Source of the DNA: Nitrospirota bacterium
Lineage (GTDB): Bacteria > Nitrospirota > UBA9217
DNA length: 64,000 nucleotides
Direction of reading: 5' to 3'
Assembly: GCA_963790205.1 (NCBI GenBank)
Contig: CAWBNQ010000014.1
Span: forward strand, 160,001-224,000
Under the pieces are notes generated by a model. It saw only the letters and a list, made by a program, of their open reading frames with translations, was not told the origin of the DNA and made no database searches. The position numbers were made by a program, and so were the translations under genes. This document shows positions 1 to 64,000 of the stretch, piece after piece; the first letter of the stretch is position 1; the number at the start of each line of letters is the position of its first letter.

Positions 1-178
1 CCAAAAGCTCACGCAAAAGGTTCGGGATCCGGTAGGCCACGTAGAAGGCGTCGGCGGCAAGGCCTGTGCCGAAGGCCCAGGACATTGCCATGTCCCGCAC
101 GTATCCCATGACGCGGGAAACGAGCGTGGCGGAACCGACGATCCCGGCCGCTTTTGCGACCTTTACGTTCTCAGACAT
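1..178 (-). CDS. murJ: Lipid II flippase MurJ/MviN, 5' part (runs off the window)
   Basis: Manual translation MSENVKVAKAAGIVGSATLVSRVMGYVRDMAMSWAFGTGLAADAFYVAYRIPNLLRELL is the typical MurJ N-terminus; divergent from rpsT. Confidence 0.92.
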   Translation of the reverse strand, partial: MSENVKVAKAAGIVGSATLVSRVMGYVRDMAMSWAFGTGLAADAFYVAYRIPNLLRELL

Positions 179-318
179 CCTTCTACACCTCGTAATTCTA
201 TAAAATAAGAGGTAACTGTATCAGAAACCCGCTGGCAAGAAAAGGTTTTTTTTCTTGACACCTGGCGGCCCTTTATGTTAAAAGGTTAATCTGTTTTTAA
301 CTCCCAAGGAGGCGCGCA

Positions 319-588
319 GTGGCAATACACAAGTCCGTTATCAAAAGGCAGAAGCAGGCCGAAAAGAAGCATGAGATCAATAAATCCGTAAAATCAGCGC
401 TCAAGACCATTGCAAAGAAGGTGGAACAGGCCGTTGAGGCCAAGAACGCCGCTGCTGCCAAGGAGACCCTAGTCAAGGCCATGAAGGCCTATGACAAGGC
501 CGCTTCCGCAGGCGTCCTTCACAAGAGCACCGCCTCCCGCAAGATCTCGCGCCTTTCGACCAGGGTGAGCAAGATCGGCGCAGCGTAA
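319..588 (+). CDS. rpsT: 30S ribosomal protein S20
   Basis: GTG start with GGAGG RBS; basic protein with DKAASAGVLHKSTASRKISRL motif. Confidence 0.97.
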   Translation: MAIHKSVIKRQKQAEKKHEINKSVKSALKTIAKKVEQAVEAKNAAAAKETLVKAMKAYDKAASAGVLHKSTASRKISRLSTRVSKIGAA

Positions 589-615
589 TATCCGGTATTG
601 ATATTGTCAACCCCG

Positions 616-647
616 AGGCGCCTTCAGAGGAAGGCGCCTTATTTTTT
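616..647 (+). terminator. Intrinsic terminator after rpsT
   Basis: aggcgccttc-aga-ggaaggcgcct hairpin followed by a T run. Confidence 0.75.
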
Positions 648-660
648 CATTCCGCATTTC

Positions 661-1665
661 TCAGCTTCCGCACAGCTTCAAAATCATCCGCTCCAAAACC
701 AGTCTTCCCGAGAGCCCGCTCGACTTGAGCGTTTTGTCCGTTGACAGCATCACTTCAAAGGTCTCGCGCAGTTCGTCCAGGCTGAAACTCCTCATCTGGG
801 CCTTGAACTGGGCCGTCTGATGAAATATTACCGGGGGCCTGAGCTTCTTCATGGCCTCATCGGGCCCCGTGCCGGCGGCCTCCATGGCCTTGGCTTGCAG
901 CAGCCTCCGGAAATTCCACGCGATCGAACCGAGCAGGCCCACGGGCTGCTCCCCTTCCTGGATCAGACGGGAAAGAATGAGGAACGCCTTTTCCCTGTTC
1001 TTTGACCCGAGGGCGGCCGCAAGGTCGAAGGGCGTGTACTCCCGGAAGTCCTCCACCGCCGCTTTCACGTCCTCGAAGGTGATGGTTTTCTTATCTTTTA
1101 TATAAATTTCGACCTTCTCGAGCTCGTTGCCGATCTTCTGCAGATCGTTGCCGATGGTCTGCCAGAGATACTGCGCCGCGTCACGCTGCAGGGACAGGCC
1201 CCGCGTCCTGGCCCACCCCTCGATCCAGGCAATAATCTCGCGGTCCAGGAGCGGGTAGAACCGCGTAACCGCGCCGTGCGCCTCCACTGCGGAAGTGACG
1301 GATTTTTTGTCATACTTTCCCTGGTTCGAGACCATCACCAGGCAGGTGCTCGGCGACGGGTCGTTGAGATAAGGCGCCAATTCCTCGAGGTCGGCGGCCT
1401 TGAGCGCATCGAAATCCCTGGCGAGCACGAGCCGTTTCTCGGACATGAACGGGAGGGTCTGGCAAAGATTCACGAGCTCCGAGGCCGGAACATCGCGGCA
1501 ATAGAGCGCATTGAAGTTGAAATCCCTGGCGCCGGGGTCAACGACCTTCTTGATGATAAGGTCGAGCGCCTCCTGGATCAGAAACTCCTCTTCGCCGTAA
1601 AAAAGATAGAGGGGAAGGATCTTTCCCTGCTTGAGACTTGATATGAGGTCTTGATATTTAAGCAT
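661..1665 (-). CDS. holA: DNA polymerase III delta subunit
   Basis: LYLFYGEEEFLI, TLPFMSEKRLV and NELEK motifs; lptE-holA synteny; start reassigned to MLKYQDL because the upstream extension translates an intergenic repeat. Confidence 0.92.
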   Translation of the reverse strand: MLKYQDLISSLKQGKILPLYLFYGEEEFLIQEALDLIIKKVVDPGARDFNFNALYCRDVPASELVNLCQTLPFMSEKRLVLARDFDALKAADLEELAPYLNDPSPSTCLVMVSNQGKYDKKSVTSAVEAHGAVTRFYPLLDREIIAWIEGWARTRGLSLQRDAAQYLWQTIGNDLQKIGNELEKVEIYIKDKKTITFEDVKAAVEDFREYTPFDLAAALGSKNREKAFLILSRLIQEGEQPVGLLGSIAWNFRRLLQAKAMEAAGTGPDEAMKKLRPPVIFHQTAQFKAQMRSFSLDELRETFEVMLSTDKTLKSSGLSGRLVLERMILKLCGS

Positions 1666-1675
1666 AATGAAAAGG

Positions 1676-1803
1676 TCAAATTTCAAATAACAAACACCAA
1701 ATTCAAAGCTCCAAATTCCAAATCGCAATGTCCCGATCCTTTGAAATTTGAGACTTGGGCATTGGAATTTATTTGGGATCTGTTGCTTGGAGTTTGGTAT
1801 CAA
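1676..1803. repeat. AT-rich heptamer-periodic inverted repeat element
   Basis: caaattc/ccaaatt units on the left arm mirrored by gaatttg/ttggaat units on the right; similar elements at ~6362-6445, 47427-47556, 61785-61908. Confidence 0.7.
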
Positions 1804-1810
1804 TAAGCCC

Positions 1811-2356
1811 TTAGAACCCTTCCAAAACCCTGCTCCGCAGCGTCCAGGCAATGTCCTGGCTCGCCTGTTTGATGGCCGCGTCCTTTGCGACCCTCGTGTC
1901 CCTGATATCCGCTCTCCCCGCCGCATCGAAGGAAACGGCATAATCGGATATGAAACTGGACTCGATCCCCTTCTCCTGCCAGAGGACCTTCTTTGATCTC
2001 AGGTCCTCCAGACTTGCATCCACCACGATGTGCACCCGGTACTGCTGCACGTAAGCCTGGAGATTGTAGGAGAGCGGGGTCACTTCGTATTTCATGACCT
2101 TGCCGCGGAGCGCAAGTTCCGCCTCATCGAGGCTCATGACCTTCAGCCTGCCGTCGGTCAGGAATTCCTCCACCACTGCCTGTGTCACTTCCACATCCAC
2201 ATAGGGTTCATTCGTGGCGTTAAAGAACACCGGGATCGAGATGGTACGCACTCCCTCCGGCACGATCCCACCCGTGCCGGAAATATGATAGCCGCAGGAG
2301 GATACGATCAGGACCAATACCAGAGAAAGAATGAGTCTGACGCTTTTACTCCGCAT
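1811..2356 (-). CDS. lptE: LPS assembly lipoprotein LptE family
   Basis: Lipobox VSSCGY after a hydrophobic stretch; located between leuS and holA. Confidence 0.85.
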   Translation of the reverse strand: MRSKSVRLILSLVLVLIVSSCGYHISGTGGIVPEGVRTISIPVFFNATNEPYVDVEVTQAVVEEFLTDGRLKVMSLDEAELALRGKVMKYEVTPLSYNLQAYVQQYRVHIVVDASLEDLRSKKVLWQEKGIESSFISDYAVSFDAAGRADIRDTRVAKDAAIKQASQDIAWTLRSRVLEGF

Positions 2357-2381
2357 TCCACACTCCACCTTCCGCATTGAT

Positions 2382-4859
2382 TTACACCACCACATTCACC
2401 AGCTTGCCCTGGACCACGATGACCTTCTTTGGGGTCTTTCCGTTCATGAATTCCCTCACCTTGGGGTCCGCGAGGGCAGCGGCCTCGACGTCCTTATCAG
2501 AACCGCCGGCGGGAAGCGTGAGTTTGCTTCTGACCTTGCCGTTCACCTGCACAACGACGGTAAGTCTCCGACGCGACGATCGCTTCGGGATCATACTTTG
2601 GCCAGGGCGCGTTCGCGATGCTCTCCTTGTTGCCGAGCGATTCCCAGAGCTCCTCGGCAAAGTGCGGCGCAAAAGGAGCGATCAGCAGCATGAGCGCGTC
2701 GATCGCCAACCGCAGCACCGGCCCTTGCTTGTCAGGGTTGAACCCGTTCGACGCGTAATCGTACATCTCATTCACCATCTCCATGAGCGCCGAGATCGCG
2801 GTGTTGAAGTGGAACTCGCGCTCGATGTCCTCGGTCACTTTCTTGATTGTGAGGTGGGTCTTGCGGAAGAGCTTGTCCCCCCGCGCTTCGGACCCCGCGG
2901 GCTTGACGTTTTTGACCGCCTCGCTGTGCTTGTACACGATGGTCCAGACACGGTGGAGGAACCGGTATGCGCCGTCCACGCCCTGGTCGCTCCATTCAAG
3001 GTCGCGTTCCGGCGGCGCGGCAAAGAGCGAAAAGAGCCGCGCCGTGTCAGCGCCGTACTTCGTGAGGATAAAATCCGGGTCCACCACGTTGCCCTTGGAC
3101 TTGCTCATCTTGGCGCCGTCCTTGATCACCATGCCCTGCGTGAGCAAATTCTTGAACGGCTCATCGCCGTCAAAAAGCCCCAGGTCGCGTATCACCTTGG
3201 TAAAAAATCTCGCATAGAGCAGATGGAGCACGGCGTGCTCGATGCCGCCGATGTACTGGTCGACGCTCATCCAGTAACCTGCCGCTTTTTTATCGAAAGG
3301 CGCTTTGGTCTCTTTCGGGGAGCAGTAGCGGAGGAAGTACCACGACGAGTCCACGAAGGTGTCCATCGTGTCCGTCTCGCGCCACGCTTTGCCGCCGCAC
3401 TTCGGACAGGTCGTTTCCCGGAAGGACCGGGACTCGGCCAGGGGCGAGCGGCCCTTGCCCGTGAGCTCGACATCGACCGGAAGCCGCACCGGCAGGTCTT
3501 TTTCGGGCACCGGCACGGTGCCGCAAGCGTCGCAGTAGATGATCGGGATCGGCGTGCCCCAGTAGCGCTGGCGCGAGATTCCCCAGTCGCGGAGCCGCCA
3601 GTTCACCGTGCGTCTCGCCGATCTTCTTCTGTCTCAACATAATCGGCGACCGTCTCTTTCCCCCTCGCATTCGGCGTACCGTCAAAGGGTCCCGAGTTCA
3701 CCATCGTCCCTTCCGCGACAAAGGCCTCCTTCATTGCCCGGGGCTCGAGGTTCTTCTCCGCATTCTGGATCACGACGCGAATGGGAATAGTATACTTCTT
3801 CGCGAACTCGAAGTCGCGCTGATCGTGGGCGGGCACGGACATGATCGCTCCGGTGCCGTATTCCATGAGAACGAAGTTGCCGACCCAGACCGGGACCTTC
3901 TCGCTGTTCAACGGGTTGACGGCATAGGCGCCGGTGAAGACGCCTTCCTTTTCCTGTTTCTCGTCGGTGCGCGCCGCCTTGTCCTCGCGCATAACGCGCT
4001 GGCAGAACGCGCGCACGTCGTCGGCCTGCGGCTTCCCCTTGATGAGGGATTCCAGCATGGGGTGCTCCGGCGCTATGCTCATGAAGGTCACGCCGAAGAG
4101 CGTGTCCGGCCTCGTGGTGAAGATCGTGAGCTTCTCGCCCGTGCCCTCGACCGTAAAGTCCACCTCCACGCCGACGGACTTGCCGATCCAGTTCCGCTGC
4201 ATCGTGAGCACGCGCTCCGGCCAGCCCGTAAGTTTGTCAATGGAGGAGAGAAGTTCCTCGGCGTAGTCCGTGATCTTGAAAAACCACTGGTCGAGCTCCT
4301 TGTGCTGCACCACGGAACTGCAGCGCCAGCAAAGACCGTCCTCCACCTGCTCGTTCGCGAGCACGGTATTGCAGGACGGACACCAGTTCACGTACGAGAG
4401 TTTTTTGTATGCGAGGCCGCGCTCGTACATCTTGATAAAGAACCACTGGTTCCAGCGGTAATACTCTTCGAGGCAGGTGGTCACCTCGCGGTCCCAGTCG
4501 TAGGACAGACCAAGCCGCTTCAACTGCTTGTCGCGCATGAAGGCGATGTTCTCGAGGGTCCATTTGGCGGGATGGATACCATGCTTGATCGCCGCGTTTT
4601 CCGCCGGCAGGCCGAAAGAATCCCAGCCCATGGGATGAAGCACGTTGAAACCGCGCATCCGCTTATAGCGCGAGATCACGTCGCCGATGGCGTAATTACG
4701 AACGTGGCCCATGTGGATCCTGCCTGACGGGTACGGGAACATCTCGAGACAGTAGTACTTCGGCTTCGACGCGTCTTCCGTTACCGTAAAGGTCTTTTGC
4801 TCGGCCCAATGGCGCTGCCAGCGCTCTTCAACTTTCTTAAAATCGTACCGTTCGTCCAA
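2382..4859 (-). CDS. leuS: Leucyl-tRNA synthetase (split by indels near 3610-3635 and ~2570)
   Basis: MFPYPSG, HMGH, KMSKS motifs and C-terminal VQVNGKVR spread over three consecutive frames. Confidence 0.96.
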
Positions 4860-4925
4860 AACACTGCCTCCAAAACCCGGGGCGACCGGCGCAGCATAGT
4901 GTCACCGGGACAGGCCCGGCAACCG

Positions 4926-5600
4926 TTAATGCTTGACGCGCCCCTTGATGAACTGCTCGATGAGAATAATGTATTTCATATTGAGATTGATAAATCGTAC
5001 GCCGTACTGGTATTTGTTCGGCGCAATCCTGACCAGTCGTTTGACCTCGGCATCCGCTACGATCTCCCGGCGGCCGATCTGAAATATACAGGTCACCCGG
5101 TCGCTTCTCTCCAACACCCTGTCGGCTTCGAAAAGCATGCCAGAGATGCTGATGTTATGCGACACGCCGACGAAGGTCGATTTTTTCTCTTGCCCCTTCA
5201 CGGACACATGGAGCAGCGTCCGCATGTCCTCCCTCCGGGGGGCCAGGAGCAATTCGGACACCTTCCAGGTGAGTTGGGAAGGGTCAAGCGGCTTGGGAAG
5301 CATGATATTGGCTTTCGCATCCCGGCACTGCGAGAGTGATGACTCGGGGCCCTCACAGATCAGGATCACCGATACGTTTTTTAGTCTCGCGTCGCTCCGG
5401 ATCGTTGAGCAGAGCTTGATGCCGCCCATCAGCGGCAAACCCTCTTCCGTGATAATGATGTCCGCCCTATGGACGCCGTGCAAATTCAGGATCTCTTCAG
5501 AGGTGCGGGCGGGAAATGTCGTGATATTGCTCCGTTGAAAGATCGTATCGTGACTGCCGATGGCGTGCATAATGTTTCGAGCAATAATGATTTTTTTCAT
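4926..5600 (-). CDS. Receiver-like domain plus PilZ domain protein
   Basis: Receiver-like N-terminus (DIIITE...KP); PilZ motifs RREDMR and NISISG; YGVRF at the C-end. Confidence 0.75.
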   Translation of the reverse strand: MKKIIIARNIMHAIGSHDTIFQRSNITTFPARTSEEILNLHGVHRADIIITEEGLPLMGGIKLCSTIRSDARLKNVSVILICEGPESSLSQCRDAKANIMLPKPLDPSQLTWKVSELLLAPRREDMRTLLHVSVKGQEKKSTFVGVSHNISISGMLFEADRVLERSDRVTCIFQIGRREIVADAEVKRLVRIAPNKYQYGVRFINLNMKYIILIEQFIKGRVKH

Positions 5601-5729
5601 ACTGAACTAAACCGGAAAAGCTTTTTCACCGTAGAGAACGCAGAGACCGCCGAGAAAAAATCAAGCAGAGGTTACACGTTCAATAACCTCACGGCCTCCA
5701 CGATTTCAGCGGTCGATAGCTGTTTTCAA

Positions 5730-6254
5730 TTACTCCCTGATCCACCCCGGATACGCATCGGCCTTGCGCGCTTCCTCAGGGAGGTCGACTTCGAGAGAGC
5801 GTCGCGTCTTTGCCATGTTTGTTTCGAGCTTCAGCTGCTTTTTTTCAAGGCTCGATCGGGATTTTTTCTTTTTACCGCCTATCTTCTTCGGCTTCTGGTC
5901 CTGGTCATCCAGTTGCTTTAAGACCATATCGTACTCGTCTTGCTGGTCACGAAGCTTCAGGCGGAGATTGGCGGCCTTCTTGTGCCAGTACTCCTCGCCC
6001 CTGCCGTACTTGTCCTTGTGCTCCCTGACCGTTGCAGGCGATTTACCCGTTGCGGCAGGCTCCTCGCCTACGCTCACACGGCTCTCATCGGGTTTGACCA
6101 CCGTCGCGCTGTTCCGGTATTCCTGCGGTATCTGTTTCAGGTCATTGGTGAAGAACTCCTTGCCCTCCCTGTCTACATAACGGTAAAAATCGGCCCAGGC
6201 AGGGGATGCGGAAAACAAGAGAATGCACAATGCAGAAACAGTCAATATTCGCAT
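5730..6254 (-). CDS. Exported DUF4124-like protein with coiled-coil tail
   Basis: Signal peptide ending AWA, then DFYRYVDREGKEFFTND. Confidence 0.75.
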   Translation of the reverse strand: MRILTVSALCILLFSASPAWADFYRYVDREGKEFFTNDLKQIPQEYRNSATVVKPDESRVSVGEEPAATGKSPATVREHKDKYGRGEEYWHKKAANLRLKLRDQQDEYDMVLKQLDDQDQKPKKIGGKKKKSRSSLEKKQLKLETNMAKTRRSLEVDLPEEARKADAYPGWIRE

Positions 6255-6455
6255 GGCGGCCTCCACGAGTGATATGAAGGTAAAAAATAACACAATTACC
6301 GGGGCTTCGCAAGGTTTTTTCTTGAACTCTCGCGCGTAAGCATGATATAGTGCATTTACTACAAATCCGAAGCACGAAATCCTAAACTCTAAACACAGCG
6401 ATCGTCGATTCTTTTAGAATTTCGATATGAGAACTGCGAGTTTGTTGTAACTATC

Positions 6456-7817
6456 ATGCCTAAACCAGTCGTCGCCATAGTGGGCCGGCCGAACGTCGGC
6501 AAATCGACCCTGTTCAATCGGATCATCGGGAGGAACTTCGCCATCGTCGAGGACACGCCCGGCGTGACGAGGGACCGCAACTACACCGAGGCCGAGTGGG
6601 AAGGCAAGCGTTTTCTGCTTGTGGACACCGGCGGGTTCGAGCCTGAGACCGAAGACCCCATGTACTCAAAAATGCGGGAGCAGACCACGCTCGCCGTGGA
6701 AGAGGCGGACTTCATCGTCTTCCTCATGGACGGCAAGCAGGGCCTCCTCCCGGCGGACATCGAGGTGTCGCAGCGGCTTCGCGCTTCCGGCAAACCCGTG
6801 ATCTACGCCGTGAACAAGGTCGATGGTGAAAAACACGAAGGTTTCATCCCCGACTTCTACCGTCTCGGCATCGATACCCTCTTTCCGGTGTCGGCCCAGC
6901 ACGGGCAGGGATTCTCCGAACTCATGGACGAGCTCGGACGCATGCTTCCCGAGACGGCCCCGGAGGCGGAAGAAAAAGAACTTGCCGATGCCCCGAGAAT
7001 AGCCATCATCGGACGGCCGAACGTGGGCAAGTCGTCCTTCGTGAACGCGCTCATCGGCGAGGACCGCATGATCGTCAGTCCCGTGGCAGGCACGACGAGG
7101 GACGCCGTGGACAGCATGTATCAGTACTACGGCAGAAGGTATGTCCTCGTGGACACTGCGGGAATCCGGAGCCGCGGCAGGATCAGTCAGGGGATCGAAA
7201 AGTACAGCGTGATGCGGGCCATGAAAAGTTTGAGCCGCGCCGACGTAGCGCTCGTGCTGATCGACGCTTCGGAAGGCATCACCGAGCAGGATGAACGGAT
7301 CGTAGGGCTCGCCCATGAAGAGGGCAAGGGTATCATCCTCGTGCTCAATAAGTGGGACCTGGTGCCGGACAAGGAGCAGGCATACAAGCGGTTTATGACC
7401 GACGTGCAGCAGCGGCTCAAATTCGTCGATTATGCCTCGGTGATCACCCTTTCCGCCAAGACCCGACAGCGGATCACGAAGGTCTTTGAGGAAATCGACA
7501 AGGTGATCGAGGAGCGCGAAAAGCGAGTGCCCACGGCCGAGCTCAACAGGGTCTTCGAGAAACTCGCCGCCCACCATGAACCGCCGCTCTACCGGGCCCG
7601 GCGCGTGAAATACTACTATATTACACAGGTCGCAATCAAGCCGCCGACCTTCGTAGTTTTTGTGAACTATCCGGACGGCGTCCATTTCTCCTATATACGC
7701 TACATCGAGAATAATCTGCGCGAGGCCTTCGGGTTCCGCGGTACGCCCGTCAGGATTTTCGCCAAGAGGCGGAGAGAAGAGGCCGCGAAGAGAGAAAAAA
7801 AACCGGGACGCTTGTAA
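6456..7817 (+). CDS. der: Ribosome biogenesis GTPase Der/EngA
   Basis: Two GRPNVGKS G-domains plus KH-like C-terminus. Confidence 0.98.
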   Translation: MPKPVVAIVGRPNVGKSTLFNRIIGRNFAIVEDTPGVTRDRNYTEAEWEGKRFLLVDTGGFEPETEDPMYSKMREQTTLAVEEADFIVFLMDGKQGLLPADIEVSQRLRASGKPVIYAVNKVDGEKHEGFIPDFYRLGIDTLFPVSAQHGQGFSELMDELGRMLPETAPEAEEKELADAPRIAIIGRPNVGKSSFVNALIGEDRMIVSPVAGTTRDAVDSMYQYYGRRYVLVDTAGIRSRGRISQGIEKYSVMRAMKSLSRADVALVLIDASEGITEQDERIVGLAHEEGKGIILVLNKWDLVPDKEQAYKRFMTDVQQRLKFVDYASVITLSAKTRQRITKVFEEIDKVIEEREKRVPTAELNRVFEKLAAHHEPPLYRARRVKYYYITQVAIKPPTFVVFVNYPDGVHFSYIRYIENNLREAFGFRGTPVRIFAKRRREEAAKREKKPGRL

Positions 7818-7869
7818 TAAAGACGGGGACGGCTCAATGCAAGGAATTCAATAAACGCGCAAAAAAAGG

Positions 7870-7899
7870 TTGACAATCCGGTTCTCAAGGGAGTATTAT
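7870..7899 (+). promoter_or_regulatory. Sigma70-like promoter for the csp-RRM-rpsU cluster
   Basis: TTGACA-N18-TATTAT about 140 nt upstream of the csp start, consistent with a long csp 5' UTR. Confidence 0.6.
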
Positions 7900-8037
7900 T
7901 GCAGCAGATTCTAGGGAAATAGAGAGTGGAACGTGAGTTTTTGTTAATTGCCAGGCTGCAAAAACTACATCGCGTAGATTTGCGGCTATTTTTTTTGTAC
8001 AAAGGGGATTTTCACACTTCAGAAGGAGGAGCAAAAA

Positions 8038-8238
8038 ATGTCGAACGGTTCGGTAAAGTGGTTCAATGACGCGAAAGGCTATGGTTTCATCACCAGCGAG
8101 GAAGGGAGCGATGTGTTCGTCCATTTCTCGGCGATCCAGGGAGACGGTTTCAGGTCTCTCGCGGAAGGGGATGCGGTAAGTTTCGACATCGAGAAGGGAC
8201 CAAAAGGTCTTCAGGCGGTTAACGTCGTAAAGCAGTAG
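8038..8238 (+). CDS. Cold-shock protein (CspA family)
   Basis: [13 protein letters not shown] and DVFVHFSAI motifs. Confidence 0.97.
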
Positions 8239-8309
8239 GCAATCCTGCCAGGAGCAGGGGCCTTCCATTGCGGGCAAAGCGGGATCAACAAACTCGGAGG
8301 AGGAGTAAC

Positions 8310-8672
8310 ATGGCCAAGAAATTGTACGTAGGCAATCTGTCGTACCAAATGACGGAAGACGGGCTCAAAGATATCTTTTCACCGATCGGAGAGGTGTTGT
8401 CTGCGAAGATCATAACCGACGCCGCGACCGGGCGCTCAAAAGGGTTCGGCTTCGTTGAAATGGCGTCTGATGAGGATGCAGACAAGGCGATCGCGGAGCT
8501 CAACGGCACCACCGTTCAGGACCGTGCGCTGAATGTGAGCGAAGCAAGACCGCAGACAGAGCGGGGCGGACGAGGCGGCGGAAGGCCAGGCGGTGGCGGA
8601 GGCGGCAGAGGCGGCCAGCGGGGATTTGACCGGGGCGGCGGAAGCGGAAAAGGTCGGGATAATTGGAGATAA
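8310..8672 (+). CDS. RRM RNA-binding protein with Gly/Arg-rich tail
   Basis: LYVGNL (RNP2), KGFGFVEM (RNP1); GGAGGAG RBS. Confidence 0.95.
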   Translation: MAKKLYVGNLSYQMTEDGLKDIFSPIGEVLSAKIITDAATGRSKGFGFVEMASDEDADKAIAELNGTTVQDRALNVSEARPQTERGGRGGGRPGGGGGGRGGQRGFDRGGGSGKGRDNWR

Positions 8673-8860
8673 GAGTTGACGGGAACATCGAAAAAGCCAT
8701 ACGGCTTCTCAAGCGAAAAATGCAGACCGACGGCCTTTTCAGGGAACTGAAGAACCGTCGTTTTTATGAGAAACCCTCGATAAAGAAGAAACGGAAGCGG
8801 ATAGAAGCACAGAAACGGAAGCTGAAAAGCCTGAAGAACAGCAGGCGGGACAGGGCGTAA
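8663..8860 (+). CDS. rpsU: 30S ribosomal protein S21
   Basis: IEKAIRLLKRK...RRFYEKPS motif; TTG start overlaps the RRM gene end. Confidence 0.93.
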   Translation: MEIRVDGNIEKAIRLLKRKMQTDGLFRELKNRRFYEKPSIKKKRKRIEAQKRKLKSLKNSRRDRA

Positions 8861-8874
8861 CATCTCGTAGGTGA

Positions 8875-9663
8875 CTACTTCACCTTTTTTCTTTTCTTTT
8901 CCATCTTTACATCGACCATCGTGAGATCGTGGAGACTTTTCTCCAGCTTTTCCTTGGCACGGGCCAGAGCCTCCTTGTCCCTCGTCAAAAGGTCGATCTT
9001 TTTATCCAGCCCGCTGTTGTCTTTGGCCAGGCCGTCTCGCTCTTTGAGGAGTGCGGCCTTTTCCTTGAGCAGGCCGTCCTTATCATTCAGCAGTTCGTCG
9101 ACCTTCATCGTGAGGCTGTTCTTCTCAGTGAGAAGCAGGTTCCGCTCTTTGGCGACCGCTTCATCATCGGCATGAACATTCTGCAGCTCCTCTGTCAATG
9201 CCTCCACTTTCCTCGTTAGCGTATCGACCTCCTTCATAAGCTCATTCGTCCTCGTTTGTTCCAAGCTCCCGAGGACGTCATGCCAGCTCCGTGCCTCGCC
9301 GGCGAGTGTGCCCGATGGGTACCGGACCAGAAATTCCTCAAACTCCCGCGCAGCACGACGGTAATCCTTGTCCGGATTCTTATAGTACACGAGAAGATAC
9401 GCTGCGTTAAACTGCGCCTGCTCGGCGCGGCGCGGATCGGAGAGGTCTTCCGCCAGCGCACGGTATGAGGCGCGCGCCTCACCGTAATGTCCCTGATCGA
9501 AGGCGGTCCCCGCGTCCCGGAATTTCTTCGCGCCTTCTCCCCCTGCCAAACCCTGCATCAGCGGTGCGCAACCTGCCAGCATCAGAATAAGCGTCAAAGT
9601 CAGAAGGCACATCGCAGGGGCGCCCCCTTCCCTTCTCTCAAGGCACTGGAAAGCCCCTTTCAT
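8875..9663 (-). CDS. Lipoprotein with TPR/BamD-like helices and long coiled coil
   Basis: Lipobox LAGC; FEEFLVRYPSG motif; heptad repeats; ATGA overlap with the upstream DGC gene. Confidence 0.75.
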   Translation of the reverse strand: MKGAFQCLERREGGAPAMCLLTLTLILMLAGCAPLMQGLAGGEGAKKFRDAGTAFDQGHYGEARASYRALAEDLSDPRRAEQAQFNAAYLLVYYKNPDKDYRRAAREFEEFLVRYPSGTLAGEARSWHDVLGSLEQTRTNELMKEVDTLTRKVEALTEELQNVHADDEAVAKERNLLLTEKNSLTMKVDELLNDKDGLLKEKAALLKERDGLAKDNSGLDKKIDLLTRDKEALARAKEKLEKSLHDLTMVDVKMEKKRKKVK

Positions 9664-11042
9664 CCTGTTCTCCTCTTGTCCACCACATACACGCTCCTGG
9701 CTATCGTCTTGGCATAGTCCTTGAGCTCGGCTGCGAGTTCAGAGGCCTCGAGCGGGTCCGAAAGCTTGTGCTGTTCATCGGTCACGATCGCTATCGAGAT
9801 GGTCATGAGCGGAAACCGCATAGCCTCTCCATACCGGGTCTTGCCGAAGATGAAGCCGTTCTCCCGGTCCCCCTTGTCATAAAAATCGGGGATGCGCTCG
9901 TCGAACTGCTTTACGATTTCTGCGCTTATCTCGCGCATCGTCGCCGGTGTCGTGATCACCACAAAATCGTCGCCGCCGACATGGCCCACGAAGTCCTCAG
10001 ACGACCCTTTTGCCTTCACCGCGTCTTCGATGATGCGGGCGGTCTCTTTGATCACGTCGTTGCCGTGGGCATAGCCGTAATGATCGTTAAAGGCCTTGAA
10101 GTTATCCAGATCGAGCACGCAGAACGCAAATGGGTGTTTGGATTCGAGCCGCCGCTTCAGTACGGTTTCTATAGCAATTCCCCCGGGCAGCCGCGTGAGC
10201 GGGCTTGCATCCAGGTACATTTCCTCAAGCTTGCCGAGTCGCCGTCCCATGCGGCGAAAGGCCTCTGACAAACTCCCGATTTCGTCTTGAGTATCGATAC
10301 GGGGATCAACGTAAAAATCTCCCTCGGCGACACGCCCCGCGGCCACTTTAAGCTTGCCGATTGACGAGGCGATGTGGTTGGTCACCACGAGGCTTGCCAG
10401 CACACCGATAATGATACTGAGGACACACAGCACTGCCGTGGTGATGAAAATCGAATCCGCGACACGGCTGATTTTCTTCATATTGGTTTCCTGGGACCGT
10501 TTTGCTTCCGCTGACATGGTTTTAAGGCTTTCTATCACCTGTTCCAGCTTGCTCTTTAATTCATGGTTGGACAGCGCCGAGGCTTCGCTCAGGTTTCCCG
10601 CCATGACCAGCCGCATTTCCTTCATAAAGAGATCGCCGTACTGCCGGTGGAGCTTCTCTATTTTCCTCAAGGGAAAGCTCTCTTGGCCGGGCAGTGATTT
10701 GAGCAAAGCAAGTTTGGCATCGAACTCTTCGCCGCGCTTCCAGAACAGGCTGCGGACATCCGTTCGCATTAAAATCAGGTAGCGATTTTCGTAGCTGTCC
10801 TGGGCAAGAATAGCGTCGAGCATGTCGTCGGCCGCTTCCTGAACCGGCACATCGACCCGGATGACGCCGTTATTCAGTCCGTGCAGCCGCAGAAGGCCGG
10901 CGAGGACATAGATCACCACGGCCACGGTGAGAACGACCAGCAGCATATAGCCCAGCAGCATCTTACGGGCGATACTAAGCCTGGCGAACAGCGTATGAGG
11001 CGTCATCGCCTCCAGCAGGGCCCTTGGTGAAAAAAAATTCAT
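9660..11042 (-). CDS. Membrane diguanylate cyclase (2 TM, periplasmic helical domain, HAMP, GGDEF)
   Basis: HAMP DEIGSL; DLDNFKAFNDHYGYAHG; GGDDF active-site motif. Confidence 0.9.
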   Translation of the reverse strand: MNFFSPRALLEAMTPHTLFARLSIARKMLLGYMLLVVLTVAVVIYVLAGLLRLHGLNNGVIRVDVPVQEAADDMLDAILAQDSYENRYLILMRTDVRSLFWKRGEEFDAKLALLKSLPGQESFPLRKIEKLHRQYGDLFMKEMRLVMAGNLSEASALSNHELKSKLEQVIESLKTMSAEAKRSQETNMKKISRVADSIFITTAVLCVLSIIIGVLASLVVTNHIASSIGKLKVAAGRVAEGDFYVDPRIDTQDEIGSLSEAFRRMGRRLGKLEEMYLDASPLTRLPGGIAIETVLKRRLESKHPFAFCVLDLDNFKAFNDHYGYAHGNDVIKETARIIEDAVKAKGSSEDFVGHVGGDDFVVITTPATMREISAEIVKQFDERIPDFYDKGDRENGFIFGKTRYGEAMRFPLMTISIAIVTDEQHKLSDPLEASELAAELKDYAKTIARSVYVVDKRRTG

Positions 11043-11400
11043 AACCCCCTGTGCAGTGAACGATCTGTGCGCATGAAACTGCAAAAACCGTGTAGTCTTC
11101 CCCTGAAAGATGTTGAGATAGGGAGGCGGGCTGCTGAATAATCCGACTACCCATGGTTTGAATCAATCAGCGTGGGGCATTCTCCCGGTCCTGACCGACC
11201 ATCATGGGTCCGACGGGCCCGCATGAACCGGATTTTTTATTTTTTTAAGATTAACAAACTATCATGGTGTTGTCAATTATAATATGGAAAACACGAAACA
11301 GGGGAATGCGGGAAGAGCACGGGGGGCCGTGCCGTGAACGTGCATCAGAAGGCGTCAATAGTAACAGCGCGGGTGTGTTCTTTTATAATCCACTGCCCGC

Positions 11401-11910
11401 TTACACCCTCACCTCTGCAAAGGTGATCATGTTCGACAGGACCGTGGCCAGCCATGCCATGATCTGTACAGCGACGGGCAGGACAAGGCACGAGAGCGCA
11501 GCCATGGCAGCCCTCTTCTTCGGGGTCTGCTGTTCCGGCAGGGCCGGAACCCTGGCTGTGGTCATGGCGTAGTTCAGGAGGAATGCGAGCGGCAGATAGG
11601 CGAGGACCCTGAGATAGAATTTCGTTTGGAGAATGATCAATATGGCGACCAGCAGGACCACTTCAAGGAACGTGATGAAGAACGTCCTCGTTAAGGACAG
11701 CCTCCACAACTTCTTCGACAGCGCGTTCTTTACGAGCAGTGTCACACCGACGCCGCTCAAGAACATGGCCGAGACGAATACGAAGGTGCAGAAGCATCCT
11801 ACCTCGATGGCGCAGGCAGACGGCGGGAACGCCAGGATCCCCGCCATAAGGACCATCATGAAAAAAGAAAGAGTATGCTCCCTGCCGGGACTCCCGTGAA
11901 CATCCGTCAT
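11401..11910 (-). CDS. Hypothetical integral membrane protein
   Basis: Several hydrophobic segments; GGAGG RBS. Confidence 0.65.
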   Translation of the reverse strand: MTDVHGSPGREHTLSFFMMVLMAGILAFPPSACAIEVGCFCTFVFVSAMFLSGVGVTLLVKNALSKKLWRLSLTRTFFITFLEVVLLVAILIILQTKFYLRVLAYLPLAFLLNYAMTTARVPALPEQQTPKKRAAMAALSCLVLPVAVQIMAWLATVLSNMITFAEVRV

Positions 11911-12252
11911 AGAGACCTCCCCTGAAAACAGCGGACCGCCGGTCTTTCACCGGGCAGACCAGTGGAACTCGCGATGTATCTCCGAAACCTCCCGGCGCCT
12001 CATTGACCACCAGGATTTTGGACAACCGTCGTTCACCGGAATATTATAGAGTACGCTTCCTCTTGTCAAAGAAAATCGCCGAAAATAAATATAGCTGGGG
12101 AAATTATGATTTTCAGATAAAGTGATGCTGCAATTTGAGCTGACGCCTGCCGTCCCGCGGAGATACAAAGGACGAGAGAGAAGCGCTGGTCCTGCTTTCG
12201 CTACGGCTGGTTCCTCTATTCAAGGAAGAAGATCAAAAAACGGGGATGGTCG

Positions 12253-12477
12253 CTAATTCGTCTTGTGGCAAACCAGGCATTGTCCCTTGGGAGGATGGGT
12301 CGGCTTAAGCGGCGCCTGCTTTGCGGGCCCGTGGCACGCGACGCATCCGGCATCCGTGGTAATGCCGCTGTGCAGGACATCAGACGGAATAGGGGGAACT
12401 TTTTTGCTTGAAGAGAGCAAGAATAAGAGCAGCAGCACAACGAGAATAAAAACTGCAATACCTATGGTATTCTTCAT
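12253..12477 (-). CDS. Small membrane-anchored diheme c-type cytochrome
   Basis: N-terminal TM helix; CVACH and CLVCH heme motifs plus two extra His. Confidence 0.82.
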   Translation of the reverse strand: MKNTIGIAVFILVVLLLLFLLSSSKKVPPIPSDVLHSGITTDAGCVACHGPAKQAPLKPTHPPKGQCLVCHKTN

Positions 12478-13093
12478 GTCGATAAACCCCCGCTTGGTTT
12501 GTCGGAAATTGTCCCGGGCTCTTTATTAAAACATACTTAGCCCGATGAACAAACGGTCCGCTCCAAAAAGCTTGCCTTTCCCGTGGTGATCAGTAAAAAA
12601 TGATTATGATGAGTTCACATCCACGAATACCTTGTCCAAGGGAACTGTTTTTTGAAAATGCAAATATGCTCCACAATCGTTTTCAGAGGCCCAAATTAAT
12701 TTTACCCGAGTATCTTTGCAAAAGCAATCTCTCGAATGTTCTCAGCTTCGTTTCAGCAGATGGAACTGGGTTTTATTGCAGTCAATCCAAACCCGCGGGC
12801 CCATAACGCCCGCGCTTTCAGCACACACCCGTAGCAGCCGCCCGTTCTCTGTCTGAAGCAGGCCGGCTCTCCCTTCATGCATGCCGTCTTCCGCTGCATT
12901 GAAATCATGATACCATCAGGGACTCCCGGAACGGGAGTTTATTTGTGTAAAACCCAACCGTTAAATCATGGCCCCTGCTTTGATATTCTGCTATAATTTG
13001 TCCATAGATTTCTGATAAATAGCCTTCCTTTTTGAACCTACAGCTCGGACCTTGAATCGTAAATCTTGCATCCCCGTTTTCGAAGGAGCGTTC

Positions 13094-16000
13094 ATGAAGC
13101 ATTATAAATTCGATGTCATCATAATCGGCGCGGGCCCTGCCGGCGTGACTGCCGCGGGCGCGCTCGCGGGAACGGGCATCTCCGTAGCCCTGCTCGAGGC
13201 AGGCGTATACGCCGGGGCCGAGAACTGGTCCGGGTGCGTGTACTTCGCGGAGGGCTTGGCGGAAAAGGACTGTTTCGGGACCGAGGCCGTTCTGAAAGCC
13301 CCGTTCGAGCGGCGCGTGGTCCGTCGCGGCACGCTCGTGCACAACGGTCTTGACGTCGTGGGTGTGGAGCTTACCGACCCGGACGCGTTCAAGAACTGCT
13401 ACACCGTGCTCAGGCCGGTATACGATCCCTACTTCGCGGACCTTGCCCGCAGAAAAGGCGCAATCCACATCACGGAAACGACGGTCACCTCGCTCATCCG
13501 AAAAGACAACAGGGTCATCGGCGCGGAGACGAACCGCGGCCCGCTGTATGCCGACCTTACCTTCATTGCCGAAGGCGACGCGTCGCATCTCGTCCGCGCT
13601 GAACAGCTCGAACGCGCGGCGGAACCGCACTTTCTCCAGGGGGTAAAGGCCGTGCTCTCGCTCAAACCCGAAGAGCTCGAGAAGCGGTTCAGGCTCGGCC
13701 CCGGCGAGGGCGCGGCCTATGAACTGCTCCTCCGGAACGCCTCGATCGGGGGCAGGACCGCAAAGCTGAACGTCGGCGGCTTCCTCTATACGAACCAGGA
13801 CAGCCTCTCCATGGGCTACGTGGTCCCCCTCGACAACGTGCGGAACAACTACCGCGGCAATCACGACAATCTGTTCGAATGGATGAAGGGACTTCCTTTT
13901 ATCAAGGAACTGACGGAGGGAGCCGCGCTTTCAGCCTACGGCACGAAGATCATCAGGAGCGGCGGATGGCGGGAACGGCCGAAACTCATCGAAGACGGGC
14001 TTGTTGTCGGCGGCGCGTCAGCCGGACTCGGCGTCGACCTCCCTTTCCCGAATTTCACCGGCCCTGCCTCGGCAACGGGACTCTATTTTGCGCGGGCAGC
14101 CAGGACCCTCCTCCTGCACGGCCGGACGCCGGACGAGAAAAATCTTGCACAAGAATATCTCGACCCGCTCCGTGAGAGCGTTTACGGAAAGAACGCTCAG
14201 TATCTTTCTCAATGGCCGCATTACTTCGGAAAATCGAAGGTGCTTTTCGGCAGGACCGCGGACATGGCCTGCGGCACGGCCCATTTCCTGTCGAACGGAA
14301 GCCTTATCGAGACCGGGAGGTTCCTCAGAAACCACATCCTCTCCATCCGCGGATTGAAGGAAGCGATCACCGACACCGCACGCATGATCAGCAGCCTCAG
14401 GCTCTGGAAACCGATGGTGACCTCAACGATCAACGCCGGCACCTTCCGGCGCTGGTTTACGAATATCTTTAAAAAAGCTCCCGCGCGCGGGGCAAGGCTC
14501 GGCATCATCCTTCGCATTGCAGGCAAGGATGTTGATGCAACAACCCTGCCCTGGCCCGTGGGCCCGCTGATCAAAAGGCTTTCCCCCGCGCTCCTCAGCG
14601 CGCTCGAGCAAATCTACGGGAACGATGATCAGCCTGTCGGGAAAAAACTTTCAACAGCCTTGCGGCACGTCATAAGGGGCTTGCAGCTGACCGACATCAT
14701 CGTGCTTCCCCTGTTCGGCATGCTTCTCTTCATCATCGCTCTCGGCACGGCACTGTGGGACGCCTTTCGATTCTACGTGCTCAAAACACCGGTGGACCGG
14801 TTTCTTGCCGAGCCGGTGATGGCGTACAACGAATCGCAGAGAAAGGCAAGGGACCTCGACGCGGTCAGACCGGCCGTCAGCCTCGACGCAAAGCTCGCCA
14901 CGAACACCTACCGCGCCGGAACAGTGTCGCACATAAGAACGCTCTGGCCGGAATCGATCAAGGCCCAGCCCGACATGTCCCAGGCCGGGCTCTGGTGGGT
15001 CTGCCCGGCGCGCGTCTACGTCTATGACGCGCCGCCCTTTGCCGGCCGCGGCAGGGTGACGGTGAACTATGAGAACTGCATCAAATGCGAGTCCTGCTGG
15101 CGGGCCGAGCCCGGCCGCGTTCTCTGGGGAAGACACACGGACCACAAGCTCATCTACCGGCCCGAGAGCGCGGCAATGGCGTCCTTGATCGAGACGATGA
15201 AATCAGCGCCTCCGAAACAACAGCAGGCAGCGACGGCCCCGGTCCTGCTCGAAGAAACAGTGTGGTATGTGAGCGACGGGATCAAGCGTTCCTCGCGTGC
15301 CGCGCTGATGGCGTTAACGGCCTTCAGGGACAGCGTGGCAAAACTGCCCTCCTCGGCCGACAAAACGCGGCGGGCATGGCCGTCGGCGCTCGGCAGGAGA
15401 CTCGGAGAAAAGCTCGAGAAGCTCGAAGCGGCGTTCGTGAACGACGGCAGGTCCGCCCAGACCCACATGGTCCGGGCGGAGCGAAATAATCTCGAGGTCA
15501 GGCTTGCCGAAGGAAGATTATTTCATGCGCTCTACTGCTGTCAACGGGTCGAGCAGCGGCTCCAGGCATGGACCGGCGATCGCGAAGACGCGCGGAGCTC
15601 CGACCCGGCAACAACAAATACGGGCAGCACTCTTACCTACGATGAAGTATCGAGTTTATTCCCCGACAGGGTCGTGAAGCAATGGGAAGAGGGTCCCCTG
15701 CCCCCGGAGTGGGCCGGAAAGCTATGGGCCTTCATCTCCGAACATCAGGACGCACCTCAAGACGCCGTGCGCGCGCTCTCGTCCGTCAGTCCCGCGCTCG
15801 GCCTGATCGCCGCGTATCAGTTCCCTGCAGTCGCAGTGCTGGCAAAAGCGGAAATCACCCTGCCTCCCGGCATCTGCGCAGTAGCTTCGGACGATATCGA
15901 CATCCGTGAATCGATCGACAGCGTGAAGCTCCGGGGAACGTTCCATCTTATGCCGCTTGCCGCGTGCAATACTCTTCTCGTTACCGCAAACAATAAAGGC

Positions 16001-19000
16001 CATATCGTTCCGCTTTCCACACCGGGGGTCACGATCACCCCCACGCCGGCGATCGGTTTCAGGGCAGCGGCGCTGTCCGATGTCGTCCTGGACTGCACCG
16101 TGAAAAAACAGGCGCTCATGATCGCCGAGGGGAGAGACGCGCCCGATGCGGCCTCGTACCTCGCGATCGCGTTGGGCGCCGGAGACTATCTCTGCAAAAG
16201 GATAAAGGAGCATGCTGCCGGACGGGTCCAGTTCCCCGGCCAGATGCTCGACACCGAGGGCCGTGACGGCATCGCGAAGCTCGGTGCGGTCAAAGCCATG
16301 ATCGGCCGGACCGAAGCGTGGCGGCTCCTGCTGGAAACCCTGTACAAGACATCGACGGAATCCTCTCCCCTCTGGGGAGAGGGAAAGGGCCTGCACCCAG
16401 CGTTTACGAGTGCGAGTGCAGGGCATGAGGGGGCGCTCCGAACTCAGAACTCCAAACTCGATTTCAACCTCCTCTGCGCCTCGGTCGCCGCCATGGCTTT
16501 CAGTCCCGAGCCGGGCGCCATGGGCTACGACGCGGGCCAGGTCTTCGGCGGGTTCGCCTATTCCGAGGACGACCTGCTTTCGAGGTTCTACCGTGACAGT
16601 TCGCTGTTCAGGTTCCTTGCGCCCGGCTATGGGGCTTCGGCGAAACTGCACGCCGCATTAGGCGAAGAAAGCCGCGATCGGTCCCTTTCCCTTTTCAGCA
16701 GTCTCGATGCCGGCCGCGGAGAGCCGCTGGGACCGCCGGCATTGCGTTTGACGGCAATCACCAGGAAGTGTACGTTGATTTCATCTCGTGCCGATGCTTC
16801 GCTCGCAGGCGAAGCCAAGGCCATCGCGCTGGCTGTTCGCGATCTACTGGCAATAATCGAGAAAGGGCTGGACGAAGGCAAAAGCATGGAGGCCGAGGCT
16901 GCCGCTGTCGAGGTGCTGCTCGCATTAGCTGAAGACGCGGTACAAAAAGCGGAGCTGTCCGCTGGGCGCGGCGCCGTGTCCCCGACGGCCGTATTCCCCG
17001 TCGAACCCGCGGGGAATGAGGTGACACTGGATGCATACTACGAGGCGTTCTGTGCACCTTCGGGAGCGCCGCACAGATCCGGCCGCTTCCTCACGACCGC
17101 ATTCGACCGTTCCGCCCGCTTCGTGCCCGAGATGCAGCTCCATGACGCGAAACTCAGGGCTCGCTGGATCGAACTCGCGGACTGGTTCAAAAAGAACTGC
17201 CGCGACAAAAAGTTCGACGGCCTTCATATCGAGCGCTACATCGAGAAGGTCCACCGTCTGCCCGACGAGGTGCTCCAGGCGGCAAAAGACAACAAATGGC
17301 TCGCCACCACTATCCCCGGAACCGAAGACGGGTTGGGATGGCGGAAAGCGGAATACTACATTTTAAACGCCATGGCCGGCAGCTTCGGCGATGCGGGCAT
17401 CGACCTTTTGATCATGGCGAGCACGAGCATCGGCACTACCCCGATCCTGCTCGGTCTCGAGGAAGAACTGCCGCGCGTGCGCGAAGAGCTGGCGCCCCTG
17501 GCACAGGATGAACGAAAGCTCGGCGAGATCGGCGCGCGGCTCGCGAAGCTCGTCCGGACCCTTTCCAATCCCAACCCCGCCTGGATCAGGAAAGAATACG
17601 AGGCCGTGATGAAGCTCGTTGACGAACGCATTCGCCGCACCCGCGTGGTCAAATACCTTGCCGCCAACTTTCTACGGGCCTTCTACGGCGCGGGCATCGC
17701 CGGCAGGCGCGGAGACTTCAACGGATTTATTTCGAACCTCAAACACGCAGACGAACTGTTCGCAAAGCTCATGCCCGACGTGCAGGCGGCGCTCGATGAG
17801 CTGCCGCGCCGTGAGCGCTGCCACAAGCTCTTTCTCCGCTTTCTCGGCCACGGCGGTGTAAGCGCCTTTGCCCTGACCGAGCCCACGGCGGGGTCCGACT
17901 CGGGCGGGGTCAAGACCACGGCCAAGCTGCAAAGCGCCGGAGCTTACACCGCCTTGACGACGGCAGGTATTCTTTTTATTTGAATGACGACGAGAAGAGC
18001 ACCAGGTACCTGATCGATGCGGACAAGATCGTTTTCCTCGATCACGGCATTGCCTATCACACGCCTGACGGGCAGGTAGCGCCGATCAAGTACGACAAGT
18101 ACGACTACGCGACCGATCAGGGTATTCGCTACTACCTCCGTAACGGGAAGGAATGTCCGTTCCACGACATCGGCCAGGTGCGGGAATCAAATGCCGGACT
18201 CGTGTACGAATATTACAGCATGACGGGCGCAAAGATGTGGATCACGAACGGCAGCATCGCGACCCAGTTCTGTCTCTACGCCCAGACGCCGGAGGGCGTC
18301 ACCGGCTTCATGGTCGACCGGCACGCCGAGGGGCTCAAGGTCGGCGCTGACGAGAAAAAAACGGGCCAGCGCGGCTCGCCCACGAACGAGATATCGATCG
18401 ACAGCGCACGCGTACCGCGCGAGGCAGTCATCGGCTACGAGGGACATGGCCAGGTGAACGCCCTCGAAACTTTGAACGTCGGCCGCTGCGGCCTGGCCGT
18501 GGTGTCCGGCGCGCTCATGCGCAAGCTCATGCAGGAAGCGGCCCAGGCAATCCCCGCCTCGCCCGAACGCGACAGCCTCCTGGGCGAGGCCGCGGCCGTT
18601 CTCTTCGGCAGCGAAACCCTCGCCTATTACCTCGTCGGGCTCTTCGACCGGCCGCATGAGTCGGTGCGCATGGAATCGGCCATAGCTAAATACGTCTGTT
18701 CCGAGGACATCCATGAACTCCTCACGCTCGTGGAGCGCGCCTTCGGCCCGGCGGGCCAGACCGAGAAGTTCCTGCTCGAAAAAGCGCGCCGCGACAGCCG
18801 CATCCTCACGATCTACGAAGGCACGAACGAAGTGCAGCGCTTTCTGATCATTAAAAGACCTGATCGCCCAGGCCGCTTCCTGGCCCGAGCTCACTGAACA
18901 GCAGGAAGACGCCGCCTTGCGAACGCTGGCGTCGTGGAAAAGAAGGCTCCGGCTGCACGTCAAAGAAGCCGCGGCTCTCCTCGGCGACGCCGGCTGGTCC

Positions 19001-21079
19001 GATGCCATGCTTCAGCCCGCCCTGTTCCCGCTTGCCGAGATGGCCGGCGAGATACTTCGGCTTGAATGTATTTATTACCGGGTGAGATGGCTGAACGATT
19101 CAAACGCACTTCTCGCGCAAAACTCTCCGGACTATATACCCGGGATGCAAGCCGCGGCGCAACGCGCTGCCGACAGGGCAATAGCTCGTCTCGAACACCT
19201 CAGCGGAAAATATGTATCAACAGGGGAGCGTGTGAGAGACGGCTTGGACATGCCCGAGGTGGTTATTACAGATGCCGTCCTCGCCGGCATGGCAGCAAAA
19301 CCTTCTCGACACTATGAAGCGCCGGGAGCGCTGTATGCCCCGGTACGCGTCCTCTCCATTGTCAGGCCAATCGCCGACATCTCTCCCGGCCCGAGAGTAT
19401 CGGACGGACAGCTCCGGGAACTTGTCTGGCGGCTGGACCCGTCCGACCTTGCCGGGTTGTCGCACATGTTCGCGCTCAAGTCCCAAAGCGGTCCTCAGGT
19501 GATCGTCGATGTGCTCATGCCCGGCGGCCCCGAGCATGACGCCCTCCTCAGGATGTCCGCGGGTGTTCGCGTTGACGGCCTGCTGCGCCTGGATATCGGT
19601 CCCACTGCGAGACCCGGCGCGTACGTAAAAACCGTGAGAGACCTCGAGGCATTGCAGCAATACGACCTTATCATTATTGGAGCGGATTGCCGGAATGGCG
19701 ACCAAAGTCTCGGCGCTTATCTTGCCGGCGCCCTCAAGAGGCTCCACTATCGCCGCGAGAAGATAGAGGTCAAGACAGACGGCAGCGGTTTTTTACACGT
19801 TGCCCCCCCGGCGGTGATCAGCGTCACGGCCATGACCCCGGAGCCGCTGATGTGCATGACCGATGCCGTCGGTTCTATGATGACGCGAATACGCGTTCTG
19901 GAATTCGCCGGAAAACCCGCTGCGGCGTCCGAACGCTTCGAACAGCCTGCCGGCTCCGCGGCAATCACCCGGATGATCGCCACGGTCGGCCAGGCGGCGG
20001 AATATCTCAAGTCCTTTGCCGCATCTGCGAGCGCAGCTTCTGCGCCGGATTACAAAGGAAGCGTCACGAAGGGCACGTTGAGCGATGGCGATGCGGTCTG
20101 GGCCGTGCTCGATCCAAATGAACCGAGGTCGAACCTGGCTGTTCTTCGCGCATCGCGCATGACAGCGGACCTGCTCGGCAAGAAAATGCGCGCCGCGATC
20201 GCGGCGCCGCGATCGCTGTGGCCGCAGCTTCTGGGGCTTGCCAGGGCGAATGGCTGTGAGCAGGCGTACTGCATCGATACCAGAGGGGGCAGGCTGTCGA
20301 ACGACGGGAAACGCAATCTGCTTCGGTCGCTCATCAAGACGTCTGATGCGACGTTTGTGCTCGCGGGAACGGAGTGGGCCGGTTCCTTCGCCTTTGTGGC
20401 GGGCGAATGGGAAGCTTCGAACAAGACGGTCCTGCTCTGCTCCGGCGTAACGCGCATCGAGAAGCAGGGAACGGGCGGGCTCGTCTTTTCCCTGCCTGTC
20501 TATGAAGGCAAGCTCGTCAGGCTCTGCGCATATGAGAAGGGGCCGGCCTTCGTTACGGTCGCCTTTGAGTCTGACTTCCCCGCCCCTTCAGAGCGGGCCG
20601 ATTTCAAGGTCTCGGCCCTCGCCATTGAAATCGATTCCGACTGGATCATGCCCCTGTTGCCGATCGCTGTGCCCACGCTCTCCCAAGCCGACGTGATCAT
20701 TGACCTCGGCTACGGCATCAGGGACAAAGCGGGATATGAACTGGCGCAGGAGCTGAAGAAGAAACTGGAATCCATGGGCCTCGCGCCCCTGTTCGGCGCC
20801 ACGCGCAAGGTCACGCAGGATTTGAAGCTCCTTCCGCTCGATGCGCAGATCGGCCAGACCGGCGTTCGCGTGAATCCGAAACTCATCATCGCCCTCGGCA
20901 TCTCAGGCGCGCCGCAGCACATCGACTACATCGGCGCGCGCGCGGAAATATTGTGCTTCAACAAGGACACCGAGGCTCCTTTGATGAGGCTCAATCAAAC
21001 TCACGCTTCCCCACGCGTGCATCCGATCGCGGGAGACCTCTTCGTGACCGTGAGGGAGTTGATCGAGAAACTGGGATAG
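13094..21079 (+). CDS. Giant fusion: FixC-like FAD oxidoreductase, FixX ferredoxin, two acyl-CoA dehydrogenase modules, EtfB-like, EtfA (split by indels at ~17940 and ~18855)
   Basis: GAGPAG and GGFLYTN (FixC); CPARVY...CIKCESC (FixX); RVQFPG and GGFAYSED..RFYRD (ACAD1); FALTEPTAGSD, GAKMWITNG, IYEGTNEVQR (ACAD2); QIGQTG..P.LIIALGISGAPQH (EtfA); GAAGGAG RBS at the start. Confidence 0.82.
16362..16460. repeat. REP-like palindrome plus heptamer repeat inside the giant CDS
   Basis: cctctcccc-tct-ggggagagg, then cctgcac...gtgcagg, then tgaggggg and ccgaact-cagaact-ccaaact. Confidence 0.6.
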
Positions 21080-21100
21080 GGGCTTATTACGGAGGGTAAT

Positions 21101-21946
21101 ATGAACGATCAATTTAAAATCAATGCCGGAAATCCTGCTTGACCGCCCGCTGGCGCCGCCGGAGTTTGCCGGCGCGACAATGCTGAGACGCTCTCAAACG
21201 TTAGCCCGCAGCAGGACCCGGCAGCGATCAAAAGCGCGGTCAGACAGAAGTATGCCGAGGTAGCTGTTTCAGCGGCGGGCAAATTCCAGTATCCTACCGG
21301 CAAAGAGGGCGCGGAGCTCCTCGGATACGACCGCGCCCTTATCCAAAGCGCGCCTCCGCAGCTCCTTGATTCCTTTTGCGGCGTCGGAAACCCCTTTTCA
21401 CTCGGAGAGATCCGTCGCGGGTCGGCTGTGCTGGATGTCGGCTGCGGGGCGGGTTTCGATATGTATGTTGCGGGCCGGCTTGTCGGCGATCAAGGCAGGG
21501 TGTGCGGGATTGACCTGACCTATGAAATGGCGTCCCTTGCCCGGATGAACCTTGCGAAGTCAGATATTGCAAACGTTGAGATCAAAACGGTTGATATGGA
21601 ACACATTCCCTATCCTGACCATTCCTTCGACGTGGTCATATCCAACGGCGTCATCAACCTCTCCCCCTCCAAGCAGGTCACGTTCGAGGAAATCTATCGC
21701 GTTCTGAAGCCGGGCGGGGCACTGCAGTTTGCCGACGTTGTACTGGATAAAGATTTACCTGCATCCCTTGCAGGAAGCGCTGAAGCGTGGTCGCAATGAA
21801 TCGGCGGCGCGATCCCGGTCCGGGATCAAACGAGATTGCTGGAAGAGGCGGGTTTTAAGGAAGTTGAATGGTTGGGGATGACGGGTTTTCGAACCTCGGC
21901 GTATACCGTCGGCGCTCTGTTCAAGGCTCATAAACCGAAATCGTAA
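21101..21946 (+). CDS. ArsM-like SAM-dependent methyltransferase, putative selenoprotein (UGA at 21140 and 21797)
   Basis: GGAGGG RBS then ATG; single frame MNDQFKINAGNPA-U-PP...SFCGVGNPF...LDVGCGAGFD...SNGVINL...WSQ-U-IGGAIP...KPKS*; hairpin after each UGA. Confidence 0.82.
21811..21827 (+). promoter_or_regulatory. Bacterial SECIS-like hairpin
   Basis: GATCCCG-GTC-CGGGATC, 11 nt after the UGA at 21797-21799. Confidence 0.75.
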
Positions 21947-21956
21947 GAGTGAGCAT

Positions 21957-22285
21957 ATGTTCCCGACAAAGGACGACTCATTCAAAGACTTCATTATCGA
22001 CCAGCTCAGCGGGCTCGAGGGCGTGACCGCGCCATGTTCGGCGGGCATGGCCTTTATCGCGGGGGAACGTTCTTCGGCATCATCTTCAAAGGCAGGCTGT
22101 ACTTCAAAACGAACAACACGACGAGAACTGATTATGTCGAGCGCGGAATGAAGTCCTTCCGGCCGAACCCCGGGCAGACGCTCAAGAATTACTTCGAAGT
22201 CCCCGCCGACATTCTGGAAGAGCCTGACCGGCTCGCTGCCTGGGCGCAGGATGCCATTCACGGCTGCAGGCAGGACAACTCGTGA
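21957..22285 (+). CDS. TfoX/Sxy N-terminal domain protein (indel near 22030)
   Basis: DSFKDFIIDQL followed by MFGGHGLY...FFGII...LYFK...YFEVPADILE. Confidence 0.8.
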
Positions 22286-22344
22286 TCAAACAATTTCAAT
22301 GAACAGGCAAAACAGGAGATATGAGTATAGCAGAGCAAAATATT

Positions 22345-22373
22345 AAAAAAGGCAGCCGCATAGTGCAGCTGCC
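22345..22373 (-). terminator. Intrinsic terminator
   Basis: A run followed by ggcagccgca-tag-tgcagctgcc; reads as hairpin plus U tract on the minus strand. Confidence 0.6.
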
Positions 22374-22422
22374 ATATCGGGTTTGTTTGATTCTTTAAAG
22401 TACGGAGTGTATTTTTGTTGAC

Positions 22423-23112
22423 TTATCGTCTTGATCCGCCCATGCCAGGCCCCATGCCGGAACCATGATCCATGCCCGTGCCATGGTCCATTCCAAGCCC
22501 GTTGCCCATATGGTCACGGTCGCGCGACATGTCGCGGTCCTGGCGCATGGTCCTATCCCTGTCCATGGTCCGTGTTGCGTTTTCCGCGGCCTTGTCCGGA
22601 GCTGTTCCGGATTTTATCTCTCCGGCATAGGTATTTGCAGCGGCAGTTATCCTGCCGCTCCTGAGCCCTTTCTTGATCCCGCTGGACATTACCTGTGAGG
22701 TCTTGTCGACCGGGGCGCCGGCTGCCACCGTCTTGCCGAAGGCGTTCGTCATCTGCGCTGTTTCCCGCGTGTTATACTTGTGCTGTATTGCATCAGCCGC
22801 CACCGTGGCTGCGTCTTTCCTCGCGCCGGGCCGCACCGTCTCTATGGACTTGGCAACCTCGGCAAGGTCCTTGCCTTTCATCCCCTGGTTGATGGACGCT
22901 TCGACCACCCGGGAGGCGTGCTCTACCGGCACACCCTTGTCAACAAGGCCCTGGAGTATGGGGACCGCCTGGGAGCGGTCGTTGGCGCCAAGCTTCCTCT
23001 CCGCGGCCTGTTTATCGACGGTTGTCTTTGCCTCATCCAGCGTGAGGGCGAACGCCGATGTTACGAACATCAGAATGCTTCCTGTCATAATTGCCGTTAA
23101 TACCTTCTTCAT
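22423..23112 (-). CDS. Exported helical-repeat protein with Met/His/Gly-rich tail
   Basis: Signal peptide ending AFA; C-terminus GMDHGTGMDHGSGMGPGMGGSRR. Confidence 0.75.
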   Translation of the reverse strand: MKKVLTAIMTGSILMFVTSAFALTLDEAKTTVDKQAAERKLGANDRSQAVPILQGLVDKGVPVEHASRVVEASINQGMKGKDLAEVAKSIETVRPGARKDAATVAADAIQHKYNTRETAQMTNAFGKTVAAGAPVDKTSQVMSSGIKKGLRSGRITAAANTYAGEIKSGTAPDKAAENATRTMDRDRTMRQDRDMSRDRDHMGNGLGMDHGTGMDHGSGMGPGMGGSRR

Positions 23113-23211
23113 GTCGGTTCTCCCTGATTATTGTGATTTGATTTTAAGAACTGCTCGCTGCTCTGCTTACCGCCGCCCGCCCATGCCGGACATGCCTCCC
23201 GTGATGCGCGG

Positions 23212-23745
23212 TTAATCGTTTCCGTGCATTCCCATGCCCATACCTCGTCCCATCCCATGCCCACGCTGCGGTCTCTCATACCCGTCTCCACCATGGTCAG
23301 CATGATCTCTCCTGTTCTCATAGTTGTCCCAGTGCCGTTCGTTCTCCCAGGTCCGCCAGTTCCTCTTGACCATTCCGTACGGCATGCGCTCGTATCCGGA
23401 AGGAACCTGACGATAATGCGACGGCAAATTCATCAAAACACCGGGCACCCTCTGGATGGCAACAGACCCCCATGGCCCGTTATATTCGGCCGCTATAAGC
23501 CACTGTCCCCGGTAAGGGCGGTACCAGGAACCGTTGTAAAAGAAAACATCCACACCCACATCAGGCGGATAATATACATAGGTCCCGGGTATAACGGCCA
23601 TGACAGGCGGCGCCGAAATTACCATCCCGGGAAAGGGGATCGTTACATTGATATTTACCCCGGCGCTGCTTTCCGCCGGGGCGATCACCACCAAAGCCAA
23701 AAAGACACCAACACAGAGAGCGACAACAACTTTCCATTTTTTCAT
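23212..23745 (-). CDS. Exported Pro/aromatic-rich protein with His/Met/Gly tail
   Basis: Signal peptide; GVNINVTIP...VIPGTYVYYPP...; tail GHGMGRGMGMGMHG; AGGAG RBS. Confidence 0.75.
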   Translation of the reverse strand: MKKWKVVVALCVGVFLALVVIAPAESSAGVNINVTIPFPGMVISAPPVMAVIPGTYVYYPPDVGVDVFFYNGSWYRPYRGQWLIAAEYNGPWGSVAIQRVPGVLMNLPSHYRQVPSGYERMPYGMVKRNWRTWENERHWDNYENRRDHADHGGDGYERPQRGHGMGRGMGMGMHGND

Positions 23746-23782
23746 AGTGCCATCTCCTAATTCAAAATTTTATAGACAAACA

Positions 23783-23811
23783 TAAGACGAACGAGAAACG
23801 AAAAGGTTACA
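23783..23811 (-). promoter_or_regulatory. ECF sigma-type promoter, copy 1
   Basis: Minus strand TGTAAC-cttttcgtttctcgtt(16)-CGTCtta. Confidence 0.75.
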
Positions 23812-23970
23812 GCTTTGGCAAACATTTTTGAAGTACATCATCAAGAAGAAATCCAGATGGAGCACTTTCGCATTGAGAGGACCGCATCCAGGCATAATAC
23901 GGCAATAGCACGGAAGGTGGCAGCTTGAGGTGTCAGCTGTCTATCGAAAGAAGGTAGCTGAATAGGATAA

Positions 23971-24008
23971 AAAAATGACAGCCGGCTCCATCTCCGGCTG
24001 TCATTTTT
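23971..24008. terminator. Bidirectional intrinsic terminator
   Basis: aaaaatgacagccgg-ctccatct-ccggctgtcattttt perfect stem. Confidence 0.85.
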
Positions 24009-24050
24009 GTTTATTGTTAAAAAGGAATTCGGCCTAACTACAGGCGATCA

Positions 24051-25790
24051 TTAAATCGTGCCGCTTGACGCAGCCAGCGTGTTAATGAGCGTCTGCATGC
24101 CTGATGCCGTAAGTCCTGATTTGTTCGCTGTTGACCCCAGGAACGTTGTCATCGCTGTGGCCAGCCCGCTTGTCCCGGCCGTGGACTGCATCATGGTGCC
24201 GCCACCGCCCATCATGCCGCCGCCCATGCCGCCCATGGTGATGGAGGTTCCGCCCATCATGCCGTTCAAGATGCCGTCGGATGCATCTTGCATCATGGCC
24301 GTGGTCAGGGCCGCGGGGTCGGTTATGCCGATGGTCTGAGCATACTGAGACATGGCGGCAATGGCAATGCCGTAGTTCCTCATGTCCGTCGTTGTTCCGC
24401 CGGAAGCCAGCATCGCCGCGTTCATCGGCAAGGTTTGAAGTATGTCGGACACCATGAAGTAGCCGCCCACTGCCGTGTTCGCTGCCGTGATGTTGGCATC
24501 GATCATCCCGCCCGTCATTGTCTGGGCCCGGGCCTGTGCCATGGACGTAAGGGGCGTCATATGAATGCCCGTCACCGTGGCCCCGCTCGCAATCGTCGGA
24601 ATAACTGCGGTCATAACATCGGTCATAGACATGGTCAAGGTCGCGCCGGTTGCCAGGTTCTCATACGAGCCTCCGCTCATCTTGAGCATAACGGGACCGG
24701 AATACGCGCCAAGGGACAGGCTGAAGCCGCCCATGCTGTTCGTGGTCCCGCTCGCCAGCTGTGCATCCATGATTCCGCTATTCACCGAATAGGCCATGAC
24801 CGTTGCGTTGCTCATCGTCCCGTTGAAGACCGTTCCGCTGACCATCCCGTTCACCGGAGTTCCGCCGCCGCTCTGAATGGTACCGGTCGCGGAGCCCGTC
24901 AACTGGTCCATGAGCGTTTGCATGTTCGTCGCAGTCACGCCCGACCTATTCATGGGGGATGCGATGAACGCCGCCATTTCCGTCGCAAGCCCGCTCGTTC
25001 CCGCAGTCGTGGTCATCTGGGAGCTGATACCCATCATGCCGCCCATCAGGACCGGCGTGTTTCCCATCATGCCGTTCAGGACGCCGTCCGACGCGTCGTT
25101 CATCATTGCCGTGACCATGCTGGATGAGGAGGTCATTTTCATGTCAAATGCAGACTGGGATATGGCCGCGATGGCCATCCCGTAGTTCTTCATGTCCTGG
25201 GTCGCCGAGAGGCCCGAATTGGACGCCAGCGGGTTCATTGGCTGTGTATGCAGGATATCGTTCACCATGAAGTAAGCCCCAATGGAGGCATTCGCCGCGG
25301 CTATGTTCGTGTCGTTCATGCCGCCTGCCATGTTGTCAGCCATGGACTGGGCCATGGAGGTAAGCGGCGTTACCTGGATGCTGGTCATTGTTTCTCCGCT
25401 CGTGATCGTGGGAATGATCGCGGTCATCACGTCGCCGGGGGACATGCTCATTGCAGAGCCGGTTGCCTCGTCAGTAAACGTTCCGCCGCTCAATTGCAGC
25501 ATAACAGGACCAGAATAGGCACCGATCGAGATTTGAAAATTACCCTGTGCGTCCGTCGAGCCGCTGGCGAGTCGGGTGCCCATGGTCCCGTTGATGACGG
25601 CATAAGCCGATACCGTGCCTCCGTTGATCGGCCCCTTAACCGCTGTGCCACCAATCATTCCGCCGCTTGTAGTCGGAGTTGTCCCGCCGCCTCCTCCCCC
25701 GCCGCAACCAAAAAGAAGCGATAGAGAGCCGAGTAAGAGAGTGAGAACCAGCATTGTCTTGAGATTCTTGTGCCTTCGCATTGAACACAT
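24051..25790 (-). CDS. Met-rich lipoprotein built from two tandem ~260-aa repeats
   Basis: Lipobox LFGC plus poly-Gly linker; duplicated GAYSGPVML..SGG, TPLTSMAQ, MVxDIL, NYG.AIAA.SQ, DASDG.LNGMMG motifs; GGAGG RBS. Confidence 0.82.
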   Translation of the reverse strand: MCSMRRHKNLKTMLVLTLLLGSLSLLFGCGGGGGGGTTPTTSGGMIGGTAVKGPINGGTVSAYAVINGTMGTRLASGSTDAQGNFQISIGAYSGPVMLQLSGGTFTDEATGSAMSMSPGDVMTAIIPTITSGETMTSIQVTPLTSMAQSMADNMAGGMNDTNIAAANASIGAYFMVNDILHTQPMNPLASNSGLSATQDMKNYGMAIAAISQSAFDMKMTSSSSMVTAMMNDASDGVLNGMMGNTPVLMGGMMGISSQMTTTAGTSGLATEMAAFIASPMNRSGVTATNMQTLMDQLTGSATGTIQSGGGTPVNGMVSGTVFNGTMSNATVMAYSVNSGIMDAQLASGTTNSMGGFSLSLGAYSGPVMLKMSGGSYENLATGATLTMSMTDVMTAVIPTIASGATVTGIHMTPLTSMAQARAQTMTGGMIDANITAANTAVGGYFMVSDILQTLPMNAAMLASGGTTTDMRNYGIAIAAMSQYAQTIGITDPAALTTAMMQDASDGILNGMMGGTSITMGGMGGGMMGGGGTMMQSTAGTSGLATAMTTFLGSTANKSGLTASGMQTLINTLAASSGTI

Positions 25791-25823
25791 CCTCCATAAA
25801 TTAATTTTTGTTGCAATTGTGCA

Positions 25824-25852
25824 TTAGACGAAACAACGACGAAAAGGTTACA
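25824..25852 (-). promoter_or_regulatory. ECF sigma-type promoter, copy 2
   Basis: Minus strand TGTAAC-cttttcgtcgttgttt(16)-CGTCtaa; first 14 nt identical to copy 1. Confidence 0.75.
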
Positions 25853-26290
25853 AATAACTTCACGACGAGTTATTTCCTTAATGTCGTCTTATCTATTTCT
25901 GAATACTGCGACGCGTGATGATTATCGATTTCGAGCAGAGGATAGTCGTGAAAGAACATCCTCTCCGCGCGGCAGATTAGTGGGATATATTCCAGGAACA
26001 ACGGCGGTTTGACGTGAGGGAAGTAGCTCTTCGTGAGGCTAATTCTGTGACAAGATTTACAAACCCGCAACCAAAAAATCTGACCTTGAAGAATGAAGCT
26101 CTACCTTGTCTCTTTGTCGATTGTTTCTTTTCAAGCTAACAGATGCGCGCCCCTTTTTATTACGACTCTGTTCAAAAGAAGTCAAGCATTAAAGCAAAAC
26201 GCTGCTATTATTCACTCGGTCTGTAGTATGGAAATCTCTGTACGGATCTTGTGTTTCCCTGTTCGTGATGTCCGCCATTGGATCGAACAG

Positions 26291-26515
26291 TCAGGACCTT
26301 TGCGGGCCAGGATCATTATTCGGCTCAAAATACGGGATGGCAATGATCTCGAGGGCCAGCTGCTGGGACGTACTCTCCTTTGAAATACCGAGCTTCTTGG
26401 CGATCTCGTTGACGTTCAGCTCGCCTTCTCTCAGCAGGCAGAAGATCTCAAGACGTCGGGAGTTGGAAAAAATCTTGCAAAATTCGGCATGCAGCTGCAA
26501 CATCTCTTTCTTCAT
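26291..26515 (-). pseudogene. Truncated ArsR/SmtB regulator
   Basis: HAEFCKIFSNSRRLEIFCLLREGELNVNEIA...SQQLA, then homology is lost before the wing; ATGA overlap with the sqr stop. Confidence 0.6.
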
Positions 26516-27702
26516 GGCAGATTGGTGAGCCCCCTTTTCATCTTCCACAGGAAGTATTTCTCGAATCCGAGCTTCATCCACTTTGCCCAGATTGCCTTCT
26601 TCGTATAAGAGCTTTGTCTCGGCGGGAGAACGGGATAGGCCTTCATGAACGCGGCAGTGTTTCCCATGTCCATGAGGCAGACAACGCCGAGTTCGTCCGC
26701 GAGAGGTGGGGTCTTGCCGGTGACATCGGAAGCAATGGTCGCGGCAGCGGTCTTCGCCATCTTGACAGTCATGAATCCCGTTTTCGGCACACCCGTGGGC
26801 ACCGGCGTAACCTCCGGCGGCGCAATCGCTATCGCAACACCGATCGCAAAGATGTTTTTGTGCTTGGTGTGGCGGTAGTTTTTGTCTACAGGGATGAACC
26901 CTCTCGGATTACCGAGTGGCATAACGGCGGGCACGCCCTTGAACGGCGGCGCGATCATGGCAAGCTTGAACGGGAGCTTCGTGCCGTCTTTTAATTTGAT
27001 CTCTCCCGGCGTTACTTCCTCGATGGCCTGGCTCACGAGGGGCTTGATGTCCCTCTCCGCGAACTCGTCTTCGATGAATCGTCTTGATTTTCCGAGCCCG
27101 CCCACGCCCATGTGACCCAGATAGGGCTCCGAAGTCAGATACAGGATCGGCACCTTATGCCGCATTTTTCTTCGCCGGAGTTCCGCATCCATCTCGAAGG
27201 CAAGCTCATAGGACGGCCCGAAACAGCTCACCATCTGCGAAGACCCGACAACTATGGGACCGGGATTCTCAAGAACGCTCCTCCAGGTCGCTCCGGTCTT
27301 CACTGCATGATCGAGGGTGAAAGTGCAGGACGTGTATCCGTTGTCCGGTCCCAGTCCGGGAATCTCATCGAACGAGAGATGCGGTCCTGTCGATATCACG
27401 AGAAAATCATAAGGCAGCTCCTTGCCCTGGGACGTGATGACCTTCGACGCATCCCGATCTACCTGCTTTGCGGCTTCCTGGACGAAAGCGATCCCCTTCG
27501 GTCTCAGGATATCGCCGACCTTGAGCGTGATGTCTTTCGGCTTTCGCCACCCCATGATAAGCCACGGCAGAGACGGCAGGAACACGAACCGGTCGTCGTC
27601 GCTCACAACGGTCACATCCGCCTTCTTCCCGAGCAGCCGCTTCAGCTCAAAGGCCGCCGTCAATCCCCCGAACGATCCCCCCAACACAACGATCCTTGCC
27701 AT
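26512..27702 (-). CDS. sqr: Sulfide:quinone oxidoreductase-like flavoprotein (SqrC/type III-like)
   Basis: GGSFGG FAD motif; SCFGPSYE; VPKTGFM; VCLMDMG. Confidence 0.85.
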   Translation of the reverse strand: MARIVVLGGSFGGLTAAFELKRLLGKKADVTVVSDDDRFVFLPSLPWLIMGWRKPKDITLKVGDILRPKGIAFVQEAAKQVDRDASKVITSQGKELPYDFLVISTGPHLSFDEIPGLGPDNGYTSCTFTLDHAVKTGATWRSVLENPGPIVVGSSQMVSCFGPSYELAFEMDAELRRRKMRHKVPILYLTSEPYLGHMGVGGLGKSRRFIEDEFAERDIKPLVSQAIEEVTPGEIKLKDGTKLPFKLAMIAPPFKGVPAVMPLGNPRGFIPVDKNYRHTKHKNIFAIGVAIAIAPPEVTPVPTGVPKTGFMTVKMAKTAAATIASDVTGKTPPLADELGVVCLMDMGNTAAFMKAYPVLPPRQSSYTKKAIWAKWMKLGFEKYFLWKMKRGLTNLP

Positions 27703-27784
27703 AACATCCTCCTTTTTGACCAGGAAAAGGTCGGGGCTAAGGTTGAGCTTTTATACGTAACCTTGACCTTAGCCTTAACCTGTT

Positions 27785-28066
27785 TTAGAACATTCCTGTG
27801 ACCTTATCGCCGCTCGTTATAATGTCCGTCAATGTATCGTAGTCGATAATTTTGACCCGTTCGTCCATCTCGGAATCCTTGAGACCCCGGAGCCTCTTGT
27901 CGTCATCCAGGACATACACTGCGGCCGAAAAAGCCCCCAGCCGCTCCTTCTGAGCAAAATAGACGCCGTTCTGCAGGAGAACGAGATCTGCCCCGCTTTC
28001 CTTCGCAAGGGTCAAGCCGAGCGCTCCATCAGTCGTATCCGGTGCGCTTTTGATGATCACAAGCAT
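27785..28066 (-). CDS. DsrH/TusB-like sulfur relay protein
   Basis: LVLLQNGVY...VYVLDDD..LRGL...IDYD motif. Confidence 0.85.
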   Translation of the reverse strand: MLVIIKSAPDTTDGALGLTLAKESGADLVLLQNGVYFAQKERLGAFSAAVYVLDDDKRLRGLKDSEMDERVKIIDYDTLTDIITSGDKVTGMF

Positions 28067-28077
28067 GATAATTTCCT

Positions 28078-28431
28078 TTAAAAAACGATTGTCGTATCTG
28101 TTTTGCCGATAATATCCGCGATTACTGAGCCGCTCGTAATCGTGATCCCCTCGATTATACAATCATTGGCGATCTGTTCCCTTTTCAATGACGCTTCATC
28201 GGCATAGACCGCAACACCCATGTCAATGCAATCCTGAATGCCGTCTCCAGCATTCAAATACTCCGTCTGGGACACGTCCTGTCCTCTTCTCGCCGCATGT
28301 ACCCCTCCGTCAACAAGAAGCAACTTTACTTCCAGGTCGTCGGTCACTCCCCCGAGCGCATGGCGGATCGCTTCCGAGGCATCGACAGTCCCGTACGGCG
28401 GCCTTCTTAGAATTATGCTTATGCTCCCCAT
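28078..28431 (-). CDS. DsrF/TusC-like protein
   Basis: ILRRPPYG...EAIR...DGGVH; no catalytic CxxC. Confidence 0.8.
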   Translation of the reverse strand: MGSISIILRRPPYGTVDASEAIRHALGGVTDDLEVKLLLVDGGVHAARRGQDVSQTEYLNAGDGIQDCIDMGVAVYADEASLKREQIANDCIIEGITITSGSVIADIIGKTDTTIVF

Positions 28432-28441
28432 AATGGCCCCC

Positions 28442-28786
28442 TTATATGCCGAAATTTAAGAATACGGGCTTTGTCTTCACAACATTGAAAAGCCCTTTCA
28501 ACGAGCTCATCTCCCCGCCCTCAATGGAATCGTCAGCCGCAAGACCGCGGCTTTTCATGCAGCCTGTTCAGATATCGACCTTGAGACCTTTTCCGACAAG
28601 ATCTACAAGTGTGGAGAGCGCCTGAGGGACCTGTCCCTTTACAATGGAGAAAACACCGTCGCCGGAGGCAATAAGTCTTGCCCGGTGCCCTTTCTTCAGG
28701 GCAGCTTCCGCCAGTTTGAAAATAGTGTGCGTATTCTCAAAGCTGTAGGGCGTCGTGGAAAGAAACATCACAATCTCTTTTTGCAT
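28442..28786 (-). CDS. DsrE/TusD-like selenoprotein (UGA at 28568-28570, UxxC)
   Basis: MQKEIVMFLSTTPYS...GDGV...KVDI-U-TGCMKSRGL...FLNFGI*; read-through gives 114 aa and ends at the RBS of the next gene. Confidence 0.85.
28535..28552 (-). promoter_or_regulatory. Bacterial SECIS-like hairpin
   Basis: AGCCGC-GGTCTT-GCGGCT, 15 nt after the UGA. Confidence 0.75.
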
Positions 28787-28806
28787 AGTGACCTCCTCAA
28801 ATGAAA

Positions 28807-29127
28807 TTAAAATGTCAAAACCCTGTCGCTTTCCTTGATGATCGCGTGCATGTCCTTGAGTCCCGCCAGGGGACAGACATCGGTCGGCCCGGCATTGCGT
28901 ATTTTCAGACAAGTGCCGCAGGCGAATATCTTGCCGCCTGCTTTTATAAAGTCCTTCATCTGTTGAGTGACCGAAAACTTTTCCGTATCGAGCGACTCGG
29001 CCTCTACTCCCTTGCCGGTCAGAAATACCTTTGCATCATCCTTTTCTTTCAGAGAGAAGTTGCCGTATCTGAACGCATTCCAAACAGTCTCAGAATCATT
29101 TGAAGAAATGATAATTCCTATTTTCAT
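28807..29127 (-). CDS. DsrE family protein (Cys form)
   Basis: ETVWNAFRYG...VFLTGKGVE...ACGTCLKIR. Confidence 0.88.
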   Translation of the reverse strand: MKIGIIISSNDSETVWNAFRYGNFSLKEKDDAKVFLTGKGVEAESLDTEKFSVTQQMKDFIKAGGKIFACGTCLKIRNAGPTDVCPLAGLKDMHAIIKESDRVLTF

Positions 29128-29468
29128 TACCGTCTCCTTTCACCCGGATACGTCCCCCGCTTCGTCACCGGACAGCAGGCCGGCGCGGGTATGTCTTCGT
29201 CATATTCTTTTTTCAGAAGTTCAAGCAGATCGGGAACTAGCGGTTCTTTGAGGAAGTAGCATTTGAGCCGTCCATCGACGAAGTAGTCGACGAGATGGTG
29301 CGACCGGAGGAGCTTCAGGTGCTGCGACACGTTCGGCTGGCTGATGTCGAGAGACTCCTCGAAGTCGCTCACACATTTGACGCCGAGCACGAGGTCTTCC
29401 AGGATCTTGATGCGAGCGGGATGGGCGATTACTTTCAGCAGATCGATGCGCTTGTCAACTGGGATCAT
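29127..29468 (-). CDS. ArsR/SmtB family regulator with Cys-Cys tail
   Basis: AHPARIKIL, KCV, SQPNVSQHLKLLR; C-terminal ACCP. Confidence 0.9.
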   Translation of the reverse strand: MIPVDKRIDLLKVIAHPARIKILEDLVLGVKCVSDFEESLDISQPNVSQHLKLLRSHHLVDYFVDGRLKCYFLKEPLVPDLLELLKKEYDEDIPAPACCPVTKRGTYPGERRR

Positions 29469-29489
29469 AGATGGCCTCCGTTAAATAAT

Positions 29490-29526
29490 ATATGCAAACA
29501 TTATTATGTTTTTATGCTTTTGTCAA
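29490..29526 (-). promoter_or_regulatory. Putative promoter/operator of the ArsR-dsrE-sqr operon
   Basis: TTGACA on the minus strand (29526-29521) followed by the palindrome aacat-aata-atgtt. Confidence 0.45.
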
Positions 29527-29608
29527 CGTAAAATTCTGATTTGAGGGTGCAGACAAATTATGATGTTGAAGATCTAAGGAAGGATTTCAGAATTGTGGCC
29601 AGAGTAAG

Positions 29609-30229
29609 TTATGTGGGGCGATGATCATCCAGTGAATATGCCACGATCGGCCGAAGACCTCTGCCTGCATATTCAAGCGTCTTGAACAGATACCCGATAA
29701 ACGTTCCCGAATAACGGTAGCGGCGGATACAGCATTCAATCCGTTCCCCGATCAAATCGTCCCGACCTTCCCAGCAGGACAGCTTTGGGCACCGTTCAAT
29801 CCACTCACCGATCGTGGGCCTGACCAGGTTGATGATTTCCTGTTTGGCAGCTGCATTGCCTCGTTGAGCAATTCTTACGAGCGCAATGCTGATGATATCC
29901 CGGGCCCGCTCATCATCAGCACCCGCCGGAGAGAGAAACGTATACAGCTTGTCATGGTGCTTTCTCAGAATGGTCCCGACTGCCTTCTTGCCCCTGACAC
30001 GTTCTGACCGTCTGCCCCTGTGTGAAGCCTGCCATCTTCGTTGTAATCCGCGGTCCAATGCACGGGTGATCCTGTCCCAGTCTATGCCGCCGACTTCAGC
30101 TCTAACGTTCTTCTGAATAAACCGATACACATGCGGAGCATGTAGTCGTATCCATGAACTGCAAAACGTATGAGGCTGTATCGTTCTGAGAAGCTTGTTG
30201 ATTGCCTTAACAGCGGAAACAAAATCCAT
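29609..30229 (-). CDS. Hypothetical basic protein; 5' part duplicated at 33459-33697
   Basis: 206-aa ORF; near-identical partial copy 3.4 kb away. Confidence 0.6.
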   Translation of the reverse strand: MDFVSAVKAINKLLRTIQPHTFCSSWIRLHAPHVYRFIQKNVRAEVGGIDWDRITRALDRGLQRRWQASHRGRRSERVRGKKAVGTILRKHHDKLYTFLSPAGADDERARDIISIALVRIAQRGNAAAKQEIINLVRPTIGEWIERCPKLSCWEGRDDLIGERIECCIRRYRYSGTFIGYLFKTLEYAGRGLRPIVAYSLDDHRPT

Positions 30230-30253
30230 GGAATCATCAAATCAGCGTCCTAA

Positions 30254-31586
30254 CAGTTTGCTGAAAAAGTCCTTTTCAAACGTGATGTAAATGCGTATAG
30301 TGGCGCAACGGCAGTTGACAAGGAGGCCACATGCGCGGTGAAAACGAGATTCAGAGCGGGATGTTCAGTTACTTTTCTCCTGAACAGCGTGTCCCGGCCC
30401 AGCATCCTCTGCGGGCGATCAAAGCCCATGCGGATACGGTTCTTGCAGAGCTTTCGCCGGTCTTCGACTCCATGTACAGCAACATGGGGCGGCCGTCGAT
30501 CCCGCCGGAGAGGCTGCTGAAATCCCAGCTCTTGATCGCCCTGTACTCGGTGCGTTCCGAAACCCAGTTCTGCGAAATGGTGGATTATAACATTCTCTTC
30601 CGCTGGTTTTTGGATATGGACCTGGAAGAGTCGTCCTTCGATCCCACGACGTTCACGAAGAACCGGGATCGGCTTCTGGAACATCGGGTGGCCGTGAAGT
30701 TTTTTGATCGTGTGGTTAACATCGCCCGGAAAGGCGGGCTGCTCTCGGATGATCATTTTACGGTGGACGGCAGCCTTATTGAGGCCTGCGCCAGTCTGAA
30801 GAGCTTCCGTCCCAAGGACGAGGACCCTTCGGACCGCCCGACGACGGACGATGATCCGGGAAATCCCACGGTGAACTTTCGGGGTGAGAAACGGTCGAAC
30901 AAGACTCATGCTTCTACCACTGATCCCGAGTCTCGTTTGATGAAGAAGAGCGCGGGCAAGGAGGCTAAGCTTTCTTTCGGCGCCCATGCCTTGATGGAGA
31001 ACCGAAACGGCCTGCTGGTCGACATCACCGTTACCCCGGCAACGGGTGATGCGGAACGGGAGGCGGCCAAGGATATGCTTACCCGTCAGGCGCGGAAACG
31101 CGTTAAACCCAAGACCATCGGTGCCGATAAGGGCTACGATACCCAGGGCTTTGTTGAGGCCATGCGGGGCAGAGAGATCACGCCGCATGTTGCGGCCAAC
31201 ACCGAAAGAAGAGGCGGCTCTGCCATAGATGGACGCACCACGCGGCACGAAGGATACAACATCAGCCAGCGAATCCGAAAACGGGTGGAAGAGATCTTCG
31301 GATGGCTCAAGAGCATCGGCGGTTTCAGGCGGACACGGTACAAGGGAAGAGATCGAACCCACCTTCAAGCCTTGTTCGTCGGAGCTGCATACAACCTGCT
31401 GCGAATAGTAAATATCCAACGGCGAACTGCGGCTGCTACATAGCAAAAGCGCAGTAGAATCCCGATAATGGGTGCCGAAAGGCGATCTTGAATGAGCTAC
31501 AAAGTGTGTCATAGGCTTTGCAGTAGGATAAAAATCAAGCTCCGAATAGAATTTTTTAAACTGAAGGCCACTTTTTCAGCGGCCTG
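30254..31586 (+). mobile_element. IS5-family insertion sequence with CTAA target duplication
   Basis: TIRs cagtttgctgaaaaagt / actttttcagcggcctg; CTAA at 30250-30253 and 31587-31590. Confidence 0.92.
30331..31443 (+). CDS. IS5-family DDE transposase
   Basis: GRPSIPPERLL, FTVDGSLIEA, GADKGYD, RKRVEEIFGW, AAYNL motifs. Confidence 0.95.
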   Translation: MRGENEIQSGMFSYFSPEQRVPAQHPLRAIKAHADTVLAELSPVFDSMYSNMGRPSIPPERLLKSQLLIALYSVRSETQFCEMVDYNILFRWFLDMDLEESSFDPTTFTKNRDRLLEHRVAVKFFDRVVNIARKGGLLSDDHFTVDGSLIEACASLKSFRPKDEDPSDRPTTDDDPGNPTVNFRGEKRSNKTHASTTDPESRLMKKSAGKEAKLSFGAHALMENRNGLLVDITVTPATGDAEREAAKDMLTRQARKRVKPKTIGADKGYDTQGFVEAMRGREITPHVAANTERRGGSAIDGRTTRHEGYNISQRIRKRVEEIFGWLKSIGGFRRTRYKGRDRTHLQALFVGAAYNLLRIVNIQRRTAAAT

Positions 31587-31658
31587 CTAAACCATCTGTA
31601 AGCACTACTGTCCCCCACAATTTTGATCCGAAGAGGGCATTCCGTGAAAACTCCCGCC

Positions 31659-32320
<662 letters not shown>

Positions 32321-32452
32321 TCATTGCAATATGATTATAATTTTTTGAGCTTGATTTTTCTCTCCGCCGCCCCGGACAACTCATGCGCTAACCGAGCGAT
32401 CTACCGACGCTAACAAGCTGCCTTATTGCGGTCGGTCTCGGCTGATTATAAA

Positions 32453-32692
32453 TCACTGATGCAATTTCAACGAAAGCCTCCCGGAGCGCCACACACACAT
32501 GACAAACTGATATTTCAAGACCTGATATTTCAAGACCTGGCCCCAGGAGGTCCCAAAGACCTTAATGAGACCTAACTTCTCTAGCTCCGACAACGAGCGC
32601 CGCCCGCTCAATTCCACCGAGCCTTCAAGCTGCCGGAGCGCTTTTTGATAGTGATCGAACCGTTGTTGCCAGCGAATATCCAGGGTGCTCAT
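32453..32692 (-). pseudogene. Truncated HI0074-like HEPN (nucleotidyltransferase substrate-binding) gene
   Basis: DIRWQQRFDHYQKALRQL...LSELEKLGLIKVF, then runs into a ggggccaggtcttgaaatatca repeat. Confidence 0.7.
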
Positions 32693-32768
32693 CGTTCTTT
32701 CTTTGCGAAATCCTAAACAGTGCGACGCAACAGGCGCATCAACGTCCCGGAGTCGCGTGAGGGTGAGG

Positions 32769-33077
32769 TTAAAGAACATCCCAAGGCTTGGGCTCCAACC
32801 GACCCAGGTCTCGGCCTCCGTGGAAAACTGTAAGTATCAGAATGCGGTCCGGCTCGGCAAGGTAGATGATACGATAGTTCTGGAAGAGCAATTCACGGAT
32901 GGCGTCGTCTTCAGCTTCGGGAACGGCCCGCCCGATGCGGGGATGGTTCGGCAGGGTTTCGGCAGCCTCGATGATCCGTGAGATAAATCGTGCTGCGTAA
33001 GTGACAGAGTCCTTCGCAATATAGTCTCTGATGCTCTCCAGGTCGAGAACGGCGGGCTCGGTCCATTCGAGCTTCAT
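32769..33077 (-). CDS. RelE/ParE family toxin
   Basis: WTEPAVLDLESIRDYIAKDS...GRAVPE...RELLFQNYRIIY. Confidence 0.92.
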   Translation of the reverse strand: MKLEWTEPAVLDLESIRDYIAKDSVTYAARFISRIIEAAETLPNHPRIGRAVPEAEDDAIRELLFQNYRIIYLAEPDRILILTVFHGGRDLGRLEPKPWDVL

Positions 33078-33253
33078 TTGGAAAGCAGCCTTTTTTTTGC
33101 TTCCTCATGGGAAACAACACGGCCCTCGTCGGCAGCCTTCAAACCGGCGGCGATCTTTTTCTTCACGTACAACTCATACATGATGTCGTCCCAGGTGGCC
33201 GTGTCAGGCAGCTTCTCGATCAGCTTTTTCGCTTCGTCCTTCACAAGGTTCAT
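33074..33253 (-). CDS. Putative antitoxin of the RelE/ParE pair
   Basis: KLPDTATWDDIMYELYV...GRVVSHEE; ATGA overlap with the toxin. Confidence 0.85.
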   Translation of the reverse strand: MNLVKDEAKKLIEKLPDTATWDDIMYELYVKKKIAAGLKAADEGRVVSHEEAKKRLLSK

Positions 33254-33458
33254 GGTTTCATCTCCCGTCTTTGTCCCTTGGCGTCTTACTACGTCTGACG
33301 CTGTATATATTATATCATTTCGACGCAGCCTGAACAATATTGTTTTTCTGAAACCTACACAGCACCATACACCGGCTGATCGATCTGCGGTCAACGGCAT
33401 TGGCTTGAAATGCAACATTCAAGACGCGACCCTATGGATTTTCTATGGATTTTGCCAC

Positions 33459-33697
33459 CTTCTGACCGTCTGCCCCTGTGTGAAGCCTGCCATCTTCGCT
33501 GTAATCTGCGGTCCAATGCACGGGTGATCCTGTCCCAGTCTATGCCGCCGACTTCCGTTCTGACGTTCTTCTGAATAAACCGATACACGTGCGGAGCATG
33601 CAGCCGTATCCAGGGACTGCAAAACGTATGAGGCTGTATAGTTCTGAGAAGTTTGTTGATTGCCTTAACAGCGGAAACAAAATCCAAGGAATCAGCA
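33459..33697 (-). pseudogene. Truncated duplicate of the 29609-30229 gene
   Basis: Direct repeat of ~30002-30240; ATG is TTG here and homology stops after GRRSE. Confidence 0.75.
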
Positions 33698-33803
33698 AGA
33701 AGTCCGGTGCTGGAGGGCGGTCTTTTCGTGGATCAATCCTGTCTGATAATAAATCCTCGATGCAATTTCAACAACAATATCTCCCGGCAGTCCCAAAGCC
33801 ATA

Positions 33804-34592
33804 TCATGGCTTATTCGGCTTATAGCGATTTTCTATGTCACTAGATAATTGTTTTAGCCGACTGTGTTTAGTGTCGATCACAAATATTTTTTCCAGCACA
33901 TATTCAATTATTTCATAAGCTGTTATTAGATCATTCTTATCCAACTCTGTCGCATGCGAAGCTTCATTTCCTAGCCACTTTATGGCTAACAGCATTTCTC
34001 CAAGATCATTATTCATCTTTCGAAACTCCTGAATCCGTGAATGCAAGTTGTTGCTCTTTTGAACTTGTTGATTGTCGAGAAGTATTTCAATGCAAGTTCT
34101 TAATTTATTGCCTGCAGAGCTAGAGTCAGCAAAAAATACCGAGAACGATTTTGCCAATTCGCGTTTAATATCTTTCGGGTATTCTTTCTCCAAAGGGAAT
34201 ATCGGCAAAGGTGGAGAAAAAAATTCAGGAATCATAAATACGCTTTCTTTATTTAAAGATTGATTTTGACTGCGTAGGATTTCAGCTCGACCACAAACGC
34301 TGACAACTTCGCTGCAAGCTTCACATCGAAGGAAAGCATTAAAACGAGCTTGCTTAACCAGCTGTTGAATAAAGGCTTTCCCTAAATCCACTAATATGCC
34401 GAGAAGAATGCCATTTTCAAAATCTTCCTTTTGAAATTCATCACGGCTATACTGTTTATTCACAGGGCGAAGGCACAAGCTTTGCTGTTCCAAAACAAGT
34501 TTGCCATCAGCACAATTCGGACACGGCCATTCCGGAACGTGCTCTGGCGAAATAGATGCTATCGATTTTTTCCACAGCTCTTTATCAATCAT
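33804..34592 (-). CDS. DUF4145 (HEPN-like) protein with Zn-ribbon motifs
   Basis: CPNC, CEAC; LRTCIEILLD...LHSRI...WLGNEASH; AT-rich. Confidence 0.78.
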   Translation of the reverse strand: MIDKELWKKSIASISPEHVPEWPCPNCADGKLVLEQQSLCLRPVNKQYSRDEFQKEDFENGILLGILVDLGKAFIQQLVKQARFNAFLRCEACSEVVSVCGRAEILRSQNQSLNKESVFMIPEFFSPPLPIFPLEKEYPKDIKRELAKSFSVFFADSSSAGNKLRTCIEILLDNQQVQKSNNLHSRIQEFRKMNNDLGEMLLAIKWLGNEASHATELDKNDLITAYEIIEYVLEKIFVIDTKHSRLKQLSSDIENRYKPNKP

Positions 34593-34713
34593 AGTAAAAT
34601 GAAGTAATCCACATTAGGGGCGCAAGTGTCATAAACGTTTTTCAAGCCATGAGCGCACGCATTCCCCATGTTTGCTTTGTCAAGTTTTGCTCTGCTCAAA
34701 CCGACTGACTTCC

Positions 34714-35985
34714 TCACTCAACTGGCACTTCATTTATTGAAATGAGAAGATTTCCCTGTTTTATCTCAGGGTAATTGTTTATGTGCATTTCATAGCCCAT
34801 TTCAAACGTCCTCATTTTGTCTTCGCTTCGGAATCTGATAAAAAATGATTTCGGCTGCCATTCTTTACCATGTTTCAAACTATTGCGCCAATATTTGACG
34901 GTGTTTTCTCGAATATCTACAATCGGTCCGCTATCAGTACCTGCCAGATTTGCAGGCATCCCAGAAACGAGGTAAGAAGAAAGCAAGTTGTTTTGCTGAT
35001 CGGCATATACGCTTTCAGAAAAAGTCTCGAAATTCGGCCTTTGTGGTTCCATTGGTAATGGGGGCAATTTTTTCATTGGGATGATATGACGTGGTAGCAT
35101 TAATGTAACTTCGACATCTTCGGCGGGTACAGTACCAGTGTTGACAAAAACAGGGCTTATTTCCATTGACAAATCATGAGTCTCCTGGGATTTTCTTAAG
35201 ACCTTGAGATATTCGCGATATTTGGACGGATAATCTTCAATAGCTTTATTATACTTGTCTATAGTGTTATTCATAAATTGTACAGCGGCGATCACAATCG
35301 GTTTCTCTGGTCTCACGATCTTCAGTTCTCTGGGAAGTCTAGAGATTATCTCCTCAATATATTCATCTGTATATTTTTTGCTTTTAAATTTTAAACTTCC
35401 AAATGATATACGCAAATTGTCAGTTAGATCATTCCCTGACGATAAAAGTATCTGAACATCTGGCATCTTCGTCTGCAATTTTTTTATAGTTTCGTCCTGT
35501 TGAACAATTTTTTTATCACGAGGGTCCTTAATTTCTTTTTTCCACTCCTTCGGTGGTGCCACTACTTTAAGGCAATTGGCTTTCGCTTTTAATTTCATGC
35601 CCAAATCAGCAGTAACCAGACAAATATCATCTTGAGCCTTTAATTTCTTTAATGCCAGGATTTCTGTGATAATGATATTGTCCTGATTTTTTTCTTTCAG
35701 CAGATTCTGGGAAATTTCATCTAAATGGAGTGTTGTGGGAAACTCAACGTTGAATTTAGCTGGAGTAGACAGACCATCGCTGATTTCATCTAGCCTAGCA
35801 ATAACTTCCTGCGCTCTTTTCCGTATTCGCGTATCCTGTGCATCATATTTTTTTTCATCGAGTTCTTTAAGGATTGATGGGGGTACAATCAGGGTTAAGT
35901 TGCTGTCGCCCAATAAAGTCGCCCAGTCTCTATCAACAAAAGAATGGTAATGGAGATACATATTTGTGTCCAGTACAAATTTCAA
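34714..35985 (-). CDS. PIN-domain protein with unknown C-terminal region
   Basis: FVLDTN, ILKELDEKK, DNII, LVTADLGMKLKA; AT-rich. Confidence 0.8.
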   Translation of the reverse strand: MKFVLDTNMYLHYHSFVDRDWATLLGDSNLTLIVPPSILKELDEKKYDAQDTRIRKRAQEVIARLDEISDGLSTPAKFNVEFPTTLHLDEISQNLLKEKNQDNIIITEILALKKLKAQDDICLVTADLGMKLKAKANCLKVVAPPKEWKKEIKDPRDKKIVQQDETIKKLQTKMPDVQILLSSGNDLTDNLRISFGSLKFKSKKYTDEYIEEIISRLPRELKIVRPEKPIVIAAVQFMNNTIDKYNKAIEDYPSKYREYLKVLRKSQETHDLSMEISPVFVNTGTVPAEDVEVTLMLPRHIIPMKKLPPLPMEPQRPNFETFSESVYADQQNNLLSSYLVSGMPANLAGTDSGPIVDIRENTVKYWRNSLKHGKEWQPKSFFIRFRSEDKMRTFEMGYEMHINNYPEIKQGNLLISINEVPVE

Positions 35986-36048
35986 TCAGCTACTCCTATT
36001 GATGCTTATTTCCTTTGCCTGTAATTACCACAATATGACCGCTGCTAT

Positions 36049-36491
36049 TCATTTTACCTGCTCAACAAGTCGCCTCTCGTCATCCGTCAGTCCATACAGT
36101 TCATACACCAACTGATCTATCTGCTGGTCAACGGCGTCGATCTTGCGTTGAAGAGCAGTTTTTTCGTGATCTGTTTTCACCTCGGGTAGTTGTGCATTGA
36201 GCAAAAGCATTTGCTCAACAAGTGACACATTTTGTCATGCAAGGCTTTTTCGTGCGAGTCGGACACCGGGGCCTTGGTAGCGCCGCCGATCTTGAGGGCG
36301 TCCTCGTGGATCACTTCCCGGTATGCTTCGGCGTAGCCGGCTTTGTTGGCCATGTCCCAGCCAAGAGCCCCGAAGAACGGGTTCAGAAAATCCTGACGAA
36401 GCTGTGCCTCGTTGTATTGCCCGGACTTGTAGGTTTCAAGGTTCCGGTCGAAGCGTTCGATCAGATCAGCGATTTCTTTCGGCAGTCCCAT
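36049..36491 (-). pseudogene. Internally deleted type IIG (Eco57I/TaqI-like) restriction-modification gene
   Basis: N-terminus YNEAQLRQDFLNPFFGALGWD...KAP joined to C-terminus HDKM...QIDQLVYELYGLTDDE..LVE. Confidence 0.8.
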
Positions 36492-36677
36492 CAGCACCCC
36501 GCGCATTTGTCACTGGAGAAACGGACTGCTCAAGAGTAGCATAACCCGGCTTAGAAATAAACGGAAAACTGAAAAATGAGAGGATGAAGCGTTGGTCTAA
36601 AGTTACGAGAGTTGGCGTTGGCAGGTAAAAAAATCCCGCCTATTCTAATCCATAGGCAGGCAAGTCTTCAAAATATC

Positions 36678-36845
36678 TCACGCCCGGTTGCAGGGGCGGC
36701 GGGAGATCTTCTCCCAGGTCTCGTCGTCGATCTGGTCAGCGTACTCCTTGATCGAAAATTCCTTGCCGCACACCGTGCAGCGAAAGGTCACGTTGCGTCA
36801 ACCGATGCGGAGCTCGACTTCCTTCTTGCAAAACTTGCACTTCAT
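36678..36845 (-). CDS. Dual CXXC motif small selenoprotein (UGA at 36798-36800)
   Basis: MKCKFCKKEVELRIG-U-RNVTFRCTVCGKEFSIKEYADQIDDETWEKISRRPCNRA*; hairpin GCTGCAC-GGT-GTGCGGC 16 nt after the UGA. Confidence 0.82.
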
Positions 36846-36863
36846 TCCACTATCCTAATCTTG

Positions 36864-36971
36864 GCCACGGATGGACACGGATGAACACGGATGGTACGCG
36901 TGCCGCCTATGAATGACACTGGATTCCTGCTTTCGCAGGAATGACGACTTTTATTCCGCATTCCGCAATCG
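36864..36971. repeat. Cluster of intergenic repeats
   Basis: (cacggatg) x3; REP-like ctggattcctgc-tttc-gcaggaatgac; attccgc x2. Confidence 0.65.
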
Positions 36972-36973
36972 AA

Positions 36974-38745
36974 TTACTCCACGATGTCCAGCTTGATCGA
37001 CAGCTCCCGGAGCTGGGCGGGAGTGACCCTGGACGGGGCCTCGGTCATGACGCAGATGGCCTTCTGTGTCTTCGGGAAAGCGATCACGTCGCGGATGGAC
37101 GTGGCCCCGGTGAGGAGAGCGGTAAGCCGGTCGAGACCGAAGGCAAGGCCCCCATGGGGCGGCGCGCCGAACTCGAGTGCCTCAAGCAGGAACCCGAACT
37201 TTTTCCGGGCGTCCTCTTCGGATATATTCAGCAGGCCGAACATCTTGGACTGGACCTCGGAGCGGTGGATGCGGATGCTGCCTCCGCCGATCTCCGAGCC
37301 GTTCAGAACGATATCGTAGGCCTTCGCCCTGACCTTGAGGGGCTCCGTTTCCATGAACTGCAGGTCCTCGTCCTTCGGCGCAGTAAAAGGATGGTGCATG
37401 GCGTCGTACCGTTTCTCTTCCGGGCTCCACTCCACGAGCGGAAAGTCCGTGACCCAGAGGAAGTTGAATTTGCTCTCGTCGATGAGGTTCAGCCGCTTGC
37501 CCATGAGGAGCCGCAGATAGCCCAGCGTCTCGGCCACGACCTTCCGGCCGTCGGCAATGAACATCATGAGGTCGCCGGGCTTTGCCCCAAGCCGCTCCGC
37601 AATGGCTTTGACCTGGCCGTCCTTGAAGAACTTTGCGATCGGCGACTCGAAGCCCGCGTCGGTCACCTTGATCCAGGCCAGTCCCTTCGCCCCAAAGACC
37701 TTTGCCTCGTTCGTGAGGTCGTCAACCTCTTTTCGCGATAGACCCGCCATGCCCGGCGCGGCGAAACCTTTGACCTGGCCGCCCAGTTCCACGGCCTGGA
37801 GAAATACTTTAAAGTCGGACGCCTTCGCAATCTCGGAAATGTCCTTCAGTTCGAGTCCGAAGCGCGTGTCGGGCTTGTCCGAGCCATAGCGGTCCATGGC
37901 GTCGCGGTAGGTCAGGCGCGGGAAAGGTCGGATGAGCTCTACGCCCTTGACCGCTTTGAAAACCTCGGACAAGAGCTCCTCCATGAGCGACATAACGTCA
38001 TCTTCCTCGACAAAGGACATCTCGAGGTCGATCTGGGTGAATTCGGGCTGCCGGTCGGCGCGCAGGTCTTCGTCGCGGAAACACTTCACGATCTGGTAAT
38101 AGCGCTCGAACCCCGCCACCATCAGGATCTGCTTGAAGAGCTGAGGCGACTGCGGGAGCGCGTAGAACATGCCGGGGTTCACCCTGCTCGGCACCAGATA
38201 GTCGCGGGCGCCCTCTGGCGTGCTTTTCGTCAAGAACGGGGTTTCGATATCAACGAACCCGTGGTTGTCGAGGAAACGCCGCACGGTCCGGGTTATCTGG
38301 TGGCGCGTGATCAGCACCTTCTGGAGGCTCGGCCGCCGGAGGTCGAGATAGCGGTACTTGAGCCTGAGGGATTCGGCGACATCGGTCTCGTCCTCGATCA
38401 TGAACGGCGGGGTCTTGGACTCGTTCAGGATCAGAGGCGGCTCACCAGGACCTCGATCTCTCCCGTTTTCAGCTTGGCGTTCACGGTATTGCCCGGCCGC
38501 GGAGCAACGCTGCCGGTAACGGCGATCACGAACTCGCTCCTGATGTCGCCTGCCAGCGAGTGCGCGTCAGCGGATGTTTCGGGATTAAAAACCACCTGCG
38601 TGATGCCGCCGCGGTCCCGAAGGTCGATGAAGATCAGCCCTCCGTGGTCCCTTCTGGTGTGCACCCAGCCCATCAGGGTCACGGTCGCGCCCACGTTTTT
38701 TTTCGTCAAGTCCCCGCAGGTATGCGTCTTTTTCGTTGAGCTCAC
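36974..38745 (-). CDS. aspS: Aspartyl-tRNA synthetase (indel near 38432)
   Basis: [32 protein letters not shown] motifs. Confidence 0.96.
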
Positions 38746-38977
38746 CGGTTCGACAGCCTTTCTTGGTATGATGCAAAACAGGCAGGATAATAGCATCTCA
38801 TCCGCCATAAAGTCAAGCATAGGTTATGAAGCAAGCCAAGACAACGGCGCACTCACACGAAGACACGAAGAAAGACAAAACCGGGTTTCCTTTGTGGCTT
38901 CGTGTGAAAATTGGTTTTGTTTGACTCAAAATTCAAGATCCAGGATTGTAAATACTTTAGGGGCGGCGGGAAAAAAT

Positions 38978-39001
38978 AAGGCGGTGAGAATTCACCGCCT
39001 T
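38978..39001. terminator. Intrinsic terminator
   Basis: aaggcggtga-gaat-tcaccgcctt flanked by A and T runs. Confidence 0.7.
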
Positions 39002-39042
39002 TGTTGTTATGCATGGTGACTGCTGAAAGACAGACCTTTTAG

Positions 39043-39225
39043 TTAGATGGCCTTCTCTTTCCAGCATTTATCGCACAACCACATCATGCCGCGCACCTTG
39101 CCGGTCGTGGTCATCATTTTTGCCGCCTGCATGGGCTTACCGCAGCACTGGGGATTGAGGCTGACAATTGCCTTCTTGGTGGCCGCTTTGGCCGTTTTGC
39201 TCATTGTTTTGCTTACTTCTGCCAT
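39043..39225 (-). CDS. Small basic Zn-ribbon-like protein
   Basis: GGAGGTG RBS; CCGKPM...CDKC; own terminator. Confidence 0.65.
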   Translation of the reverse strand: MAEVSKTMSKTAKAATKKAIVSLNPQCCGKPMQAAKMMTTTGKVRGMMWLCDKCWKEKAI

Positions 39226-39501
39226 GAAACTTCACCTCCATCTCAAATTCAAACAAACCGGTGCATTCTAACCATATCGGGGAAAATGTCAAGCAAAAAT
39301 TTTTGAAAGCGTGTCCCCATGCGCGCGCCGGCAAGGCATTCTGGGGCATTTTCAAGTGAGGCATTGCGAGAGACAATAAAAAAATATTGATAATCATAAC
39401 GTTTATAATAAGCGAATCTAAAAATAGCAAAAGTTTTTCTTGACTATATTTATTCGGCTTTGGTATTATGTCAGATACCATTAAGGGGGAATGCGGCGTT
39501 C

Positions 39502-40255
39502 ATGGATCTTTCGCACGGGTTAACATTGTATTTACTGCTGTACTCGCTTGCCATGGGTGTCATATCATTCGCCTCTCCCTGCATCTTGCCCCTCATCCCT
39601 TCCTATGTCTCCTACATCACGGGAATCAGCTACGACGAGTTGGTGGGCCGCGAGTCCCGCAGAAAGAACATGAACACGACCCTGCTCCACTCCCTGGCCT
39701 TTGTGACCGGATTCTCGATCATCTTCGTGCTCCTGGGGGCCACGGCGAGCCTGGCGGGCAACGTCCTGTCGCAGCACCTGGACGCCATCCGGATCACGGG
39801 CGGCGTGCTCATCATTGTCATGGGGATATTCGTGATGGACGTGGTGAACATCCCCTTCCTCCAGCGGGAGGCGAAACTCCACCTCAAGACGCGGCCGGCC
39901 GGCTACGCGGGCACGGTGGTGGTGGGGATGATCTTCGGCGCGGGCTGGACCCCCTGCACCGGACCGTTCCTCGGCTCGGTGCTGGCGCTGGCAATGACGG
40001 CGAAAACCCTGGACCGGGGCATGGCGCTGCTGGCGTTCTACTCACTCGGCCTCGGCGTGCCCTTCATCCTCTCGGCCATCGCCATCAGCGCGTTCCTCTC
40101 CTCCTTCGACAGGTTGAGAAAGCATTTCAAGGCCATAAAGATTACAAGCGGCGTCATATCTGATCGCCATGGGAATACTCCTGGTGACGGACAGCATGAC
40201 GCTGTTGACTTCATACATACTCATTACATGGGAGAATGTGAAAAAATTATGGTAG
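39502..40255 (+). CDS. ccdA: Cytochrome c biogenesis protein CcdA (indel near 40160)
   Basis: SPCILPLIP and GWTPCTGP; shifted frame continues LIAMGILLVT...LW*. Confidence 0.88.
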
Positions 40256-40668
40256 CTGACAGCCTCGATGTATTAAATGACAAAGATGCGGCCCTCTACA
40301 CGATGGGGGTGGCGGCAAAGCTGGTGGGGACGACGGCCCAGACGCTGCGGCTCTACGAGAAGCACGGTCTGATCCTGCCGACGCGCGAGCGCAGGAACAG
40401 GCTCTACACGGAGAACGACATCAAGTGGCTGCGTTGTATCCGCGAGCTGATCCACTCCAAAAAGATCAGTATCGAAGGCATCAAGAAGCTTCTCGACTAC
40501 GCGCCCTGCTGGGAGATCAAGGATTGTCCGGACGAGCGGCGCATGGCGTGCACGGCCTTCGCCGACAAGAGCAAGCCCTGCTGGGAGACCACCCGGTGCC
40601 GCAAGGAGAATGACTGCTCGACCTGCGTGGTCTTTTTAAGGAACGGGAAAAAGGCGGCGAAGAAATAA
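40249..40668 (+). CDS. MerR/HspR-like regulator with Cys-rich two-CW C-terminal domain
   Basis: QTLRLYEKHGLI.P.R; CWEIKDC...C...PCW...C...CSTC. Confidence 0.85.
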   Translation: MVADSLDVLNDKDAALYTMGVAAKLVGTTAQTLRLYEKHGLILPTRERRNRLYTENDIKWLRCIRELIHSKKISIEGIKKLLDYAPCWEIKDCPDERRMACTAFADKSKPCWETTRCRKENDCSTCVVFLRNGKKAAKK

Positions 40669-40759
40669 ACGATAGACGAAGGACGACCGCTCACTTTGTT
40701 CGTTCGGACGATGGACGCAGTTTTTAAATCGTCCCTCTTCCATCGTCCCTCAGCATTTC

Positions 40760-41429
40760 CTATGGATGTTCCTCCACCCACACTTCCCCATCGGGCGTCG
40801 TTTCCTTCTTCCAGATGGGCGCAACCCGCTTCAACTCATCGATACAAAACCGGCAGGCCCTGAACGCCTCGTCGCGGTGCACGGCGGCAACGGCGATCAG
40901 CACGATGTTCTCTCCCACCGGAAGCGTTCCCACCCGGTGAATGATCGTCACGTCGATCACCCCGTATTCCCTGATCGCCCGTTCCCTGATCCCTGAAAGT
41001 TTCTTCTCAGCCATGCCGGGATAGTGCTCGAACTCCAGCTTCGACACCGTCTTGCCGCGCGAGAGGTCCCGCGTGGTGCCGAGAAAGGTCACGATCCCCC
41101 CGATCGCGGATGAGGACTCCTTCAATCGGCTCGATTTCCTGATCGAGGGAGAACGGCTCGTTCTGGACACGGACGCGGCCGCCGGCCCCTCCGGAGAAGG
41201 GAGGCATGAGCGCAACCTCGTCCCCGTCTTTGACCCGTGCGTCCAGCTTCACGAGCTCCTGGTTCACCGACACAACGATCCTCCCGGATGCAAGCACGTC
41301 CGACAGGGCCGGGTATTCCTGCGCCACCTCCCTGAGCAGGTCCGCCACCGTGCCGTTCGCAGCGTTCATCTTCAATTCGTCCCGGCCGACGCGGTCCTTC
41401 ATGATGGCGAAAAGTTTTACGATAATCAT
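40760..41429 (-). CDS. Fused molybdopterin synthase MoaD-MoaE (indel near 41125)
   Basis: VKLFA...DGDEVALMPPFSGG continues without a stop into GGIVTFLGTTR...HRDEAF...PIWKKE. Confidence 0.85.
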
Positions 41430-43120
41430 GAGATCATCCCCGGCCCGGCGTCCCTCCCCCTGTTCACTGTCCCGAAATCCGGCTCGATCTTGTTCTGGAT
41501 CAGGCACTGCAGCATTTCGAGTTCGTCCTTATCGAACCAGGTCATCTCGCAAAAACCGCATCGGTCGACCTCGATCAGATGCGCCAGGCTGTAAAAGCCG
41601 CGCGTCATGGGGTTCTTGCACTTGGGGCAGGAAAGAAGCGTCACCGGGGCTTTTTTACCGGTGAGCATCAGTTTTGACCACCTCATTTGATTTGCATTCA
41701 CCGTTGCCCGCGCGAGCGCGTTGATCCGCTCGGAACAAGGCCGGTCCCGATCCGTCCTGGCGATGATTCGCGCGATCTTGCTGTTCTCAACCAGGGTCCC
41801 GGCGCAGTAGCGGCACTCGTAGACCTGTGTTTCCTCATAGGATGCCGCCACCAGGGGCTGGCTGCAGGTGGGACAGGCAAATCCCGATGCTTCCTGAGGC
41901 TGTTCCGCGAGACGGGCTGCGAACAGGGGATTGACGAGCGGCTGTTTCCAGGCCCGCTCGACAGGATGGTTCTCCCCTGCCGTGACCCAGGTGAGCGGCG
42001 AAAGCCAGGGAAGCGCAGCCAGATCGCCGATGCCGAACGGCCCCTGCCACTGCTGCTGAGGGTTCATGGCATAAAACTGCGGTCCCGTCGTTTCCTGCGC
42101 ATCGGCCTCTGCCTTTGCCTTTTCCCTGCTGTCCGCCTTCGCGTCCAGCTCGGCGATGCTCGTGTGCGCCATCTTGAGCAGGATATCCATGCGCTTCCGG
42201 AGCGGCGGATGGGTCGAGAGGAGATCGGCCCAGAATCCTTCGGTTTCGTCAAGCGCCGAGGCCTCGGGGTTCACGATGCAGAGCATCTCAAAGCCGCTTC
42301 CGATAAACCCGGCCCCGCGCCAGCTCCGCGACAGGAGATGGAGCGTCTCGGCAAGGGCAATGGGGTTCCTGGTCATCCGCACTGCCGCGGCATCGGCGCG
42401 ATATTCGCGCTCTCGTGAAATGAACATGTTCAGAAGATAGCTCAGCTGGAGCAGCAACCACGCCAAAGGCGCTCCTGCAGAAGATGACGTCCTTCCCCGC
42501 GAAGATGTGCTGCTCAGGCTTTCCAGGAGAGAAGACCACGTGCCGAAGAGGCTCGATGCGACCGTGGTCTCGAGGCAGTCGCCGGAAAGGATGTGGTGCG
42601 CTTCATGGGCGATCACAGTCTCCAGCTGCGCCCGGCTGAGGCGGGAGAGCAGCCCCTCGGTGACGCCGATAACGGCCTGCCCCTTCAGGTCGGCAACGGC
42701 AAGGGCGTTCAGGGAGAGCGACGGAATGACCACGGCCCGGACCGTGCGCCGATGCCCGGTCACTACGTGCATTTCTTCCATGATGTTCAGGAACATCTTG
42801 TGGATGTCGTCCTTCGGGTCCGGCTCCTGCGCATCGAGCCCCCGGACCACGGTAGTGACGGTGTCGTATGCTGAAAACCAGAAGTGAATTCCCGCAATGA
42901 GCAAAGCGGTTATGCCCAAGAATATCCATGACCTCAGGGCAGAATGCAGCGGAGCAGGATGCAGATGGGTGGAATGAAGCGGAGCGGATTGCAGCGTTAC
43001 GGGGAACATCATCACCGCAAAGAGCGTCGCGATGACGAAGTACATGAGCATGAGGACCAGGAAGAAGACCCAGATGCGCCAGCTCTTCTGCCGCTCTATG
43101 TCGATGAAGGTAAGGGGCAT
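41426..43120 (-). CDS. M48/HtpX-like Zn metalloprotease with C-terminal Zn-ribbon repeats
   Basis: HEAHH, SREREYRAD, STHPP; CPTC/CRYC/CPKC/CGFC. Confidence 0.88.
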   Translation of the reverse strand: MPLTFIDIERQKSWRIWVFFLVLMLMYFVIATLFAVMMFPVTLQSAPLHSTHLHPAPLHSALRSWIFLGITALLIAGIHFWFSAYDTVTTVVRGLDAQEPDPKDDIHKMFLNIMEEMHVVTGHRRTVRAVVIPSLSLNALAVADLKGQAVIGVTEGLLSRLSRAQLETVIAHEAHHILSGDCLETTVASSLFGTWSSLLESLSSTSSRGRTSSSAGAPLAWLLLQLSYLLNMFISREREYRADAAAVRMTRNPIALAETLHLLSRSWRGAGFIGSGFEMLCIVNPEASALDETEGFWADLLSTHPPLRKRMDILLKMAHTSIAELDAKADSREKAKAEADAQETTGPQFYAMNPQQQWQGPFGIGDLAALPWLSPLTWVTAGENHPVERAWKQPLVNPLFAARLAEQPQEASGFACPTCSQPLVAASYEETQVYECRYCAGTLVENSKIARIIARTDRDRPCSERINALARATVNANQMRWSKLMLTGKKAPVTLLSCPKCKNPMTRGFYSLAHLIEVDRCGFCEMTWFDKDELEMLQCLIQNKIEPDFGTVNRGRDAGPGMIS

Positions 43121-43229
43121 GGTCTTGATAGCGGAAATTGAGAAATTAGAAAGTTAAGAAAATATAAAAGAAACCCTTAATATCTTACCTTCCCAGCTTC
43201 ATATCTTCCGCTTTTTTACTCCAGGTTCT

Positions 43230-43790
43230 CTACTTCCTCAGGCTCAGGTCCACCGCGGGCGTGGCCCGGTCCGCTTCCTCGGCCCCGAAGTACTCTTCCG
43301 TGCGGAAATTCATCAGAGACGACACGAAATTATTCGGAAACACCTGGAGCTTCGTGCGGTAGTTGGCGACCAGATCGTTATAGAGTTGCCGCGCAAAGGC
43401 GATGCGGTTCTCGGTCGAGGTGAGCTCTTCCTGGAGCTGCATCACGTTCTGGTTGCTCTTGAGCGCTGGGTAGTTCTCCATCACGGCAAAGAGTTTCCCC
43501 AGTGCCTGAGTGAGCATGTTCTCGGCCTCGGCCTTGGTCGCCGGCGTGGGGGCCGATACCGCTCTTGCTCTTGCCGAGATCACTTTCTCAAGGGTGTCCT
43601 GCTCGAATTCCATGGCGCCTTTGACCGTTGCGACGAGGTTCGGGATGAGGTCGTGACGCCGCTTGAGCTGCACGTCGATCTGTTTCCAGGAGCTCTGAAC
43701 ATCGTTCCGGACCGTCACCAGACCGTTGTAAATCAGAACAAGCCAGACGAGAACCAAACCGAGAACTGCCAGTATAATCCAGCCAGCCAT
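43230..43790 (-). CDS. lemA: LemA family protein
   Basis: QIDVQLKRRHDLIPNLV, ENYPALKS, TENRIAFARQ. Confidence 0.95.
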   Translation of the reverse strand: MAGWIILAVLGLVLVWLVLIYNGLVTVRNDVQSSWKQIDVQLKRRHDLIPNLVATVKGAMEFEQDTLEKVISARARAVSAPTPATKAEAENMLTQALGKLFAVMENYPALKSNQNVMQLQEELTSTENRIAFARQLYNDLVANYRTKLQVFPNNFVSSLMNFRTEEYFGAEEADRATPAVDLSLRK

Positions 43791-43876
43791 AAGCCCTCCC
43801 CTCCCGTGAATAAAAGGATCAAAATCAAATTGTGACGATTATATCACAATCGCCCGCTGCCCGGCAAAAAAGTCTT

Positions 43877-44713
43877 TTACTCTCCTGCCAGGAGCGGCAT
43901 TGCCGAAGGAGGAAACACTTCGCGCGCCTCTGCTTCGGCAAAGAGCCTTCGCACCGCCTTGAGGCCTTCCTCCCCCAGATCAAGCGAAAAGTCGTTTACG
44001 TAAAGGCCGATGTGACTTTTCATTACCGCCGTGTCCATTTCCTGGCTGTGCTGCCTGCAGTAGCTCATCACTTCATCAGTATGTGCATGGGCATATTGCA
44101 CGCTCCGGCGGATGCCTTCTTCTACGGCCAGCAGGGTGTCCCGCCCCAGGGAGCGTTTCCCGAGGATGCCTCCCAGCGGGATCGGAAGACCCGAATGCCT
44201 CTCCCACCACTCGCCGAGATCAAGCAGTTTTTCAAGCTTATACAACGGATAGGTGAAGCGGCTCTCATGGATGATGAGCCCGGCGGCCGCCTCTCCTGTT
44301 GAGACGGCATCCATGATCCGGTCGAAGGTCATGATTGTCACGTTCTCGATCTTCGGATCGAAGAGACGGAGGAGCAGATAAGCGGTCGTGAGCTTGCCGG
44401 GGACGGCGATGACGCCGTTTTTAAGGTCCCCAAGCTTCGTCCCCGGCCTGGCAACGATGAGCGGGCCGCATCCCCTGCCGAGCGCTCCGCCGGAACGGAG
44501 CAGCGCGTACTGCTCGCGTAGATGGCCCAGTGCATGATAGGATATCTTGGTAAAATCGAGTTTTCCTTCGAGGGCCATGCGGTTCAGCGTTTCTACATCT
44601 TCAAGCTGCTCGCGAAATCCGACGCCGGTGACCTTTACTCTGCCGTGGATCAGGGCGTAGAATATGTAAGTGTCGTTCGGGCAGGGAGAATAGCCCATAG
44701 TAAACGTGCGCAT
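43877..44713 (-). CDS. mqnD: 1,4-dihydroxy-6-naphthoate synthase
   Basis: SPCPNDT, GALGRGCGP, IHESRFTY, HIGLYVN. Confidence 0.93.
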   Translation of the reverse strand: MRTFTMGYSPCPNDTYIFYALIHGRVKVTGVGFREQLEDVETLNRMALEGKLDFTKISYHALGHLREQYALLRSGGALGRGCGPLIVARPGTKLGDLKNGVIAVPGKLTTAYLLLRLFDPKIENVTIMTFDRIMDAVSTGEAAAGLIIHESRFTYPLYKLEKLLDLGEWWERHSGLPIPLGGILGKRSLGRDTLLAVEEGIRRSVQYAHAHTDEVMSYCRQHSQEMDTAVMKSHIGLYVNDFSLDLGEEGLKAVRRLFAEAEAREVFPPSAMPLLAGE

Positions 44714-44724
44714 GGTTTACCTTC

Positions 44725-45456
44725 TCACCTTCCCATCTTCCAACCTTCCAAGATGATTCGCACTGCCCTCTGGGCGGCCTCAGCCGCTCTCGGGATGTTC
44801 CATTTTTTAAGGTCCCGGTTTTCCACGATGTTCGATATCCCCCGCACTTCGAGCCAGGGCACGTCGTGGCAAAGGGCCACCTGGGCTGCGGCCGCGCCTT
44901 CCATGTTCTCGCACAAGCCATGGTAGCGGTCTTCCAACTCCCGTGCGCGCGCCGTTGTGCCGGTGCAGGTCGACAGCGTAATGAAGGGTCCGACACGCAC
45001 GGCGCCGGCATCCCGTTGCAAAACGAGTATGTTCTTTGCCTGATTGAGCAAGCTCTCAGATGCGTGATAGGTGGTGTAAATCACCGAGGTGGTTGTCTTG
45101 AGAAGGGGGATCCCTATATATTCAGTATCTTTAAATCCGTCCACGGTCAAAACGCCCTCGTCGCCGGCGATCTCTTCCTGAGCAAGAGCAATGTCTCCGA
45201 CCATGGCGCCCGACGAGGGATAGGCCCCCCCGACGCCGAAGATACAGAGTGCCTCCGGTTGGAAGTGCGTCAGCAAAAGTGTTGCGGCATGGGACGCGTT
45301 TACTTTCCCCATGCCGCCGATGCAGAGCAAGATCTCTTGATCAGCGAGCTTTCCCGCAATGACCGATTGGGAACCGAACGACGTGGTTGTCGTCACAGCG
45401 GTCTTTGCCAGCAAAGATTCTGCCTCGGTCTGGACGGAACAGAGCAGGGCGATCAT
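44725..45456 (-). CDS. mqnB: Futalosine hydrolase
   Basis: GMGKVNA, GVGGAY, ENMEGAA, RGISNIVENRD; adjacent to mqnD. Confidence 0.9.
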   Translation of the reverse strand: MIALLCSVQTEAESLLAKTAVTTTTSFGSQSVIAGKLADQEILLCIGGMGKVNASHAATLLLTHFQPEALCIFGVGGAYPSSGAMVGDIALAQEEIAGDEGVLTVDGFKDTEYIGIPLLKTTTSVIYTTYHASESLLNQAKNILVLQRDAGAVRVGPFITLSTCTGTTARARELEDRYHGLCENMEGAAAAQVALCHDVPWLEVRGISNIVENRDLKKWNIPRAAEAAQRAVRIILEGWKMGR

Positions 45457-45608
45457 ACTAAAACCCTTTCCTTCGCGGAGTTCGTTGAGGTTCAGCGCGA
45501 GAAGTTATGAAGTTGTGAAATTGAGAAAGTAGGCGGTTATTTGCTTTATTTTCCCATCTTCTTAGCTTCCTACCTTCGTGCCCTTCCTCTGCGTTAAATT
45601 TTTTAAGT

Positions 45609-46043
45609 TTACAGCTCCAGCATCTCAATCCCGGTCTTTTCGTCCAGAACCTTGCGCGCGTCGATGCCTGTGATCTCCGCGATCACCGCCTCGACAACAA
45701 GGTACACAACACTGTCTTTGCGGATGCAGCCGGTATAGGTCTCTTTTTCACGGCCGATGGCGCCGTGAAGATGGATGACCGGATCATCGCCCTTCCGGAA
45801 CAGGGTGCCGAAGCCCAGGACCTCGCGGCCGTCGTTGAAATTCACCCACATCGGGTCCGGGGGGATGACTGCCTCGCGGGGCCCGGTAACGACCCCGGCC
45901 GAACGCATGCCTCCCAGAAGCATGATGGTCCCGACCCTGATCTTCTCCCTGACAGCAACCTTCTTCAGCTCTTCCAGGAGGTTGTCCTGGTCCTCGAATT
46001 TGAGCAAAAAAACCCTGCCGAACGATCCCTGAGAATACTTCAC
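45609..46043 (-). CDS. PPC/DUF296 domain protein
   Basis: GRVFLLKFE...HLHGAIG; GTG start with AGGGAG RBS. Confidence 0.85.
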   Translation of the reverse strand: MKYSQGSFGRVFLLKFEDQDNLLEELKKVAVREKIRVGTIMLLGGMRSAGVVTGPREAVIPPDPMWVNFNDGREVLGFGTLFRKGDDPVIHLHGAIGREKETYTGCIRKDSVVYLVVEAVIAEITGIDARKVLDEKTGIEMLEL

Positions 46044-46232
46044 GTAAGCTCCCTGACGGATGACTGGCGGTTCCGGGCCCGCTTCCGGAGCCGGTTTTAC
46101 GGCCGAAAACGTCAAAAATACCCCAAATATACCCCGAAATATACCATACTTTCCATTGCACTTCTACCGTAAATTTGCTATGATGGGCGCGATTTTACGG
46201 CAATTTACAGGGTTCCCAAGGAGGCTTGATTA

Positions 46233-47417
46233 ATGTTGAGATATTTAACGGCCGGAGAATCCCACGGCGAGCTTTTGATGGGCATCATCGAGGGCATGCC
46301 TGCGGGCCTTTTGATCCGCGTGACGGACATAGACCGGGACCTGGCCAGGCGGCAGGTGGGTTACGGCCGCGGCGGCCGCATGAAGATCGAGAAGGACTCG
46401 GTCAAGATCTACACCGGCGTGCGCTGGGGCCGGACGCTCGGGAGCCCCATCGGCCTTATGATACGAAATAAAGACTGGGAGAATTGGCGCGATAAGATGT
46501 CCCCGGACCCCATGTTCTTGAACACCGCAGAGCCGGTAACCAGGCCCCGGCCGGGCCACGCGGACCTGCCCGGCGCCCTGAAGTACGGGGTAACCGATAT
46601 CCGGAACATCCTCGAGCGTTCGAGCGCGCGGGAAACGGCCATGCGCGTTGCCGTAGGGTCCGTTGCGAAGAGGCTTTTGGCCGAGTTCGGCATCGAGGTG
46701 GTGAGCCACGTGCTCTCCATCGGCGGCGTGTTTGCCAAGGTCCCCAAGGCGTCCTTTCAGGATATCAGGAAGCGCGCCGAGGCCTCGGAGCTGCGCTGTG
46801 CGGACCACGAGGCCGAAAAGCGGATGATGAAGAAGATCGACGAGGCCATGGCGGCCGGCGATACCCTTGGCGGCGTGTTCGAGCTGATCATTACCGGCGC
46901 GCCCGTGGGGCTCGGCAGCCACGTGCATTGGGACCGCAAGCTCGACGGACGGCTTGCCGCTGCGCTCATGAGCATCCAGGCCATCAAGGGGGTCGAGGTA
47001 GGCGCGGGCTTCGGGGTCGCCTACAAACCGGGCTCGCAGGTGCATGACGAGATATTGTGGAGCAGGAAGGAAGGCTTCTTTCGCAAGACGAACATGGCCG
47101 GCGGCATCGAGGGCGGCATGAGCAACGGCGAGGCCATCGTGCTCCGGGCAGCCATGAAGCCCATCCCCACGCTCTATAAACCGCTCCGCTCCGTGGACAT
47201 GGCGAGCAAAAAGCCTTTCAAGGCAAGCATCGAGCGCTCCGACGCCTGCGCCGTTCCCGCTGCCGGCGTGGTAGCCGAGGCCGCGGCGGCCTTCGAGCTC
47301 GCAACGGCCATGATCGAGAAATTCGGCGGCGACAGCATCGAGGAGATGAAGCGGAACTACCACGGGTATGACAGGAACCTGAAGATGCGGATGGAAGTGG
47401 AAGAAGAGGAAAAATAG
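46233..47417 (+). CDS. aroC: Chorismate synthase
   Basis: [28 protein letters not shown]. Confidence 0.98.
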
Positions 47418-47426
47418 GCAAAGAGA

Positions 47427-47556
47427 AAATTCCAAATTTCAAGCATCAAATAACAAATAAATTTCAATGACCAAAAATCAAGCTCCAAACGTTTTGGAAA
47501 TTGAAAATTGGTGCTTGTTAATTATTTGTCATTTGGAATTTGGTTATTGGGATTTT
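47427..47556. repeat. AT-rich heptamer-periodic inverted repeat element
   Basis: aaattcc-aaatttc-aagcatc-aaataac arm versus atttgga-atttggt-tattggg arm. Confidence 0.75.
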
Positions 47557-47566
47557 ATTTAGAACC

Positions 47567-48082
47567 ATGTTCAAGAACATTATCCTCACCGGCTTTATGG
47601 GCGTCGGCAAAACGAGCGTGGGCACACAGCTCGCGAAAGACCTTGGCTACGCTTTCGTGGACACGGACACGCTCATCGAAGCCGATCAGAAAATACCGAT
47701 CACTGTCATCTTTGCCAGGTTCGGCGAGCCCTATTTCCGCGAGGTCGAGGCAAAGATCATTCAAGAGGTCATGGGACGCGAAAACCAGGTGGTCTCCACC
47801 GGCGGCGGAGCCGTGATCTGGGACATGAACCGTGCGGCATTCAAGAAAGCGGGCTTCGTGGTCTGTCTCTCTGCCCGGCCTGAGGTCGTCTTCGAGCGCA
47901 TCAAGCACGAGACCCACCGCCCCCTGCTTCAGACCCCTGAGCCGCTGGCGAAGATAAAGGAACTGCTCGACAGCCGTGCGAAGTTCTACGCGCAGGCCGA
48001 CGTTGTCATCGACACCTCTGAAAAGTCAGTCGACGCCGTGATCAGAGAGATCAAAGAGAGAATCAAACATGCATACTGTTAA
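47567..48082 (+). CDS. aroK: Shikimate kinase
   Basis: GFMGVGKT P-loop, STGGG, RPLL. Confidence 0.96.
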   Translation: MFKNIILTGFMGVGKTSVGTQLAKDLGYAFVDTDTLIEADQKIPITVIFARFGEPYFREVEAKIIQEVMGRENQVVSTGGGAVIWDMNRAAFKKAGFVVCLSARPEVVFERIKHETHRPLLQTPEPLAKIKELLDSRAKFYAQADVVIDTSEKSVDAVIREIKERIKHAYC

Positions 48083-49152
48083 GGTAAACCTCGGCGACAG
48101 AAGCTACGATATCGAGCTCGGCGCGGGCCTGGACCAGGCCGGCGCGCATCTCAAGGAACTGGGTCTCGGCCAAAAGATGGCCTTGGTCACGAACCCCACG
48201 ATCAAAAAGCTCTATGGCCGGCGCATCGTGGACAGCCTCAAGGCGGCCGGCTTCCTGGTCATGTCCGTAGAGGTCCCCGACGGTGAGCAGTACAAGAACC
48301 TTGACTGGGCCAATGCCATTTACACCGCGCTCCTCACGAACGGCTTCGACCGGAAATCGGCGCTCGTCGCGTTCGGCGGCGGCGTCATCGGCGACCTCAC
48401 GGGTTTTGCCGCGGCCACGTTCATGCGCGGCGTGCCGTTCGTGCAGGTCCCGACCACGCTCCTCGCCATGGTCGACAGCAGCGTGGGCGGCAAGACCGGC
48501 GTGAACCATCCCATGGGCAAGAACATGATCGGCGCGTTCTACCAGCCGAAGAAGGTCTTGATGGACCTCGGCGTGCTGAAGACGCTTCCCAGGGAAGAAT
48601 TCCTTTCCGGCATGGCAGAGGTGATCAAATACGGCGTGATCTTGGACGCCGGGTTCTTCGACTATCTCGAAAGGAACCGGGACAGGATCCTCTCGCTCGA
48701 ACCCGATGCTCTTACTCATATCATCAAGCGCTCCTGCGAGATCAAGGCCGAGGTCGTGAGCAAGGACGAGCGTGAAGGAGGCCTCCGCGCGATCCTGAAC
48801 TTCGGCCACACCGTGGGCCACGCCGTCGAGACAGCCGAGCATTACACCATGCGCCACGGCGAGGCCGTTGCCATCGGCATGGTCTACGCCTCGCGCCTGG
48901 CGCATAAGACCGGTCTCTGCGACCTCCTCGGTCCCGGAACGCGTAGAGAAACTCATCTCATCGTACGGTCTTTCGACAAGCATCTCGACTCTCAGCCGCC
49001 GGCCGTCCGTGACCGAACTCATGGACACCATGCAGATCGACAAAAAGGCCGAAGGCGGCAAGGTGAAGTTCGTGCTCCCGTCTAAGATCGGCGAGGTGGT
49101 CATTACGAAGCAGTGGGATGAAGAGGTATTGAAGAAAATTCTCGGTGAGTAG
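48069..49152 (+). CDS. aroB: 3-dehydroquinate synthase (indel near 48925)
   Basis: GGGVIGD, DSSVGGKTG, LNFGHT, HGEAV; DKK...FVL in the shifted frame. Confidence 0.95.
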
Positions 49153-49186
49153 CTACATTCTTTCGTTCGGGCCGCAGGGAGCATAT

Positions 49187-49876
49187 ATGGGTATTGCAGA
49201 TATATTCGGTTTTGGGAAAAAAGAAAAGACACCTTTTAAGATTCCCCGGGAAGTTTCAGAGCTCCGCACCAGGATAGACACTGAAAACAGGGAAAACTAT
49301 CCCAATTTAGTCCGTTATCAGGAAATAGTAAGGGACGCCAAATCGGTCAAAATAAAATTACATGACCTTATTGCGCAGAAAGAACATGCGGCAGAAGCAG
49401 GCAGGATAATAGACGATCTTAAGAATAAGCTGGCACGGCTGGCCGAAAAGATCGAGAAAAACAAACAAGAAGCCAGGAAAGAGGGTAAACAGGATTACGT
49501 CGAAAAAAATATAGATTACCTTGAACGAAAGAGCATGAGAAACAATGCAAAGACCCTCTTTACGGTTTTTTTGGAAGCGCACGAATTGTTTCTTGCCTTC
49601 TGCAAAAATGGAAGACCGGGGCAGGAAGACGCACTGGATTCCGCGACCACAAGACTGATCAATGCCATAACAGAGCTGCATTATAACTTCTTCAAGGCTT
49701 ATGGACAGGATACGGAGATTCGGGGGCTAAAAGACAAGACCCTCGGGAAGATATCGGAGCTGGCAAAGTCCTTCGAGGAAAACGAAGGAAGTCTTGAGGA
49801 GAAGGGGTTGAAAACACGGGCAGAGACCAACTTGAAGAAACTGTTGGAAGCAACAAAAGGCCTATCTGCACAATAA
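49187..49876 (+). CDS. Hypothetical coiled-coil protein
   Basis: AGGGAG RBS; Lys/Glu-rich; lower GC than flanks. Confidence 0.7.
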   Translation: MGIADIFGFGKKEKTPFKIPREVSELRTRIDTENRENYPNLVRYQEIVRDAKSVKIKLHDLIAQKEHAAEAGRIIDDLKNKLARLAEKIEKNKQEARKEGKQDYVEKNIDYLERKSMRNNAKTLFTVFLEAHELFLAFCKNGRPGQEDALDSATTRLINAITELHYNFFKAYGQDTEIRGLKDKTLGKISELAKSFEENEGSLEEKGLKTRAETNLKKLLEATKGLSAQ

Positions 49877-49984
49877 AATAAATGGATGGGTTATGCAGTG
49901 CCCAAGCCGATGCACTGGCGCTGCAATGATTGCGTAATACGCTATCGGTGAGTATCCTCTGTCCCATAAAAATCGAAAAGACAC

Positions 49985-50043
49985 CGGCAAGGTAAAGTTC
50001 GTCCTGCCGAAAAAGATCGGCGAGGCGGTCATCACGAAGGAGC
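49985..50043 (+). repeat. Diverged duplicate of the aroB 3' end
   Basis: Encodes GKVKFVLPKKIGEAVITKE versus aroB GKVKFVLPSKIGEVVITKQ. Confidence 0.8.
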
Positions 50044-50076
50044 GGAATAACAGACAGCGGTTCTAAGGAGGAAATC

Positions 50077-50784
50077 GTGAGCGAATATCTCTGGCACTGC
50101 CCGTTCTGCAACGGGGACCAAACCGTCACCGAGGAGGCCCGGCAGGCAAGCTTCGCCGATCTCAGCATCGAAAACGCCGACGGCCCGCGCCGCCTCGTGG
50201 TAAAGTTCGTGGTCTGCCCCAATCCCCGTTGCCGGAAGTTCTCTCTGAGCGCCTCTCTTCACAGCCTCGAAACCTCGGGAAACCGTTCCTACACCGGAAA
50301 GCACTTGAAGACCTGGGCCCTCGTACCGCCGTCCCGCGCCCGCTCCTTCCCGATCGCCCTTCCCCCCCAGGTCCTTGAAGACTACCAGGAAGCCTGCCTT
50401 ACTATCGAGTCCAGCCTGAAGGTCGCCGCGGCCCTTGCCCGCCGCTGCCTTTCGGAGATGCTGCGGGACTTCTGGCGCGTGCAGCCCGGGAGGCTCGGCG
50501 ACGAGTTCCGCCAGATCAAAGGCGCGGCTGACCCCCTCACCTGGGAGGCCATCGAGTCCGTGAGGAAGACCGGCATGATCGGCGCACGCATGGACTCTGA
50601 AGGCGCCGAGATCCTCGACACGGAACCCGGCGAGGCAAAGATGCTGATCGGGCTGATCGAGACGCTCATCGAGGACTGGTATGTCGGCCGCGAAGAACGG
50701 CGCAAGCGGCTTGAGGGTATCAAACAGATTACGGGCGAGAACGCGGCTGAAAAAGAAAAAACCTCCGAAGAGCCACAAGCATAA
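50077..50784 (+). CDS. DUF4145-like protein with Zn ribbon
   Basis: CPFC, CPNPRC, DYQEAC...ARRCL..M.RDFW; AAGGAGG RBS. Confidence 0.78.
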   Translation: MSEYLWHCPFCNGDQTVTEEARQASFADLSIENADGPRRLVVKFVVCPNPRCRKFSLSASLHSLETSGNRSYTGKHLKTWALVPPSRARSFPIALPPQVLEDYQEACLTIESSLKVAAALARRCLSEMLRDFWRVQPGRLGDEFRQIKGAADPLTWEAIESVRKTGMIGARMDSEGAEILDTEPGEAKMLIGLIETLIEDWYVGREERRKRLEGIKQITGENAAEKEKTSEEPQA

Positions 50785-51052
50785 TCCTGTCTAATGTCTA
50801 TATGCCGATATGCCGGCTGAAATATCCGGCCAGGAGTTCTTCCTGTACTATTGGTCAGTTGCTTTAGCTTCTGATAGCATCTTTCACTTCGGAATTGATG
50901 TTCATTTGGACCTACCCGTTCGGGCAGGTCCAGTTTAACCAGTCTTTTATTCTTTATCATTCAACCAAATTTCTATATACTTTTGCGAGGTATAAGTTTC
51001 TTCGGAATTGGGACGCATCAGGCGCATCGGCGCTCCCCGATAGGGCGGCCTC

Positions 51053-51415
51053 ATGACGATCGACAATCGTAAAGAGCAGCGGCATGAAATTCCAGACCCA
51101 TGCCGGAAATACCTCGCGTTCACGGTGAAGCAGGATCAGGAACAGGTCACAGCGGTCATCGGCAATTTCAGCCGGAACGGCATCCTGTTCGAATGCCCCC
51201 GGCAGTTTACCGTGGGAGACCGCACCGAATGCTGTCTGCGGGTCAACACGGCCACTCCCCGGGAGATCACGTTCGAGATCGAAGTGAGATATTGCTACGA
51301 GAACAAGGACACCTTCATCACAGGCGCCTTCATCCACGCAATCTCGCATGACAAGTGGTTCGACGCTTTCGAAAAGCTGTTCGATATGATCGTCACCCGG
51401 CAGGGGACAACGTGA
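51053..51415 (+). CDS. Stand-alone PilZ domain protein
   Basis: RKEQR and NFSRNG motifs. Confidence 0.75.
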   Translation: MTIDNRKEQRHEIPDPCRKYLAFTVKQDQEQVTAVIGNFSRNGILFECPRQFTVGDRTECCLRVNTATPREITFEIEVRYCYENKDTFITGAFIHAISHDKWFDAFEKLFDMIVTRQGTT

Positions 51416-51627
51416 CGGGTCTGTGTCTTGGAACGTACATCCTATCTGTTGAAGTTGCATTTCCTTGAAACATGCTATGTTACATTGTGTAATTGTTGAA
51501 ATACCCTTACAATACTCCATCAATGTCGTTGACATCTTCTTAGGTCAGGCATATATTCGCATTCAGAAAATGAAACATTACCCGTGGTTAATTCATTGAC
51601 CGTTAATGAAATGGGAGATTAACGAGA

Positions 51628-52113
51628 ATGAAGATGAGCCATATTTTTTTAATAGTTGTTTTTTTTGCAAATAGCATTATTGGTTGTTCTGTCGCGACCG
51701 GTCCCTTGTTTCATGAAGTTCCGCTGGAGGAGCATAAGGGGAAAGCGGTGGTTTATTTTTTCCGAAATAGTCTCTATGGTAGCGTATGGACCTTAGATTT
51801 AAGAATAAATGAAGGGAATGCTTTACCGTTACAGAACAAAGGATATCATTTGTTGATTCTTGATCCCGGAACTTACAATTTCGCAGTTTCCCAGAATTCC
51901 AAATTGTACGTTGAAAACACGTTTAATTTGCAGGGAGACAGAACATACTATATTCGTTATTGGGCTTATAAGGTGATTACTGGCTATGGACCATTTGGAA
52001 CCTACGGGACCCCTGTTTATTTCATTACTTCAGTTCCAAGAGACGGGGCGTTGGAAATTTTGAAAAAATGCCGGCTTATTGAGCTGCCGGGGACCGTAAA
52101 GGGTCAGCCCTGA
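51628..52113 (+). CDS. DUF2846-like lipoprotein
   Basis: Lipobox IIGC; KAVVYFFR, LDPGTY, TYYIR; AT-rich. Confidence 0.7.
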   Translation: MKMSHIFLIVVFFANSIIGCSVATGPLFHEVPLEEHKGKAVVYFFRNSLYGSVWTLDLRINEGNALPLQNKGYHLLILDPGTYNFAVSQNSKLYVENTFNLQGDRTYYIRYWAYKVITGYGPFGTYGTPVYFITSVPRDGALEILKKCRLIELPGTVKGQP

Positions 52114-52402
52114 AAAATAAGACCTTGAAGGTCAAGGGGCATTCATTTTAAAGCTCGTTGTCAAGAGAAAAGCCTCACTCTCTGATCGCGATTGGCGTTA
52201 AATATATTTATGGAAAATAAGCACGGCGCAAAAAAAACTTTGGGGACGTTGTGGCGCGAGTGAACTTGCGAAATTATCACTATAGATCGTAATTTCACGT
52301 TGGCATGTTCAACCAGTAATCCTCAGAATTATAAATTGATCGTCCTAATACTAGTAGGTGTATCAGGTAAAACTTTCAGAACTCAAATCAGCGCCCGATA
52401 TA

Positions 52403-53653
52403 TTATTCACGCCGCAGGGCGGCGATCGGGTCCAGTTGTGTGGCCCTCCACGCCGGGTAGAAGCCGAAGAAGACGCCGACGCCGATGGCGACTGCGGGGG
52501 CGACGATGAGGGCTTCCGGGGGAATGGACATCGGCCAGCCCAAAGCGTACCCCATAATGAAAGAGCCGGTCACACCCAAAACGACCCCCGAGAGGCCGCC
52601 GAAGAGGCTCAAGATGACGGCTTCGCCGAGAAACTGCAGGTGTATGGCGGAGGTCTTGGCCCCGACGGCCATGCGGATGCCGATTTCCCTGGTCCGTTCG
52701 GTCACGGACACGAGCATTACGTTCATGATCCCGATCCCGCCGACCAGAAGGGAGATGGAGGCGACGCTGATGAGAAACAGCGAGAGGGTCCGGTTCGCTT
52801 CGATCTGGGCCTTGATCATTTCATCCGGACGACGGATGTTAAAATCATCGCTCCCCGTTCGGATGTGGTGCCGCTCGCGCAGAAGCTCGTTGATCCGGGC
52901 AACGGCGGGTTTAACAGCGTCCAGGGACTCGGCCGAGCACATAATGTCGTCCAGCCACGAGAAACCCTTGCCCCGAAGCCTCTTCTGTACAGTCGTGTAG
53001 GGCATGATGATGGTGTCGTCCTGGTCCTGGCCGGTAGGCGACTGGCCTTTCGGCGCCAAGACGCCGATCACCCGGTATATCTGTTTATTGATGCGCGCTT
53101 CTTGTCCAACCGCGTCCCCGGATCCGAAGAGCTGCTGACGCACGGTCTGGCCGATGAGAACCACGTTTGCCACGTGGGCCACGGCTTCTTTTGTGAACGG
53201 TTCCCCCTCCGCCAGGTCCCATCGCCTGATATCCAAAAATTCAGGGGTAACGCCCCGGTAATGCGTCGTCCAATTGAGCTTCCCCGAGGCAATGAGCACG
53301 CTCCCGTCCACGTTCGGAGAAACACTTTTAATGAACGGCACTTCATGAAGGATCGCCTCGGCATCTTCCATGGTGAGTGAGGTCATGCCGTGGCTGCCGG
53401 ACCGCACCCCGTTCACGTTGCGGGAACCGGCCTCGACCCACACGAGGTTGTCCCCCAGGTTCTGGAGCTGCTGCTCGGCGCGCTGCGAGCCCGCCGTGCC
53501 GATGGCCACCACGCAAACGACCGCGGCAATGCCGATGGATATCCCGACGGCCGACAGCGCGCTTCGCGTCTTGTTCCGGGAAAGCGCGCGCACTGCCTCG
53601 CGGCCGAGGAGGCCGAGCGGGAGACCGATGATCTTATGTGCCTTGCCGGACAT
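52403..53653 (-). CDS. MacB/FtsX-like ABC transporter permease
   Basis: GISIGIAAVV, GGIGIMNVMLVSVTERTREIGIR, LDPIAALR. Confidence 0.93.
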   Translation of the reverse strand: MSGKAHKIIGLPLGLLGREAVRALSRNKTRSALSAVGISIGIAAVVCVVAIGTAGSQRAEQQLQNLGDNLVWVEAGSRNVNGVRSGSHGMTSLTMEDAEAILHEVPFIKSVSPNVDGSVLIASGKLNWTTHYRGVTPEFLDIRRWDLAEGEPFTKEAVAHVANVVLIGQTVRQQLFGSGDAVGQEARINKQIYRVIGVLAPKGQSPTGQDQDDTIIMPYTTVQKRLRGKGFSWLDDIMCSAESLDAVKPAVARINELLRERHHIRTGSDDFNIRRPDEMIKAQIEANRTLSLFLISVASISLLVGGIGIMNVMLVSVTERTREIGIRMAVGAKTSAIHLQFLGEAVILSLFGGLSGVVLGVTGSFIMGYALGWPMSIPPEALIVAPAVAIGVGVFFGFYPAWRATQLDPIAALRRE

Positions 53654-53839
53654 AGGGAGGGCCGTCTCTTTCAGCCATCATAGTACCCGGGGGCGCGGGT
53701 TCTGTCAACTGAGCACAAACTCTGCAATCAGGGAAACCGGAAGAGGAGCTTCGTTCCGGTTTCCTCTGCGCCGTTTTGTGGCGATCGCGTAATTCCGCTA
53801 CCACTCCCGCGCCCTGATACGGTATAATCAGTATCAGCC

Positions 53840-55261
53840 ATGCTCCCCCGGACCCTCGAATATCTTTCGCGGCTTATCACGCTTACCGCTCAACCCGTCT
53901 ACCTCGTCGGCGGGTCTGTCCGCGACCTGCTGATCGGCCTTCAGGACATCAAGGACATCGACCTCGTGATGCCGGCGGGCTCGGAGAGCGTTGCACGGCA
54001 TTTCGCAGACACGATCGGCGGGAGTTTTTTCTTTCTCGATGAAGAGCGGAAGATCACCCGGCTGGTGAAGCAATCGGACGGCGGGACCATTCAATTCGAT
54101 TTTACGAACTTCGAGGGACCGGACCTCGCCGCGGACCTCGGGCGCCGGGACTTTACCATGAATGCCATGGCCCTCGATCTTCGGGAATTCATCAAGGACC
54201 AATCCCTGGGGAAAATGATCGATCTGTTTCACGGCAGAGAGGATGTAACGAGCAGGCTCGTCCGCGCGGTAAAACCCGAAGTCCTGGATGAAGACCCCCT
54301 CCGGCTCCTGCGCGCCGTGCGGTTCGCCGCATCGCTTGGCTTTACGATCGAAGATAAGACAAAGACCGATATCAAAATACGCGCGGTCCTTATCGCCAAA
54401 CCTTCGCCGGAACGCATCCGGGATGAATTCTTCCAGATCCTCTCACAGCGGAGAGCGGACGAACACCTCACGCTCATGGACTCACTCGGACTTTTGTCGC
54501 ACCTGCTGCCCGAACTCGACACGCTCACGGGGTTTTCTCCCGGCAGATATCATATCTATGATGTCCGTACCCATTCGATCAAGGCGGCCGGATATGTGGA
54601 CAGCGTGCTTGACGATTTATCGAAGATATCGCCGGAGTACGCCCATCTTGTTTTCGAGCACCTTGATAAACTGCTCGAAAATCTCGTTCCCCGCAAAGCC
54701 GCGCTCCGGTTCGCCTGCCTTCTGCACGACATCGCAAAGCCCGAGGCCCTTTCGCAGGACGAAGAGGGCCACATCCATTTTTACGGCCACGATAATCTCG
54801 GGGCCGAAAAGGCGAAGGAGATATGCAGAAGGCTCCGGCTTTCCCGGGATACGGAGGCCATGGTCTCCTCGGTCATCAAGCAGCACATGCGGCTCTTTAA
54901 CCTCTCGACTCCCGGCGGGCCGAGCAAGAACGCCATGCACCGCTATTGCCGTGATCTGAAAGGCGCCCTGCCGGAAAGCCTTGTCCTCGCCCAGGCGGAC
55001 GCTCGGGCAACCTACGATATCATGCCCAGGGAGAAGTTCACGGACACGGAAAAACCCATGGCCGCGGTCCTGGAGTATTACTATGAAAAGTTCCTGAAGG
55101 CTGAGGAAAAACCGCTCGTGACCGGGAACGACTTGATTAAACGCGGGCTCAAGCCAGGTCCGCGGTTCCGGGAGATACTGGATGAGATCAAGGAGCGCCA
55201 GGCAGCGGGACTGCTCAAGGACCGGAATGAGGCCCTTGAGTTCATTGAGAGCTTGAAATGA
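53840..55261 (+). CDS. tRNA nucleotidyltransferase/poly(A) polymerase family protein with HD domain
   Basis: VGGSVRD, DID, RRDFTMNA, EDPLRLLRAVRF, LLHDIAKP. Confidence 0.92.
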   Translation: MLPRTLEYLSRLITLTAQPVYLVGGSVRDLLIGLQDIKDIDLVMPAGSESVARHFADTIGGSFFFLDEERKITRLVKQSDGGTIQFDFTNFEGPDLAADLGRRDFTMNAMALDLREFIKDQSLGKMIDLFHGREDVTSRLVRAVKPEVLDEDPLRLLRAVRFAASLGFTIEDKTKTDIKIRAVLIAKPSPERIRDEFFQILSQRRADEHLTLMDSLGLLSHLLPELDTLTGFSPGRYHIYDVRTHSIKAAGYVDSVLDDLSKISPEYAHLVFEHLDKLLENLVPRKAALRFACLLHDIAKPEALSQDEEGHIHFYGHDNLGAEKAKEICRRLRLSRDTEAMVSSVIKQHMRLFNLSTPGGPSKNAMHRYCRDLKGALPESLVLAQADARATYDIMPREKFTDTEKPMAAVLEYYYEKFLKAEEKPLVTGNDLIKRGLKPGPRFREILDEIKERQAAGLLKDRNEALEFIESLK

Positions 55262-55420
55262 TGTTTACCCGGATTATAACACTTTTTTATAAGGAACTTA
55301 GGTTTTCTTATAATCTTCTTGACAATGGCAACTGTTTGATTTATAAATAGTCCTTACAGCAGTCACCTTCTGATATTGCATCATTTCCAAATCCATCACC
55401 ATGCAGCGGTCACCTAATCT

Positions 55421-56329
55421 ATGGAAGACCATAAACTGAGAGTTTTCTGCGCCGTCGCGGAGACCAAAAGCTTTTCCAAGGCCTCCGAGCTCATCCATCT
55501 CACCCAGCCGGCAGTGAGCCTCCAGGTGCAGGCCATGGAGGAGCTCTACGAGACCCGCTTGTTCGACCGTTCCGGCAATGCCATCAACCTGACCCCGGCG
55601 GGCGAGATCCTGTACAAGAGGGCGAAAGAGATCCTGGCGCTTTACGCCGAGGCGCAGAAGAACATCAGCGAGATAACCGGCGCGATCAAGGGTTCTCTCT
55701 CCATCGGCGCCAGTTCGACCATCGGCAACTATCTCCTCCCCTCGATCATCTCCGCTTTTAAAAAGAAGGTTCCCCAGGTCAACATCTCCCTCGTCGTGAG
55801 CAATACAAAGACCATCACGGAAAAGTTGAACGCCGGCGAGATCGATATCGCGCTGGTGGAAGGCGACGTGAGCAAGCAGCGCTTTACCGTGGAGACGCTG
55901 CTGTCGGACGAGCTCGTGGTCGTTATGTCGCCCGCCCACCCGTGGGCGGAGCGGAGGAACATCCCGGGGATCGAGATGACGAAGGAGCCCCTCATTATGC
56001 GGGAAGAGGGGTCGGGCACCCGCCAGATCATCCTGAAGCATCTTGAAGACCACGGGATCAAGCTCGACAACCTCAAGATCACCCTTGTTCTCGGCAGCAC
56101 GGAAGCGATCAAAAGCGCCGTGGAAGAAGGCATGGGTGTCTCGATCCTCTCCGCCTGGGCGGTCCGGCAAGCGATCAAGCACGGGATCCTGAAGGCCACC
56201 ACGTTCAAGGACGTCAAGTTCCACCGGAACTTCAGCATCATCTCGCCCAAGCGCAACTACTGCACGCACACGGCCAAGGAATTCCTGAACTTCCTCAAGG
56301 TCTATCCTATCAAAGCTCCCATTTCCTGA
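55421..56329 (+). CDS. LysR family regulator (CysL-like / selenium-metabolism-associated type)
   Basis: SFSKAS..LTQPAVS; GASSTIGNYLLP; REEGSGTR; GSTEAIK. Confidence 0.9.
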   Translation: MEDHKLRVFCAVAETKSFSKASELIHLTQPAVSLQVQAMEELYETRLFDRSGNAINLTPAGEILYKRAKEILALYAEAQKNISEITGAIKGSLSIGASSTIGNYLLPSIISAFKKKVPQVNISLVVSNTKTITEKLNAGEIDIALVEGDVSKQRFTVETLLSDELVVVMSPAHPWAERRNIPGIEMTKEPLIMREEGSGTRQIILKHLEDHGIKLDNLKITLVLGSTEAIKSAVEEGMGVSILSAWAVRQAIKHGILKATTFKDVKFHRNFSIISPKRNYCTHTAKEFLNFLKVYPIKAPIS

Positions 56330-58856
56330 GATACATTCTTTTCAAGTTCTCCCGTTCCTGCTCCCAGATAGAAGCGCGGCTTGCCCGGCTGATCCGGTTG
56401 AGCTCCCGTTCATTCCAGGTAACGGCCTTCAGGACCCCTCCGTCCGCCGACAAAACGATTGCGCCATCCCGGTCCGTACGGTATATCCTGGTTCCGCTGC
56501 TCGCATACCGTGAGATGACCTCATCGGAAGGGTGATGGTACCTGTTCCCTCTCCCAACGGTCACGACGGCGGCAGAGGGCCGTGCAGCGGACACAAATGC
56601 TTCGGAGCTCGAGCTTTTGCTGCCGTGGTGCGGGACCTTGAGCAGGTCACTCTTTAGGTCCTGTCCTCTCTTGATCAAGTCCTTCTCAGCCCCCGTGCCG
56701 ATATCGCCGGTAAACAGTAGCACCAGGTCATGAAAGGCGACCCGCACGACAAGCGAACGGTCGTTCTCGGCCGCATAGGCTTGCCTTTCGTGACTGTGAA
56801 AACCGCGCGCGGGATGGAGCACGCGCAACTCCGCGCTGCCGAGTTGAACAGGCGGGTCATCCGCAGACACGAATTTCCGGCTGATGCTCCTCCCGGCAAT
56901 GACCCTGTTAAATTCATCGTATCCTGGAAGGCCGGTGTCCTGCCCATGGGTCCAGACCTCGCCAACGTCGAATTTTTGGAGGATGAACGTGAGCCCGTTC
57001 ATGTGGTCGGGGTGCGGGTGCGACAGGACCACGAGGTCAAGCCTGCGAACACCTCTGTTCCAGAGGTAGGGAGCGAGTACGCGCCTCCCTATATCGAAGC
57101 GGTCGTCGTACGTTCCGCCCCCGTCGATCAGTATGTTGTTGCCCGCCGGGAGCCTGATGAGGGCGCTGTCCCCCTGCCCCACATCGGGGAAGGCGACCTC
57201 AATGGCCCGCTTCGCGAGAAACGGCTGCGTCGTGATAGCGGTCAATAACGTCCCTGCAAGCGCGACCACGATGATTGACGCTCTTGAAGCTCGGGAGGAA
57301 TATTCGAGCGGCTTAAAACGATAGAGCATCTTTGACCTGATGAGACTTGCCAGACCTAGAATGAGCGCGCCGTAACAGAGGAGCCATAGTATCCCCGGTG
57401 ACGGAGGATGAAATTCGGCAAAAGGAAGGCGGGAGAAGAATGCGACCGTATTGATAAACAGGTCGGCAATGAACTGGTTCGGGGCCGCCAGCGGCAGATG
57501 ATGCGTGAACAGCGACAGGACGCCTGAAAAGAGCCCCAGCGGAACGACCACCATCCCGGCAAAGGGCACGATGACCATGTTCGAAATGATCCCAGCAAAC
57601 GAGACCTGGTTGAAATAGCGCGCCACAAGCGGCCCCGTGGAGAGACTCGCGGTAAAAGATATCATGACCAGCAAGGCCGCGCTGTTCCTGAGCTTCTGCA
57701 CCATAGTCAGGGCCTTGATGCCGAGTTCGCTCCAGAGCATGACGATATAGCCTATGCTCAGCACTGAGATGAACGAGAGCTGAAAGGATATGTCGAAGAA
57801 GGCCTGCGGCCCGGCAAGGAGAATAATCAAGGCCGCGGTCGCGAGTGAATGCATCAAGGCGTTTTCCCGGTCAAGGAGGAGTGCGGCAAGAGCAGCCGTG
57901 ATCATCATGAGCGAGCGGACCGTGGCCACCTGCCCCCCGGCAAGGAGCGTATAAAAGACCACCAGCGGGAGCGTCATCACTGCCGAGATCTTCTTCGGGT
58001 CGGCATGCAGCGTCAAGAGGAGATAAGTACGCTCGGGCAAGAAGCGCATCAGAACCCGGGCCAGACCGAAGCAGAGGACCGCAAGCATGCCCAGGTGCGA
58101 GCCCGAGATGGAGATGATATGCGTGACCCCGGCAGCCATGAATTGGTCGCGGGTGTCGTCCGTGAGCCCGCCCTCCTCCCCCAGGACCATGGCCTGAAGG
58201 ATTGCCGAGCCGGGGCCCGTAGTAGAAGTGAGGAACGCCTGCCGTATCCGCTCGCGCCAGTCCTGGATGGTCCTGAATATGCCGCTGCCTGCTCCGATGG
58301 TCCGGACCTGCTTGCCCCCCTTGACGCTTACCATGCGATAGATCCCGCTTTGTGCGAGATATGCCGCATAGTCGAAGCCGCGCGGGTTATTGAATCCTCT
58401 CGGTTCAAACATCCTGCCGGAAACGCTGATGATATCGCCGTATCCGATCGACGTCAGTCCTTCACGCACGCTCACACGGACCTTTCCTGTCGCCGGAGCG
58501 CCGTCGATATCTGAAAGCTCCATGGCAAATGCCGTCCTGTCGGGGGCACGGTCCGGGGGCGATGAGATCGTTCCGGTCATTTCATGGATCGCTTTGTCAT
58601 CCGGGACAATTCGCACGTAATGGTTCGCCGGCAGCCAGAGCACTGAATAGAGGTACGCGGCCATGCCGATGATTCCGGGGATGATAATAAGAAGAAAACG
58701 GCTGAGAGCAACCCTCTCTCGCCATGTCATGACGGCAAGAATGAGGACAACGATAGCGGCGAGGATGATTATTGAATACGGGAAGTAGAGAAATCCATGT
58801 CCGAACAGCAGGCCTGAACAATACGCGAGCGTGAGAGCTATGATGGGTTTCTGCAT
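56310..58856 (-). CDS. comEC: DNA uptake protein ComEC/Rec2
   Basis: HIISISGSH, SFQLSF, DVGQGD, SHPHPDH, KVPHHGS. Confidence 0.95.
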   Translation of the reverse strand: MQKPIIALTLAYCSGLLFGHGFLYFPYSIIILAAIVVLILAVMTWRERVALSRFLLIIIPGIIGMAAYLYSVLWLPANHYVRIVPDDKAIHEMTGTISSPPDRAPDRTAFAMELSDIDGAPATGKVRVSVREGLTSIGYGDIISVSGRMFEPRGFNNPRGFDYAAYLAQSGIYRMVSVKGGKQVRTIGAGSGIFRTIQDWRERIRQAFLTSTTGPGSAILQAMVLGEEGGLTDDTRDQFMAAGVTHIISISGSHLGMLAVLCFGLARVLMRFLPERTYLLLTLHADPKKISAVMTLPLVVFYTLLAGGQVATVRSLMMITAALAALLLDRENALMHSLATAALIILLAGPQAFFDISFQLSFISVLSIGYIVMLWSELGIKALTMVQKLRNSAALLVMISFTASLSTGPLVARYFNQVSFAGIISNMVIVPFAGMVVVPLGLFSGVLSLFTHHLPLAAPNQFIADLFINTVAFFSRLPFAEFHPPSPGILWLLCYGALILGLASLIRSKMLYRFKPLEYSSRASRASIIVVALAGTLLTAITTQPFLAKRAIEVAFPDVGQGDSALIRLPAGNNILIDGGGTYDDRFDIGRRVLAPYLWNRGVRRLDLVVLSHPHPDHMNGLTFILQKFDVGEVWTHGQDTGLPGYDEFNRVIAGRSISRKFVSADDPPVQLGSAELRVLHPARGFHSHERQAYAAENDRSLVVRVAFHDLVLLFTGDIGTGAEKDLIKRGQDLKSDLLKVPHHGSKSSSSEAFVSAARPSAAVVTVGRGNRYHHPSDEVISRYASSGTRIYRTDRDGAIVLSADGGVLKAVTWNERELNRISRASRASIWEQERENLKRMYLRKWEL

Positions 58857-58982
58857 AGACGTTTCGAATATCGGACTCTGTCGTGAGCGCTGTCGAACGA
58901 CCGCAGATTGCGCAGTGACAAGCGGCGCATACGTACTGAAAGCATATTGCACATCGTAAGTTGTGAATGTTGGATCAGCTTC

Positions 58983-60332
58983 TTACCCCAGTTTTTCCCT
59001 GATGATCCCCGCAAGATCCTCCGCCAGCGCCCTGATCTCCTTTTCGTCTTCGCCTTCGAGCATGACGCGGACCTTGGGCTCCGTGCCTGAATAGCGGACA
59101 AGAAGACGGCCGGTGCCGTCGAGCTTTTTCTCGATCTCGGCCATCCGCTTTGCGATTTCGGGGATCGTTGCAAGGTCCCGCCGCTCTTTCACGTTCACAT
59201 TGACGAGCGTCTGGGGATAGGTCTTCATGCACGAGGCAAGCTCGGACAGGGGCTTCCCGGCCTGCTTCATGATCGCCAGGACCTGAAGAGCCGAGATAAG
59301 TCCGTCTCCGGTCGTGTTATTGTCAAGGAAGATGATGTGCCCCGACTGCTCTCCGCCGAGGTTGTATCCGCCCTCGATCATTTTCTCCATCACGGAGCGA
59401 TCGCCCACGGCGGCGCGCACCAGCTTGCCGCCCGCCTTTTGCATCGCCAGCTCCAGGCCGAGGTTGCTCATGACCGTGGCGACCAGCGTGTTCTGTTTGA
59501 GCCTGCCCTCTTTCATCATCTGGAGCGCGCAGATGGCCATGACCGCATCGCCATCCACCGTAACGCCTTTTTCGTCGCAGAGAATCACCCGGTCCGCGTC
59601 GCCGTCAAAGGCAATGCCGAGCCGGGCGCTGTTCGCAACCACGGCGCGGGAAATAACTGCGGGATGGAGCGAGCCGCAGCCCTGGTTTATGTTCATGCCG
59701 TTCGGCTGGTCATAGAGCGAGATGACGTCCGCCCCGAGCTCGGTAAGGATGCGCGGCCCGATCTTGTACGCCGCGCCGTTTGCGGAGTCCACGACCACGC
59801 GCACTCCGGCGAGGTCCATGCCGCGCGGGACCGAGGCTTTCACGAACTCATTGTATCTTCCGATCGCATCGTCGATCCTGAAGGCCTTGCCGATCTCGGA
59901 CGCGGTCGGTCGGACGGAATCGACGGCCCCTGAAAAGATCAGGTCCTCCATCTTTTTTTCCGTCTCGTCAGGCAGTTTGAACCCGTCGCGGCCGAAGAAC
60001 TTGATGCCGTTGTCCTCATAGGGGTTGTGCGAGGCGGAGATGACCACGCCCGCGTCGGCCCTGAGGCTGCGGGTGAGAAAGGCGATCCCGGGCGTCGGCA
60101 CCGGGCCCACGAGCAGCACGTCGACGCCCATGGAGCAGAGCCCCGAGGTGAGCGCGCTCTCGATCATGTAGCCCGAAAGCCGCGTGTCCTTGCCGATCAC
60201 GATCCGGTGGCGGCGGGAGGAATCACGGAATACGTGCGCCGCGGCCCTTCCGATACGCAAGGCCATTTCCGAGGTCATGGGTTCCTGGTTTGCGACGCCT
60301 CGGACGCCGTCGGTCCCGAAAAGCTTCCTCAT
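58983..60332 (-). CDS. glmM: Phosphoglucosamine mutase
   Basis: [34 protein letters not shown]. Confidence 0.97.
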
Positions 60333-60985
60333 TTTCCCGTCCTCTCAATAGCGACCCGCACGATAATGCTCTTTTCCAGAAGTTTTACCGGCTGTCCCTG
60401 ATAATCTATCTTCGGCTCGATGGCCAAGCCCTCCCTGGCCCCCTGGATGTCGATCGGCATGGTCTCCAGTTTGTCAAGCGTCTTCATCACGCTCGCCGGG
60501 CCTTCGACGACGATCTTCGCCGGTATGACCGCGACGCCGGCCAGGTGATAGCCTGCGGCGGGCGCGCCGTGCAGCACCGGCCTGAGCCGAAACGTCCTCC
60601 GGATGAGCGGTTCCAGCTTCACCTTGACCTCGGACAGCGACATATGCGTCACCATGACCCCGTCCGGGCGCTTGATATCGTCGGGGGAGATCCGCACGAT
60701 GTTCTCCCCCTCTTTGGTCATCGAAAGGTCGAGAATGCCTGTCACCTTTTTCCCGAACGCGCTGTCGCCGAGCACGCGTTCCTGCCCCTGTACGCGGACT
60801 TCGACATCGCTCGTCACATCGCCCACGACCGTCATGCCCTGGGGGATGTTCCGGAGCTCGAGGGGGACCGTGAGCGTCATCTCCGTCTTGCCCGTCGACG
60901 TCACGTAGAGCCACAGCGCGATCGCGCAGAGGAGCGAGATGAGCTTGATGGTCCAGTTGTCGGTAAGTATCCTGCGAAAGTCCAT
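60329..60985 (-). CDS. cdaR: YbbR/CdaR-like regulator
   Basis: [19 protein letters not shown] followed by YbbR-like beta repeats; between cdaA and glmM. Confidence 0.88.
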
Positions 60986-60986
60986 G

Positions 60987-61781
60987 TTACGGTTTCCTGT
61001 TCTTTTTCCTGACGAAAATGCCGGACAGCGCCTTCCTGAGCGCCGGCGTCTCGAGCGTGTGTTCGATCGATCCGTTCGCTACCACCGAGATCTCTCCCGT
61101 TTCCTCCGAAACCACGACCACGACGGCGTCGGACTCTTCGGTCAGACCGACGGCGGCGCGGTGACGCGTGCCGAGGGACTTGGAAAGGTTCGACGAGAGG
61201 GTGAGCGGCAGAAAGCACCCTGCCGCGATGATCCTTCCGCCCCGGATGATCGCGGCGCCGTCATGGATCGGCGAATAGGGGAGAAAGATGCTGACGAGGA
61301 GCTCCTTGGTGACTTTGGCGTCGAGCTCGGTGCCCATCTCCACGATGGTCGTCAGGTCCGTGTCCCGTTCGAGCACGATCAGCGCGCCGATGCGTTTGTT
61401 CGCCATGGAGACCGCGGCCTTGACCGTTTCCTCGACGAATTTGGAACCTTCGACGTACGACAGGGACCTGAAGAGGCGGCGCTCGCCGACCTGCGCCAGC
61501 GCGCGCCTGATCTCGGGCTGGAACAGAATTACGATGGCCAGCACGATCTGGGACCAAACGCTGTGGAGAAGCCAGTCGAGGGTGTAGAACTCGAGCGCCC
61601 GCGAGGCAATGAGGGCCAGCACGATCAACCCGATGCCGATGAGCATCTGGAAAGCGCGTGTGCCCTTGATGATGAGGAGCAGCCGGTAGAAGAGGTAGTA
61701 GACAAGGGCGATGTCTACGGTATCGTTGAACCACCGGTAGTGCGCAAGGGCCTCGCGTATGTCGGTAATGTTATCCATCAA
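60987..61781 (-). CDS. cdaA: Diadenylate cyclase CdaA/DacA
   Basis: 3 TM helices, FQPEIRRAL, HDGA and GTRHRAA motifs. Confidence 0.96.
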   Translation of the reverse strand: MMDNITDIREALAHYRWFNDTVDIALVYYLFYRLLLIIKGTRAFQMLIGIGLIVLALIASRALEFYTLDWLLHSVWSQIVLAIVILFQPEIRRALAQVGERRLFRSLSYVEGSKFVEETVKAAVSMANKRIGALIVLERDTDLTTIVEMGTELDAKVTKELLVSIFLPYSPIHDGAAIIRGGRIIAAGCFLPLTLSSNLSKSLGTRHRAAVGLTEESDAVVVVVSEETGEISVVANGSIEHTLETPALRKALSGIFVRKKNRKP

Positions 61782-61874
61782 AATAAAATCTTAAATCCTG
61801 ATTTCTAAATCCTGAACAAGCTCAAAACTGCAATATCCAAAAGGTGCGGGACGTTCGAATTTCGTGATTGGTAA

Positions 61875-63045
61875 TTATTTTGAATTCCGGATTTCGTGCT
61901 TAGAATTTGCCCTTACGATCGCGTCCGTCATGCGCGCGACCTGGACCATACGCTTCACGTCATGGACCCGGACCACGCTGGCCCCTCGCTCGATCCCAAG
62001 CGCCACCGTGGCCGCGGTGCCGTCGACGCGTTCTTCAGGCACGGGAATGTCGAGGACCGCGCCGATGAACTTCTTTCGCGACGTGCCGAGCACGATCGGC
62101 CTGCCGAGGCCTCGAAATTCGTCGAGCCGTTCCAGAATCGCGAGGTTATGATCGAGCGTCTTGCCGAACCCGATGCCCGGATCGATGAGGACCTTCTCCC
62201 GGCCGACGCCCGCCTTAACAGCGATGTCTATCCCTTCGTCGAGATAGGACATGATCTCGCCCATCAGGTCCGAATAGACCGGGTTCTCCTGCATATCGCG
62301 CGGTGTTCCCTTGATGTGCATGATGACCACGGCAGCGCCGTAATCAGCGGCTACCTGCGCCATGTCCGGAGAAAACCGGAGACCGCTGATGTCGTTCACG
62401 ATCGAGGCCCCCGCTTCGAACGCTTTTTTCGCCACCTTCGCCTTGTACGTGTCGACGGAAATCGGGAGCGTAAGTTCGGCGGAAAGACGTTCAATGACCG
62501 GGATGATCCTGCTGCAGCTCTTCCTCCTCGGACAGCGGCCGCGCCCCGGGTCTGGTGGACTCTCCGCCGATATCGATGATATCGGCGCCCGCCGCAGCCA
62601 TCTCATGGGCGTGCGCGAGGGCCTTGTCCGTGTTTGCATACAGGCCGCCGTCGGAAAAGGAATCGGGCGTCACGTTGAGGATGCCCATAACGTGTGTGCG
62701 GACAGCGAGGTCGAGGATTTTTCCCCTGCAGTCAATTTTATAATCCGAGCGCAGGTGGTTGTCAAGCAAAGAGTCTATTTTTTTTGAAAGGTTTGCCGGA
62801 ATGCCGTCATGCGTCACGACGGAGGAAATTGCGTGTTTCAGCTGAACGAACGTGCCGGTCAAGACAACATCGGCCGGAGAACTGCCGGCGGGGTGTTCAA
62901 AAAAAGGCGAGGGAGCGGGACTGAAGCCGGCCCCACTGCCCGATGATCGAACGAGTTCTCGAAGAACGTCGGCCTGTCCGGAGGTCAGGCCGCTCAGGGT
63001 CACTCTTATTGCCCCGCGGCCGCTGATCCGGAGGACAGGCCCCAT
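61875..63045 (-). CDS. folP: Dihydropteroate synthase with N-terminal extension (indel near 62510)
   Basis: [39 protein letters not shown]. Confidence 0.94.
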
Positions 63046-63054
63046 GCCGCCCTC

Positions 63055-64000
63055 CTACGCCGCTGCGGGCTGGCCGTTTTTGACGATGGCGTCGATATCG
63101 GCAGCGTCGAGGGTCTCTTTTTCAAGCAGGGCCTTTGCAAGGCCGTGGAGCGCGTCCGCCCGGTCCTGGATCAGGGTCCTGGCCCGGTGGTAGTTGTCCA
63201 TGACGATGCGTCTGACTTCGTTGTCGATCTCGACGGCCGTATGCTCGCTGTAATCACGGTGCTGCGCGATCTCCCGTCCGAGGAATATCTGCTCTTCCTT
63301 CTTGCCGTAGGAAAGCGGCCCCATGGCATCGCTCATGCCCCACTCGCAGACCATCTTCCGGGCGAGCGCCGTGGCGCGTTCGAGGTCGTTGCCCGCGCCG
63401 GTCGTCATGTGCTGGAGTGCGATCTCTTCCGCGGCCCTGCCGCCGAGCAGGATGGCAATGTTGTTCAGCAAATGCTCGCGGTCGTAGGAATACCGGTCGG
63501 CCGTGGGGAGCTGGAGCGTGACGCCCAGCGCCATGCCGCGCGGAATGATCGATACCTTGTGCACCGGGTCCGTCCCGGGAATGAGCCGGGCGACCAGGGT
63601 GTGGCCCGCCTCGTGGTAGGCCGTGTTCTTCTTTTCCTCGTCGCTGATGAGCATGCTCTTGCGCTCGAGGCCCATGAGGATCTTGTCCTTGGCGCGCTCG
63701 AAGTCATCGTTCTCGACCTGCGTCTTTGCCCATCCTGCCGGCAAGGAGCGCTGCTTCGTTCACGAGGTTCGCCAGTTCCGCTCCGGACAACCCCGGTGTG
63801 CCGCGCGCGATCGATTCGATGTCCACGTGCGGCGCGAGCTTGATCTTCTGCGTATGCACCTTGAGCACGCCGATCCTGCCGTTCAAGTCGGGCCGCGGGA
63901 TGACCACCATGCGGTCGAACCTGCCCGGCCGGAGGAGCGCGGGGTCGAGCACGTCGGGACGGTTGGTCGCGGCCACGAGGATAACGCCCTCGTTGCTCTC
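63055..64000 (-). CDS. ftsH: ATP-dependent Zn protease FtsH, 3' part (indel near 63740)
   Basis: [41 protein letters not shown]. Confidence 0.97.

Follow-up and report, generated by a model that had tools for sequence, protein, structure and literature searches.

The window analysed here, the whole stretch of 64,000 nucleotides, carries one gene in which the parts of a complete acyl-CoA-to-quinone electron chain are fused. ACAD (acyl-CoA dehydrogenase), ETF and quinone reductase are normally separate proteins. In the window the corresponding modules were tiled by three reading frames, and the preliminary description had proposed that these form one gene whose product holds the entire acyl-CoA to ETF to quinone route. 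The single-gene fusion is confirmed by near-strain contigs and by intact homologues. The following features were assigned, all on the + strand:

13083..13088, +, Shine-Dalgarno-like AAGGAG upstream of ATG 13094 (sequence)
13094..21079, +, whole gene, 2,660 codons once three extra bases are skipped (frames, near-strain contigs, P0002 alignment)
13094..14413, +, FixC/ETF-QO-like FAD and quinone domain, residues 1 to ~440 (7KOE_C match, ETFQO_UQ-bd, AF2)
14414..14893, +, helical insertion containing a single strongly hydrophobic helix at 14696-14752, with predicted membrane binding (Kyte-Doolittle, AF2)
14894..15178, +, one [4Fe-4S] site with the ETF-QO pattern; Cys-Pro 15002, CxxCxxC 15077-15097 (2GMH alignment)
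15281..15583, +, conserved linker domain with no assigned family, residues 730-830 (module in most homologues)
15626..17068, +, ACAD1, predicted catalytically dead ACAD fold; R-x-Q-F 16223-16234, Q-x-F-G-G 16538-16552 (motifs, fold matches)
17126..19300, +, ACAD2, predicted catalytic dehydrogenase; TEPxAGSD 17876-17899, KMWITN 18232-18249, YEGT Glu 18814-18825 (motifs, fold)
19343..19900, +, EtfB-like domain, divergent, bifurcation motifs absent (profile matches, motifs)
20080..21076, +, EtfA; its N-terminal domain is divergent, its FAD-binding domain (20690-21076) conserved (ETF_alpha, motifs)

The search for uninterrupted homologues of about 2600 aa, which had been suggested with the proposal, returned 125 database proteins of 2,285-2,894 aa (the 96 among 119 listed proteins that have the full order, and 29 further ones). 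All have the same order of FixC-like FAD domain, one [4Fe-4S] site, ACAD1, ACAD2, EtfB and EtfA. Among 32 genome loci covering the whole gene, 27 consist of a single ORF. The phyla of members beyond Nitrospirota were read from record titles. A metagenome scan for distant members was swamped by ordinary ACAD and ETF genes and recovered the full fusion at 1 of 80 loci. In automatic annotation the family goes under names such as 'FAD-binding protein'. Every module is known already, and so are two partial fusions; a literature search, judged by title or the start of the abstract, found no description of the whole chain.

Architecture and cofactor sites

Sequence matches and a structure model place the N-terminal domain as a FixC/ETF-QO homologue with a predicted quinone-reducing role. 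Its top PDB match was the FixC chain 7KOE_C (E 1.7e-28, span 5-329), with further matches to pig ETF-QO 2GMH (E 6e-11) and, weakly, to ETFQO_UQ-bd of Pfam (E 0.014), and the AF2 model of residues 1-700 gave a pLDDT of 89.8 and a pTM of 0.89. The hydrophobic helix (Kyte-Doolittle 2.59; AF2 helix 534-561) appeared as a peak in 17 of 19 proteins tested. As part of the membrane tether proposed earlier, this helix is predicted to bind the membrane but would not be a simple one-pass anchor, because the domains on either side would both have to be cytoplasmic. The iron-sulfur segment aligned to residues 527-566 of 2GMH, with CP present in 123 and CxxCxxC in all 125 homologues, and this part contains four Cys in 115 proteins and five in 10. 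What had been called FixX is a four-Cys, one-cluster site of the ETF-QO pattern and not a two-cluster FixX.

The two ACAD domains differ in a reciprocal manner across the 125 proteins. ACAD1 keeps R-x-Q-F (125) and Q-x-F-G-G (123), and neither the catalytic YEGT nor TEP..GSD or KxWITN occurs in any of them. ACAD2 keeps TEP..GSD (123), KxWITN (123) and IYEGT (120), while its homodimer-type FAD motifs are missing (R-x-Q-F in 2, Q-x-x-G-G-x-G in none); the position of the R-K-Q-F loop is a gap in the alignment of ACAD2 with CarC and ACAD9. This reciprocal motif loss supports the reading of ACAD1 and ACAD2 as putative complementary half-sites, and agrees with the earlier suggestion of a degenerate ACAD1 in a pseudo-heterodimer. 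The accompanying suggestion that ACAD1 is merely structural was dropped, because it still has the motifs for the tail of its partner's FAD.

Fold comparison retained both domains in the ACAD class. ACAD1, taken from the homologue L027, matched ACAD folds with Z up to 26.7 (rmsd 3.5, 307 aligned), and ACAD2 matched 3OWA with Z 30.7 (rmsd 3.1, 491 aligned); the identity of ACAD2 to solved ACADs is 23-28%. It belongs to the ~590-aa VLCAD/ACAD9/Bacillus FadE fold class, contains two insertions, ends in a C-terminal extension like that of VLCAD/ACAD9, and carries its catalytic Glu at the MCAD position, following the account of Glu positions given in part of PMC11153573. The best curated FadE model, NF058590, scored 143.6 bits against a cut-off of 600. 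The two-domain ACAD1-ACAD2 model reached a pTM of 0.88, with low confidence in the FAD-binding loops of both domains.

Host pathway, substrate and direction

The fusion probably performs the FadE step of beta-oxidation and passes the electrons to menaquinone through its tethered ETF. The host has a fadD-fadI-fadJ-like cluster that contains no dehydrogenase and is unlinked to the fusion gene. It also carries MqnA/D, heme-copper and bd oxidases, dsrAB, and two other ACADs, one accompanied by a bifurcating EtfAB. Thiolase and FadJ-like pairs were present in the relatives inspected. A conserved operon context was not found among 47 loci, the window included; the neighbours vary, and no inspected locus groups the gene into an operon with genes of beta-oxidation.

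The 251 genomes of the phylum include 31 that bear the fusion, and every one of these has a close FadJ-like enzyme, at a cut-off (E<1e-160) that selects close orthologues, and 31 of the 34 genomes with such an enzyme have the fusion gene; the co-occurrence lies mostly inside two families, whose members are kin and not independent. The three FadJ-only genomes have a conventional long ACAD, of the E. coli FadE type in G083 and G121 and of 606 aa in G004. The genome G005, which retains the fusion gene only as a deletion remnant, carries a further ACAD and EtfA. In the Verrucomicrobiae MAG G260, a FadJ-like gene is present and the fusion is the only ACAD match. Nine genomes of family f9 have a full-length FadJ-like gene of 38-41% and no fusion. 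The presence of PF02737 alone was uninformative, being positive in 41 of 41.

In the proposed mechanism, ACAD1 would pack on ACAD2 to form one FAD site, with the flavin-ring pocket and Glu from ACAD2 and the ADP-ribose contacts from ACAD1. The substrate would be acyl-CoA made by FadD of the unlinked cluster. The EtfA FAD domain would swing between the ACAD FAD and the [4Fe-4S] cluster, and the FixC-like FAD would reduce quinone at the membrane surface. Each chain would then hold three FAD and a single cluster.

An unlikely variant keeps the same chain and cofactors and assigns them a physiological substrate other than a straight-chain fatty acyl-CoA, for example a branched, dicarboxylic or bulky one. 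The two large insertions of ACAD2, its distance from solved ACADs and the missing operon link are consistent with this, as are the known half-site ACADs, which use steroid side chains. However, the co-occurrence with FadJ-like enzymes, the replacement by conventional FadE-type genes and the fold class of ACAD2 argue for fatty acyl-CoA, and the models that gave the cluster ligase its highest scores were those of long-chain fatty acid CoA ligases, although under their cut-offs.

The direction of flow was also considered. Transfer from acyl-CoA to menaquinone is ~12 kJ/mol uphill under standard conditions, as the standard potentials in the sections of PMC5861303 (-10 mV) and PMC10734219 (-74 mV) that report them favour the reverse direction; the forward direction would therefore depend on a quinone pool that is kept oxidised, for which the genome has the heme-copper and bd oxidases, and on FadJ taking away the product. 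Operation in vivo as a menaquinol:enoyl-CoA reductase, serving as an electron sink or in reverse beta-oxidation, would be downhill by the same amount, in a dsrAB-bearing host that may often keep a reduced quinone pool, and with an enzyme to which the heme-b membrane module is not fused. We nevertheless regard it as improbable, more so than the change of substrate, since the partner cluster starts with a fatty acid CoA ligase and the gene interchanges with FadE-type genes. In addition, M. smegmatis sends butyryl-CoA electrons to menaquinone when oxidases pull, with a different enzyme, as outlined in PMC13083937.

With fatty acyl-CoA oxidation as the preferred function, the fusion would close the gap at the FadE step in many uncultured Nitrospirota, the dsrAB-bearing peat organism included, and points to a fatty-acid use hidden behind automatic annotation. 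The chemistry itself is probably familiar. The ETF shuttle contacts dehydrogenase and quinone reductase only transiently, and a complete ETF chain is hard to capture because of these transient contacts. A natural one-chain version would open the whole cycle to cryo-EM and kinetics, and with it acyl-CoA oxidation could be coupled to quinones by a module of just one gene.

More tentatively, and with somewhat less than even confidence, we propose that the proteins form an uncharacterised, widespread family of self-contained acyl-CoA:menaquinone oxidoreductases in which a pair of half-site ACADs works in cis with a swinging ETF of its own and a quinone reductase that has one cluster. If so, the tether would keep electrons from beta-oxidation apart from the bifurcating ETF of the cell, slightly uphill flow into menaquinone would proceed without the heme-b module of other menaquinone users, and a single particle would allow imaging of the two ETF docking states.

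Interruptions in the window copy

The region is tiled by three stop-to-stop frames (13019-17983, 17815-18897 and 18848-21079), and the ACAD middle-domain Pfam model is split between them, ORF1 matching profile positions 1-28 of 97 and ORF2 positions 27-96 of 97. After skipping three bases, the 2,660 codons are free of stops and show 86.5% identity to the intact homologue P0002 over the full length. Two junctions were compared with contigs:

17941..17947, +, junction 1, two bases missing in the X1 and X2 contigs
18849..18849, +, junction 2, one base missing in the X1 and X2 contigs

The X1 and X2 contigs come from peat runs of one study and represent a near strain (~99.1% identical), not reads of this assembly. 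Each lacks one base at 17941, 17947 and 18849, with zero other indels. In X1, a single 18,193-nt contig spans the whole gene at a depth of 35 with 73 substitutions and 3 gaps; the X2 contig has a depth of 12-13. The junction comparison comprises these two, as X3 and X4 have no coverage at the junctions. The two surplus bases predicted near 17940 were thus located, and a single surplus base was also correct for the second junction, but X1 and X2 put it at 18849 and not in the A run named earlier.

The breaks in this copy are likely assembly errors. Frame changes affect 16 of 159 orthologue-like genes of the same assembly, leuS and aspS of the window included, a rate judged by frame changes against relatives; 5 more genes with in-frame stops only, several of which resemble shadow ORFs, were left out of this count. 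Genuine breaks in this strain, whether the gene has decayed or its pieces are translated separately, are very improbable. The near-strain origin of X1 and X2, the decayed copy in G005 and the 5 of 32 whole-gene loci that are interrupted would agree with them; however, essential leuS and aspS as well as dsrA are likewise split in the same assembly, the interruptions fall inside conserved domains, and every cofactor motif is intact in the window copy. Programmed frameshifting was rejected because the breaks are not conserved among loci; those of the five interrupted loci are scattered and non-recurring.

The ETF part and known systems

The EtfB domain matched ETF beta chains in profile searches (E 5e-16 to 9e-9), and its AMP-site/recognition-loop segment is present and variable, with a recognition-loop pattern found in 6 of 117 proteins. 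EtfA matched ETF_alpha (E 1.6e-18) and retains its FAD motifs in nearly all of the 125 proteins (G[AG][TS]R 123, QIGQTG 124, SGAxQH 124, NxD 119), the patterns being checked by alignment. Bifurcation motifs, drawn from the relevant parts of PMC9232219 and PMC10734219, were rare or absent in the 125 (DGDTAQVGP-like 0, RxFxG 6, SPT 1, RPxFGG 3) and the window copy has none, in keeping with the degenerate EtfB described earlier. That the protein is an electron-bifurcating enzyme of the Fix/EtfABCX kind joined to a dehydrogenase is hardly credible: among solved structures T. maritima FixC comes closest to its N-terminal domain, but there is one cluster, not two, and the four motifs that the fusion lacks are all present in the host's separate EtfAB, used as a control.

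Compared with the classical chain of ACAD, EtfAB and ETF-QO (2GMH, human ETF 1EFV, VLCAD/ACAD9), the fusion has the same modules, predicted electron route and single ETF-QO-pattern cluster. It differs in lying on one chain, in a FAD domain nearer FixC than ETF-QO, in its half-site ACAD pair, in an ETF dedicated to one dehydrogenase and in a menaquinone-making host. Like Thermotoga maritima Fix/EtfABCX (7KOE), it combines an ETF with an iron-sulfur relay and a FAD domain of the FixC-like, quinone-reducing type. PMC10734219 outlines the Thermotoga system as four subunits with two clusters, a bifurcating FAD and NADH as donor; in the fusion there is a single cluster, bifurcation motifs are missing and the donor would be the attached ACAD.

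The half-site division of labour has precedents in ChsE4-ChsE5 and ChsE1-ChsE2 (PMC11153573) and in the fused CasC of Rhodococcus jostii RHA1 (PMC8399759). As sketched there, two ACAD domains are paired, the Glu lies only in the C-terminal one and the other is needed for FAD binding, whereas the substrates are steroids and these accounts place neither ETF nor quinone reductase on the chain. The ChsE chains were not among the matches listed in sequence and fold comparison of the ACAD domains; the split may therefore have arisen independently of ChsE/CasC, although this absence would fit common descent as well. An EtfB-then-EtfA single chain is shared with SaETF, characterised in the portion of PMC12042025 that concerns it as a stand-alone bifurcating ETF with partners encoded by separate genes. 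Finally, mycobacterial EtfD also ties a beta-oxidation ETF to menaquinone; in the description offered by PMC13083937 it is a separate protein with heme b and several clusters, and not an ETF-QO homologue.

Reading frame and assembly of the fusion gene

13094-21079, plus strand: fusion gene (FixC-like FAD domain, [4Fe-4S] site, ACAD1, ACAD2, EtfB, EtfA)
2497-4859, minus strand: leuS
36974-38820, minus strand: aspS

Three long frames tile the fusion gene in an ORF search of the window. ORF1 matched the Pfam FAD Rossmann domain, weakly the ETF-QO quinone and iron-sulfur domains, ACAD_N, and positions 1-28 of ACAD_M; ORF2 matched the remainder of ACAD_M and ACAD_1, and ORF3 matched ETF and ETF_alpha. 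The preliminary description had read them as one gene, which the homologues and two peat runs bear out. Bases 17941, 17947, and 18849 are each absent from the contigs of both runs, with no further indel across 8.2 kb relative to the window. Without these bases, 2,660 stop-free codons remain, with 86.5% identity to the intact database protein P0002. The proposed repair, dropping two bases and then one, was retained, with the later site placed at 18849 by the run contigs.

The two runs belong to one study, and their contigs, ~99.1% identical to the window, are those of a near strain, not reads of the window assembly; for this reason, the assembly was tested through orthologue-like genes. Frame changes relative to relatives were found in 16 of 159 such genes (one or two doubtful); leuS and aspS, as well as dsrA of the host, are split in this way. 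Assembly errors are the most likely origin of the breaks in the fusion gene.

The fusion family and its genomic context

Uninterrupted homologues were sought and found. Among 49 genome loci, 32 cover the whole gene and 17 end at contig edges; the gene is a single ORF in 27 of the 32, and the remaining five are interrupted at scattered places. The complete domain order occurs in at least 96 of 119 non-self proteins (among the matches listed, 120 of 212), and a further search gave 29 additional 50%-identity representatives. The family set comprises 125 full-order proteins of 2,285-2,894 aa. Most record titles name Nitrospirota; two name Acidobacteriota and one Verrucomicrobiae. One further MAG is labelled 'Betaproteobacteria', perhaps wrongly, because it carries a FadJ-like gene with 76% identity to that of the host.

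No conserved operon surrounds the fusion gene in the loci compared. Its neighbours in the window include:

12253-12477, minus strand: 74-aa ORF, divergent from the fusion gene, with two CxxCH motifs and a hydrophobic N-terminus
21143-21799, plus strand: arsenite methyltransferase ending at TGA

Relatives of the 74-aa ORF, which has no NCBIfam match, lie upstream of the fusion gene in 10 loci, window included. The best models for the methyltransferase are ArsM selenoproteins, and reading its TGA as Sec adds 48 residues.

A second subfamily of ~1,300-1,710 aa (P0146, P0150, P0154, P0159, P0163, P0164, P0167, P0169, P0170, P0173, P0174, P0184, and P0186) keeps the FixC-like and cluster domains and only remnants of the ACAD region, some members having an EtfB-like end; an ACAD Pfam match was absent in all six proteins scanned. 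Stand-alone FixC genes of ~440 aa, possibly the unfused counterpart of the fusion, occur in other families of the phylum (G201, G211, G219, G223, G225, and G257), with a 3-hydroxyacyl-CoA dehydrogenase nearby in three of these six genomes.

Host contig C2 carries a ligase, thiolase, and hydratase/dehydrogenase cluster without an ACAD; its best models are long-chain FadD, FadI-type, and FadJ, with scores below their equivalog cut-offs. The thiolase and FadJ-like pair recurs in the seven relatives inspected (with the ligase in four), and no ACAD was evident at these loci when the ORFs were read by eye. The host's two further ACADs lie in a fatty-acid synthesis cluster, with a bifurcating EtfAB, and in a polysaccharide-type region.

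The fusion N-terminal module was found in 31 of 251 genomes of the phylum, apart from seven weaker matches that are stand-alone FixC. All 31 are among the 34 genomes with a close FadJ-like gene (E<1e-160), although these counts come from related genomes. The host's family has both genes in 25 genomes, FadJ only in three, the fusion only in none, and neither in 10; genus g12 has both in one of four and neither in three. Of the three FadJ-only genomes, G083 and G121 encode an E. coli-type FadE of 796 aa, and G004 encodes a 606-aa ACAD. In G005, the fusion gene is a deletion remnant (L080:3901-6192; residues 491-2421 gone), and another ACAD and EtfA are present. The fusion is the sole ACAD match of the Verrucomicrobiae MAG (completeness unstated), which has a FadJ-like gene. 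Nine genomes of another family speak against a pathway link: they lack the fusion, yet each has a full-length, though more distant, FadJ-like gene.

The dehydrogenase pair

The two ACAD domains of a fusion homologue (L027) were modelled with pLDDT 87.1 and pTM 0.88, without cofactor and with low confidence in the FAD loops. In a structure search, model residues 1-327 matched the ACAD fold (Z 26.7, rmsd 3.5, 307 aligned), and residues 455-1180 matched Bacillus ACAD 3OWA (Z 30.7, rmsd 3.1, 491 aligned), followed by ACAD9 and VLCAD.

ACAD2 retains TEPxxGSD (123/125), KxWITN (123/125), and IYEGT (120/125); R-x-Q-F is found in only 2/125 and GGxG in none, the R-K-Q-F loop being a deletion in the alignment with CarC and ACAD9. 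ACAD1 is degenerate, as had been suspected: all three motifs kept by ACAD2 are absent (0/125), and of the 124 proteins readable at the catalytic position, 3 have Glu there, though R-x-Q-F (125/125) and Q-x-F-G-G (123/125) are kept. These two motifs presumably bind the partner's FAD tail. This is consistent with ChsE4-5 and ChsE1-2, described with isoalloxazine and Glu in one subunit and ADP-ribose contacts from the other (PMC11153573), and with CasC, a fusion of two ACAD domains in which the C-terminal domain carries the Glu and FAD binding requires the N-terminal domain (PMC8399759). From the complementary motifs and these descriptions, the two domains likely share one active site, which ACAD1 completes.

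Proposed electron route and comparison with known systems

Both ETF subunits match solved ETFs, and the FAD domain of EtfA is highly conserved across the family. The motifs that PMC9232219 and PMC10734219 give for bifurcation are nearly absent among the 125 proteins (DGDTAQVGP-like 0, RxFxG 6, SPT 1, RPxFGG 3); the host's separate EtfAB, as a control, carries all four. That set (L071:6207-9552, host contig C8) comprises an ACAD, EtfB, and ferredoxin-fused EtfA within a plsX-fabH-fabD-fabG-fabF cluster, and may act as a bifurcating enoyl reductase associated with fatty-acid synthesis.

At the quinone-reductase end, residues 1-700 gave a confident model (pLDDT 89.8, pTM 0.89). The best solved match of the FAD domain is T. 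maritima FixC (7KOE_C, E 1.7e-28), and pig ETF-QO is alignable in three stretches, including the C-terminal cluster motif. The FixC-like assignment therefore stood, whereas the part described as FixX has four Cys in 115/125 proteins (five in 10/125), that is, one cluster as in ETF-QO and not two as in EtfX (PMC10734219). A single hydrophobic helix (residues 535-553) was present in 17 of the 19 proteins examined for it. The FAD domain precedes this helix and the cluster and ACADs follow it; since all of them must lie on one side of the membrane, an in-plane or re-entrant placement of the helix is more likely than one passage through the membrane.

Electrons would likely pass from acyl-CoA to the ACAD2 FAD, completed by ACAD1, then to the EtfA FAD, the [4Fe-4S] cluster, the FixC-like FAD, and menaquinone. 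That this transfer occurs in cis is an inference, as are the oligomeric state and the substrate. The host has MqnA/D (a family gene at window ~43928-44701, minus strand), heme-copper and bd oxidases, and dsrAB. Potentials of -10 mV (PMC5861303) and -74 mV (PMC10734219) give ~+12 kJ/mol for the step from acyl-CoA to menaquinone, so its direction depends on the quinone pool. This cost would suit a protein working in reverse in vivo, as a menaquinol:enoyl-CoA reductase, which we regard as quite improbable; acyl-CoA oxidation is the preferred reading.

The fusion is real and is a new architecture of a known pathway. Literature searches, which covered few subscription journals, yielded no publication describing the complete chain. 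Every module is already known, fused half-site ACADs included, and fused EtfB-EtfA has been described (PMC12042025). In ChsE4-5, ChsE1-2, and CasC, as described in their reports, labour is divided between two ACAD units, as predicted for ACAD1 and ACAD2.
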